Both the position numbers and the translations under genes were made by a program. A stretch of DNA of 64,000 nt from Bigelowiella natans CCMP2755. Lineage: Eukaryota; Protista; Cercozoa. Below the pieces are notes generated by a model. It had not been told where the DNA came from. It saw only the letters and a program-made list of their open reading frames with translations, and did no database searches. The stretch covers positions 1 through 64,000 of the forward strand of contig ADNK01002159.1 of NCBI GenBank assembly GCA_000320545.1, written 5' to 3'. Positions 1-64,000 of the stretch are shown here, one piece after another; position 1 is the first letter of the stretch, and each line of letters begins with the position of its first letter.

Positions 1-414
1 CCCCCCCCCCGCGCCCCCCGCCCTCCCCTCTCTCTCCCCTCCCCTCCCGCTTCTCGCTATTCCGTGTTTCGTCGTCGTAAACTGTTTGCTGGCATCAGGT
101 AGTAGGTACTGGACCGACCTGTGCATTGCAAAAGGCGTAGCGAGTAAGGAAGGGTTCTGAGCGTTCCCGTGGTGGTTGAATCACTTCCGTCTAGAATGAA
201 GTCTCTGCTGCTGCTACTGCTGCTGCTGCTGCTGCTTTGTCGTTGGTGGTGGTGATGGTGCGGAGATGGTGATGATTGTGGGGAAGCAGGAGAGGAGGGC
301 GTGTACACGATGACGGAGAGGGTACTTGAATAGCCCCCGTCGCTCTGGGAGCCTCCGTAAGAATACACGTGCTTGCTGGAGGGGTCAAAAGACCATGCAG
401 GCCCTTTAACCTAG

Positions 415-453
<39 letters not shown>

Positions 454-932
454 ATCTGTGAGAGTGTGCGCGCGTGTGATTTGTGATTGTTGTGTAATGA
501 TCAACGTGGTTATGATAATGATACTGTGACTACATAATGACGATAAAGCGAGATGTGGGAGGATATTAATATGACTTGTGGGACATAAGGGAAAGATGAT
601 AAGAAAAGCCAGGAATGAATTGGCTTCTTTGCCTTTCAATGGACCCCCTTCCCGTCTTCTCCTACTACCCCTCTCTCTTACGCTATATCGCTATAAGACC
701 ACCACCGCTCTCTTCTTTGTCCATCATTGAATCATCACTACCTTAAGAAGAGGGGAGTCGGAGGAGGGCAGATTCTGCAGCCTCCTTATCGCCCATTCAC
801 GCGATGTAGTGTTGAAGCTCCAGACGTCATCGAAACAATCCTCCGCTAAGCGCATCAGCAGGCATGAAACGATGGTGATGAGAGGCATTCAAATGGCACA
901 CGCACGACATGCTATGGATACTGAGACATGCA

Positions 933-972
<40 letters not shown>

Positions 973-1161
973 ACACATAGGGGAGATTTGTACTATGTGT
1001 ATGTGAACACGTATTTTTGCAAAGAATGATTCCACCATCTGCGCCTAACGGGCAGCCTCCGATAGATATAATCGAGTCTTTGAACGCCCAAGCACGAACA
1101 TACTCGCGCTTCCTAAAACCCCATTTAAGTGAAGGAAAAAGAGGTTGAAGGCGATAACAGT

Positions 1162-1204
<43 letters not shown>

Positions 1205-2140
1205 ATCGAAATGAATTTTTGATCATGTGTGCTAACAATGCGCGTCGTCTCTTTTCACAGTTAGGAAAACGACCTCATTTGCATGAGCTGCGCAAGGCTT
1301 AGGGCTTCGGAACGTGGTTTCCGTGGTTTCATCCTTCCCCAGCGAAAGCAGCGATCTTCCCACTTATCCACCTGTCAATGTTTGGTGAGAACAGCAACGA
1401 CTTTTATTCTAAGCATATGTTTTTTTTTATTCCAACAAAATAAGTTAGTGCGTCCTTTGATATAAATTCTCAATCCCATCCATTCGTATCCGACTGAGAG
1501 GGCAAGAAAAGCAGTACTAGTGTCTCTTGGCCTCCCAATCGAACGGAAGTGGGCCGCCGAGGCCGAATCAAGACAAACAGTACCTTGGTGGAACGTTCCA
1601 AGCGATATGCCTCGGCCTTCCTTCGCATATTCGTCAGCGTTGCCTTATGGCTCACTCTCGATGCATGGTAAATGGTGAGGGCTGATATTTATCGTGCATT
1701 GGTAAAACCATTAGACATTGTTCTCCTGCTTATCAGTGCGGAACGTTGTTTAATCTAAATGTCGATGATGGGGGACAACCTTCCTCCTCCCGGTCACGTG
1801 CAAATGCCTGGCCGAATAAGTACGTGGCGGCCTCGCCAAACTGTGTAGCTGCATAAGCACTTGCACCTAACATTTTAAGGGCATCATCAAAAATGGGAAG
1901 AAGGAGGATGGGGCGCAAACCAGAAGCACCGAAGTAAACGACCTCTATTAAATGTTGCGTTGAGCTGGAGGTAGGAAGGGGCTGAGGGGGAAGCAACCGC
2001 CCCTTTGTTAGGGCCGCCTCCTACCACACTTCCGAGCCAAGCAAGTATCGCAACGGTGTGCATCATAATGTTGCCTCCGCCACCTCCTCGTTCGTGTTCG
2101 AGACGTCGTAAGCAGTTTCCTCCTCCTCTCCTCGTTCTGA
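1..2140 (-). CDS. Kelch-repeat protein (multi-exon; 3' end runs off the window, start uncertain)
   Basis: Spliced exons give KREYVRAWAFKDSIISIGGCPLGAD (~1035-1112), EDCFDDVWSFNTTSREW (~742-845) and VKGPAWSFDPSSKHVYSYGGSQSDGGY (from ~410). These carry the Kelch GG and DVW..W motifs and have GT-AG boundaries. Confidence 0.6.
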
Positions 2141-2219
2141 CAACAAATTTGAAAAAGTTCAATCTCCAGCGGGCCAGTGATGGTAGTGCCGAATTGTTAA
2201 ATATTTGCTTTTTATTTGT

Positions 2220-2915
2220 CGCCGTTCTGCTCTGCTCGGAGATTGTCCAGAGATTTTCCGATCGACTCCCAGGCTAGATCCCTCTTGCATTGTCGCAGGC
2301 GCGAAAGCCAATGGGGTTTCGCAGCTTCGCGCCGGAATCAAGCGCTTTGGGATGATGATCCTTGCTAGCTTGGGATCAGCTGCACCATTGCAATTGCTTC
2401 ACTCACTCACCAATGCATTTGTTCAATCATTCAGCAAAGAGAAAAGAACAAACGAGGGGCAAAGTCAACATTAGAAGCCAAGTTGGTCACAAAAAAACGA
2501 ACAGCTGAAGAACCCCCAATGACGTTTGTTCTAGCGTTGCACGCAGGCTGGCAGGCTGCAAACTAGCTGCAGTGAATGCTTTTGAACGATTGTTTTTGTG
2601 GAGCCAGACAGGACACATGCACGCTGTCTAGCTAGGCAGGCTTCGTGCTTGATCGGGACAACTAGGCAATGCAGATGCCGCACCTCTGTGCTCTGGCCGT
2701 GAGCGGTCCACACACGCTAGCACATCCATTTGTGGACGTCAAAATTTGCGTTATGTCAACACATCTAGACATGTGCAATGTTGGTGCTAGATGAGTGCAC
2801 TTTCACAATGCGCTCATGTGCGTGAAGATTGCATCAGAGTGGGTGTGTGCATGCGTGCTGTGCACATCTAGACATGTCTAGCTAGCTAGATGTGACGAGC
2901 CCGTCTGTCTTGCTG
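2220..2915. other. TpA-depleted, CTAG-retaining intergenic island
   Basis: Hand count gives about 16 TA in ~700 nt, 14 of them in CTAG. Rich in TGCA, CATG and CACA. Confidence 0.75.
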
Positions 2916-3172
2916 CTACAATGTGCAGCATGCATAGCACAAGATATGGCACACACATTTCCGGTGTGCGTGGCTACGTGTGCATGACGCATGAGCGTTG
3001 CATGCAAGCAATATTAATAATTTGGAGTCCTCTGTTACAAGAAAACATCACGAACATCACAACTGCTAGACTGGCATGGACGTATGCTTTACATGACCAG
3101 CTAGCAAGGTGTTCCTTCACCATGTAAGCCGTCTGCTATCATTTACATTTATCGTTGGCTGATCAACTAATG

Positions 3173-3291
3173 TTACACACGCACTTTGTATTCTCCTGAA
3201 CAATTGATATGAATGCGGGCAAGGATAGACATATAAGTGTGAGAAATAGGTGCATCCTTGAGGTAGACAGATGATGGAGAAGGTGATGGGA

Positions 3292-3332
<41 letters not shown>

Positions 3333-5330
3333 TATAAATCGTGTGGATACCATGTCGCTGACGCCTGAAGGAGACGTCCTTGTGGTCTGGACGGGAGAAG
3401 AGCTTCCCGGCAAGATCGGCAGCGCGCTCGTAAGCGGTTTGTTCTCTAAGTCGCGAGGATCGTAGGTGAGAAATTTAATGTTGTGCGCCATCACCTGAGT
3501 CAACTATATACACACGCATACAAAAGCTTAGCCAAAACAGTTTGGCAGCTTAAATTGAACAATAATGTACGAATTCATGAAAAAAACAAATAAACTATTA
3601 TTTCACGAAGTTCCGACGATATTGAAAACAAGCTGCTGCTACTGCTACTCATACTAGTAGTAGTAGTAGTAGTAGTAATGGTAGTACCGGGAGTGTGCCT
3701 GTTGGTCTCATGGGCCGCTCTTCTCTCTGCCCTAACGGAGAGCAATGAGGATCTAATCCTGATAATAATAATTATGATGATGATGATTATTATCATTATT
3801 AATCACTATAATGATGGCGGTGATCATGTTCAAGAGATTGTGAATGTGATGAAGATGATAGGTAAAGATACTCGCACTCTCTCTCTCAATTCAACTTACT
3901 TCTCAATCCATCGTTGACCGGCGGTAATCGTAGGTACTGGCAAATTCGGTTACCTGAGAATCAAATCAAACAGTGAGAGAGAATAATTGATTGATTGATC
4001 GGTTACTCATGACGATGAGACCGGAACAACCAATGAAACAACTTGAAACACAACAAACGAGTAAAGGGGAATCTATTTCCCCGATGAAGAAGATAAAATT
4101 ATCATTTAACATAGTTATATGTTGTCTATTTAGATGCTTTACGAAACAAGTTTCTGCATTGTGATCGATAGAGATAGACGCAGCAGGTCTCTTCTTACTG
4201 TCCTACTCTTCTCTCTTCCCCTCCTTCCCTCACTTACATCGATGGCATTCAAGGAACTTTCGTATTCCCTAAGATAATAACAAAGGGCGGTGAGTACCCA
4301 TGTTTTTCATTCAATGCTCAAGGGGAGCGGGGAGAGGGGGGGTGGCATGCTTGTGGATCCTGATTACTTCTTCATTCTCAACCTCCATCCCCTCCCTCTA
4401 GTTCCCACCCACCCATCCACACACACGCACATACATTTATTATTTCTTTATTTTATTTGCGACCTTCATTCCAAGATTGCCTTTTCCGTAGCCCTTACCA
4501 GATACTGAGTGTACCTATTGTTATTGAAAATATATTTTAATATTGCTCTTTGCTCTGTTTACGTTATCTGTCCTTGCTGCTCCCTTAAAAAAATGCCTCG
4601 GCCAGATTCGATGCGAATGCAAGAGGCAAGATTCCCTTTCATTTTGTTTTGGCACGGGCAGGAGAACTACTGTCGCTCTCTTAACCAAGCGCGCATGTGC
4701 ACGTGTGCATGTACGTATGTGTGTATGTGTGTATGTGTGTGTGTGTGTGTGTGTTAATGCTTCTGCAGGCATGTGACAGTGAGTATGTGTGTTCGTCATC
4801 ACCTGCGGGTCCGTGTAGAGGTCAGAGACTCCTTGGATGTCCACGAGGAGAACCTCCCCGTTGCTTATGTGCCACGAAAAATGCGAGAAGGCCTTGGTTA
4901 GAGAGAGGGGGGGGGAAAGGGAGGTGGAGCGAAGAGGGAAACAGGGGGAGGGGGGGGGGGTCGACAATCATTACGCCTTCTCCAAGTCTAGTGAGGAATG
5001 ATGTACATCATCAGTCAACGAAAGAGGAGTAGACAGAGGGAGGATGATGATGAAGTGCTCTGCGGCAACTATGAATAACTTTAAGCTCCTCCTCGAGACT
5101 AATCGTTTCGTTTTTCTTTTTGCGTTATTGCAGATAACTCATGGGTTGATTTCTACTGATTTATCTCCGGTGCGACCTCACCTGCGGCGTATTCCTCTCC
5201 TCTTCGTTTACGTAACCATAGTTACTATTGTGCTTTCTGGTGATTGGTGGAGAGTGGGTTGTGGGGGGTGGGGGGAATGAGCAGGAGTGGCTACAATCTT
5301 ATGTGTCAGATATGTTATCAGTGTGCGTAC

Positions 5331-5402
<72 letters not shown>

Positions 5403-7704
5403 AGAGGTGGAGGGGGGGGGAGGGGGGGGGAGGGGGGCGGGCGGAAAGAGGAGGGTAGACACTTATTCCTGTGAGCATGCATGATGCATTTAAAAGCCCT
5501 GCAACAAGGCTAGCCTTTTAAGAAGATATTATCACCGATACGGCCCACTGATGTAACGTTCAACGCCGCAGATGGGAGCGCCTTCGCGTTCCTCTAACTC
5601 GACGACAAAAGCATCCAAGAACTGCACCTGTGGGTGTTGTGGGAGAGCATCATCGATCAGCTGCCACTCCAAGCTTTGCAATGCTATATGATGACAACAG
5701 CGCTGTGGGGAAGTTGCTGCAGGCCATGGATCATCGCCAATATAATAATAATTAGCATTCGTGAGGTTTGTACAGCAGGCACACTTTCGTCGAAACACCA
5801 CTGCGAGACGGCCTATACTCCGATATGTAGTTCTTGTTACATAAGTTGCCCTCATTAACTTACACTAGAACTAAGCCCACCCCGATTGCCACTACCATTA
5901 CCTGTTTGGGGGGGTTGCAGCGGTTGAACCGTTCCGCTATGTAGCCTGCTAAGCACTGCATTTCCACATCCCTTCGTAACAGCAGCACGATCACCATGAA
6001 CATTAAATAAAAATCAGAAGATGTCTGGCAGCTTTTACGAAGAAAACGAAAATGTCAAAGAGAAGGAGGGGGAAGGGCAACGATAATCTGCTTTCAGCTC
6101 CTAACTATGCAGTTTCGCTTTGCAGTCTTTTCCTATCATCGCCATCATCAATATAAACATGAGAAACAGCGACAGCACCACCCGTGTATAGTCCTCCTCC
6201 TCCTTATCATCACTACCTGAAGTATGCCTCCCGATTTATCTGATCTTCCGGGTTGAGGGAGATCTTGGCTACATACGTGCGAAAGCTCGCTTGTTTCTGG
6301 TCCACGCTCTCGCCCGCTACCACCACCTCCCTCTGCTTCTTCCGCTTCGCCTTTTTCTCCTTCGTATCCTTGTAGTTGCTGGTGGAGGGGGAGGTGCAGC
6401 TGCTATTATTAGTGACCTGAGGGGCGGGGGCTTGATGGCGACCGTTGGTATCGCCCAATGCCGCCCCCACCCCCCTGCCGAGTGAATCACCCGCAGTACG
6501 GATGCTGACGTTGCCACAGTCGTGAAAACTATTGCTTCCTACTGCACGGGGAGATTCCCCGCCGGGGGCACTCCTCCGAGCCCCTCGCCATCCTGCAACG
6601 AAAGGGAGCGTAGAGATGGTTAGGGGCGCGACTGCAAACAATGCCAACGATAACAAGCTAGACGCAAAGAATAATGACGACGACAACGATAATGATGGTG
6701 GTGGTGGTGGTCCTTGGGTGTTCACACTTCAGTGACGTTGATGCTACTACTATTACTAGAAGGAGTTCTACTACTACTACAGCACAACTATATAATCAAC
6801 TAGGAATGATGATACAGCTAGCTACTTTTACACCTACCCCCAGGAACTGAAGCGTCGCTGGTCACACTGACAACACTTCCGCATGTGACTATTCGCGTGC
6901 TGCTGCTGTGTTCTTCGTCGCTCTTTTCACCGAGTAACCGTGTTCCAGGGGGCATGAGGCTACTAGGACAGTTGGAGGGAGGGGAGTGCGAGGAGCTTGG
7001 ATTTATCTTCGTTCGATAGCGATTGTTGCTATTGCTACTACTACTACTGCTGCTGCTACTGATTTTATTCTCTCTGTTGCAAGAAGAGGCTATTGACGGT
7101 GTCGGAATAGCTGCTGTTTTCTTATGCTTAAAATCAGGAGCCCCAGCCACACTGTCCTCTTCTATCGTCTCTCCAGTTGGTAATGGCCGGTGCAATGGCC
7201 GACCACCATTTCTTGATCCTTCTCCGCTCTCCTCCTCCTCCTCCTCCTCCTCGCTACAGATGCGCATATGGTAAGCAACCCGTAGAGCACCCTAGATATA
7301 GGATACCGTCATACAACGTTACACGCTGTCAATAATGAAACCATTATGGAAAGGCACTCTTATCTACAAGACTCATCCTTTTTTAGATGCTGATATTTCA
7401 TTTTCTTCTTCTACTACTACTACTACTGCTACTACTACTACTGCTGCTGCTGCTGCTGTAGCTTCTACTATGACATTACTACTATTACCCGTGCGAACGG
7501 GGTGGCATCAAGCTGCACGCATATGCGTTTCTTTGACCATTTGGCTCTCTTGAGATCGTATGACCATTTGGTCGCAGTCTCCCTTTCCACCCCAACGAAG
7601 TCAGGAGGAGGCCTAGCCACAATCGAACTATCTATAGTCGTTTCCCTGATATCACAAAGGCGAGTTAGGAAAACCGTCTCGTTCCATCTAGTAAACGGTC
7701 ATTA

Positions 7705-7741
<37 letters not shown>

Positions 7742-8079
7742 GGGGGGGGGGGGGGGTGGGGGTGAGAGAAGGTGTTGAAATTTATCCAATGGTTACATCC
7801 GTTGGGTAGAAATTTGTGATGCAGAAGGCGTTGAGATGGTGGTCCCCGTTAGCTCATCAATCAACTGCTTTAGCCGTGCTCGGTACTCGGTTTTCGTGAT
7901 GAAACCCTTTGAGAAACAAATAAGCTTTCTATTATGATAGCTAATAATTTATCCTTTTAAAAATTCTTAGCTTATAAATCATTGCATCTTGAATTAATGT
8001 GTTGCCACTGTTTCTTCGAAACCTGATTGTGCAGCTCTTTTAGAGCCTGAAGATTCTGCCATTTTGTGTCGTTCTCCAT
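3173..8079 (-). CDS. Alpha-kinase (eEF2K/MHCK family) with N-terminal SHOCT-like motif, ~15 exons
   Basis: Phase-consistent exons: PFAR|GALRVAYHMR, YVAK, DVEMQCLAGYIAERFNRCNPPKQ, VERYISGPYR|KHNSNYG, RNTPQ|AFSHFSW..LLVDIQGVSDLYTDPQ, GYGKGNLG, HR|CNRICQYLRLP. These cover the alpha-kinase subdomains and the Zn motif. The last exon is uncertain. Confidence 0.92.
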
Positions 8080-8539
8080 CTGAAACCAGCCCACCTTCAC
8101 AATAAATGCAACATGAGTGAAGGAAAGTGAAATAGATAATTGTGTGAGATTCGTCTCCAAAATCTGGTAGGTCTAAGTACGAGGTACCGCTACGAAGTAG
8201 CTCTAGCCTGGCCTACTTTCTGAGAGGATGAGAGGAGAAGTTGGCTTTGAAACCCATAATATTTTTTATCTACGACAATGGAAATCTTGTGTCGCCACTC
8301 TTAAGTCAAAGGGAATAATAAAAATAAAATATGCAGGAGTTTTCAGGGTTCCGACTTGGATTTCTTATCGTAACCACAGATTGCAATGCTGGCGAAAATA
8401 TAAATTCTAATGATTATAATATTATTGCGGTAAAACATTTCATGTCGCTGTCGATAGATCTACAAATGAAGACATACGACTGTAGCGGCGTCATATATTT
8501 TTTTAACATGTCGTTCGTCTCCTGCTATCAAGTTCTAAA

Positions 8540-9130
8540 CACCATTGTCTTATCTATGCGACAACATCCATGGATCCATTCTGTCTTTTTTCCACCCTCG
8601 TTCCCCCTCCACAGTGGCCTTTTCCACGAGAAAAATCTCTCTACACGAGAAAAATCTACGAGCAAAAAAGTGGTTTGTCTAACGCCATTTTTGTATGTTT
8701 TGAGTTCAAAAGGATGATGTCTTCCCAATGCGACAATTTATTTATTCTCTTTTTTCCCTTATTTCCCCTTCTCCACAGTGGCCTCTATTGGTAGTCTCTA
8801 CACGAGAAAAACCTACAGTTAATAAAGCGGTTTGTCTTCGGCCATTTTGAGTTCGAAACGTGCATACCTTTTCCCTGCGACAAAATTCTTTGTCTCTTTT
8901 CCTCACTATTTCTCCTTCTCCACAGTGGCCTCCTGTCCACAAATTGAAATTGAAAATCGCTATTCTTGAGTTGCAATAATTGACTTTGGGAGAAGCATAG
9001 TTCGTCATTCGTGAGAGAAAGTGATTGTCGCCAACGGAGATTGCGCTCCGTTTGCGGGAATATCGGCATGAATAGCAGAGTTTTTATTCTCGTTTTCTTT
9101 TCTCTTATTCTCCTCCTCTTTCCACGGGCC
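8540..9130 (+). repeat. Degenerate tandem repeat (~150-200 bp, 3-4 copies) in a divergent promoter
   Basis: A pyrimidine tract plus CTCCACAGTGGCC occurs at ~8607, 8771 and 8918, with a degenerate copy at ~9119. The blocks TCTCTACACGAGAAAAA, GGTTTGTCT, GAGTTC and TGCGACAA also recur. Confidence 0.75.
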
Positions 9131-9199
9131 GCGCAGGGGTCGGTGGGGTGGCGAATTATGCAGATCAAGTAAAGCTGCGCGTTATATTCATATCTATTC

Positions 9200-9490
9200 A
9201 AACCAAACTTCTAAGGGAATGACAACTCCCTCCGCGTCAAAATCGGATGAAAGCTATCAACCTGGTCAGACAGAACCTTCAAAGAAGATGACAACTCCCT
9301 CCGCATCGGAGTCTGAGAGAGGCTTGAAACCCAATCAGACAGAACCAACTAAGGGAATGACAAATCCATCCGTATCGAGATTGAAAAGAGGCTTGTATCC
9401 TGATCAAAGAGAAACTTCTACGAGAATGAAAACTCCTTCTGCACCATCGTCAAAATCGGATAGAGGCTTGAAATCTGGTCAGACAGAAAA
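9200..9490 (+). repeat. 69-nt coding tandem repeat (4 x MTTPSAS..RGLKP.QTE)
   Basis: Visible in the ORF 9219 translation and in the DNA. Confidence 0.85.
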
Positions 9491-10877
9491 CGACAGAGAT
9501 GCCCTGGGGCTCATGCGAGAATACACCACAAAAAGCCCTTCAGAGTCTAAAGTCAGTCAGATACATTTTAGCTCGGAAGTGCTCAAAGGGAGGGTTGATG
9601 CTCTTAAAGCCTGGACGGAATGGAAGCGAAATCCGAATCTATCCGTGACGGAACAGCCTTCAGATATATCTTCAAGCTTTGGGAGAGACCCACGCGATGA
9701 AGAACGACCACGTTTCTCAGCTCCTAGCTCCGCGTCACGGAAACGTGAGATGCAGGCGCCATATCAAGAAAATGTTCAAAAACTCAGGAAGATAGAGCGA
9801 ACGACTGCCATGAATCAACAAGTAGAAAGAGCCTGGGCTACAACCACTACCAGCATGGTAGAATATTCGACTAGTAGTGAGCATGAAGTTCCTAGTTCTT
9901 CTTCAACCCATTCAAGTAGTAACAGCTATGGTGGCTATCAACCATATAATTACATCTATCGAGAACAACAGCCTCCTCCAGCAGGGTCACAGCAGCAGCA
10001 CGCAAATATGCATCGAAAGGAGGTACAGCAGAAGCAGGAACAGAAGGCAGAACAGAGGATTCAATCTTCACATTTTCCTTGGAAACCGCGGCAGTACACA
10101 CGTATCCGCCTACCATCACCTCGGACTCATCCTGCGGCCCAACCATCAGGTTTATTAAAATAAAAACCCGCATTTAATAAAGTAGACTACATGATGTCAA
10201 TAATTGTTCCTTTTTCCTATGGCCATGAGAATATCGTGACAATGAGAAATAATGTGTGTGAAAACAAGGGTTTCTTCAGCGTCGCTGGAGGTTCCATGCA
10301 ATAATTTATTCTCAAATTCTATTCTCCAACAGGGAAAGCAGAGGCATCAATGGGGTACCCCAGAACATCAGCGGCGGAAGCGACGGAAGGCCGCCCCGTC
10401 ATTACTCTCCCTCTTCCCTCTCCCCACACTCCTCAACTGGGCCCCGATGATGAACCTTCCTCTAGCAATGCCATGCCGCATGCCGTACAATATCACCAGC
10501 ATCCGATGCAGCAGCAGGAGGAGGAGCAGCAGCACCACCAGACTGGCCAACACAGTCACCTCCATCGTCACCACCCCCAGAAACCGATGTCCTTCGATAG
10601 AGTAAACTTCTATCCCGCTTTTGTGCCACAGGTGCAGCCTGCTGCAGCACCGGCTGCAGGTGCTGCCCTGATAAGAGGACATGTCCTTCAACAGCAACTT
10701 CACTATCTCCCACGCCCGCTCCCGGAACAGCAGATTATCTATATTCCTCAAGTTGCAGTACCACAACAAGTTCAGAGAAGTTTTTGTCTGTCATTCTTTT
10801 ACCCCTCCCCTCCCCCCCCTTCTCTCTCTCCCTCTGCCCCTCTCTCTCTCACTCTCTCCTCTCTCTTCCTTGCGTGC

Positions 10878-10913
<36 letters not shown>

Positions 10914-11916
10914 GATAATGCGGATAATAGCGGAGGAGGAGAAAGAGAGTTGGGGGATGAGTGAGAGGACTACCGAATTGCTCCGTGGTTCTTGGGCATG
11001 ACAAGAGCAACAACTACTACTACTACTACTACTACTACTACCACTACTACTAATACTACTACTATTCAACAGCGGCCAAGTCTATGGAATGAACAGCCCC
11101 ATCAGCCACTCGTTTACCACGCACCGCAGCGCCTAGCTCTGCATCGCATGCTTGGTGTCCAGTGTCAACCTCCTCCGTTGGTTGCCGTTCCGAATCTTTC
11201 TTATCTTCCGAACGTCCCTGATGCCATTCCGCAGAATCTCAACAACATCGTTGTCCTCCCAGCAGATAACGCGTACGCAATTAATGCGTATGCCTCTGTA
11301 GATCATCGTATCCCCCCCAATCTCCAGGGGCCTAGAAAGGTAGCGAGGCGATAATATACGTCACTATCACTGATGCTGTTTGGTGATGATGCGTCTGCTG
11401 AGTTTGAGGATGAGGTCGGTGTGTAGTAAAAATTGAGAGACTGTGGGTTAAAAAGACCCCTAGCTCTCTTCTCTGCTTGACATATGAAAGCGAGTCACAT
11501 GTCGATGGCTTAAAATGATAGATTGCATATGCTGTTGTTGCTGCTGTTGGTGGTGGTGGTGCCTCTTTCCTGACCTCGGTTTCTCTACTACACAGGGTGG
11601 TGGGAAGGCGCCCCCCCTTTCCAATAGCAGCTGCCATCAGTGCAAGAAGAGGATAACTGCGTGTCACTATTGCCAGGAGCCCTTAAATGTCATGGTATTG
11701 TTGAACAAAGAAGCAAACATCAACCTGCACTACCACCAACAAACAACAACAATACCACAAAACTGTGACGCAATGCAAGAATATCATCGATAATTCCTGT
11801 AACTGGCCAGACTAATTGTCCGAAATGTGGGAACGCCGTGTGCATGTTCTGCACCAACAAGCTGAGAAATGGATTTGTGGTAAGAAAGAGAGAGGGAGAG
11901 AGAGAGAGGGAGAGAG

Positions 11917-11975
<59 letters not shown>

Positions 11976-12158
11976 CGTGCTATTATTATTGTAACAGTCT
12001 ACATATGATTTTGGTATATCCTTTAAGCGCTGTAAAAAGAAGTACTGCTTTCGATGCTTGAGGAAATCTTACGACGAGAGCATGACCAACCTCTCCAACA
12101 TGTACCTAAGTCTAACCCCCCTCTTGCACACCCTTTACCCCCCCCTCCTTTCTCACTC

Positions 12159-12197
<39 letters not shown>

Positions 12198-12441
12198 ATT
12201 CCAATCTCACCGATAAACACACAAACACGAAGAAGAGAGAAGAAAAAATGTCCCAACAACTAATCCAATGTGTCATCGTCGCGATGTCTCTATCAGAACG
12301 ACATGGAAATGTCCTTCCTGCCGCAACATTTGCGTGTGTGCCGCATGTAAACGTATCCGCATAGCCAAAGGAAAAGCTCAGAACAATCACGAGCACACAA
12401 GTAGCTCTAATGATATGGATGACAAGAAAGCGCCTCGATGA
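9219..12441 (+). CDS. Q/P-rich protein with C-terminal zf-4CXXC_R1 zinc finger, ~7 exons
   Basis: Spliced C-terminus reads SSCHQCKKRITACHYCQEPLNVM|TNCPKCGNAVCMFCTNKLRNGFV|RCKKKYCFRCLRKSYDE..|TTWKCPSCRNICVCAAC, with stop TGA at 12439-12441. The N-terminus has 4 x 23-aa repeats. Confidence 0.8.
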
Positions 12442-12615
12442 TTTCCAGCAGGCTTGATCAACTACTCTACAAATATTTTGCACGTAAATAATGTTGAGAC
12501 TAATACATTTATTTTTAGATCTCTGCTGCATAAATGACTGCGAAACAATTGAAATTGGCAAAAAAAATAGTTCGCACATTGTACATGTGCATCTAGATAT
12601 GTATTGAAAATGTGC

Positions 12616-12657
<42 letters not shown>

Positions 12658-12789
12658 GTGCATATGTGTGTAAGACGTGATTTCACTTTGGCCATTCTAG
12701 CATTACATTTGTAATCGCATGTTGCTAGCTAGCTAGCAGGGCGCGATTGATTAGCACACAATCCATGCTAGCATGCTGTGTGTTTGCAC

Positions 12790-14070
12790 AGCATGTGTGA
12801 GATGGATGTAATCTAATCAATTAAATTTGTGCTAACATGAGACGGATGTAATGAAATGTTTAAATTTTTTCAATAGTCATCCTAATGTAGCCATGCAATG
12901 CAGCGGCTACAGCGCTCAAGTTGTATCTGTTGGTTTCCTTGGTCACATGATGCATGCATGAACAATTGTGCACGATGATTAGGTCTAGCATGGCGCGCTT
13001 TTCGCGCAGCAGATCGACTTGTTTTTTCTGCGGGTGTGAGACGCGCAGTTTCGTCATTGCGATCCATGATCGCCGTCAGTTGTTTGTTGAATCTGAGTCT
13101 CTGTGGGCCGCACTTGCTGCATTGCAGAATGTGGTCCATGTCTTGCAATGTGTTGCACGCAGCGCACGTTGCCTCTGATTTTGTGCGTTGCCCTCTGGAC
13201 AGCATGAATGATCTGATGTTGCCAGCGCCACAAATGGCGCGCATCCATGATGTGGCAATGCTTGGCAGCTTCAATGTGATCCCTGTTGTCCGCGAACCAG
13301 GCATGAAGTCCAATTTCTTCAAATGCATGGCCTTGGTTCCCTCTTTTTTCCAGTTTTTTTCGAAATTAAATGCGGCGTTCCGCATGATCTTTTTGTTGTG
13401 TGCACTCAATTTCTTTTTCAGTGTTTCGTTGGCAGCACGAGTTGTGGGGCATTCCGCCCGAAGCAGTTTGGTCGTGATCAAACTGAGTCGGCGGTGCAAG
13501 GATGCTCTGTTCCACGATCTAGTCGTGTTGTGCCATTTGTGTTCCATCAAGGATTCAATGTGATGACCGAAGGAGCTCCAATTGAGTGCTTCTTCTTCCA
13601 CCACGTGTCCGCTGCCAGCAACGTCCTCCACCCATGCATTGGTTCGCAACCATGTCTTGGCACACTGAACCTGTGTGCGATGACGTGGTGGCAAGGTTGC
13701 CGCTAGTACATGGGGGGTGTCATTGGATGTGGACCCTGGTAATCCCAGCACTCTTTTCAGTGTCTGTGATTCCATGGAATCCAGCTGTTTCATTTTCATG
13801 TTTGTGATTGGACCTCCACACAGGTGCGACGTGTCTGCTTGTGGCTGTGAACCACGTGCGGTGAAACTTTGATCTCACATTGAATGGCATGTGAGATCGA
13901 GTGGAACACAGCCTGAGTAGAAATCTTCTCTTTTTCTGCAGCCTCATGTGCACAGCAAGGGCGTATTTTTCGAAAGTTGATCTTTCGTCAAACCACAGCC
14001 CCAAACATTTGCCACATTCTTTTCTTTTTGATTTTCCTTGCAGGTTGAGTGTCATGTTCCACAACGCTTG
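12790..14070 (-). mobile_element. 5'-truncated non-LTR retrotransposon (LINE) ORF2 remnant: RT thumb, C-terminal CCHC knuckle and 3' end; TA-hypermutated
   Basis: KCLGLWFDERSTFEK resembles KYLG..D..LTF..H; RHVAPVW resembles Y.APVW; LKRVLGLPGSTS; C-x2-C..DHILQCSKC..R. There is one frameshift near 13800 and a short direct repeat GAGAYGGATGTAAT at 12798/12839. Confidence 0.85.
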
Positions 14071-14142
14071 TGCTAATGTACTAAGGCCTCACATAGCTGT
14101 GCACTAGTGCGATGCAGCGACCACAGCGCGTGTGATCGCCCA

Positions 14143-14182
14143 AATAAACAAACACAATCTTGGTAGCGCTGTAGCCGCCGCT
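14143..14182 (+). mobile_element. Short inverted copy of the LINE 3' coding end
   Basis: aataaacaaacacaatcttggtagcgctgtagccgccg aligns with the reverse complement of 12901-12935 (aaccaacagatacaacttgagcgctgtagccgctg). Confidence 0.6.
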
Positions 14183-14780
14183 TACTTTCTAGCTTTGCAC
14201 AGTATTATTGCTATCGTGTGCTTTGCATTGCGCTACAATGTGGACACTGGCCCTTGGACAATACTTGTCTTTCATTCCCTGCTAGCCTGTGCTATGCATT
14301 GTAGATGTTTAACATGTACAAACTGCAGCCTCTAAACTGCTTGTCAAAGCGAGTCATGCATACTATCATGCTAGCATGTGCCATGTGCGTGGCCTGCATC
14401 ATGCGATCATCGTGCGGTAAATTTCAGGTAAGGCAGAGAGAATTGGACATATTTATGCATGTATCATACGATTGCATATATCAGCATTTTATTACAATTA
14501 AGATTTTTACTTTTTACATTTTTTATTTATCAAAGCCGAAGTCGGTGCTCACTATCTATCACCAGACTAAAGTTTGTTTACCCTTTACGAATGAGACGTA
14601 TATCAACCTTGTTGTATGCCTAGCAGCACTAGCGTAGTGGTCAAGGTAACAGCATATGTTCTATTTTGTCTCCAGATGCACAGCCGTCTCATTTTCTTCT
14701 TCTCTTCTAATTACAATAAATGATAATGTGAACAATAGTAACAATTAACGACAACGAATCATCGCCGACGAATGACTTTG

Positions 14781-17914
<3,134 letters not shown>

Positions 17915-18730
17915 CTAACGGGGAGAGGGCGGTCTCTTTGTGCCGGTGTATTCTGCAGGGCCGTCACAGAAAGCTGGCAGCCATTCACACTGGGCCCGAG
18001 GTTGTGTTCTTCGGAATTCACTCTGTTGTTGTTTGTGTTTAGAGTTAGATTCGACAAAATAATATAGATATTATCGGTATGATTATTGCCACTAAACGAA
18101 CGAGCTCAACTGCCCACCCCAGACAAGGCCATTCGAGGCAGCACAATTCATCAGACAAAAATTCAAGCCAGAAACATTGAAGTATCACGCGATGTTTCAC
18201 TGGTTTCACCCGACTTTTCCGTGATAGATCCTCTTTGAAGCGCGACAATCATTTTGGGATGTTTCGGGATCGGAACGCCATGTCAAAGTCATCTAAATAC
18301 TTCCTACCTGGGGCTTTCGCTGCTTTTCCCGTTCCACTGCCATTCAAAGGGGGAAATGCAGATGAGTCAGATGGGAATCCATGTCACAAGAAAGAGATTC
18401 GTCTTCTTTGGAAGCGAGCTTCCAAAGAAGGGCCCACATTAGTCGGAAGAATTGGGAGCAATTGTAAGATAACGACAAAGAGATTATCATGTCGCAATAA
18501 GGAATCAGATAGCTTTCTTCTCCCAAAGTTCGAAGCTCGAGATTCACGAGGTAGCCTTGGGAGGAGGGGCAGCTTGCTAGACCTGAACATGGAAGAAGCA
18601 TGGCGAACATGGCGAGGAGGGTTTTATTGGGATAATTTACTCTTCCGTTTGTTCTGATCGTTTGAAAGGTGCAAGAAAGGCAGGGGTTGCAAGAAGGAAG
18701 GAAACGGATTCTGCGTAGCTCTTCAGAATC

Positions 18731-19092
18731 ATGGCTAACGCAGACACGTCCAACATTGAGGACGCGGTAATTCCACCTAAAATGAATACGCACAACATGT
18801 TATTCATATGGGCTGGAATCATGCAAGATGGTCCCGTGAGCTCTCCCTGATGCCGAATAAATCATTGATCCGCAGTGTATTTTGAAGATAGTCAGTGTCG
18901 TATACTTACCACTTCTTTATACTTCGCCCTCGCATGTAATAATGTAAGGTTGTTCGAGCCACACATGAGATCTTGACCAAACCGGATTGGTCCGCGAACA
19001 TGTAAGTTTCAGAAATAAACAATGTCCTGCTATTCCCCCAGTATTCCCCCAACTCCGCCCTACTGTTCTTTTGGCGGCTCTTTCGTTATTTT

Positions 19093-19127
<35 letters not shown>

Positions 19128-19902
19128 CGTGTGTGTGTCTGTGTGTCTGTGTGCGTATGTACCTGGTGCAGAGGCATTTGTGACTGGCTTAAGCGGCGCC
19201 CATCGCACATACCACAGGTATCATCCTATGTATGAGACATTTGGCAAATATGTGTGACATCAAGTGTTTCGGCCGTGAGAGCATGTGATAATTTGAATAT
19301 CAGGCCCTGCGGGTCATTTTGAGTCGTCTGAAGCATAAACAGCTCTCGGTGCAGGTGAGCATGATTAGACCGGGCAAAATAGTCAAGACATAAACAGTCT
19401 TAGCGGCGTTTGCTGTGATCTTTGATCAATTTTCTCACGCTTTGTTGTCTTTGTGACTGTTTCCTCCTTCCTTCTCTTCCACATGCCATCTTCGATAGAA
19501 TCATACCATCGAGCTTCTTGCAACGCTGATGAAAAACTGCTCAGACGTCCGCGTGCATGTAAGTCGTACTTGCGCGAAAAATGAAGCACTGCTGCAAAGA
19601 CAATCGCTACTTCCATCATAACTCTATCCTTCCTCCTGCTTTTCACGGTCGTCGTCCTATTTTGACAACAAATCTTAAGCAAAATGAATATATGATATTC
19701 ACAGATAGCGCAACCCGATTTTCTTAAGGCGTTTGTCAGTAAAGTCCCGAAAAAGGTCACATAGACGACGACGACGACGAAGATGATGATGATGATGACG
19801 ATGCTGAGGCTGTACAGAGGGGCATGTGGTGTGCGCCACAACAGAGAGTCAATGAAATTTGTCTACGTGTTCGATGAGAGACACGAAACATAAACGAACC
19901 TT

Positions 19903-19971
<69 letters not shown>

Positions 19972-20760
19972 GGAGGAACACACTTTTGATACTACTGCGC
20001 ATAAATGCTTGAAACAGATTCGAGAACCTAACGCTCGTTTCGTCCTCAAAACAAAATGGAGCATGCAGGAGAAGTCTCAATATGACCGCATCTTGGTGAG
20101 GAAAGCAGAGGGGGGTAGGAAGGGGAAAAGATATTGAATAATGATAACAATGATAATAGTAATAATAATGATAATGATGATGAAGGAGTGGGGAGAGTTA
20201 CTGTTTCTTCTTTTGAATTTTGGATTGATGTTGTCATCGATGATTTTTATGAGCTCCATTGCCATCATCATAGAACTCAAAGAGGTTCTCCACCCGAACC
20301 ACCACCCACCAAATGCATCATCCGCCTCGGAAGAAGCAGGAGCTGTTCTTGACTTTTGATCCTGCTGCTCCCTGTTGATGATAATGATGACAATGAAGGT
20401 GCTGGTAAAGACGTGGGCTCGGGAGCTCGGGAGCCACTCCAGAGGCAGGCCATTCCGCGAAATGTATGCAGCACGCAACCCATAAAACACTGAATATAAT
20501 GATGAGAACGAATGGTCGCGGATCGAGTGGCAGTGATAGCATTTTAGATTTGATAATCGCACGCACAGGCTCACGCATACGCACACGTATGACCATCATC
20601 AAGCAATCAGCAAATCAACTTGACTCGTTCCTCGCCATCCTCTTTCCTCCTCCTCCTCCTCCTCCCCATGCAGATATGATCAGCTTAAAGCAACGGGATG
20701 CAAGTTTCCTTCGCTCATGGTGAGAAGACCGACGATAAGGATAAAATACAAATAGATATA

Positions 20761-20802
<42 letters not shown>

Positions 20803-21009
20803 ATAAATATATATTATAGATGTGGGTTGCTGGTGGAGGTGATTGTTGCCATGATAAATCAATTACTGTTCCATTTGCTGACCGACATTCTCTGCTGCTG
20901 CTGTCAGGAGAAAGGAATGGAGGGAGCGGGTGCACGAGTGAGCAGTGGTATGGAAGTTTCTCCACACACAAGAACAGAAACCTTTTCAGGCTGCATTTTT
21001 ATCACGAAT

Positions 21010-21048
<39 letters not shown>

Positions 21049-21261
21049 TATATGTAAATATACAAACACACTCAGATACAACACGAAAATATAACAATTC
21101 ATTACACGATATGATTTATGATATTGTATGCTTGCCGTACATAATTAAATGAAAACCTGCTACAGACAGAGATCAGTAGGTCACGTATATCAAAATTATG
21201 AAAGACCAAGATCGATCGTTACTAGCAGCATGATGATATCCGTTGTTGATATTCGTTGTGT

Positions 21262-21299
<38 letters not shown>

Positions 21300-21453
21300 A
21301 TGGTACATCTCACCAGAGAGGAAAGCTCGCAGCAGCAGCGGTCGCCCAAGGGGAATCGCGCCATCTCCCCCATCATCATCATCAACAACAACCAAAGGTA
21401 ATAACATCCCTAACCCTCCCCCCTTCCAGCGATTTCCAAAAGCATTACGTATG

Positions 21454-21485
<32 letters not shown>

Positions 21486-23278
21486 CAGTAGTAGTAGCGG
21501 CAACATTGATATGCAAGTGCATATAGTCGCTGTTTACTGATGAAAATGACGTTCAAACGCAGGATCAGGAGGAGTAGCGGCGGTGCAGCCCAGTAGCTTC
21601 TCTGATAGGGAATGCCGAACTGCGTAATAATTCAATTCGATTCAACATTATTCGGCCAGCATAACTCACCCCCCCCGCCACCACTCGCACCTCTCGTACA
21701 ATCATCAGTACATTCCACGTTATTATTCCTGGCAAATGATGTTTTATGAATGTCGCTGAGCACGGCGCCGATAGACGTCGCTAGAGAAACAGACACACAA
21801 ACCACCCTCCACGACGAGAGTTGAACTATGGTTCTCGATTCCTTTTTCTAGACGACCGTAGCAAAATCGGGAGTTCCCTTGAAAAGGGGGGGTGGGGGGG
21901 GGGGATGCAGGGAGGAAGTGCAAACCTGATCTCGTCGATTATCATTGTTGATTATTAAGGATGGAGACCTACGTGCTGCTAGAGGAAATGCTGAGTGCTT
22001 CCGAGCCGACAGAAAATCTTAGGCGACACGGTAACGACGACGACGACGACGACGACGATGATGATGATGATGATGATAGTGATGATGATGGCGATGATAA
22101 TTGACCTTCTCCTTCCTCAATCTCCCCCCCCCCCTCTAGAGCTGATACAGAACCTTGTAGCGACGGTGGTCGCGAACCAAAAGGCGATTTCCCGTCGAGT
22201 GACAACCACCGGCAACCCGTCTGTCCTCGATGAGCTACTGCGAGCCAACGACAGCTTGATCTGGGTCATCAAATACTACCACGGTCTCGTCAATGGCACG
22301 ATGCAGCGCATTAAGAAGACCAAGAAGAAACCGGCAAACAGCAGTAGTAACAGCAACAAGGGCGTTCCCCACCAGCCGTCGATGGACGACGGTGACAGTA
22401 AGAGGAGGGGCAGGAAGGATAGCGAGAAGAAGAACAGGAAGAGCCGATTTAGCAGCAGCAAGAAGAAAAAGGACACCAACGTGCCATCAGCGGGTAAAGT
22501 CAGCAAGCTGAAGAAGAAGTGGCTCTCACTGCGAAAGGAATGGCGGGAGGATAAGAGCGACAAGGCGCTGCGGAAGGAGATGAGGGCAGCGAAGAAGGCG
22601 TACGAGGCGGCCAAGGAGGCATATGAAGAAGCTGAGGACGAAGATGAGGAGGAGGAAGAAGAGGAGGATGAGGAGCCTCGGCCCGCAGCTGGGAAGAAAA
22701 ACCAGCCAAAAACATCTAGTAGAGATAGTAAATTTCGCGCGCCTGAAGCGACGCTATTCAACCTAGCCCCCCCTCCGGGAGATGGCGTTGCTGGAGCTCC
22801 TTCTTCGGCAGCAGCGTCGTCATCCTTTCAGCAGCCCCCCCCCCATCAAGCACCACAACCAGTTGTGTCTGTGCTGGACTTTGACACGACTGCTACCACG
22901 TCCACTGCGATCACCACGCCAGCTGCATCTGGGTCGTCAGCTCCAGCCGCAGGAGGAGGGGGGAGAGGAGGAGGAGGAGGAGGAGGAGAAGATCTGTCTG
23001 ATCCATTCGCCGCCTTGGCCTTGCGCCACTCTGTCACAGCAGCACCGACGACCGCCGGGCCTAATCAAGGAATTGTCGGCAATCAGCAGCAGCAGCAGCA
23101 GGCAGCTGCTGGCGGTGGCGTGAACCTGATGGATCTATTCGGTAATGACGCCACACCAGCTCCATCCCAGCAGCAGCAGCAACAACAACCAGCTCAATTT
23201 AACAATCAGCAACCAGGAGGAGGGAATAGTAATAATGGCGGTGACCAAGGGATTGACCTGATGGGAATCTTTGGATGA
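18731..23278 (+). CDS. TOM1-like VHS-GAT endosomal adaptor
   Basis: VHS: MANADTSNIEDA|VVRATHEILTKPDWSANI|GICDW..|ALRVILSRLK..VQ|..LLATLMKNC..|VLVKTWA..YDQLKATGCKFP. GAT: LLEEMLSASEP..|..VLDELLRANDSL. The tail has DPF, VLDFD and DLF/DLM motifs. Confidence 0.88.
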
Positions 23279-23449
23279 TGATGATGATGATGATAATGTG
23301 GTGGCGTGTACGACAATTCATCGGCCTTCGAATCTTAGCAGTAGGTATTGAATAGTGGCGGAGTGCGTTGTGATGGCGATGGTGTAGTAGCTGAGTATAT
23401 GAGGAATCAAATCGAAAGACAGGGAGATGCGAATGAAGGCACATACGTG

Positions 23450-23980
23450 TCTAGATGTGTGCGTCGCTAGATCGAACCGCCTACCCTAGCTAGCTAGCTA
23501 GCGAGTACCATGCTAGTATTGCTAGCATGACTAGATGTATCGTAGCGAAAATAATAATCATTCGTATTATTATTACTAGCTGGATAGCCAGGCATGCTAG
23601 CATGCTAGCACGTGTAGACGCTTTGCCAGCGCAACTTGCTAGCGCTAGGCGCGCACGCATGCGCCTTTTTATTTTCGCATATTCTCTAGAAATCAAGAAA
23701 TGTCTGCTAGCAAGCTAGATCTAGAGATCTAGCTAGTAGCTAGCCAGAGATGTGTGTTTGCATTCGCTAGCATTTATTGCCGCTCTCATCTAGCGTATAG
23801 CTAGCTAATCGTGCCACACGCTCCACGGCTATACTAGCTATAGCTAGCTAGCACGCTAGCACGTCTAGACGTGTGTATGTGACATGCTAGCTAGCATGCA
23901 CATGCGATGTGCGCTGACACTGCGTGCCGGCTAGCTATGCAAGCTAACAAAGGGCCAAACAATTCACACATAGCTAGCTG
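23450..23980. repeat. CTAG-dense intergenic island
   Basis: About 33 CTAG in ~530 bp by hand count, lying between convergent 3' ends. Confidence 0.85.
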
Positions 23981-24270
23981 AATGAAATGTAGAAATACAG
24001 ACGCAGCCAAGCGAATATTTCCATCTGGTGTTCTAATTGATTAGGTCGAACTCAAGACACATGATTTAGCTATCGAAAAATGCTTTCCAAGCAGTTTTCA
24101 CGATGATGACCACAACGTGAATCTCAATCCAGCTCGTCATCCATTGAGGTATGAGGTAGTTTGATAAACGGGTAGGAGGGGTGCGACAGTGAGATAGGAG
24201 AGGGTATGTCGCACGCATACGGAAGAGATGAAGGGAATGATGAAAGTCGTCTTACGTGCACGTTAGCAGC

Positions 24271-26255
24271 TTAGAACATGCCTCCCATGCCGCCCATTCC
24301 TCCTCCAGGCATTGCAGGTGCAGCAGCAGGTTTGTCCTCTGGAATCTCGACGATGATGGCCTCAGCCGTCATCATCAGCGACGAGACACTAGATGCGTCA
24401 AGAAGCGCGGTTCTAACCACCTTCGTAGGGTCGATGACGCCGGCCTCGATCATATCGACGTACTCGCCGCACGCCGAGTTCATGCCCTTAGTGGACATTT
24501 TCCCGTCAGCCTCCTCGAGCAGCTTGCCCACAATCACTTCAGCATTCATGCCAGCGTTGTGGATTATCTGCTTCGCAGGGATCTGGATGGCTCGCTCCAC
24601 GATCTCAACACCGGTCTTGGCCTCAAACGTCGACTCAGCCTTGAGCCCCTCCAGCATCTTGGACGCATAAAGAAGAGCGCTGCCGCCCCCGGGAAGCACG
24701 CCCTCCTCCACAGCCGCGCGGGTTGCGTTGAGTGCGTCATCCACGCGGTCTTTCTTCTCACCGACCTCAACCTCGTTTGCACCCCCGACCTTTATCACTG
24801 CGACACCGCCGGAGAGCTTCGCAAGACGCTCGCCCAGCTTTTCCTTCTCGTAGCTGCTTTCGGTGCTGTCCATTGTCTCCTTGATCAGACCGCAGCGGGC
24901 CTCAACGTCAGCCTTAGAACCCGACCCGTCAAGGATGATGGTGTCGTCCTTCGTGGAGGTAAACTGCATGCAAGAACCGAGCATCTCGAGGGTTGTTTCC
25001 TCCAGCTTCATGCCGGTGTCAGAGGACACGAGAGTGGCGCCGGTGAGAATAGCAATGTCCTGCATGTTGGCCTTGCGGTTATCACCAAATCCAGGGGCCT
25101 TCACTGCGGTGACCTTAAGGTTTCCGCGCAGCTTGTTGAGGACGAGGGTTGCAAGGGCCTCTCCATCGACATCCTCAGCAATGATCACGAGGTTGCGGGT
25201 GGCGCGACTGCATGCGTCAAGAATGTTCAGCATGGGCTGCATCGAAGAGATCTTGCCCTCGTAAACGAGGATGGCAGGCTTTTCCATCTCAACCTTCTGA
25301 GACTTAGGGTTGGTGATGAAGTAAGGGGAAAGGTACCCACGGTCGAACCTCATTCCCTTAACGGTCTCAAGCTCGTCCATCAACGTCTTTCCGTCCTGCA
25401 CGGTGATGACACCGGAGTTTCCGACTTCCTCCATGGCATCAGCGATGAGATTTCCGATGGCGACGTCGTTGTTGGCCGAAATGGTGGCCACCTGGGCGAT
25501 CTCCTCCTTGGTGGTGATCAGCTTTGTTGACGATTTCAGCGATTGGACAACCTGCTCGACTGCACTGACCATTCCCTTGCGGAGCTCCATTGGATTCATG
25601 CCGGCTGCCACGGACTTAACTCCCTCGGAATAGAGAGCACGAGCAAGCACGGTGGCGGTGGTGGTTCCATCACCAGCCTTGTCGTTGGTCTTGCTTGCAA
25701 CCTCGCGAACGAGCTGTGCGCCCATGTTTTCGTACTTATCAGAAAACTCAATCGACTTGGCAACGGTAACGCCATCTTTGGTGATTTTTGGTTTGCCAAA
25801 AGCCTGCTCGATCAGCACGTTGCGTCCTTTTGGACCCAGAGTGGTCTGCACAGCATCAGCGAGCTTGTTCACTCCGCTCAGCATCTCCGCACGTCCTTCA
25901 TCCTATTTTGTGGTGTTCAAATAATCAGACGCGCCGTTTCGTATGGCTAGATGAGTCAGATCAGGACGCTAGCGAGGAAAGCTCTCATCATTACTAACAG
26001 GAGCTTGCCAAAATACACTAGTTCTACCAAAATGCAAAATAAATAATATGGGAACGCAGAAAGACATATGATTTGAGTATCACGACTGATAAGATGTCGA
26101 ATCCTAGAATAGAGATCGCCATGAAGTCTTTCATGCATGAGAATTACCCCAAACTTGATGTCCTTCCCAGAGGACATCATTCGAACGTTTTTGCCGGCCT
26201 GGGACCTTGCCTTGAGCCCGAGCGCGCGGGTGACTCTCTGCACAGTTCTGTTCAT
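24271..26255 (-). CDS. HSP60: Mitochondrial chaperonin 60; exons 26255-26148 and 25902-24271
   Basis: GroEL motifs [20 protein letters not shown] and [12 protein letters not shown], plus a GGM tail. An Arg-rich presequence is spliced as KDIKFG|DEGRAEML. Confidence 0.98.
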
Positions 26256-26988
26256 CCTGCTAGCTTCCTAATTTAGGGAAAGAGCAATATGGTGTTAGCA
26301 CAGAGTGCGGGGCTTTGTTTTCCACAAATTCGCTCGCGTGTTCGTGCCACACAGTGTCAATGGTAGCTGTCCCAAGAGAGCAAGAGAGCATGAATATCAA
26401 ATGAAATTCTCCATAGCAATAGCAAAGAGCGAGATAGAACGCGAATTGCGAAGAGCATGCGTGTGTGGTGGGTAGGATGACAGCCGATATCGGGCGGTTG
26501 GGTGTTGAGGGTGGCACCTGCTTTCGGTATGTGGTGGAAGGTGCGCACGGTATTGCCGAACGGATATGTAGTTTCATTCCGACGACACGCTTTTGATGGA
26601 GAAACACTTCGTCAGTCGTCGGGCATTTTTCATATTTTTTATAAATCCCGATATTACCGGATGTATTACCTCCAGCCCCTGTTCCTCCCGAATTCTCCAG
26701 AACCTGCAGAAAGGAGCTCGGCGTGAGAAAGCCGTTTAATGGTGAGGGAAAATTACCCCTTTTTCAGTGTATGACAAGGAATTCTTGAAGTCGTTGAGAT
26801 CAATCTTACTTGGTTTTCTGTTGAAGAAGATATTTTCCGGGTTACTTCGGGGATTTTATTAATATTCTGTCGGAAATTCGGAACCCATGCTGCTGCTGCT
26901 TCGGAACCCAGTGCAACACGTGGCTCTCCTATACCCTACCTGCCTTCGCCGCTCCGTTTGACCTTCTCAAGCCCTTTTGACAAGAGCC

Positions 26989-27892
26989 ATGCCGATAGTT
27001 CACATCGTTTTGTTTAAGGTAGCTCTGACTGGTACCTATCATGTGTGTTGCCTCCTTTCAGTATCATTCTCATGCATTTACGATGGTATTATCGCAGTTG
27101 GAATCACCCGAGGACAGCAAGGTCGTGAGGACAAACCTTTACCCAACATTTGAACGAGATGGAGTCATAATCACATGGCAATGTCACACAAAACCAGGTG
27201 CTCGCAATGCTAAAGGAGGGATCGCAGCTCTTATCTAAAATCCCGGGTAACTAATCGGTCACATCGACGCCAACATTACATCTTCGTCGTATGGAGTTTG
27301 ATTCGGTCTTTGATAAAGGTGTCATAAGCGCAAGTGGTGGGCCGAACTACACGAAGAGAGGAAAGTAAAAATATTTTTCCGGCTCATGTCTGCATCCTTG
27401 TTCAATCACACTAGCGTGGGAAGTGTCATTCTTTTGTCGGTTAGATTTATCATAGACTTTTTAACTTGTAAGCATGTCTTTAAGTACCGTGGACTTTCAG
27501 TTCTCTTTCTTTGCAAAACAACGCTTCCTCTAATTTTTATATACATCAGAGGTTACAACTATGGAATAAGCATGGTTTTTGAATCCAAAGAAGCTGAGGC
27601 TGCGTACCAGGTAACATAACCAGGATATATGGCGAACAGCGAATAACATCAACATCGCATTAAGAATTTGATTCGCATTCATTTTTGCAGTAACTATATC
27701 TTCGCAAGTGTAATCTCTTAGTATTCATTCTGTGTCAAAATTATGCAGGTTCATCCAGACCATGTTAAATTTGTGAAAGAGCGTGTCAGGCCTGCGCTGT
27801 CAAAGGCATCCGACCCTGTGCTGGCTGTTGATTTTGAAGACATGTCTATATCAACAACGTCAACAACGTCCAGCCCACAGTCCAAGGTTTAG
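26989..27892 (+). CDS. Stress-responsive A/B barrel (Dabb) protein, 6 small exons
   Basis: MPIVHIVLFK|LESPEDSK|EGSQLLSKIP|GVISASGGPNYTKRGK|GYNYGISMVFESKEAEAAYQ|VHPDHVKFVK..VLAVDFE..SKV*. All junctions are GT-AG and in phase. Confidence 0.88.
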
Positions 27893-28263
27893 CGTAAGTA
27901 AAAATGTTCCGTTGAAAAATCTAAGACAAGGCAACAATACTGTGACTCTCAATTTCTGCAACGAGTCTTACTTGCTGCTGTGCGCTGCTAGCACAACGCG
28001 GATTATAGACAAGATCAAGGCCGTGCAGCACCCTGGCTATCATGCGCAAGACCATGGCAACCACGGCCGATGTTGCACGCCTGTGTGTCAATCATGTTAG
28101 TTGCGTGTATTTGGTAACTCAAAGACGTGCGTTACAATTAGCTGCACTAAGCCTTACATGAATACCGTACGTGCATAGTGCGCACTATCGTTGTCGCATT
28201 CTTGTGTTGTTGTGCGTGATCTCATCGCAGCGCAAGCCCGTCGTTCAGGCTGCATCACATGCA

Positions 28264-28310
<47 letters not shown>

Positions 28311-28339
28311 AAGTATAAAATTTGATATACATCTAGTAC

Positions 28340-28375
<36 letters not shown>

Positions 28376-28380
28376 ATAGC

Positions 28381-28469
28381 TAGATACAGTATAGGCGCTG
28401 TAGCCGCTGCTTTGCATAGCTACATTAGGATGATCATTGAATTTTTGAATCATATTATTACATCCGTCC
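28381..28469 (+). mobile_element. Second fragment of the same LINE 3' end
   Basis: Its reverse complement aligns with 12840-12930 (gacggatgtaat...tcatcctaatgtagcYatgcaaWgcagcggctacagcgc). Confidence 0.8.
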
Positions 28470-28598
28470 AACATATATGCATGAGCTATTGCTACAAATC
28501 TGCGGTTACGGAAAGAAATGATCTAACTATCACTCGAGGCTAGGCTGCAAAACACAGCTAGCTCGATCACACCTAACTAGTAAATTCAAATGTACTTG

Positions 28599-30310
28599 TC
28601 AGTCTGAAATAGATATTTTCTTCAGCAACGCCTGCAAAATTTCGGGGAAGGAGTTTGCCACACAGTGACCATGACTTTTGAGCTGAGTGAACTCTGTCTG
28701 GGCATTGGAATGTATGCTTCGCCCTTCGTCTATCGGAACAACTTTGTCATCCTCAGAGTGGAAGTGCAAGATCCAGGAGGCATTTGCCTTCACTTTGTCC
28801 CAATTCCAAGGCCGATCATAGTAACCGCAATCTTTCTCTTCCTCCTCTGTCATGTCTTCCTTCAGCTCCTCAGCCAGCTGGCCTGCAGAACAAACCAACA
28901 TTCCTGCCACCTTCTCCTTCTCGGCAAGCCGTAGGATTAAGTCTCCACCGGTAGAGTGCCCGACGAAGATGCAATCTTCGAGTGTCTTTCGTCCTGCGAG
29001 CATTTCATCTCTTAGAAATGCCATCCAAATCCGCTCTCTGCATTTTCGCGGCTCGGGCATCCCACGCCAAGGCATTATGACGTCAATCCCCCTTGAAACG
29101 AGCTCCTTTCCCAGCCAGAAATACCAGTTCGCGCGCATCACATGCACATCACCTCCAGCTCCCGGTACAATTACAACGGAAATCTTTCTAAGCCTTTCAC
29201 TCAACTTTATTTCCTTGGCCCTCCGTGGCCCAACATCCTTTATGGCAGACACTCGACGCGCTACTTCGTTCGCAATGACCTCGTCGATGCGCTTCCGAGT
29301 TTCGGCCTGATCCTTTTTGAACTTTGCCTTAGCTGCCTCAAGCCACGACTCTTCACTCAACATAACGGAGGGAATCGTGACGTCGGCTTTTGATTGAATC
29401 AGAAGCTTTACTAATGCGTCGCTTGGAGTTGCGTTGGTGGATTGAAAGTTGACGAGACGGGCGGTCGCTGGACAGTTCCCGCACAGATCCTTCTTGCACG
29501 GGTTAGCCTTCGCTTCTATCAGCAACTGGGCAGCTTTTAAATTTCCCGCAATTACTGCAGAATGGAGGGCAGTGCGTCCTCCAGGGATCAGCTCGAAAGG
29601 TGTCTCGACATCGCCGCTTGTGAGCGATACGTCAGCATCTTTGGCGATGATAGATTGCAGGATCTCTAAGTCACAGTCCACGTTCCCTGCCACACAATGA
29701 AGGAGCGATATTCCAGTACTTGACTGCCAGTCTATCTCAAGTTCTCTCTTCGAAAGGTGCTTGGATGCCAGGAGTGCTGCTGCTAGCTTTACCTCGTCAG
29801 CATTGATGCAGAAATAGAGCGCGGGGACGCCGGAAAAGCGTTTACCATGCAAAGATCCTCGACCCTGGCTCGCGTCATGCATCGGGAGGAGCACGATCTG
29901 CGATTCCAAAACCGGCCGAGATTCGTCATGCTCAAATCCTTGTGCTGCACAGAGCTCGAGCGCCCGATTCAATTCGTTGCCCTCCTCCAGGATAAGTTTG
30001 GCTGCATATTTGAAGAGTCGATCCTTCCTCTCTATCACTCGCTGCGTCTCCGCCGCCTTTGCCTTCGTCCAGGCTCTATAGACGACCATGCGTCCGAACT
30101 TCGTTTCCTTGCCCTTGTCGAGGACCTTATTTTAATCATAAATTAGAGCCTCTTGCCACGTGAAAATAAAAGTAAATATCATTTGCGCGTAGGTGCCCTC
30201 CTCGTCCCCATCCGCTTCCCCCCCCCTTCATAGACAACCTCACGGGCTGATAACTTCGACTCGATCAGGGAAGCCACGAATTCGTCGAGGGTGGCGGCCC
30301 CTTCCTCCAT
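28599..30310 (-). CDS. Ankyrin-repeat plus RBBP9/YdeN serine hydrolase fusion; exons 30310-30239 and 30125-28599
   Basis: Ankyrin motif GRTALHSAVIAGNLKAAQLLIEAKA. RBBP9-like VIVPG..WYFW..MPEP..RERIW..VGHSTGG..GYYDRPWNWDKVKAN..SEDD..GH provides a Ser-Asp-His triad. Confidence 0.88.
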
Positions 30311-30561
30311 TTTTACATACGATCTGTATTCGGAAGGAGATTGATAGGGGAGAAAATATCTCTGATTGATTTTAAGGTGCGACATGCATCCGACGTTGTC
30401 GCAATTAAAAACACCCTTATTCTCTCTGTAGATCTATAAAAAAATATTTTTTGGCAATCGTCACGGGTCATTCTTATTATTATTCCTGGTCCACTTCCGG
30501 CCCCCACCCCAATTCCCGGACGAAACACATCCCGCAACGATCTGGAGGGAGGGTCCAGTCC

Positions 30562-32661
30562 ATGCGCTGGGTGCTGGCTGTATGCTTGCTGCTAGGCAGG
30601 TTCCCCACCGCCGCTACATTTGAATCAGAGGACGAAGGCTTCTGTGTTGCGGGGGGGCATTGCGAGCTGAACGAATTACTTGCATCTTACAAAGAACGTC
30701 ATCTAGCGGTAACCGAGAGTTTAAAGGCCAATAAAGAGCCCCCTGGCCATGGCTTCATTGTTATGCAGCCGTCTGGTGGTGGTCTGGGAAACCGTGAATT
30801 GGTGTCGATATCAGGACTGGCGTTGGCCCTCACCACAGATAGAGTCGCCCTAGTTGATTGGTACGGAGTCACATCGAACGACATCTCCGATGTACATCAA
30901 GTGTATGATTCGCCACACGGTCTTACTTTGAGCTACCCAAAGCTTAGATCACTTTGGCCCTCTTGGTCCGGGTGGAAGAGTGAGAAAATGTACATCTTTG
31001 ATAGCACGAACGTATACAACCAAATGTGGGGGGCAGATGAGATGGTGTGTACAGACCTGAAGTCAGAGTTAAAGAACGTTAAAGTTCTTCGCGTGATTAC
31101 AGAACAATATGTGACAAGCCTCGTGACACATAACCCAAAGGTGCGTCACATCTTCGAACCTCTCATGCCAAACCTGTATCAGCACCTCTCCAGTTTCTTC
31201 GTTCGGCCTCTCAGCGTGATAGCGGACCGAGTCGAGGAATTCTACCTGTCGCACATGAAAGAGAACTATGTCATAGGAATTCAAGTGAGGCGAGCTCAAA
31301 ATAGCGGTCACTTCTTTCTGTGGGAGGATCAGCATCTGTTTTGGGAATGCGCCTTGATGATGGCATCGCGTGCTTCTCGTCGGCAACAACGGCCTGTTGT
31401 CTTCTTTATCGCAACTGACTCTGAAAGTGTGAGGAGCGAGGCAGTTCAGGCTCTCGGTAAAGTATATCAGGTGTTGACGGTGGAAATGGATACCCGTAAG
31501 CCGGATACGAGGGGCGACGAGGGGTGGCAAAACGCGCTGGTGGACAACTACGTGCTATCTCGCTGTGACGACATGCTAGTGTCAGGAGGCTCCACCTTCG
31601 GTTATGTCGCGCATGGGCGGAGCGACGTGATTCCTATGGTCGTGTCTGGTTTTCATAGACGATGTATGCGCCCGCCCACCGCTGAGCCTTACAACATAGG
31701 CTATCTTGCGATTAAGAAGGTGTCCTGCTTTGACCCGAAGGCTATGCTGACGCAGGAAACGGATATGATCTGTTCGAGTGTGCAATCGGTGCACTCGTGC
31801 GCCTCCCATAGCGCTGAGCTCATGGCGGACATCATGGGGCCGACGAAGAAGCCTCATTTCGACCTGGGAGAGGAGCAGAATCTCCCCAAATCTTACCTGA
31901 AATATGCCAAATCGACTGCAGTAGCGAAGAAAAAGATGAGGAAATGGCAACAGTCTGACGTCGTGGGCATGATTGAGGAAGCTCATGTCCATACCATTAA
32001 CAATCGGTTCGCAAAAGCAAAGGACATATATGCTCGGGCTGCGGTTGCAGCAGCTTCCAAGGGCGATAGTGCTGCAGCTGGTGATGCGTTCTACGCTCTG
32101 GCCGGCTGCCTGTTGCTCTCCACTTCTCGCGCAAAAGAGACGGGGGAAGACACGAACGTGTTGTTCTCCGAGGCGATGAAAGCGCTGTACTCAGGTCTGC
32201 GGCTGTCCCCGTATAGGGTTGAGGCCAACATAATCATGGGCAATTTTATGGAGATATGGGGAGGCACTCCCCGTAGCCATGTCGGGGTACAGTTTTACCG
32301 CAGAGCTCAATGGTGCTTGGAAGCGGAGACGTTTGAATACGATGTGGAAGAAGACAATTTGGGAAGCAACCACCATGTCCACACGAAATGGGTCGGCGGC
32401 TGTGCTTTGATGGGGATTCCCCTCGAAGAGGCAGCTGAAATGGTCAGCCTAGACATGATTCTTCTCACAAGCTACGTGCACTTAGCCCGCAGCCTCGGCA
32501 AGGCCGGGAGACAGAACGAGGCGAGAGAGATGAGCAAAGTCATGGAGGATGACCTTCCGCCGGAAGTATTTGAATTGAGGGAAAAGGTGGACACTCTATT
32601 GAGTCCGGAGCTTGTGAGAATGCTCTTGGGTGCCGATTTTCTCGCAAGGCAACAAGGATAG
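30562..32661 (+). CDS. GT37/NodZ-type fucosyltransferase with signal peptide and C-terminal TPR-like helical domain; intronless
   Basis: GGLGNR..ALTTDRVALVDW, VIGIQVR, FFIATDS and ALVDNYVLSRCDDMLVSGGSTFGYVAHG match the GDP-fucose transferase motifs. Leader MRWVLAVCLLLG. Confidence 0.85.
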   Translation: MRWVLAVCLLLGRFPTAATFESEDEGFCVAGGHCELNELLASYKERHLAVTESLKANKEPPGHGFIVMQPSGGGLGNRELVSISGLALALTTDRVALVDWYGVTSNDISDVHQVYDSPHGLTLSYPKLRSLWPSWSGWKSEKMYIFDSTNVYNQMWGADEMVCTDLKSELKNVKVLRVITEQYVTSLVTHNPKVRHIFEPLMPNLYQHLSSFFVRPLSVIADRVEEFYLSHMKENYVIGIQVRRAQNSGHFFLWEDQHLFWECALMMASRASRRQQRPVVFFIATDSESVRSEAVQALGKVYQVLTVEMDTRKPDTRGDEGWQNALVDNYVLSRCDDMLVSGGSTFGYVAHGRSDVIPMVVSGFHRRCMRPPTAEPYNIGYLAIKKVSCFDPKAMLTQETDMICSSVQSVHSCASHSAELMADIMGPTKKPHFDLGEEQNLPKSYLKYAKSTAVAKKKMRKWQQSDVVGMIEEAHVHTINNRFAKAKDIYARAAVAAASKGDSAAAGDAFYALAGCLLLSTSRAKETGEDTNVLFSEAMKALYSGLRLSPYRVEANIIMGNFMEIWGGTPRSHVGVQFYRRAQWCLEAETFEYDVEEDNLGSNHHVHTKWVGGCALMGIPLEEAAEMVSLDMILLTSYVHLARSLGKAGRQNEAREMSKVMEDDLPPEVFELREKVDTLLSPELVRMLLGADFLARQQG

Positions 32662-32920
32662 GCGAGTTTTAGCAGTGGAATATTAGATACGTTGTCGTAG
32701 TAAGACAGTTCATTTGCGATTTGATATGCAATCGAAATAAACGCCATTTCGCCCTCGTTCGATGGGTATCGTAGAAAATTGATTATAGACGTGCGTGGCA
32801 AATTTACAGCAGTAGCTCATGTTATGTATGACGGTAGCGGCGGACGCGCGTTGCTGGGAAATATAGGTCTAGGTCACATGCATGTTGTCAGCATTTGTAT
32901 CTCTATGTATACGATGTAAG

Positions 32921-32987
<67 letters not shown>

Positions 32988-33499
32988 CGTGTGTAACGAT
33001 GTTGATGATATTTGTTGCGCGTTTTAAGTTTTGCTCCTATCATTGTTCTATGCCATAGCGAGTTAATCTTGCGTATAGACTGTGCCTGCACTGCGTTGCG
33101 CAGCTATTGATTATCAGTTACCAGTTAGTTCTGCGTAAGTAACAATGAACAACATGACTTTGATGGCTAAATTACATGCATCTACAGCGTTATGTGTAAC
33201 ATACAACTATGTCATGTAGGTGGAATTCTCGCTATATGCGCTCGATATATGGAATATCACGCTACAGCGCTGCATGCTATGCGATGATAGACTGCATTCA
33301 TAGCATACATGCTGAAGCACGGCAACGTGTGCACAATGGTAGGCACGACTGTATCACACTATACATCTGCATATATGTATAGTTACAGCTCACACAGTGA
33401 TGCCTCGCTTGTGATACGCATCTTAATATCTTACGCCCTACTACCACATACATATGTGCTAGAATCGCATACATTTAACATCATACAGTACGTATTTTG

Positions 33500-34868
33500 T
33501 TAACATATTTCAACCAATTTTCCCGGCTCATTTTCGACGATACTGATGCCACTTTGCTCAAAAATAGCCACCCCTGCACCTTCTGTACTGCTTGAAACCA
33601 AGCTTGAGAGCACTCCACTGGCCTCTATTTCCCCGTTACGGAGTGGAATTAAATGCCGTGCCTGAATATGATCATCGTCACCGCACCATAACTGATCTAG
33701 TACAATTTCTACTGCAACTTAAGTCTCATGGTGGTGCAGAAGGCATCCACATACCTTCAAATGTCTTGCCAAAGCCATTGCTCGCTCCTCACCGTGAACC
33801 AACGTAAGGAACGGTAGCTCCTGGCGCTTTGTGGGCACAATTACGATGTCTGCTTCCATTCCCTGCAGCAACTTAGAATCCAAATCGACGTCGTTGTGGG
33901 GCTCGTAATATACGCTCGGCCCCTCCCATTTCACAATATAACCGTTTTCAGGATCCTGCCATGGCGGGCCTACCAGCGAGCCCGGGGTTGCGCGTATGAG
34001 TAAAGGCCCGAGGCCAACAGAAGTTCCTGGACGAAGTATGCACAGCTCCGTTTCATTGAATACTTCTAACAGACGCGATTTTGCGGACGGTGGGGCAATA
34101 ATGATCGGGGGGCTTGGGTTGTTCTGTTATTCCGTAAAATCACAGTCACTCAATGTTTGTGTGGCAGAATAGAGCATGATGGGCAAGCTCTCCGGGAGAC
34201 TCCCGATTCGATGCGAGAGCTAGAACTCGACACAAAATCATACACGATATATTAGTTGAAACCTGAAACAGGCGTTTCTTTAAGAGCTTGAGCGTCGGCA
34301 AGTGGGTGTGGTCGTCGAGGGCCTGTGTCAGTAGGATGCCAATAGGTTTCTGCTGCACAATCCTGTCGATCGTTTCTTGCTCGTTGCGCAAGATACGAGG
34401 CCTTGCTGAATAAAACCCCTGGGGCAAGGAGAAATCCAGGGTGCCAACAAGTGGGTCGACGACTATGCTCACGCCCGGCTCCTTCGAAGATAACGTCGAT
34501 GATGGTGATGATGATGGCGACGGGTACGAAGAGGTGTGGCGGAAGTTCCAGAGCTGTCCGTTTACCTTAGTTACACAATAATCACTCTCCCTTTTCTTCT
34601 CTTAAAACGCCAGGATAAATTCATCTGCCTTTAAAAAAAAAAACCTGCGTTTGATTTCCTTTTATTTTCAAGTTACCTCGAGATGCATGTATCCGAAGGA
34701 GGCGGCTGTCGATCCAGCGAATACCCATGGCCGCGTCGCGGCTTGGCCCACCCTTTGAGCAGAATACCCCGGATATCTCCGAACCGTAACGCAAATAAAG
34801 TACATCAAAAGACTCGCGACGGCCACAATGCCGGCCCGAGCCCTCCTCCGAGCCGAGCGTGTGGCCAT
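33500..34868 (-). CDS. Metallo-beta-lactamase-fold hydrolase (plant/cyanobacterial plastid type) with bipartite leader
   Basis: YMHLE|VNGQLW, IVVDPLVGTLDF, LLTQALDDHTHLPTL, GSLVGPPWQDPENGY, VYYEPH, IPLRNGEIEASG. Confidence 0.85.
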
Positions 34869-35621
34869 AATGGCCACTCTGCACTGGGCACGCAGAAAGG
34901 CCAAATTCCTCAATTCTCTCCCAGGTCCTAAAATAAGAAAAGTGGCCAGTTTTTCCAGTCGCTCGTCCTAAATGACATGGAATTACTTGATTTAATGCTC
35001 AGATATTTTCTCGAAAACGAGAGATTACGCAATGTTGCTGAGGCTGACAACGTCGTCGCCGACTTTTATAGGATTTTCTGAAATCGCTCGCGATTCGCAG
35101 ATTGCCCATTGGAATTTAGGCTATTTTGGGATCCAAACACCTCGAGCAACTGACGTGTAGCACGGGTGCAACAGTGCGAGGACGACTTGTGGAATCGGAT
35201 GTATTCTTCCTTGTCGTAGACTCGAAATTCAGGCAATATTCGATCGGAAATTTGAAATTAGTTCCGAGCTGATTGGCGCCATCACCAGTGCCATCCACCC
35301 AATGGCCTCATTAAGTACTTCCCCCATCCCCATCCCCCATGCAGTTTCGATGACCACCGTGAACAAAGAAAATGTTCTAGATATGGCTAGGAATTACTAT
35401 AGATCTACCGTAGCGATTTTTTCTTCAAAGTCTTTCTTCATAATTTTCCTGTGGGGGGAAGGATGGTCATGCCGGAAAAAATAAATCAAAGCTATCTTTC
35501 CAAAACATCACAACCCCCTTCCATCTATCGGAAAAGCATCATATTATGCCATACTATTTGTCCTTTCGACTCCTCTAATTGAGGAGGCTAAAAACAATTA
35601 CAAGCTCCCTCCACGAGGGGT

Positions 35622-36649
35622 ATGCTGAAGATGTGCTCTAACGGTGCGCAATGTTGTTCATCAGGAGATCAGCTGGTGGGGGCATGCAGCCTTATCGCTT
35701 TGGTGTCAGTTTGCATGTTGCTTATAAATTCCTCATCGCTTCCCCTAGGGAAACCCTTTTCCGCCAAAAGGTGGTTCATTGGCTGTAGAAGAGTAGGATT
35801 GCTATAAAGTCGCTGATATTTTTCGCTGTAACACCGTGTATTTTTTGTTTCAGATCGGGGATCACCATTCGTCCCACTTCATGGCGTCAAAAAAGCTTTC
35901 GGAGGACCATCCCTGAAACAGAAGCTGCTTCCGGATTGGGCTACCGACAGAGCATGTGCAACGGCCAGAGATCTACAACGAGGAGGCCGCTACGACATCA
36001 CGCATACTTTCGTGACTTTATTGTCGGTCTCCAAGGCGAGAATGACACCGATAAGAGGCGCACCTCCAACCAACTGGATCGACCCAAAAAGGAAGGGGTG
36101 AACAAGAAAGGGGTTGTGCGTTCCTCTCTCCTCGCTCAAAGCCAGGACACTAAATTATCAGTGCCAAAAACTGCGCCTTCATCATTATCGGTGCGAAACG
36201 GTGTAAGCAGCACCAGCAGCAGCAATAATGCCTCCGGCTGTACCTGGCAAGAAGCCGGGGTTGGAGGCCGCGTGGAGGCTCCAAAAAAGTTTCCCATCAT
36301 ATTGGTACTGCTGAGAAAGAGCGGGGGGGGGGGGGGGGGGGGAGCATGCGGATGCGAAGAGTGTTGACGGTTAGCTGGGGTTCCAACAACTGACGCAAAC
36401 ATTGCTTCGCAGGTTCTCCCTGGCTTTGGAAACTGTCAGGTGTGAATTTACGATGTGTTTGCCATATTTTAGAATGTTTTTCTCATTGCTGCTCGCAAGC
36501 GCCCGGCGGCCACACATACACATACACATATACATGCACATGCACAAGCACACAACACAGATACACGTGTACACACATTGCTTGTAACAAGTACAAAGCA
36601 GCCTACCTACTGCAGCATATAAGAATGACTCCATCCATGTATAAGTGAG

Positions 36650-36689
<40 letters not shown>

Positions 36690-36716
36690 TGTATAATATA
36701 CATAAATATGTGTGTA

Positions 36717-36758
<42 letters not shown>

Positions 36759-38208
36759 GTGTGTGGGTGTCTGCGTGTTATTGAGACATAAATATACATA
36801 TTCGCAGAGCGACTACGTGGAGATGCTTGGCTCGCAGATTTCCCTCACAGGAGCACTTAATGCGCGCGGATTCAGGGCCACCGTTTTACCGATAGAAAGA
36901 GTGGAATGGTTCAATGTCGCGAAGGGACTACTTTCGCTAGACTTCTGGCGCTCGAAATCACTGCCGTCCGGACCCGGATATAACTGGTATTCATCTCCGT
37001 TTAACCCCCCCCCCAAACCGTCATCAGCGCACGTTCTACGATGTTCTTGTTCTCTCCCTGTTATAGTTGTCAATTTCACCTCCTCGATATGAAGCATCGA
37101 ATAAGTTGTCATTATCATCAGACCTGTAATATTTATTATTATTATTATTGTTGTTGTTGTTGTTGTTGTTGTTGTAATGGGACGCCGTTGTGCTCTCTCT
37201 CTCTCTCACCTCGAAGGTATATCAACCGGATAAATGAAACCATAACAGAGCTGCTGTCGCACACAGACGAAGAGGTCAATCACCCCTACTCACTCACCAC
37301 CGACAATGCCGGCAGAACTAGTTGAGATGGGAAGGGGCATTTCATATACATGTATTACATGTAGTATCTATTACCACTCGATGCTGGACTGCCCCTCCTC
37401 CTCTTCCCCCTCCTCCTCCTCCTCCTCCTCCTCCTCCTCCTTCTGACATTGGCTTCACTCCTCAGCACGTTGTCCTGGTCGCCCACTCCGCTGGAGGTAG
37501 GAACAAGAGAGGGCTTTAGAGGAGGAGGAGGGGGGGGGGGGGGCTACGCCTGCATTCTATTATCACTATTGCTTCACTTGTCCTCATAATAATAGGCCTC
37601 TAATCATCATCTGTATTATATCTTCTCCTGCTGTTTGCTTTATCCTCGCAGGGTGGTTGGCACGTGCGTATTTAGCTGAGAGGGAAGACGACCATAGAGT
37701 CAGCGCTCTGGTCACTTTAGGTTGCTGCTGCTGCTGCTGCTGCTGCTGCCTCCTCAGTAGAGACTTTCCGTCTACTCCTTTCCGCGGCGACGAAAGAGAG
37801 AAAGGAGCTTGGAAGAAAGAAAAAGAAACGAGAAAGAGAGCGTTCTTTGGGGGGGGGGGGCTTGCGAATCTACACTTGTCTGATGCATCATCATACAATT
37901 TCTAATAGCATCTTTTCAAATCCTCCTTTTCTTTCACCCAAAGCATAATCTTTTCTGATTTTTCCCCTCCCAGGCACGCCACACCATAATGAAGGGGGAA
38001 CCGACGTCACGAGAGGCGTCCTACCGTACGTGGAAGAACAAGAAGAAGAAGAAGAAGAATACAAAACAACAACACACAACAAGAAAGGCACAGACAACGA
38101 GGCATTCCTTCACCCTCTCTTCAATCTTCCGCCACCCCCTTCTCTCTCTCCTAGTGCTATCATTGGAGTGTTGTTATTTATTATTGTTGTTATGTTCGTG
38201 ACTAGTAA

Positions 38209-38253
<45 letters not shown>

Positions 38254-39415
38254 TCGTTGCTCTCGCAGCTATTTGAACGAGCAGTTCCCCGGCGCTCATT
38301 TAGATGGCATTCGCTACATCTCTGTGGCCGGCAAGGCGATCCAAGGCTCCACGGTAGTTGTAGCAGTAGTAGCAGCTGCATCTTCTCATATCAACACGAA
38401 CAGCATGTAGTAGCTTTGGGGGGGGGGGGGGGGAAGCGGAAAAGTAATACCACAACCACTTAAAGGAGTATATATTGGGAAACTACTGCGGTCTTTCGTC
38501 GTGTCATCTATCAGCATCATGTCATATCACTACCATTTATCGTTACATTATCCCCCCCCCCCCCCCCTTGTTCAGAAGCGAGAGGGGCGCAAGTCTGCCA
38601 AAGCGGCCTTCGCAGCCTACCACCAAGTGTGTGGAAAGGGAGACGTGTTTGGCGATGGCGTAATACCCTTGGAAGCGGCGCATCTGCCAGGGGCGCGACA
38701 GGTTATTTCAACAACAACAACAACAACAGCCACCACCACCACCAATGGGCTGCTAGCACTATAGAGGCTGCTCTCAGCGAATGAAAAAACAAGTGGTGGG
38801 GAAAAAAAAATTAGTGCGAGCAACTTCGTATTAGCCGGATTGACCACCACGTTTTACCACTGAGTGTAGCCTTCACATACTTGTATGTAGGGGGGGGGGG
38901 GGGGAGCGGGTTTGCACTAATCTTGGCTCTTTCGTTTTCCCTTCAAATCCTCGTTGTTCTTATTATTGATACCCTACCTTCCCCTCCTCCTCCCCACTTC
39001 GTCGCCGTCGCAGGTGACGCTAGATGGCGTATGGCACTCTATTGATAAGGCGGATTCGTGGTATGGCTCGGACGGTACGTTTGTGCTGCTGTGCCAATGC
39101 AAGTGTATGAGAGAGAGAGCGAGAGAGAGAGAGAGAGAGTTTCTAAGTGTACGTGCGTAGAGGGGGGCGGGGGTTGAGAGGGATTGGTGATCATTAGGTT
39201 GAAAAGAAGAGATGAGTGTCAAAGTGATGACGCGGTGTACTCGAAGACTACCATCGATTGGTGATGCAGAGAAGCCTATTCTAAATTACATCCTACCCCT
39301 CTACTACACCCTTCCTCCCCTCCTCTCCCCTCTCCTCTGCAACCATGCGGAATGAGCAGGAAATATTGACCGTTGGTTGTGGAGCCTTTGTGAGGAATGC
39401 GATGACGTCGTTTAG
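35622..39415 (+). CDS. PGAP1-like alpha/beta hydrolase (esterase/lipase) with bipartite leader, ~11 exons
   Basis: IIL|VLPGFGN, VLVAHSAGG|WLARAYL (AHSAG nucleophile elbow), LVTLG|TPH, DVTRG, YISVAG, GDGVIP, LDGVWHS, WYGSD. Confidence 0.85.
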
Positions 39416-39535
39416 GTGAGGGAGGGAGAAAGGGAAGGGGGGGGGGGGGAGGTATAAGAAATACATGCTGCCTATTGTTGCCTTTTATTCTCGAAATACC
39501 TAGCAAGTGTTTGTGTTTTAAAAAATGATGTGTGC

Positions 39536-39570
<35 letters not shown>

Positions 39571-39618
39571 TACGCGCGAATATCAGTGTTCAGTAGGTCG
39601 GTCCTGGTCTCTCAAATT

Positions 39619-39680
<62 letters not shown>

Positions 39681-40921
39681 GCTCCCGAAATGTCCTCCTC
39701 CTCCTCCTCCTCCTCCTCCTCCTCCTGGTCTACGGAGAACGAAGTCCAATGCTTTTCGCCATCACCAGTTTACTTCACCGTCCGACCCTTCCCAATCTTA
39801 ATTTTACACCGCCGTCTTCATCGTCGTCATCGTCGAGTACCTACCCCCATATCGTTAGCGCACGGGAACCCCCGCTACCACAACTACTTCTGCTACTACT
39901 ACTACTACTACTACTACTACTGCTCCTCTTCCTGTGCCTCCTGCTTCAGTGGCAATAATATAGTTGTACCGAGGAGTGTCCGTTGTCTACGTTAAATCGA
40001 TGGCAGCAGCAGCAGCATCAACATCATCCCCACCCCCCTAATTAACTAACGACCGATATCCACGACGACATGTAAACAAAAAGTCACCGAAGAATAGAAT
40101 TTTACATACAACCGGGACATCAGCAGCAGCAACCACCCGGAACACGCATGGAAAGATATTACGATGATATATACTAGTAGTGACCCTTCCGCGTTGCCCC
40201 TGGCGATGTATCACAATATTGCCTAGAAAAATAGCCGCGCTATATAGATCGACAGGAAGGTTATAATGAAGACCGTCAGATACAAGATAGACAACCAACC
40301 AAAATATTTTACAATAGCTAGATAGAGTGGAGCTATGATTGCCAGCGACGACTTCAGCCCCTGACAAGTTACATCCGCCATAAATGCGAGTGCGTCTGCC
40401 CGAGCCTCATCACCTTCTACTCCTCTTTTCAGAGGCAGTACAAGGGCTCACAAACAACGTCGCCCTGCGACACTGAGGACCGTGGTGGTGTTCATTCGTC
40501 CATGGTGGATGGGATGTCAACAACAGCTTGAAGCAGCAACGTCGACAAGATGTTGCTTTGCTGGTAATAATCCTGACCATAGAATGGCGTAAGCCCTGCT
40601 AATACATATTGCCTTGAAGTATTTGCTGATGTATATAACATGTGTACGTGTGCAGTGCGCAGCATGCGACTGCATGCATGGCGCTACGCTACGCTGTAGC
40701 TGTGCATGTGACAACTTTGCTAGCAGGATGCGAATAAACGATTTCTCGTCGCTCGAGTAGCAATGTAAGCTGGCGATATGCATGCGCGTGAGGAATCGCG
40801 CGCTGCTTTCACAGGCACTAGATACGCATGCGAGTGCCGTGTACGCACCGAATATAACCGCATCACCGGCATGCAAGCATAGCAAATTAGCTAATGTAAG
40901 TCTTAATATAATTTTACACTT

Positions 40922-41164
40922 CTACAACTTTGCCGGGCGAAGAACCATGTCTCCAATACTTGCTCCCTGGCTCATCCTCGCCTGAGCTAGCAAAAACCAC
41001 TGAAGCGAGTACAGCAGGCCTGCGGGTACATCCTGCAAATCACACATCATACGTCAGCATCATCACTAGCGTAAAGTCGGAAAGCAAGAAGCACGAGTCG
41101 GCACATGTACTAAATAGAAGCAGCTTGGCTGTACACGCTGCAGCACCTACACCGTTCGATATAT

Positions 41165-41209
<45 letters not shown>

Positions 41210-43356
41210 ATATACATCCACCACGTGCATGATAGCACTCAGCACAGAAACATGCTACTTCCACCTTCTCAGGATCATACAGGAACGCTGGTATATCTTC
41301 CGTCGGGAGATAAGCAACCTGCAAGACCAACAGGGTGATTAATAAACACGGCACAAAACGGCGAAGGAGGACAAGGGGCGACACATCCTGAAACGGCTCA
41401 TGCGAGGATATATGCTGAGTGTGTGCGTGAGGTTGGTGAAGCTTATACATGACAAAAGGACAAAAATGACAAAAACATCATTCGATTGTTCGTGTCCACG
41501 AGCTATCGTTCCATAACCTCGATGTTCTCTCCATCGTTCTCCACGCCGCCTCCTCGGCCTTCCCGCATCTTTTCATTGACCTACACAACAATCACCGACG
41601 GTGCATCATCCTCGCGATCGTTATTCGTCTTTCTTCCCCCCCCTCTCGCACACTTCCCTCATCCTCTTTGAGCATCAACAATCCACCTGAACGTAGAAGA
41701 CATCGTGAATGGAACCCATCAACCCAACGGAGGCACGGTAGCGGTTGACAAGCTTCAAATCGTCCGCGGATACTCGGTATCTGGAGTCATTGTTTCGTTC
41801 GTTACGATGGTGATCAGGAAGGATCACGGTGATAAATCATTTCCATTTTGATGATAGTCGTGTCTAAATTCTCGTTTCATAAATAGCATACACAACGAAA
41901 GATCCTAACAATTCTATCTAAATATATCTGTGTGTATATCCACACTGTAGGTATCTGTGTTTTCAGGGAAAAGAGGATTGGAGGAAGAGAGAGAGAGAGG
42001 GGGAGAGAGAGAGATTGGGGGGGGGTGAGTAACCCTGTCTCCTCGTAAACTTCCTCTGCGGCTATCTGACTACGTGATTTTCCCTTTTTATCAACGAGAC
42101 CCTGCCAGTTATAAGCGTAACGTGGTTGCGCGTGTGAAAGACAGGTGTTGCGATGAGATATACGTCATCCTCACGATTTCTTCTTGCTACAACTTACTAA
42201 TACTAACAATAATAATAGTAAATTTACCATCACGTCTTAGCTATCATGCGTATTTTGCACAACTGGTGGATTCAGAAGTCGTAATGTTTCGTACCGCAGG
42301 CATCTCCAGTGTAAATCCCGCCGTTGATTTCGTTTTCGTCGTCGATGATGACAATGAAGATGATGAATCTGTGAAGAGGGAGGCATCTCAGGGTGTTGCT
42401 AGGGGTCAACAGGAGCCAGTGCTTATGGGAGAAGCAGTGACGAGGACATACGATGAACGATGATCGTTGTACTAAGGCTAATACGTTTGACCTTCACTGC
42501 TAACAGAGTCTCTGTAGTATACAGCGGGACGGAATTGTCTCACGAGTATTATAGCATCCTTTTCAGCGTGGTGAACTAAAACGCACACAGCGTCGTGGCT
42601 GCAGTGATAGCGATTACACATCATTCGAATGTAAGTCAGGCTTAGCCGTGTACGGTCAGGTCTATCGAGTTTCCAGACAGTGACCAGGCATTAAACATTA
42701 GAACTACGAACGACAAGCCCAGGAGTTTACGGCAATACTCTCGTCAATTTTTCCTTCCATAAACGCCGAGCACGTCATGAGGTCATCTCTCTCAAAGAAG
42801 CCTCCAGAAGAAAAAGCTACCTTTCGATCAGATCCCAAGTACGCGCACGTTCGCCTTGATTAAACCTGTGCGTGATGGGTTCAACGGAGCGATTCATCTT
42901 AATCTCAATTTTTCGTTCGAAGTCACCGAATCCTTCGTGGCGTCATGAACTTGGACGGTCCCGGGTTTTCCTCCACACGAATGTCGCGAGGAAGCTGTGT
43001 ATTGGTCAAAAAACTATCCTTAGTCTCTGCCTATGGTAACCGGATGGGAGACTTTCGTGCACCATTCCTGCCCCCGTTCGATAAAATTCAAAATATTTCT
43101 TCATGCGACTGTGTTTGTGAAAAGAGAGACCGCAGGGCTTGTGCCACGTATCAGATCGTGTTCGATTCGCATTTGTGTTAGTAGTAGTAGTAACCGGCAA
43201 GTCTGGACTCTTGTCTGATGAAAAGGACCGCGCAATATATGCAGCGAAGTTTCGAGTACGGTGGTAATATCGTCGTGGGTATAACGCTTTCGTTGCCTTC
43301 AGGCTAGCGGAGGACATCGTAAATGCAAGGAGAAGCGACCGCCTTATGGCAGCCAT
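40922..43356 (-). CDS. NUDT14: NUDT14-like Nudix hydrolase (UDP/ADP-sugar pyrophosphatase)
   Basis: RTWDLIE|SHDAVCVLVHH..IILVRQFRPAVY, SVGLMGS..FYVQ|V..GGGVENDGENIE|VAYLP and QWFL; ends in AKL*. The N-terminus looks like a mitochondrial presequence. Confidence 0.82.
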
Positions 43357-43934
43357 CAGGATCTAATTTTCGCTACGACATCACCAGAATGTAGTCGTCA
43401 CTCTTATTCGCAATTGATTTGCATATGAATTCATGTGTAGCTCCCATCTCCCCTGGATTACCAGAAAAAATCGACAAAATCTTTGCCCGAACACCAAAAC
43501 TGACGCGTGTTGCCAATTGTGTTGCCAGAAGCCATCAAGAGTACACTCACATTTCCAGGTTCTTAGTGGGTTGTATTCTGGACTGGATGTTTCGACTGGA
43601 TTCAGTGCCATTTTCGCAGTTTCGGCCCGTTTTTCTCGGTTATTGACAACTCTCCGTCGCGGTGGTTGTGTATGTTGCGCGCCAGCGCGGCGAACAAAAA
43701 ATCAAAGCAAGTGAAAACTTTCACTCCCCCACGATCGGTCAAAAATCTCTTGAATTTCGATGGAAATGCGATCAATGTCTTGTCGCTAAAAGAATATCAA
43801 ATGTGTTTCCATGTTCAAAGAATGATTTTGTTGTATTTGTTGTTTTCTTCCGTCTCGAACTTTCACATCTCAGCCCCTCAGTTCAACAAATCACATCTCG
43901 CGAGCGCTTTCGTGCTCCCATTCTCTCGAGTAAC

Positions 43935-45324
43935 ATGTCAGAATTGAAGCCTGTTTCGAAAGTTCATCATGGGTTTATGAGAGCAACGGGGAAAAGAAAG
44001 CGAGTGGGCGGAAAGCCAAAACAGGATAAAAGGAGAAAAGAGGGTGGCGGGTCGCGTCCAGAGAAAATATGGAATTCATGGAATCTATTCCAAGAGAAAT
44101 ATGGGATGGCCAAACCAGAAGGAGAAAACAAGGAGCAAGTAGTTGAAGAAAATAAGGAACAGGATGCTTTCGCAGCGTTCCAGAAACTCACCCCTGAGCA
44201 AAAGGAGATCCTCAAGCGCGATGCTGAGGAACTGAATAAGACCGGGTGGGTGTTCGCACCATCCACACAACACAGCTATCAAATCTCACCTTGCCCCTTA
44301 CCCCCTACAGGTTCGAGGAAATGGAACCAAGCCACGAAAAATTTAATCCAACTGCTTTTGGGAAGCTCATTGAAACCATGGACGCTGCGTCCGCAGATGC
44401 CTACGACATGTAAACACGAAGAACATGCAATGAAGCCTCCTCGACGTCACCCTATCTGAGCTCAGAAGCGTTATCTTTTTGTTTTCAGGGGTGGAAGCTG
44501 TGCTTTCGTGCTCTACCATAAGGAAATGGGACGATACTCAAGTTCAGCCTCAGGAGAATTTGAGTCTCAGGCCGCGTTGGTTCGTCTTACAGACCTTGGA
44601 GAAGCGATCGAACACCCCAATGGAACTCCCCCAGACAAGTATTTACACCACATTTGCTGCCCTGCTTTCTCCTTTGTGTTGGTGTCTGCGTGTGATTGCC
44701 CAATGAGATACAGTAAGGAACACCCATCCTGACATAAATTCAGATGGTCATCAAGGCTCGAAAGCAGCGCGAAGGGGACGAGGAAGCACTACCATAAGCT
44801 GGTGCGAAAGCACTTCAAAAACACCATGGGGACTGACCGCCTGCCTTGGAAGGCTTTGAATGAAGGCTCGAAGAAAATATCACACTGGCCATTAGTGCGA
44901 TATCCTACCCACTTCCACCTTTTGAACAAGCCAGAATGCAAGGAAATACTCAAAGTAAAAAAACTGAAATTGATGAATCCTGAGTCGGATTCAGACTCGG
45001 AAAATGAGGGACCCGAGATGACTCCACATGGCACCTTCGAGACGTACGCGAAATATGTGTTAGCAACGATCGAAATTCCAGACGAAGACAAGGGTGGCGT
45101 CGATCCGAGAGCACTGAAACTGCACGAATTCCTTAAACGCGAAACATTGGCCATGCTGAGAGAAAGGGGTATGATGAGGACGAAACATAAACATAATCAC
45201 TCTGCATCAAAATGTTGAGTTCTCCGAGAAAAGGAAAGACAGATAGGATATCGATCCTGCGCGCCACATAACAGAACCGTATACCTTTTCCATTTTTCAA
45301 CTGTTATGAAACCAGAAGCAACTA

Positions 45325-45376
<52 letters not shown>

Positions 45377-45726
45377 TCATACAATATTAGTATGGCCTGT
45401 TCAATGTTTCCCGTGATAAAATTTTCTCAGGATTCCGAGATCTTCCTTCAGAGCAGACGAAAGAGAAAACTAGCGATCTCACCCCGTTCGCACTGAAGGA
45501 CGAGGATCAGAAGGGAGGGGAGAGGCCGGAGGCATCATTGTTCGCGCCTCCACCCCCCCCACCCCCACCGCAGCCACCACAAATCCCGCAGCCACAGATT
45601 GAGCCAGCATCGCAGATCGTAACTGCACAGCTCGTCTCATCACAGATTGTGCCTCCTCCGCAGATTGACGACTCAGAAGCTCAGAAGACAGCGGTTTGTG
45701 GACCACGCCATTTCGAATGGGATTAA
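43935..45726 (+). CDS. Hypothetical protein with HMG-box-like N-terminal region; 3' exons uncertain
   Basis: NSWNLFQ..FQKLTPEQKEILKRDAEELN, followed by phase-consistent exons to RLPWKALNEGSKKISHWP and an acidic SDSDSE patch. Confidence 0.55.
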
Positions 45727-45954
45727 CCAACCCTCCTAAGATTCGTTATTATTATTAATTACGTGCCACGCCGTGATTGCGTGCTTCTCAACGTCTCAAC
45801 ACAACTTGTGAACGCGAATGTTTGTACGCAGGAGTTATTGGGAGATGTAAAGCCTGTGACGACCGAGGCCGCCGAGACAGTGGTAAAGAATGTTTTTTCA
45901 CTTTTTTGTTGTTGGTGGTGGTGGATATGTGCGATGTCCGCATTGGAATGGCGC

Positions 45955-46005
<51 letters not shown>

Positions 46006-46240
46006 TTTATTCCATTGTAAGCACAACCTATTTGTGACACCTATCATCACGAAGCGTGAATCTTATAGTCTCTTATCTTCTGGCAGGCACAATCTGTAAC
46101 GAGTGACTGATAAGTGCAGACCATGGTAGTAAGAAAGTTGTGGAATAGAGTACAAGCAACACGGAGATGCTAAAAATTATGATGATGCTTACTTTGTTTT
46201 TAACCTAAGGCTAATACTCTAGTATACAAATATGCACACC

Positions 46241-46284
<44 letters not shown>

Positions 46285-46539
46285 AGTTGATACGTGATAC
46301 CTAGCCTTAGTACCAGAATATGGTATTTCATGTGCTGCTGCTGATGCTCTTTGTTGCACATATGAACGTATACAGGTAATTGCTCTTCAAAATTCTTCAT
46401 CATAGCAGCACAGAAGTTGCCTAGGACAGTTCTTCTCGAAAAATCACATTTTGTCGTTACGTGCAAATGTAAAAGTATTGCAATAAATCATTTTGATTCT
46501 GATCATGGTATATAGAGGCATTAACTTTGAAACAGTGTT

Positions 46540-46960
46540 CAATCCTGGACCATGCCATGCTAGCATGCTGCGCCAACGTGCATAAAGAGAAAAATCTCTA
46601 CATGTAGCGAATGACGCATTCGCGTCACAATGATCGTAGTTCCTATTGTGAGCAGGGCGCAGAAGCTGGCGTACACACTGCATGCAATTTTGTCATTGTT
46701 CGCGATCCGATGCGATGAACTTGCCGCAGTCGATCGTGCATGCAGGCGCGTGCATGTGTGCATGTTTCGTGTGGATCGATCGCTAGATCGCATCGCAGGT
46801 GCACGACTCGCATTGTTTGTACTTCAATGCTGGACGCACATTTAGACACGTGCTGTGTCGAAAAAGGACCATAGACACGGTGTACAATTCACATTCATGA
46901 TGCATGATGCATGTGCACCTTGTCCGCTTCTAGCATTTCAAAGAACTGCATCACACTGAT
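46540..46960. other. Partially TpA-depleted, TGCA/CATG-rich intergenic island
   Basis: 46681-46800 has a single TA, which is in CTAG. Confidence 0.6.
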
Positions 46961-47139
46961 GAGTACGCTGATTTATATGGGTTGTCGCAGGGATAAAATG
47001 CTATGGTTTTTGATGTTTTTGGCACATTTTTATCTCTGATTTTGGTTTCCGAACAAAAACTGCATTTTGCCCCCGTGACAACCACAGGACACGTCGTCTG
47101 CCCTCTCCCCTTTCTTTGCATCCGAAGCCGGCCATTGAG

Positions 47140-48156
47140 ATGTTCCGACTGGCTCGACGCCTGGCCCTTGGGGCCTCGGCTTCATTCGCGACATCTGCAG
47201 CGGTTATAATTGGGGCGGAAGAGGGGAGAGGGGAATTCATTCTGCTTCTCACTTCCTCAATCGACTGCGCTTTCTCAGGTTTTGTATCTCTACGACGACG
47301 AGGTGTTCGACGCGGCAGTCAGGTGAGCAAAGGAGAAAGAGGAAGTACAACGGAACTTCTGGTTTAAAAAAAGAAGGGAAAGGAATCCTTATATTTGATG
47401 CAATGTTGTCGCAGTGATTGGGCTTGCCAAAGAACGATGCCTTTTCTTTTTTAGGGTGGGAAGATGCGGAGTCACCGTTGTCAAAATGACAAGTAGCTAT
47501 ACCTACCACCGATGGGGAATTGACGGCGAGGCCAAACGAGAAGCCACAAATAAAGCTCACAAAATGTAAACCCCCCCTTCCCCCTTGTTCCGACTTTCCA
47601 GCGATTTTACTTTATTCTATCTTCCTTACTCACAGAAATGCGGAGCGTCTTCGCGAGATGCTATTTCAAAACAAAGGCATATACATCAAGGTTTTCGCTC
47701 TAGATATAGGAGGCACAATTCTCAACACGAGTGCTATTTCTTTCTTCCTGTCTTCCAAGCATGTTTCTGTCTTTCAAACAAGGTTGGGCAATACCTTGGA
47801 ACGTTGGACTATATGATTCCTACAACCTATGTGGAGACGATGCGAGGTCAATTTATCGCATGTCGGTATTTTGTTTGATGGTGACAGTTTCGATTCATGA
47901 TGATTGTATTCTTCAACTAACTGATGGATGCTTTGTTGCGTTATGGTCCAGGCTGCTTCGATGACGCGCCATCGAGTAAAACGAAACTACCTTTCCACAA
48001 TTTCCTCGCATCTCGAACGAACAAAGCATTGACGACTATAGCAGTGCCTCGCAATTTTAAAAACTTGACCGCACACAGGGAATGGAGAGGATGATTACAG
48101 AAGAACGTGACAAACGAAAAAGCATAATGGCCGCAATACCGTGTGCTTGCGTACGG

Positions 48157-48187
<31 letters not shown>

Positions 48188-48745
48188 TGTGTTTGCTTTT
48201 TGTGTGTAAATTATTTTCATATAATTTTAGGTAGCTGGGAAGAGGTGGAGGAGACGATCAAGAATGAAATGAAACGGTTAATATACCCCAACGAAGAAGG
48301 ATGATTTCGCACAGCGCCAAGCTGATGCGGCAAAATAATCAGGAAATGCTATCTTCTCAGGCCTATTAGCGGTATCTTCAAATATATCGACAAGAAACCA
48401 ATCGCATCTGCTTCGCTTGCGCAGGTGATAACCTACTTTCAAGACACAAATCGCACTGTACGAAGTAATACAACCATACGCTTTACAGGTTCATCGAGGT
48501 GTTACACATGACGGTGTCGAGGTCCGCAACCCCCCCCCCCCGGCCCTCTAGCACTTAATAACACTCGCGGATAGACGCTAGTGTGTATTTTAGCCATAGT
48601 TATTCCTATGCTCTTTACCACCAAAGATGATAGGAAAGAATTAACACCAATACCCAGGTTAATTAATATCAGGTAGCAATCAAGGTGCAGCACCCGCATT
48701 TGAAACGTAAGCATAGCCCACTTTCTATAAAATATATATACAATA

Positions 48746-48782
<37 letters not shown>

Positions 48783-51391
48783 TGATTATTTACGATAGGT
48801 ATGGCGCGGACGGAAGTCTTTATTGTCGAAAGTAAAACAGAGCTATTTTTAAGCCTAAAATATTAACAAATATATGTGTATAATAAAAATATATATATGA
48901 ATATACATATGTGCCAAAAAGACATTCGTTTCTCCTTTGTACCGTCGATTTATGGGTATTGTTACCAAGATGTTCATCTTGCAGAGCTGTTGGCCGCAAT
49001 CCGCATCTTCCAGCCAGATTTTGGTTTCCAGGTGATATCGCCCTGTTTCATCGTTTCGCTGCGTATAGAGTATCCCCCCCCCCCCCCCCCCCCCCCCATC
49101 TTTTCCCACAAATGTTGTAGTACACATATAGGTAGGAGCGTCTGTGATTTTTTAAATGTATTTGTTGTCACGTGATGGTGGACTCCCCGTTGTGTCTGTG
49201 ATAGTCTAACTCTGTTCTGTTGTTAGTGGCTTGTAGAGGAGATGAAGCTCAATATCCCGAAGGTGTGGACCTCAAGAGAGAGGGATTCGTTGCCCGATGT
49301 TGTGCATGATCAGATACTCGTTTTTGAGAGACTTTGTCCGCAACCCGTACGACACACACGGCAAGCACAACCTACGCATTCTATCTCCGTTCTCAATCTG
49401 TCTGTCTATAATATATAATACATATACATATATAAATATGTGCGTGTGTGTGTGTGCGCGCGTGTATGTGTGTGTTCTTATGGCCAGGAACTCAACTTTA
49501 AAGAAGAAGCCAGGAACGCAAATCGATGCCGTACTCTTCTCCAAGGTCGTTCGGATTTTTAAAAAAACTGTTTCGTGGCCAACAAATCAAGCATTGACCG
49601 GAGTAGCATGAATCATCCCGTGTTGCTCTAAGATTCCTCGTCAATTGTCCCCTGAAAACACACCTGCTTCTTCACCGTATGTTCCGTCTCCTCCGTCTCC
49701 TCCTCCTCCTCCTCCTCCTCCTCTGTAGGCTTTGGTGACACCGTCGTTGTGCCAGAGATTCTGCATGAGCTTTCTACCGAGAAAGTCCTGACGATGAGCT
49801 TCGAGCATGGTTGCAAGGTGAATAGCAATCGCGGTGATAACACCACGACTCATCACCCCCTTCTCCAATCATGTTCTTGGCAGATATCCGACAAGTCAGC
49901 GATAGAGGCACAGGGGATCTTGGCGCGAGACGTTGCGAGAAGTCTTTCTACGGTGTTCGCGGAGCTCATCTTCAAGCACGGGTAACAACAACAACAACAA
50001 CAACAACAACGACGACCGTTTTCATCATCATCATCAGGGATGGGAGGAGTAAGGAGAAACCACACATCTGAGCAGCGTCGTCGAAATAGGGAGAGGGGTT
50101 AGGGAGAGGGGCAGAGAAGAGAGAGGGGGGAGAGATAAAGAGACAGGGAGATCCTGCTTTTCCAGCATTTATTGAAGCAAACGTTTCTTTCGGCCTTCCC
50201 CATTTTCACTTCTTCTTCTGTATAGTTTCGTTCGTATTTGTCTTCGTTTCATCCGTCCTTTACATACACACGCCTCTCACCATTGCTACTGCTTCTCCTC
50301 TGCATCTCTTCTATATCACACTTTCGTGCCCCCGCGCTGCCAGATTCGTGCACTGCGACCCTCATCCTGGTGTGAGGCGATGATGATGATGACGATGATA
50401 ATGATAATGATAATGATGATGATGATGATGATGATGATGACGATGATAATGATAATGATGATGATAATGATGATGATGATGATGATGATTATGACCAAAT
50501 TATATCGTTTTGTAGTCACTGAAGCACTCACATCCATAAATGCAATTACACAGACGCACTCTTTCTCCCCCCCCACACTACCGCACCCATATCTCATTGT
50601 TGTTCTTCATTGGGTGCTAGGGAATGTACTCGTGAGGAGAAAAAGTAGCAGAAATAGCAACGATATGACATCTAGCAGTGGTAGTCAGAGAGTAGAGAGT
50701 ACACACACATACACACACACACACACTGAGCATTATTATAAAGACAAAGTCATACATACACACACCTAGCAAAAAGGCAAGAGAGCGGTAGAGAGGAGGG
50801 TGGTAACATATGAACTTAACGCTGTTTCTCCCTGCTTCTCTCTCCCTCTATCTCTCCTCAATGTCTCCTCTTAAACAATCAACCATTTAATCTCCGCGCT
50901 AACATAATCCACCGGTGTATTCCTGCAAATTGGTACTCTCTATGCGGCTGTGTTACGCGAAAGATGAGCGCCACGGTGTGCAGCTCGTGATATTAGACCA
51001 TGGACTTTACAGGTAGTTCTGCTGGTAAAAAAAAAAAGCGCGTGCGCGGGGGGAGGGGGGGGGGGTTGAAGTGGGAAATCATGGTGCCTTTATGAAATCT
51101 CGACAGCTTTGTATTGAATGACCTGGTGCCTTTATGAAATCTCGACAGCTTTGTATTGAATGTCCTGACCGCCAACTTGATTGTTACTCTTCTTTCTCTG
51201 CTGCTGCTGCTGCTGCTGCGACTGGTGGCAACACTACCAACCACATCACAGGGAGCTGGACGACAAGATACGGTATCATAGCAGACGTGTAGAGACACTT
51301 GTGTGAATATGCTTGTGTATGTCTCTGTGTATGTGTCGTGAAACAAATATGTGTGGAGGGCCAAAGACAGACAAAGAGTATAAGAAAGAGA

Positions 51392-51436
<45 letters not shown>

Positions 51437-52189
51437 CTCCGAAGTTACGAGTTTCTTGCTGCTGCCGCACCAAACTTTATAGTCTTGAACTCTGCGAGAT
51501 GTGGAAAGGCATCGTCATGGCTGACGCAGAATCAATAAAGGTTGCCGTTGGATTTTATTCCTCGTATGTGTGAGTATACCTATGGAGATGCGTGCGTGTA
51601 CGTGCGTGCGTTCTTTGCAATGAGGAGGAAAAGGCGATATTTCTTCTCTATTTCCCCTACTAGTCCACACTGAGTGTACCGCTGCTGCTGCTGCTGCTGC
51701 TGCTGATACAGGCATCTTCAAAGCGGCTCGGGATAAGGTCAAAGTGGATGGACGAACGGTTTCCGGGAATGGTAGTTTGATGCTGCAAGTTCTGCTCTCT
51801 TCCTGGCTTTACATGTTGGCATCTGTGCAAAGGGCCGCTGTGTATAGAGTAGCGGAACAAAACCATGCAGGCTGGCTTCTGAACTTCTCTCTTGCCATTG
51901 GCGGGTTTTTGTCATCAGGACCTCTCCCACACGCTGATTGCTGCGATGTTAAGTGCGAAAGAGTGGAGCGTAATCGCAATGCAAGGTGCTGGATTTCTAT
52001 TGACTCTATAGAATATGAAGTGTGTACTCTTTCCTGCTATTTACTACTGTAATAATCGGCGTGCTATTGCTGCACGTGTGCGCTCTTGACCGTGTGGGAA
52101 GTCGGAGGATCGATGGTTCTTCTCGCCGTCGTTCAAGTGTCCAACATGTAGATTTTGTGTTGCAGCTATATCATATAGGTTTGCGCACA

Positions 52190-52233
<44 letters not shown>

Positions 52234-53239
52234 AATATATGTGTGTGTGCGTGTGTGTGTGTGTAAATTGCTTATTCGGTAGGAAATGCTCTTGATCGAT
52301 TCGATTCGCGCGGAAGCCAAGAGGAACAGCGCAAGGCCCTCTCTGCAAACGTCTCCGAGTAAAACTTTGATGATTGCAAAACTTATGCGATGTCGGAAAT
52401 GCTCCGATGGAAATATCAGCCACCACCCGTGTGTCTGTCAACTCTCGAACGAATCCATTCACAAAGCTGCAGTGCAGTGATTGTGTTTATAATCTATGTG
52501 TGTGTGTGTGTGTTGTTACCACATGGTGCATGGACATTAGGTATCTTAATGGCATTGTGGACGTGCTAGAGTCATGCCCAAGGTGAGCAGGAAGCGACAA
52601 GAAATACCATCACTCTTAATAACAGTCTATCGTCATCCTCCCCCCCCTCTCCATAATCATCTTTTTCCTTTCACAGGGACATGCTGTTGATATTGAAGGC
52701 TAATGATGCACTGAGGAGTGTGTCCTCCCAACTAGTAATTCGTCATTTCTCTGCATAATCTCGTAACGCCCCGTCTACCCCCTCCCCCTCTCCCTTTCCC
52801 CATCGACCTGCTACCGTGTGTTTAAGCTCGCTTTTCTTACACAAATTAAGGGAGGGCTCAGCAGCGATACGTTTCTCATCACGGCACTAGCATCCTGTAA
52901 GGCACTTCTTGTTGATCCAAAAACTACTTCAAGACTGAGTGCAGCAAAGCAACACTCTTTCTGTTCTTCCTCACTGTCAACGCTCTCACGGAGGATAGAG
53001 CTATTACTGGTCGCATGCGATAAGTTTTTCATGCTGTTGTTCCAAGTGGTTTCTTTACCCCCTTTCTTCTATGAGTTGTTCTTATGCGTCTTTGTGCTGT
53101 GTTGGAACGAATGTTGGGCTGGTGAATGCAGGCTTATGCCCGAGTCAAGATCTTTATTTTCCTAGCTGATGTGCAATCATACGGAATGTGGAAGGCTATG
53201 AGCGATACCTTCCCCATTTGGCCGAGCTCGATACTTTAG
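47140..53239 (+). CDS. ADCK1: ABC1/ADCK1-like atypical kinase, ~22 small exons
   Basis: NKGIYIK|VGQ, PIASASLAQ|VHRG, VAIKVQHP, ELNFKEEARN, VLTMSFEHG, FVHCDPHPG|NVLVR, LVILDHGLYR; mitochondrial-type N-terminus. Confidence 0.9.
51082..51162 (+). repeat. Intronic tandem duplication with a 42-bp period (39-bp identical core)
   Basis: tggtgcctttatgaaatctcgacagctttgtattgaatg occurs twice. Confidence 0.95.
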
Positions 53240-53732
53240 TTGCATGCTACCAGCTGAACGGCTGATAATCTCACATCCAATAGTAGCTGTCCTTCTTTCG
53301 GTCGTCTCATTTCAACTTACTCGTGAGTTGTCACATTAGTTTTAGCTATTTGCTAACGCTTGCACTGAGATGTCAATAACTTCTTGTTAACCCATGGGTT
53401 AAGCTAGTTGTGTGCGATCACTCATAATTGAATGATACCCAACCCAAAAATAAGTTGTACAATGTTGCCATTGCTTTTTAACTTAGCCATAAACTTATAA
53501 AACAATTCGGCGCTTAGTATTCCGAGCTGTATGTATCGTACGATGCCGCGCGCGCCTCATCATGCTCGATTGCTGCCATTATACGCACAGCATTACTGAT
53601 TTGCTTGTTGTCGGGCGAGCGCACTGACTACGTCAAATAGCTCACAGCAGAAGGTGTCTTGCGTGCAGCGTTATATATGCATATGGCATGATATTGTAAC
53701 CTGCGGCCTATATAAACATACTGTCTATACTT

Positions 53733-55306
53733 TTATGAAAATGGGTTCGATTCAGCATGCATGCACAATGCAGACATAGGCACCGAGGTTTCTGGAGCCT
53801 CAAAATCAGTAACATCAGCACTATTTTTACCCTCACATTTCTGCCCTGTATGATTATTATGCTGCATAGACCGACCCGAGCTGTTTTTCCCTCTTTCCAA
53901 ATCTATCAGAAGCTGCCAAAATCCTTTGTTTGGGTACACATACTTTCTCTTGGAACGCACCTACATTGCATGCGATTGATGAGCAGCAGAAAACAGTGTG
54001 TTTTCTCACCGAATGTAAGGATATGCACAGTATCAGTTTTTCTCATGCAAGCACGCGCAATGTCATAACGCAGGCCAATCTCATCGCTTATCAAACACTT
54101 ATATTACCTTTGTGAAGGCATCCCTGAGCGTCAAATTGCGGTGAAGAAGCAGGAACGAGATGACCACCGTGCTAGATCGTGACACACCCGCCGAACAGTT
54201 GACAGCCACCGCCCGTCCTTGCTCCAGACTACGCGAGTTATGTGTAAATGAGGAGGAAGAAGAGAATAAGGAGGAGCCAAGAATAGCAGCTTTTCGGCTC
54301 GCTGTTTCCGTCGCAGTGGCCATTTCTACGATGGAACCTTTTTTGAATGAAGATGTGGGCGTCTTGTAGCAGACCACGGAGATTTTTCGAGTTACCAGAG
54401 GTATCGTCAATCGGCAAGCTCAACACACTTTTCACACCAGCCTGTAAAGTGTACATAGATTTACATCTTCAGTCAGGGAGATCCTTCACTTTCTATGCTA
54501 TCGATGCGTTACGACTTTGTCAAGGTCCTCTTTGCTAGGCAAGACCACATCATTTCCAGCGCAATTTAAGATCGCTTTGACATTTTTTCCCTGATAAGCG
54601 ACCATGAATAGCCGGAGATAAAACAGCAGTGATGCGTCTCCTTTTATCATTGATCGTAGCGGCCGCTGTTGATCATTCTTGAATTCTGTTTTCGAAAGTC
54701 TAACCTGCAGCCATTGTAGGTCTCTCATCCGATGCGATCCTGACAGCCATAAGTCCTAGAGTAGCGACAGCAAATAACATACACGCTTTTAATGGTCTGT
54801 TCCATTTATCTTCCACGGATACCACAATACTTCCGCTGCCGCCGTACCAACCTGGATAATCATAGCCGCAGCGGTCTCTCCAGAGTTACATCCCTTCATT
54901 TCCGGATAAGGTATGAAGAAAGAGACTAATTCCTTGCCGAACCTGCGTGAGCATGCTCTGGGATCAACTCGCAACATCATCTATCTATGGGAAGAAGAAC
55001 TTCTCCGCTTTTCATAAATGGGGGAAAACCTAGGATATGTTACACATATTGAGTTGCCGACACTACCTTTTCTCGAATTCGGCCTTCTTCTTCTCCACGC
55101 TCTTTTCAAGGTTCTGCGAAGGGCACACAGTCAGCACTGCAGCCGACGCCGTTGTTTTCGGTTAGAAACGCAGCAAACGTCCACAGCGCTCCGCGCCCAT
55201 AGACCTTCGCATAATCCCTCGGAGTGTTGCAGATCGCGCAGCGAGCTACCGTCGCATCATCGTGGAAAAATGTGCAGGCTCCGCACGCCCAGCCCCCCGA
55301 TGCCAT
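53733..55306 (-). CDS. Dual-specificity phosphatase with N-terminal RanBP2/NZF zinc finger
   Basis: WACGACTFFH..RCAICNTPR; IIQ|DLWLSG; AILNCA; LPIDD; VAVNCSAGVSRSSTVVISFL; VYPNKGFWQLL. Confidence 0.85.
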
Positions 55307-55734
55307 TTTGCATCGAGTGCGACAAGAAATTGGGTTGTCGTAGGGAATAATGGTAATGGTTTTTGTCTATGCGACACGCTCAAAGGAGTTGTCGTACGAG
55401 CAAAACGCGACATCGCCCATCGATCGGCTGTTCGCCGTTCTTCTCCTCAGGCACGGAACAGCCATTTGGTATCAGCGGGGCCCTCATTCATCCCCCTCCC
55501 CCCTTGTGCGAGCTGCGATCAGCTCTGGGATCTTTTGGATTCCGGTCGTTTTTCCGGGGAAACAAGAGAATACGGGTCGAGTCTTGCATGGATCCCTGCT
55601 GAGGGGTACGGCCATGTGCAGCTGAAAACAACTGCTTGCGCACAAAATATCAGCAATCTGAGGCATCCTTTCATTGGCCAGGGGTTCAAAACCGAAGATA
55701 TATACAGCGAGTCGGAACATAAGAGACTCTGGTG

Positions 55735-58119
55735 ATGAAGCTTATTTTTCTAACTGGCCTCCTGATTGCGATCAGCCCTGCATTTGTGAGCGGGCAGACA
55801 CATAATGGAACAGATATTGACGTTGGAAGCGCCCATGTAAATCCGATGCCGTGGGGGCTGTTACTGATGATTTGCGGCCTTATCCTCGCGGCAGGCGCCG
55901 CTATCTTCTTCTTCTGCCTGAAATTCCGCGGTAAAAGCGCAGGCTACTCTCTCAGTAGCGTCAACGGAGGAGGCAGGGAGTCGGCTCGGGAGCAGGCGCT
56001 CGAGATGAAACAATTCCACCCAAGTCGTAATAACAAGGCGGCGCGCCAAGGCCTCCGCGACCAGGGAGGCTATGAACTAGGCTCGAATCAGATCGAGGAT
56101 GATGAGGAGAATGAGGATGGTGAGGACGAGGTGGGGAGGTTGGGCGGCAGGAGTAATTCCCTGAGCTTGCAGGATATCGATATGGAAAGAGAAGAGACCT
56201 TCGACGACGCGCTCAATTCCGAGGAAAAGGTGGATGATGATATTGATGTCCTGATCGATTCTGAGGGGGGGGAAACAGGACCGGCCTTCTCAGCGTGGGG
56301 AAAGGAAAATATAGCTCTGTATGGCAATTACGCGGCTCTCGGCTTGTGCGATGGTTTGATAAGCGGCACATTGCTCCCTTTCTGCTACAATAGCTGGGAA
56401 GACCAGCCCAATAACACGTGTGCAATGGCACGATCCGTCGTCAGCTTCGCCTGGGGAATCAAACTCTTCCACGCATTTGTGTCCGAGTCCTTTCGGCCGT
56501 TCGGGCTGCGAAGGAAGCCGTACATCGTCGGGGGGTGGGTCGCAGGGCTGCTCGTGCTGCTGGTCATCGCGATCTTCGCCGACTCGCTGTCGTTTTACCA
56601 GTACGTATTCTTCTGCGCCGCCTTCGATTTCTGCATCATGTTCGCGGACGTCAACGCGGACGGATACACCGTGGAGCTGTCGCGCCTCGAATCTCCGAAG
56701 CAACGGGGGCGCATCCTTGCCGACGGGCAGCTATGCCGTTTCACCATGTCCGGGTTCGCAGGACTCGTGCAGAGCTTCCTGCTCAACGGCCCCAGCACCA
56801 ACCCACCGGGAGAAGGTTTCGAATGGGGACTTACAGTCTCGCAAATGTATTGGATGCTCTTCTTCATATGCGCCCCCTCCCTTGGCGTGTCGTTCTACTT
56901 CTTTCGGGAGCGACAGCCGGGGGGGGGCGAGCATAGTGACCGCGGCCGAGCGAACGACAGCGAGCGATCGGATCGTAAAAGGGAGGATGATGAAGACGAC
57001 GCGTCGTCCCCGGAAACAAGCCCGAAGAGCAGCCGTAGTTATCACGATGAGAACGTCACCATGAGGAAGCTCTTTGGAATGGTGTGGGAGGTGATGCACA
57101 ACGTCACGGTGCTGATGATCATGCTGTGGAGTATTGGGTTCCAAGTCCTCGCGTGTGCGCCGAACAAAGTGGGCACCATCATGCAGGGGAGCGTTATTCG
57201 TCTCTCGCAGCTGCAATGGGGGGTACGTCGTACACGCACGCGTATGCAGCATAGGCATGCGACTACACACACACACACACACACACATATATTTGTGTAT
57301 AAACATCTTTACTTGCGTGTGAGTGGGTGTGTGCGCCATGTGATCTTAAATTTGCAATATGCCTTACACACCGCATGCAACAATAGCAGAAACAATTCTA
57401 TTCGCCTTTCACATAGGTTGTTGTTGTTGTTGTTATTGTTGCTTACTGCCGCTGCTGCTATCGCCCAGATCGATAACATCGTGAGCTATCTCCTGTTGAC
57501 TATTGGTGTCTGGATCTTCAAGAGCTACCTGCGAGACGTCAACTGGCGCTGGACACAGCTGATGACAACGGCCCTCATCGCAGGCCTGAACATGCTATGG
57601 TTCGTGCCCATTCTCACCGATTTCCGCAACGGGTGGTTCACGCTCATGATCGACGGGACAGAGAGCCTCGCGCAGGGCTTCACCCAGGTTCTGATCTCGA
57701 TGGCAGTCATCGAAATCGCGCCCGTGAATCTCGAGGCCACCAGTTACGAGCTCATCATATCTGTCAGCAACAGCTTCATCGCGCTGAGCAGCCTCGTCTG
57801 GACGCAGCTGATGAACCCCTTCGCTCTAGCGGATATAAGTGAGGAGAACGACGACAGCTCCGCCGATACCCGCATGGCGCAATACACCTTGCTTATCTCC
57901 ACAGCCAATATCTTCGGGGCTTTGACGTTCATCTGGCTCTTCCCTGCCAGTAAAGAGGAGTGCGCGAAGTGGAAGCGGAAGGGTGGGCGGAGCACGGCAG
58001 CCGCGTACGGCACTGCCATCTTCACCTTCGTCTGCATCACATACACTCTCACCTTTTCGGTGCTCAATATGATCCCCACGACTGCATGCCTAGAAATCGT
58101 TGGAGGTGATGGTTGCTAG
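55735..58119 (+). CDS. BT1/folate-biopterin family MFS transporter with N-terminal SP-TM-acidic extension; one intron at 57223-57468
   Basis: FAWGIKLFHAFVSESFRPFGLRRKPYIVGGW, FADVNADGYTVE, EIAPVNLEATSYEL and about 12 hydrophobic segments. Confidence 0.85.
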   Translation: MKLIFLTGLLIAISPAFVSGQTHNGTDIDVGSAHVNPMPWGLLLMICGLILAAGAAIFFFCLKFRGKSAGYSLSSVNGGGRESAREQALEMKQFHPSRNNKAARQGLRDQGGYELGSNQIEDDEENEDGEDEVGRLGGRSNSLSLQDIDMEREETFDDALNSEEKVDDDIDVLIDSEGGETGPAFSAWGKENIALYGNYAALGLCDGLISGTLLPFCYNSWEDQPNNTCAMARSVVSFAWGIKLFHAFVSESFRPFGLRRKPYIVGGWVAGLLVLLVIAIFADSLSFYQYVFFCAAFDFCIMFADVNADGYTVELSRLESPKQRGRILADGQLCRFTMSGFAGLVQSFLLNGPSTNPPGEGFEWGLTVSQMYWMLFFICAPSLGVSFYFFRERQPGGGEHSDRGRANDSERSDRKREDDEDDASSPETSPKSSRSYHDENVTMRKLFGMVWEVMHNVTVLMIMLWSIGFQVLACAPNKVGTIMQGSVIRLSQLQWGVRRTRTRMQHRHATTHTHTHTHIFVYKHLYLRVSGCVRHVILNLQYALHTACNNSRNNSIRLSHRLLLLLLLLLTAAAAIAQIDNIVSYLLLTIGVWIFKSYLRDVNWRWTQLMTTALIAGLNMLWFVPILTDFRNGWFTLMIDGTESLAQGFTQVLISMAVIEIAPVNLEATSYELIISVSNSFIALSSLVWTQLMNPFALADISEENDDSSADTRMAQYTLLISTANIFGALTFIWLFPASKEECAKWKRKGGRSTAAAYGTAIFTFVCITYTLTFSVLNMIPTTACLEIVGGDGC

Positions 58120-58672
58120 CATGTCATTCATGCGATGCTTCAGGGCCGTTATTAAAATGAGAATAACTTCGTTGCACAAACGTCTCAGGGTAGCATGCAA
58201 CATGATCTTCATTTGAAATCGTGCGTAGCTAGGCAGTCTTGCAATCACATCTCACCGTATTGTTGCTTTGTTTTTGGTTACCGATACGCAAATGACACAG
58301 CAAAAGCATTGTTGTGAACATTATTTGAAATTTCGCGCGAAAGCTACAAGCAATAGAACAACAGCCAACGATAACACATGTGTTTAACATGTGTAGACGT
58401 GTGGATGCGCCATGGTCTAGCCCGAAAGTGTTGCATGCGTTTGTACATTGCATGATCTAGCTCGTAGCACTCGTTGTGTGGACGATGGTTGCACATAATT
58501 CTTACCGATGCGAAGCTTGCTTATACAGAACGAGTATAAAAAGTTGCGACTTGTCAGCAGCACTACGGGAATGTGTGTAAACGGCGTATCGTACAGCTTG
58601 TCCCGCACAGCACAGAGCAGTGCCCACGAACACGCCAAATTCATATAAAAAGACTTTTGGTACAATTTTTTA

Positions 58673-59430
58673 CTACTGTAATATCTTCATTCTTCTCCTA
58701 ATCATTTTTAATTTGCACTTGCTAGCTTGCAGTGGTCGCTTGCTGCTGCTTTTGGGGCATTGGCCATCTCCTATTGAGCTGGCTGCTACTTGTAGAGTTC
58801 CCACCGCCGGTGTTGAGCAGACACCGCACGTGCACGGATTCCTTGTCGTACCGGCCAATATTAAGATCCAACCCTTATTACGACAAAAACGATAAGGGAA
58901 GATAGCAGTAGGTTCCTCATGACACACACGCGCGCGCGCGCGCGCACACGGTGAAGAAGAGGTGATCGGTGCGTCTACCGTCCGCAATGAGCAGAGACAC
59001 CTGCTCCGCCTTGTCCTGCTTCAGAAAGCGCAGCTCCGCCTGGGAGAACGCAAACATCATTACACGCGTTCACGAGAGCATTTGTCACGCGGAAGAATAA
59101 TAAAACGACGACGGGGGACCTGTGCCTTGGAAGATAGGGATTTGTGGCAGTGTACGCGGTTATCGCTTTGCCGGACTACCCTGCACACAGGCATCCCGTA
59201 CTTCGGGTGACGCACCACGTGTGGTAGCTGCCTGCTCACCCACGCGCGGATGTAGCGATTCTCGAAGCCACGGTCAAACTCCATCCAGATCGACACGTTT
59301 ACCGACTCTGCGAAACAATGAGGGGGGAGGGGGGTGAGTGTTGCGCTCGGGCGGAGGGGTAAACTGCGGAAAAATCACTACAAACACGAAGATCAAACGA
59401 TGACTTTCATATGCACTCTGCAGTTCATTG

Positions 59431-59478
<48 letters not shown>

Positions 59479-60655
59479 GCCCCTTTCCCCCTCTTTATCT
59501 AGTGATATCGGGGGCGTGAAACCTGGCCTGACGAGGCCTATTCTGAAGCTTTGGACAAAACTCATTATTGAGTTGCCGTCGCAAGCAGCTTGGTTGAGCT
59601 TGGACGAAATCCAGCTCTGCCACCCGTACATCTCCGACATTTTGAAAGGAGCAGACTGCCAGTGCAGTGAGTGAGTGAGTGAGTGAGTGGTAGATGTGGG
59701 GGGGGGGGGGGGGGGGGTAAGGCCCAGTATTATTCAAAACGACACTGAAACCGATGTTTTTGCTTTTGTCCTGCTACATGCATCTAGCGACATCGCTGTG
59801 TCTGTGCCGGCGTGGGAATATTATACGTGACGGTTTATCCCTCCCGCCCCCGCCCGCCCCCCACACCACCGTGTAAACGATCTCGATCCAGGCGTTTTCC
59901 CTCTCCGAGTAGTCGTCGTCCCTGTTCTTAACTTCCTCCTCTAGCGATCGTTGCATCTTGGACGTCTCCAGCGCGGATGTTGACGCGCAAAGCAGCTCCT
60001 TCACAATCATACTGTCCGCCCCCACCTTGTCGCGGATGCAGTTTACTAGCGGCGTGCTGAGCCCGGACACGTTCATGGACAACTGCACCTCCACGCTATA
60101 GCCCTTAAAAGATAGACGGATTTGATTTAGAATAGTTGGATTCTGGTGGGTCTCTATGGCAGGACATCTCACGGTGCACATATCACGCTGTCCCTCTCCT
60201 CTCCTCCTTCTCCTCCCCTCCCCTCCTCATGCTCGCCATACGGTGTTATTGAATGCCTTCATCAACTCCTTCCTAGTCTTTCTCCTCTTCTTTTCCTATC
60301 GAGTGAAACGTGTGTCACGTAGCATTGCAACAAGCGGAAACAACATTGCACCGGGAGAGAACAGAGAATGGGAAGAAAAACGCCGACAGAGAGAGGGGCA
60401 GGAAAAGGAAGAGGAAAACCATCATTTTTAGCACCTTTGCAATAGAGTGTGAAGTCGCGTCCTCAAAGCGAAGCCGTTTCAATCGCGACGCCGTTTTACG
60501 GGGTTCTTTCTTCTTTGGAGGTAATCCTAGTCGCTGTAAAACACAATGGTAAATAACAATAAGGACAACAATTTCGGGGAGATAACGGCAGAATAGGTGA
60601 CAGCAGTAGACGCATTCTACTTACCTAGAGATTCAATACGTGATTGCTTGAGAAT

Positions 60656-60699
<44 letters not shown>

Positions 60700-61160
60700 C
60701 TCCCCCGTTCGCACGTAAGTTGTGCTTTCTTTCTTACTCGCTCACTATATCCGCTACCTGCCTCTCCAACTCCTCCCCCCGCTCCTTCTTTCGCTGGTTT
60801 TTCTTGATCCCGTTGGCGATGAGGTACTTCCAATCATCGGGGTGGAACCGCTTCCACTTGTAGTACATGATCTGAATGGTCTCCGAGACCTTCTGCAGGG
60901 CCTTCTCGATGGTAGGCTCGGAACTGCAGTCGCTCTTATTGAGCAGCACGCTCGGCCGCTTGTTGTTCCGCATACTCCGGAGCGCCTCGGGGTGGCGGCT
61001 GGCGAAATCTGTGCAGGAGTTGAGGAGGTGTTTGCGGATCTCGGAGAGATTCATCTTCCCGGCCTTGAGACCGTCGTAGACGAAACGGACGGGCGTGCCA
61101 CAGTCGCAGTTCCTGATTGCATGTATTGATGATGACCAATCGTTAAACGGCATAATGCAT

Positions 61161-61199
<39 letters not shown>

Positions 61200-61404
61200 T
61201 CTCTATACATGTCGTTGTCTTCGATATTCATACACATTATAGTACCATTTGCAGTTCTTGAATATCTCGTCCTTTCGCTTTTGCTCTTGAGGATCCTTAG
61301 GCTCCGGTTTCCGCAAGTTTGTCGTGATACTGCTTTTATTTGAGCTGGATCTATTCTGGCCTAATGTTATGTTTACAAGCCGATATACACAAACACGGAA
61401 ACAT

Positions 61405-61451
<47 letters not shown>

Positions 61452-61465
61452 ACACTCATATTATA

Positions 61466-61537
<72 letters not shown>

Positions 61538-62950
61538 ATATATATTATATTTGCATATACTGTTTAATAGTAGCGCAATAAACATGAAGATTTGAGCGCT
61601 GCATCTTCGCAAAAATGAAAGCCACGGTGGAATTACTCAATGCTACCGTAAGGGAGCGCAACTTGGGTTGTAGTTTGATACTGGCCCTAATAAAAGTCAG
61701 CAGAGGACGAGAAGGAAGATGAGAGGAACAGTTTAATTTCGCGGAGGAATTCAGACTGGATATATTGGAGACCACCACGCACCTTATAATTATGATCGGG
61801 ATAAAATGTAGCTTGCTTCGATAACGGGGTCTGTGCTTTTACGACTGGCTGAAGCCTTTGAACCTCCCCTCTATTATTTCTACCGCCTGAGTTTGCGTTA
61901 TTTGTCGCCGAAGCTTGTACTTTGCCGGGCCCTCCCCGAGCTTGAGATCCACTATAATAATAGCCGCTGCTCCCATTAGCAACTGCCGGATTTGGGAACT
62001 CCTGACGATTTGCGACTGCGAGAAAATATTTCAGAATGAGGCGAAGCATTGACACAGGCAATAAAATTACCATTTACTACAGGTTGAGCTCCCTGTCGAT
62101 GAACCGGATATTGGTGTTCACGTCTACCACCCCTGGCAGGGTTATTATTCCTCTGTGCAGTGACTTGTGGAGCAGCAGATTGCTGTGTTTGGGTCGTGCA
62201 ATGTGTCCCGCTGGTATTTCTTGTCCCCTGGAAACGAGTATTTGTGGCCTTCCTAGGAGGATTTCCTGTTGGAGGATTACCAGGAATGCTGCTACTGTGG
62301 GAAGTCCCATGTGAGACATTAGTCGATACTCTTGAGTGGATATTCGGGGTGACAATGGGTTGACTTCGAGGCTGCTTGGGGCGAGGCTGAAGCTGAGAAT
62401 TATTCTGCTTAGGTTGTGAACTTGACTTCACAATTAACCTGTCTGGTTGTTGGACGACTGGTGATGGTGGGGGAACCACTTTTGACTGCATCTGTAATGC
62501 CATCTTTTCCTTATTACCGTCGTTGTCCTCCGTCTTGAGTGACCTTGAGTCTGAGGTCTTTAAAGTTTTTCCCCCAGAAGGAGAATCTTGCGATTTTATA
62601 TTGCTATTTGCACCAGCTCCAGAGCCAGATAATTTATTATCTTGTGTCTCGAGCTTCATTGTAACTGCCTGGGGTTTGGGAGTCTGATTTGGATTCATAA
62701 CCTGGTGAAAAATTTAAAAATAGGTTGTAATTACTCTCGAAATCCAGAGATAGTATTTTGGTGTCTCGAACAGTGTCTGCTCATTGTTTCGCGCACCCAT
62801 CCATTTAAATGTTACCTTTGATTCACATATTTTTTTTGAATGGCTATCGCTTGATTCCTTCTCTGTGGCAACGAAATCTCTGTTAAGGTTGGCTGGAACT
62901 TGCGGCGAAGTTACTTGAGATCTCGGTGACGCCTCTCCGGCACTTTTCAT
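58673..62950 (-). CDS. Hypothetical multi-exon protein: long Q/N/P-rich N-terminus, C-x-C..H-x4-C motif, folded C-terminal domain
   Basis: Chains ORFs 62950, 62698, 62073, 61237, 60181, 59640 and 59296 through plausible GT-AG sites. No family recognised. Confidence 0.6.
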
Positions 62951-64000
62951 TGCGATGTGGCCTTACGCAATGTATGATGCAGGACGCGTTTTATGGATTT
63001 GCATTAGAATAATGTGAGTCTCCGATGGGGGTGCAACCAACACCGGGCATCCGCCGATCGATTTAGATTTTCGTTCGTTGCACTATGTGGTAGTTTACGT
63101 CAATTCCACACCAAAAAGCGCAATATCTACTTGTCGCTTTGAAAAATACTACAGAAAGTATGTTCAGTGTTTTTCTTTCTAGAACGACATCAAGTTCTGA
63201 GAATTAGGTACGGCGACCTGCATCGCTTTTCAAGGAAAATATAGAATCCCAGGCCAAAACCAATGTCGTACATCGAAATTTCCAATAGATTCCTTAGCTT
63301 CACAAGACGCTTTGTCGGTAACGAACCGAGAAATAAAAGTCAAGATTGGAAAGGTAAAAATGCCATTGAGGCAAGTCGTACTTGAAAAAGAGGTAGGGTT
63401 AGCCGGTCGTATGTTTTGTGGTTGCTCTTTCGGGATGCTGAAAAAACTTCACCAGTGCAAAGAAGGGCGTTTTTCCTTTTTCGACCAGTTGCTGAGAAGA
63501 CGCCAAAAAAAGAGAAGCCACGGGTTGTGCAGCCAGCTTGGAGGGCGGAAAAGCGGAACGGGAGGGGCATGGAGAGGGCTACGAAGCTTGTCAATTCGGA
63601 GAAAGCTACAGAAAACCTGTCGCTACGCATGACCTGAGTTTCATCGTGGGAAAGCTTGACCACTGTGCAAATATCTCTGTCTGTGATACTATGTATGCTT
63701 TCGTCAACTCAAAGTAATGAAAAAAAATAAAAAACAATCTCCAAGTGTACAAGAGCTCGCAATGTAATTAACGGAGAGGGTTGTAACGGAGAGGGTTGTT
63801 CATCTGCTTCCATGGTATATTGATTCATACAGAGGTTATTTTGACCAATCCTTTTTCGGTTTGAAGAAATGGTATTATTCTGGTGACTCGTCGAAGAACT
63901 GTAACTCTATAAAGTGCTGCTTGTGCATTTACCTAGCTACGTACAGAACATACTTACGCATTTGTTTGTTGTACGTGGATCGGGCGCTACGCGCTGGGCG

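What the first reader, a model, noticed from the sequence alone, without database searches (positions are those of the whole stretch)
12880..14070. LINE remnant hypermutated TpA->TpG/CpA: a candidate 'inverse-RIP' genome defence
Seen: only 7 TA dinucleotides in 13021-14040 (1020 nt, hand count), against roughly 60-70 expected from base composition. CpG is plentiful. The 305-aa ORF has no Tyr. Established: non-LTR RT thumbs have conserved KYLG, LTF, LY, Y.APVW and C..Y motifs. Here they read KCLG (TGT), STF (TCA), FH (CAC), HVAPVW (CAC) and CSKC (TGC), each one transition away from a TA-containing codon. Both T->C and A->G occur on the same strand, so both strands were hit. This is opposite in direction to fungal RIP (CpA->TpA) and is not 5mC decay. 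Inference: a repeat-targeted process acting at TpA, such as a DNA adenine deaminase with 5'-T preference or a mispairing modified T or A. I know of no characterised mechanism for this.
Basis: partly seen in the sequence, partly recalled or inferred. Interest (0 to 1): 0.92.

Follow-up and report, generated by a model that had tools for sequence, protein, structure and literature searches.

The report
LINE copy stripped of TA steps
This is a dead, truncated jumping-gene (LINE) copy in the alga Bigelowiella natans in which most TA steps were changed to TG or CA; the pattern is real, but it is the footprint of a TpA-specific hypermutation already shown by experiment in a 2026 preprint.

Summary
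In detail: 7 TA in window 13021-14040 against 61 expected, with TG and CA in excess and CpG normal.

The stretch (14071..12836, minus strand) is a 5'-truncated copy of a ~5 kb endonuclease plus reverse-transcriptase LINE with over 50 copies. Long copies keep 6-13 TA in 3-5 kb.

Natural intact relatives from marine metagenomes have 224-233 TA and 41 Tyr in ORF2. Measured against them, 75% of TA sites in the genomic copies read TG (617) or CA (620), so there is no strand bias. Other transitions run at 3-9%.

Two caveats. The intact element is itself TA-poor in this span (o/e 0.25), and about two thirds of this copy's loss was inherited from its source lineage, mostly at synonymous sites. At least 13 changes, including Tyr codons, came later, at roughly 80-115 times the rate of other sites.

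Added detail: TA in CTAG, CTAC/GTAG and CTAA/TTAG contexts is spared, ATA/TAT is favoured, erasure fades near the element's edges, and the element sits next to (TA)n repeats.

The genome is B. natans. The process was published by Mettrop et al., bioRxiv 2026. This scan noted it before on other DNA of this genome.

The parts
12836..14071 (-). 5'-truncated copy (1236 bp) of a ~5 kb LINE with an APE endonuclease and a reverse transcriptase. It covers the C-terminal part of ORF2 (about aa 759 onwards), the short 3' UTR and the shared 3' end.
   Evidence: More than 50 genomic copies share this 3' end and differ in their 5' truncation points. It aligns to positions 3744-4973 of the intact element L038. 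The long copy L036 has Exo_endo_phos_2 at E 2.5e-13 and RVT_1 at E 3.3e-5. The copy holds 16 TA against 78 expected.
13720..14064 (-). ORF piece covering the region after the reverse-transcriptase core (KCLG, STF, KFH, RHVAPVW)
   Evidence: 86% identical to residues 761-844 of the intact ORF2 protein P0001. L->S and two Y->H changes sit at ancestral TTA and TAY codons.
12882..13799 (-). The 305-aa Tyr-free ORF, which is the C-terminal region of ORF2 in a frame shifted relative to the piece above
   Evidence: 82% identical to P0001 residues 848-1124. It reads FGH, SLH and CSKC where the intact protein reads FGY, SLY and CRKY.
12798..12835 (-). A second, 38-nt fragment of the LINE 3' end, directly downstream of the first copy
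   Evidence: It repeats the terminal motif that ends in ...ATTACATCC.TCTCA. Similar stacked 3'-end fragments occur beside other copies.
12611..12672 (.). (TA)n microsatellite whose edges are a mosaic of TG and CA units: 18 TA, 10 TG and 3 CA units, all in phase
   Evidence: The same TA/TG/CA-unit mosaics flank other copies, in 9 of 29 5' flanks and 6 of 28 3' flanks, against 0.6% of background 40-mers.

Best explanation
The stretch is a dead, 5'-truncated copy of an R1-like LINE with an APE endonuclease and a reverse transcriptase, in Bigelowiella natans. The family tends to sit in or next to (TA)n microsatellites.

Its TA poverty is the footprint of the TpA-specific transition process that Mettrop et al. 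(2026) measured in mutation-accumulation lines. In chromosomal DNA taken as foreign, TA becomes TG when the A of one strand is hit and CA when the A of the other strand is hit.

What is shown here:
- The changes are TA->TG/CA.
- The two outcomes are equally frequent on the sense strand.
- The changes arose many times independently among copies.
- They stop at, or fade towards, the element's own junctions.
- They depend on the neighbouring bases. A at -2 or T at +1 favours change, while CTAG, CTAC/GTAG and CTAA/TTAG resist.

The window copy has two layers of loss. About 65 derived sites are shared with its closest relative L032. These are 61% synonymous, so most were probably fixed while the source lineage was still under selection. 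At least 13 sites changed after the split, and these include Tyr codons. Since the split, each TA site changed roughly 80-115 times faster than other sites.

What is inferred and not shown:
- The chemistry. My best guess is deamination of adenine to hypoxanthine in DNA by a deaminase that prefers a 5' T.
- The targeting. My best guess is that a silent-chromatin or small-RNA mark covers the inserted element and thins out at its edges.
For: Organism:
- The JGI Bigna1 gene model 68657 (P0010, EukProt B. natans) is encoded at 100% identity in this genome.

Prior experiment:
- In mutation-accumulation lines all hypermutations fell on TpA, giving TpG or CpA. TpA-poor CDS were enriched for reverse-transcriptase and endonuclease-RT domains.

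Family-wide erasure:
- All 30 copies studied are TA-poor, with o/e 0.00-0.49.
- Long copies hold 6-13 TA in 3-5 kb, beside flanks at o/e 0.6-1.0.

Direction of change:
- Four natural intact elements from marine metagenomes (ORF1 483 aa, ORF2 1158 aa, 99.8-99.9% alike) have 224-233 TA (o/e 0.62) and 41 Tyr in ORF2.
- At their TA sites the genomic copies read TA 251, TG 617, CA 620 and CG 30, out of 1649 cells.
- At other positions transitions are 3-9% and transversions 1-2%.

Independent events:
- 228 aligned dinucleotide sites hold both TG and CA among copies. With at least two copies of each state the count is 150, against 1-22 for every other double-transition pair.
- Within the window copy's own young subfamily (1-2% apart at other sites), Tyr codons read TAT, CAT and TGT in different members.

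No strand bias:
- 617 TG against 620 CA, p = 0.95.

Edge effect, paired by site:
- 33 of 159 cells keep TA within 100 nt of a copy's own 5' junction, where 3.4 are expected from the same sites in longer copies.

Context:
- Retention is 0.42 in CTAC/GTAG, 0.34 in CTAG, 0.25 in CTAA/TTAG, and 0.02-0.07 in ATAN/NTAT.

CpG:
- CpG is not lost: 49 in the intact element against 53-57 in dead copies over the same span.
Against: - Nothing here shows mutation at this very locus in real time. Public contigs of the DNA runs break up inside the repeat, so they gave no verdict.
- The intact relatives are themselves TA-poor in this 3' span (o/e 0.25-0.32). Part of the signal is therefore a lineage property and not decay of this copy.
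- Closely related copies share most TG/CA states. Many 'events' are inherited, so the cell counts are not independent.
- Erasure in the shared 3' region does not correlate with copy length or with age.
- The enzyme is unknown. I found no expansion of deaminase genes: one A_deamin locus and six dCMP_cyt_deam_1 loci.
Confidence: 0.85

Rival explanations
1. The same TpA process runs through a modified or oxidised thymine that mispairs with G (for example a 5-hydroxymethyl- or 5-formyl-uracil type base made at TpA), not through adenine deamination.
For: TA is its own complement, so T->C on one strand and A->G on the other cannot be told apart from sequence. The symmetric 617:620 outcome fits both routes. 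No deaminase family is expanded.
Against: A search for Tet_JBP oxygenases found nothing. That search had no positive control, so the blank is weak evidence. Secondary A->G changes occur at A-A-T next to converted sites, giving AAATA -> AAGTG. These look like a second adenine hit on the same strand.
Confidence: 0.25
2. The process is triggered by repetition or homology, as in fungal RIP but with the opposite chemistry.
For: The targets seen here are multi-copy LINEs. Erasure stops at the end of the repeated unit and weakens near its edges, as RIP does.
Against: The last ~75 bp of the element is the most repeated part, at roughly 400-500 times single-copy word depth, yet it is the least erased, with o/e 0.55. 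Short copies L026 and L027 keep 8 of 9 TA. The preprint reports that the hypermutated NCLDV insert is single copy.
Confidence: 0.12
3. The changes were made before integration, by editing of the LINE RNA (ADAR-like, with a 5' U preference) or of its cDNA. On this view each copy arrived already mutated.
For: ADAR enzymes favour a 5' U. Erasure coincides with the element's borders. Many derived states are shared between independently inserted copies.
Against: Editing sense RNA would give only TG on the sense strand, and editing minus-strand cDNA would give only CA. The observed counts are 617 and 620. Erasure depends on the distance to each copy's own truncation point. Host (TA)n on the 5' side of several copies is also converted. 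The preprint saw the changes arise in resident DNA. The shared states are mostly synonymous, which fits descent from a selected lineage.
Confidence: 0.05
4. No hypermutation is involved. The LINE family simply avoids TA through codon usage or selection against UpA in its RNA, and CpG decay makes the TG/CA excess.
For: The intact element is TA-poor in its 3' third, at o/e 0.25-0.32. In the intact element the derived TG/CA states are 65% synonymous.
Against: The intact elements have TA o/e 0.62 overall and 41 Tyr in ORF2. The dead copies fall to o/e 0.01-0.1 and lose conserved Tyr codons in different ways in different copies. Changes private to single copies are mostly non-synonymous. CpG counts do not fall.
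Confidence: 0.03

Closest known systems
TpA hypermutation of integrated viral DNA in Bigelowiella natans (Mettrop et al., bioRxiv 10.64898/2026.01.13.699255)
   Same: Same organism, same TpA->TpG/CpA signature on both strands and same long-term footprint (TA down, TG+CA up). The targets are foreign DNA, including CDS with reverse-transcriptase or endonuclease-RT domains.
   Different: The preprint measured new mutations only in two viral inserts and found TE targets only through Pfam enrichment. It gives no copy-by-copy analysis, no neighbouring-base preference, no edge effect, no strand-balance test on TEs and no comparison with intact relatives. Those are added here for one LINE family.
Repeat-induced point mutation (RIP) of fungi
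   Same: A dinucleotide-specific transition process that riddles transposon copies, is confined to the element and weakens at its edges.
   Different: RIP changes C to T (CpA to TpA), so it makes TA and lowers GC. Here TA is destroyed and GC rises. RIP needs duplicated sequence and a sexual cycle. Dependence on repeats is not supported here, and the preprint saw the process in clonal mitotic lines.
ADAR or APOBEC editing of retroelements in animals
   Same: Deaminase-type transitions with a neighbouring-base preference (ADAR: 5' U) that inactivate retroelements.
   Different: Those enzymes act on RNA or single-stranded cDNA and leave a one-strand bias. Here the two outcomes are equal (617:620) and resident chromosomal DNA is hit.
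R1-clade, target-specific non-LTR retrotransposons (for example the microsatellite-specific elements of insects and fish)
   Same: APE endonuclease plus reverse transcriptase, two ORFs, a common 3' end with variable 5' truncation, and junctions in a simple repeat, here (TA)n. The nearest named proteins outside the family are R1-type fish elements at 23-27% identity.
   Different: Clade membership was not tested with a tree. Only about a third of junctions still show the (TA)n-type mosaic.

Membership tests
B. natans TpA hypermutation (Mettrop et al. 2026) | The genome is Bigelowiella natans | tested here: met
   JGI Bigna1 model 68657 (EukProt B. natans P012765) lies in the LINE protein cluster and is encoded at 100% identity over 173 aa at G000:C3316. 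The genome size of 91.4 Mb fits the ~94 Mb implied by the preprint.
B. natans TpA hypermutation (Mettrop et al. 2026) | The changes fall on TpA and give TpG or CpA | tested here: met
   Polarised on natural intact elements, 1237 of 1649 TA-site cells read TG or CA. Other transitions are 3-9%.
B. natans TpA hypermutation (Mettrop et al. 2026) | Both strands are hit | tested here: met
   TG 617 against CA 620 on the sense strand.
B. natans TpA hypermutation (Mettrop et al. 2026) | The rate is far above that of the surrounding genome | tested here: met
   Within the window copy's subfamily, 46-60% of source TA sites were lost while other sites diverged by about 0.8% per lineage. That is a ratio of about 80-115. 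Flanks keep TA o/e 0.7-1.0.
B. natans TpA hypermutation (Mettrop et al. 2026) | New mutations are observed at the locus in culture | tested here: inconclusive
   Contigs of three DNA runs match the unique flanks exactly. Inside the repeat they are only short multi-copy pieces.
Fungal RIP | C-to-T transitions, mostly CpA to TpA | tested here: not met
   The direction is the opposite: TA is lost and CA/TG gained.
Fungal RIP | Triggered by duplicated sequence | tested here: inconclusive
   The most repeated segment is the least erased. Some short copies escape. The single-copy target is reported only in the preprint.
RNA editing of retroelement transcripts (ADAR type) | A-to-G on the transcribed strand only | tested here: not met
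   T-to-C changes on the sense strand are as frequent as A-to-G changes.
APE-type non-LTR retrotransposon (LINE) | APE endonuclease and reverse-transcriptase domains in one ORF | tested here: met
   Exo_endo_phos_2 at E 2.5e-13 and RVT_1 at E 3.3e-5 in the dead copy L036. Both families are on record for the intact 1158-aa ORF2.
APE-type non-LTR retrotransposon (LINE) | Shared 3' end with variable 5' truncation | tested here: met
R1 clade of LINEs | Placement inside the clade in a reverse-transcriptase tree | not tested
   The only evidence is best named hits at 23-27% identity.

The most novel reading that the evidence does not exclude
The LINE lineage that is still intact in wild populations is itself being shaped by the TpA process. 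At sites where the family's ancestor had TA, the intact element now reads TG or CA mostly where this is synonymous (74 of 114, against 80 of 254 possible changes at the TA it keeps; p = 3e-9). Its 3' third is already at TA o/e 0.3. That would be an arms race in which an active transposon sheds the defence's target dinucleotide. Together with the neighbouring-base rule and the fading of erasure within a few hundred bases of each copy's edges, it points to a chromatin-guided enzyme acting on double-stranded DNA.
Probability: 0.35. Interest if true: 0.7.

Novelty: already known. Interest (0 to 1): 0.42.

Why it matters
TpA-directed hypermutation of foreign DNA is a striking genome defence, a chemical mirror image of fungal RIP, and its enzyme and targeting signal are still unknown. 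This window does not discover it, because a 2026 preprint did.

The LINE family does supply useful material for the open questions:
- A natural before-and-after pair: intact elements in marine metagenomes against erased copies in the genome.
- A ranked list of favoured and resistant four-base contexts that any candidate enzyme must reproduce.
- A strand balance that rules out RNA or cDNA editing.
- An edge effect that constrains how targets are marked.

Tried and rejected
- Pfam on the two window ORFs gave only noise. The domains became visible only in longer copies.
- Read laying. Three DNA runs and one RNA run were laid on 12300-14600. The unique flanks are identical to the window. Inside the repeat only short multi-copy unitigs lie, so the few 'other letters' (for example 13311 C>T, 13369 A>G) cannot be assigned to this locus. 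There is no verdict on ongoing mutation.
- RNA in the same call. No read lies inside 12916-14070. Only the multi-copy last ~40 nt is covered, by reads with poly-A loose ends. Neighbouring genes are also thinly covered, so silence of this copy is only weakly supported.
- Length or age dependence. Erasure in the 3' region shared by all copies does not correlate with copy length (rho -0.24, p 0.2) or with divergence at other sites (rho 0.17, p 0.4).
- Strand-coordinated clusters of the APOBEC type. The correlation of TG/CA outcome between neighbouring sites is about 0 at all distances, with few pairs under 15 nt.
- Simple model of TG-versus-CA choice from the flanking bases. The cell counts are noisy and not independent. 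Only the retention ranking is used.
- AC/GT mixed sites as a sign of a second, ApT-directed process. 8 of 22 lie inside ancestral TATA. Most of the others are A->G at A-A-T beside a converted TA. No ApT depletion is seen (AT o/e 1.0-1.1).
- CpG decay is rejected.
- Tet_JBP search: no hit, but also no positive control.

Polarity came from natural intact contigs and from in-memory column tallies.

Full report
**Observation.** Window 13021-14040 has 7 TA where 61 are expected (o/e 0.11). TG is at 1.51, CA at 1.86 and CG at 0.75. The whole window has TA o/e 0.78. In a sliding scan this is the only kilobase-scale island of that kind in the 64 kb window.

**What the stretch is.** A search of the window's own genome found more than 50 copies that share a 3' end at window 12836/7 and start at different points.
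- The window copy (14071..12836, minus strand, 1236 bp) is one 5'-truncated member. Other members run on upstream for up to ~5 kb.
- The longest dead copy carries an endonuclease-RT domain (Exo_endo_phos_2, E 2.5e-13) and a weak RVT_1 match.
- A protein search with a 719-aa open frame of copy L032 found an intact 1158-aa ORF2 at 84% identity (P0001). The nearest named outsiders are R1-type fish elements at 23-27% identity.
- The element is therefore a LINE with an APE endonuclease and a reverse transcriptase, probably near the R1 clade. No tree was made.

**Organism and prior knowledge.** Earlier notes of this scan named Bigelowiella natans and a 2026 preprint, and I checked both.
- The 90% cluster of P0001 contains JGI Bigna1 model 68657 (EukProt B. 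natans P012765). That 173-aa protein is encoded at 100% identity in this genome.
- The preprint is Mettrop et al., bioRxiv 10.64898/2026.01.13.699255. In mutation-accumulation lines, 231 of 302 nuclear point mutations lie in two integrated viral regions.
- Nearly all of them (230 of 231) are A->G or T->C, and all of those fall on TpA. The rate is about 1000 times the background.
- TpA-poor CDS are enriched for reverse-transcriptase, endonuclease-RT and DDE domains. An ADAT2-like protein is proposed as the candidate enzyme.
- The preprint does not analyse transposon copies one by one.

**Family-wide erasure.** Every copy is TA-poor, with o/e 0.00-0.49. Copies of 3-5 kb hold only 6-13 TA, next to flanks at o/e 0.6-1.0. 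A truncated copy of a sister family at ~63% protein identity, in locus L031, is erased too.

**Direction of change.** Four contigs from marine metagenomes (Tara and others) carry the whole element with both ORFs open, 483 and 1158 aa. They are 99.8-99.9% alike.
- They have 224-233 TA (o/e 0.62) and 41 Tyr in ORF2.
- The dead copy L036, with 13 TA, aligns to one of them end to end at 90.8%.
- Taking the intact element as reference, the 1649 TA-site cells in the 30 genomic copies read TA 251, TG 617, CA 620 and CG 30.
- Away from TA, transitions are 3-9% and transversions 1-2%.
- CpG counts do not fall: 49 in the intact span against 53-57 in dead copies. This rules out 5mC decay.

**Independent events.** In an alignment of the 30 copies, 228 dinucleotide sites hold both TG and CA.
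- With at least two copies of each state the number is 150, against 1-22 for all other double-transition pairs.
- The intact element still reads TA at 129 of the 252 sites inferred to be ancestral TA.
KF[Y] reads TGC 8, CAC 6, TAC 2. CRK[Y] reads TGC 17, TAC 6, CAC 4. R[L]TF reads TCA 11, TTG 3, TTA 2.
- The intact protein reads RLTF, KFY, RYVAPIW, FGYH, SLYRRL and CRKY. It also reads KCLG, so that one claim fails.
- At FEKH the intact protein has His where the window copy keeps Tyr.

**Two layers in the window copy.**
- The window copy belongs to a young subfamily (L001, L032, L012, L021, L023) whose members differ by only 0.7-1.8% at other sites.
- With L032 it shares 65 derived states. It differs from L032 at 18 sites: 9 are TG against CA, and 9 are TA against a derived state.
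- In coding positions the shared states are 61% synonymous (39 of 64), against 36% for all possible changes. The states private to one copy are 26% synonymous (7 of 27; p = 0.003).
- Most of the shared layer therefore looks inherited from a lineage still under selection. The private layer is unselected decay after insertion.
- Tyr codons show this directly. FG[Y] is CAT in the window copy, TGT in L032 and L021, and TAT in L012. CRK[Y] is TGC in the window copy and TAC in L032.
- From 46-60% loss of source TA sites against ~0.8% change per lineage elsewhere, TA sites changed about 80-115 times faster.
- The intact element shows the same filter. Its derived TG/CA states are 65% synonymous, against 31% of the possible changes at the TA it keeps (p = 3e-9).

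**Mode of action.**
- The sense strand carries as many TG as CA outcomes (617:620, p = 0.95). Editing of the RNA or of first-strand cDNA would give one of the two, not both equally.
- Outcomes at neighbouring sites are uncorrelated at all distances.
- Erasure fades near the ends. TA o/e is 0.31 in the first 100 bp and 0.55 in the last 100 bp, against 0.03-0.1 deep inside.
- Paired by site, 33 of 159 cells within 100 nt of a copy's own 5' junction keep TA, where 3.4 are expected from longer copies. The excess declines out to 400-800 nt.
- Retention depends on the neighbouring bases: CTAC/GTAG 0.42, CTAG 0.34, CTAA/TTAG 0.25, TTAA, GTAA/TTAC and GTAC 0.13-0.15, and ATAN/NTAT 0.02-0.07.
- Eight of the 16 TA left in the window copy lie in the three resistant classes.
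- These features fit a process on resident double-stranded DNA that is directed to the inserted element.

**Junctions.** The element ends in ...CATCCGTCTCA followed by (TA)n or a related simple repeat. One intact contig ends in a pure (TA)n run, and another has a (TA)n-like 5' flank.
- In the genome, 9 of 29 5' flanks and 6 of 28 3' flanks are mosaics of TA, TG and CA units, against 0.6% of background 40-mers.
- Five 5' flanks consist almost only of TG and CA units. Host microsatellite next to the element has therefore been converted too.
- Near the window copy, the microsatellite at 12611-12672 has a pure (TA)16 core with TG/CA edges.

**Candidate enzymes.** The genome has one locus with an ADAR/ADAT1-type A_deamin domain and six with the dCMP_cyt_deam_1 fold. 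I saw no expansion. No Tet_JBP match was found, but that search had no positive control.

**Reads.** Three DNA runs match the unique flanks exactly but give only fragmentary multi-copy pieces inside the repeat. One RNA run has no reads in the body of the copy. Neither settles whether this copy still mutates.

**Verdict.** The process is already published. This scan has also noted it on other DNA of this genome.

Noticed in passing
G000:C1193:63736-64236, C1129:76871-77371, C3064:14470-14970, C515:13221-13721 and others: A sister LINE family at ~63% protein identity has at least 10 copies with uninterrupted 1179-aa open frames and near-identical scores. It looks young and possibly active.
   Followed up: no
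L031 (G000:C1920) about 60019-61873: A truncated copy of that sister family is also TA-erased, with o/e 0.00-0.23 in 400-bp bins.
   Followed up: partly
window 12839-12915: The last ~75 bp of the LINE has a word depth about 400-500 times that of the single-copy flanks in three DNA runs. RNA reads covering only the last ~40 nt carry poly-A loose ends. There may be very many tiny 3'-end copies, or a short non-autonomous element that shares this tail.
   Followed up: no
window 12720-12735 and 12766-12776; flanks of L039 and L041: GCTAGC / CTAGCTAGCTAG strings are common in the DNA beside the element. They also occur in the flanks of the metagenome contigs that carry the intact LINE, which suggests those contigs come from a Bigelowiella-like genome.
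   Followed up: no
alignment sites, for example family columns 4217 and 5070: Next to converted TA, a second A->G change recurs at A-A-T (AAATA becomes AAGTG), and CA sometimes goes on to CG. This is a weaker secondary target outside TpA that the preprint does not mention.
   Followed up: partly
G000:C2414:14438-15741: This is the only locus in the genome with an ADAR/ADAT1-type adenosine deaminase domain (PF02137). The preprint's candidate search covered ADAT2 and ADAT3 only.
   Followed up: no
window 2301-2700, 22801-23200, 25501-25900: Three 400-bp patches show milder TA depletion (o/e 0.24-0.28) with some TG/CA excess. Their nature was not examined.
   Followed up: no
window 11816-12263: (GA)n/(TC)n simple repeats here produce spurious Glu/Arg- and Ser/Leu-rich ORFs on both strands.
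   Followed up: no
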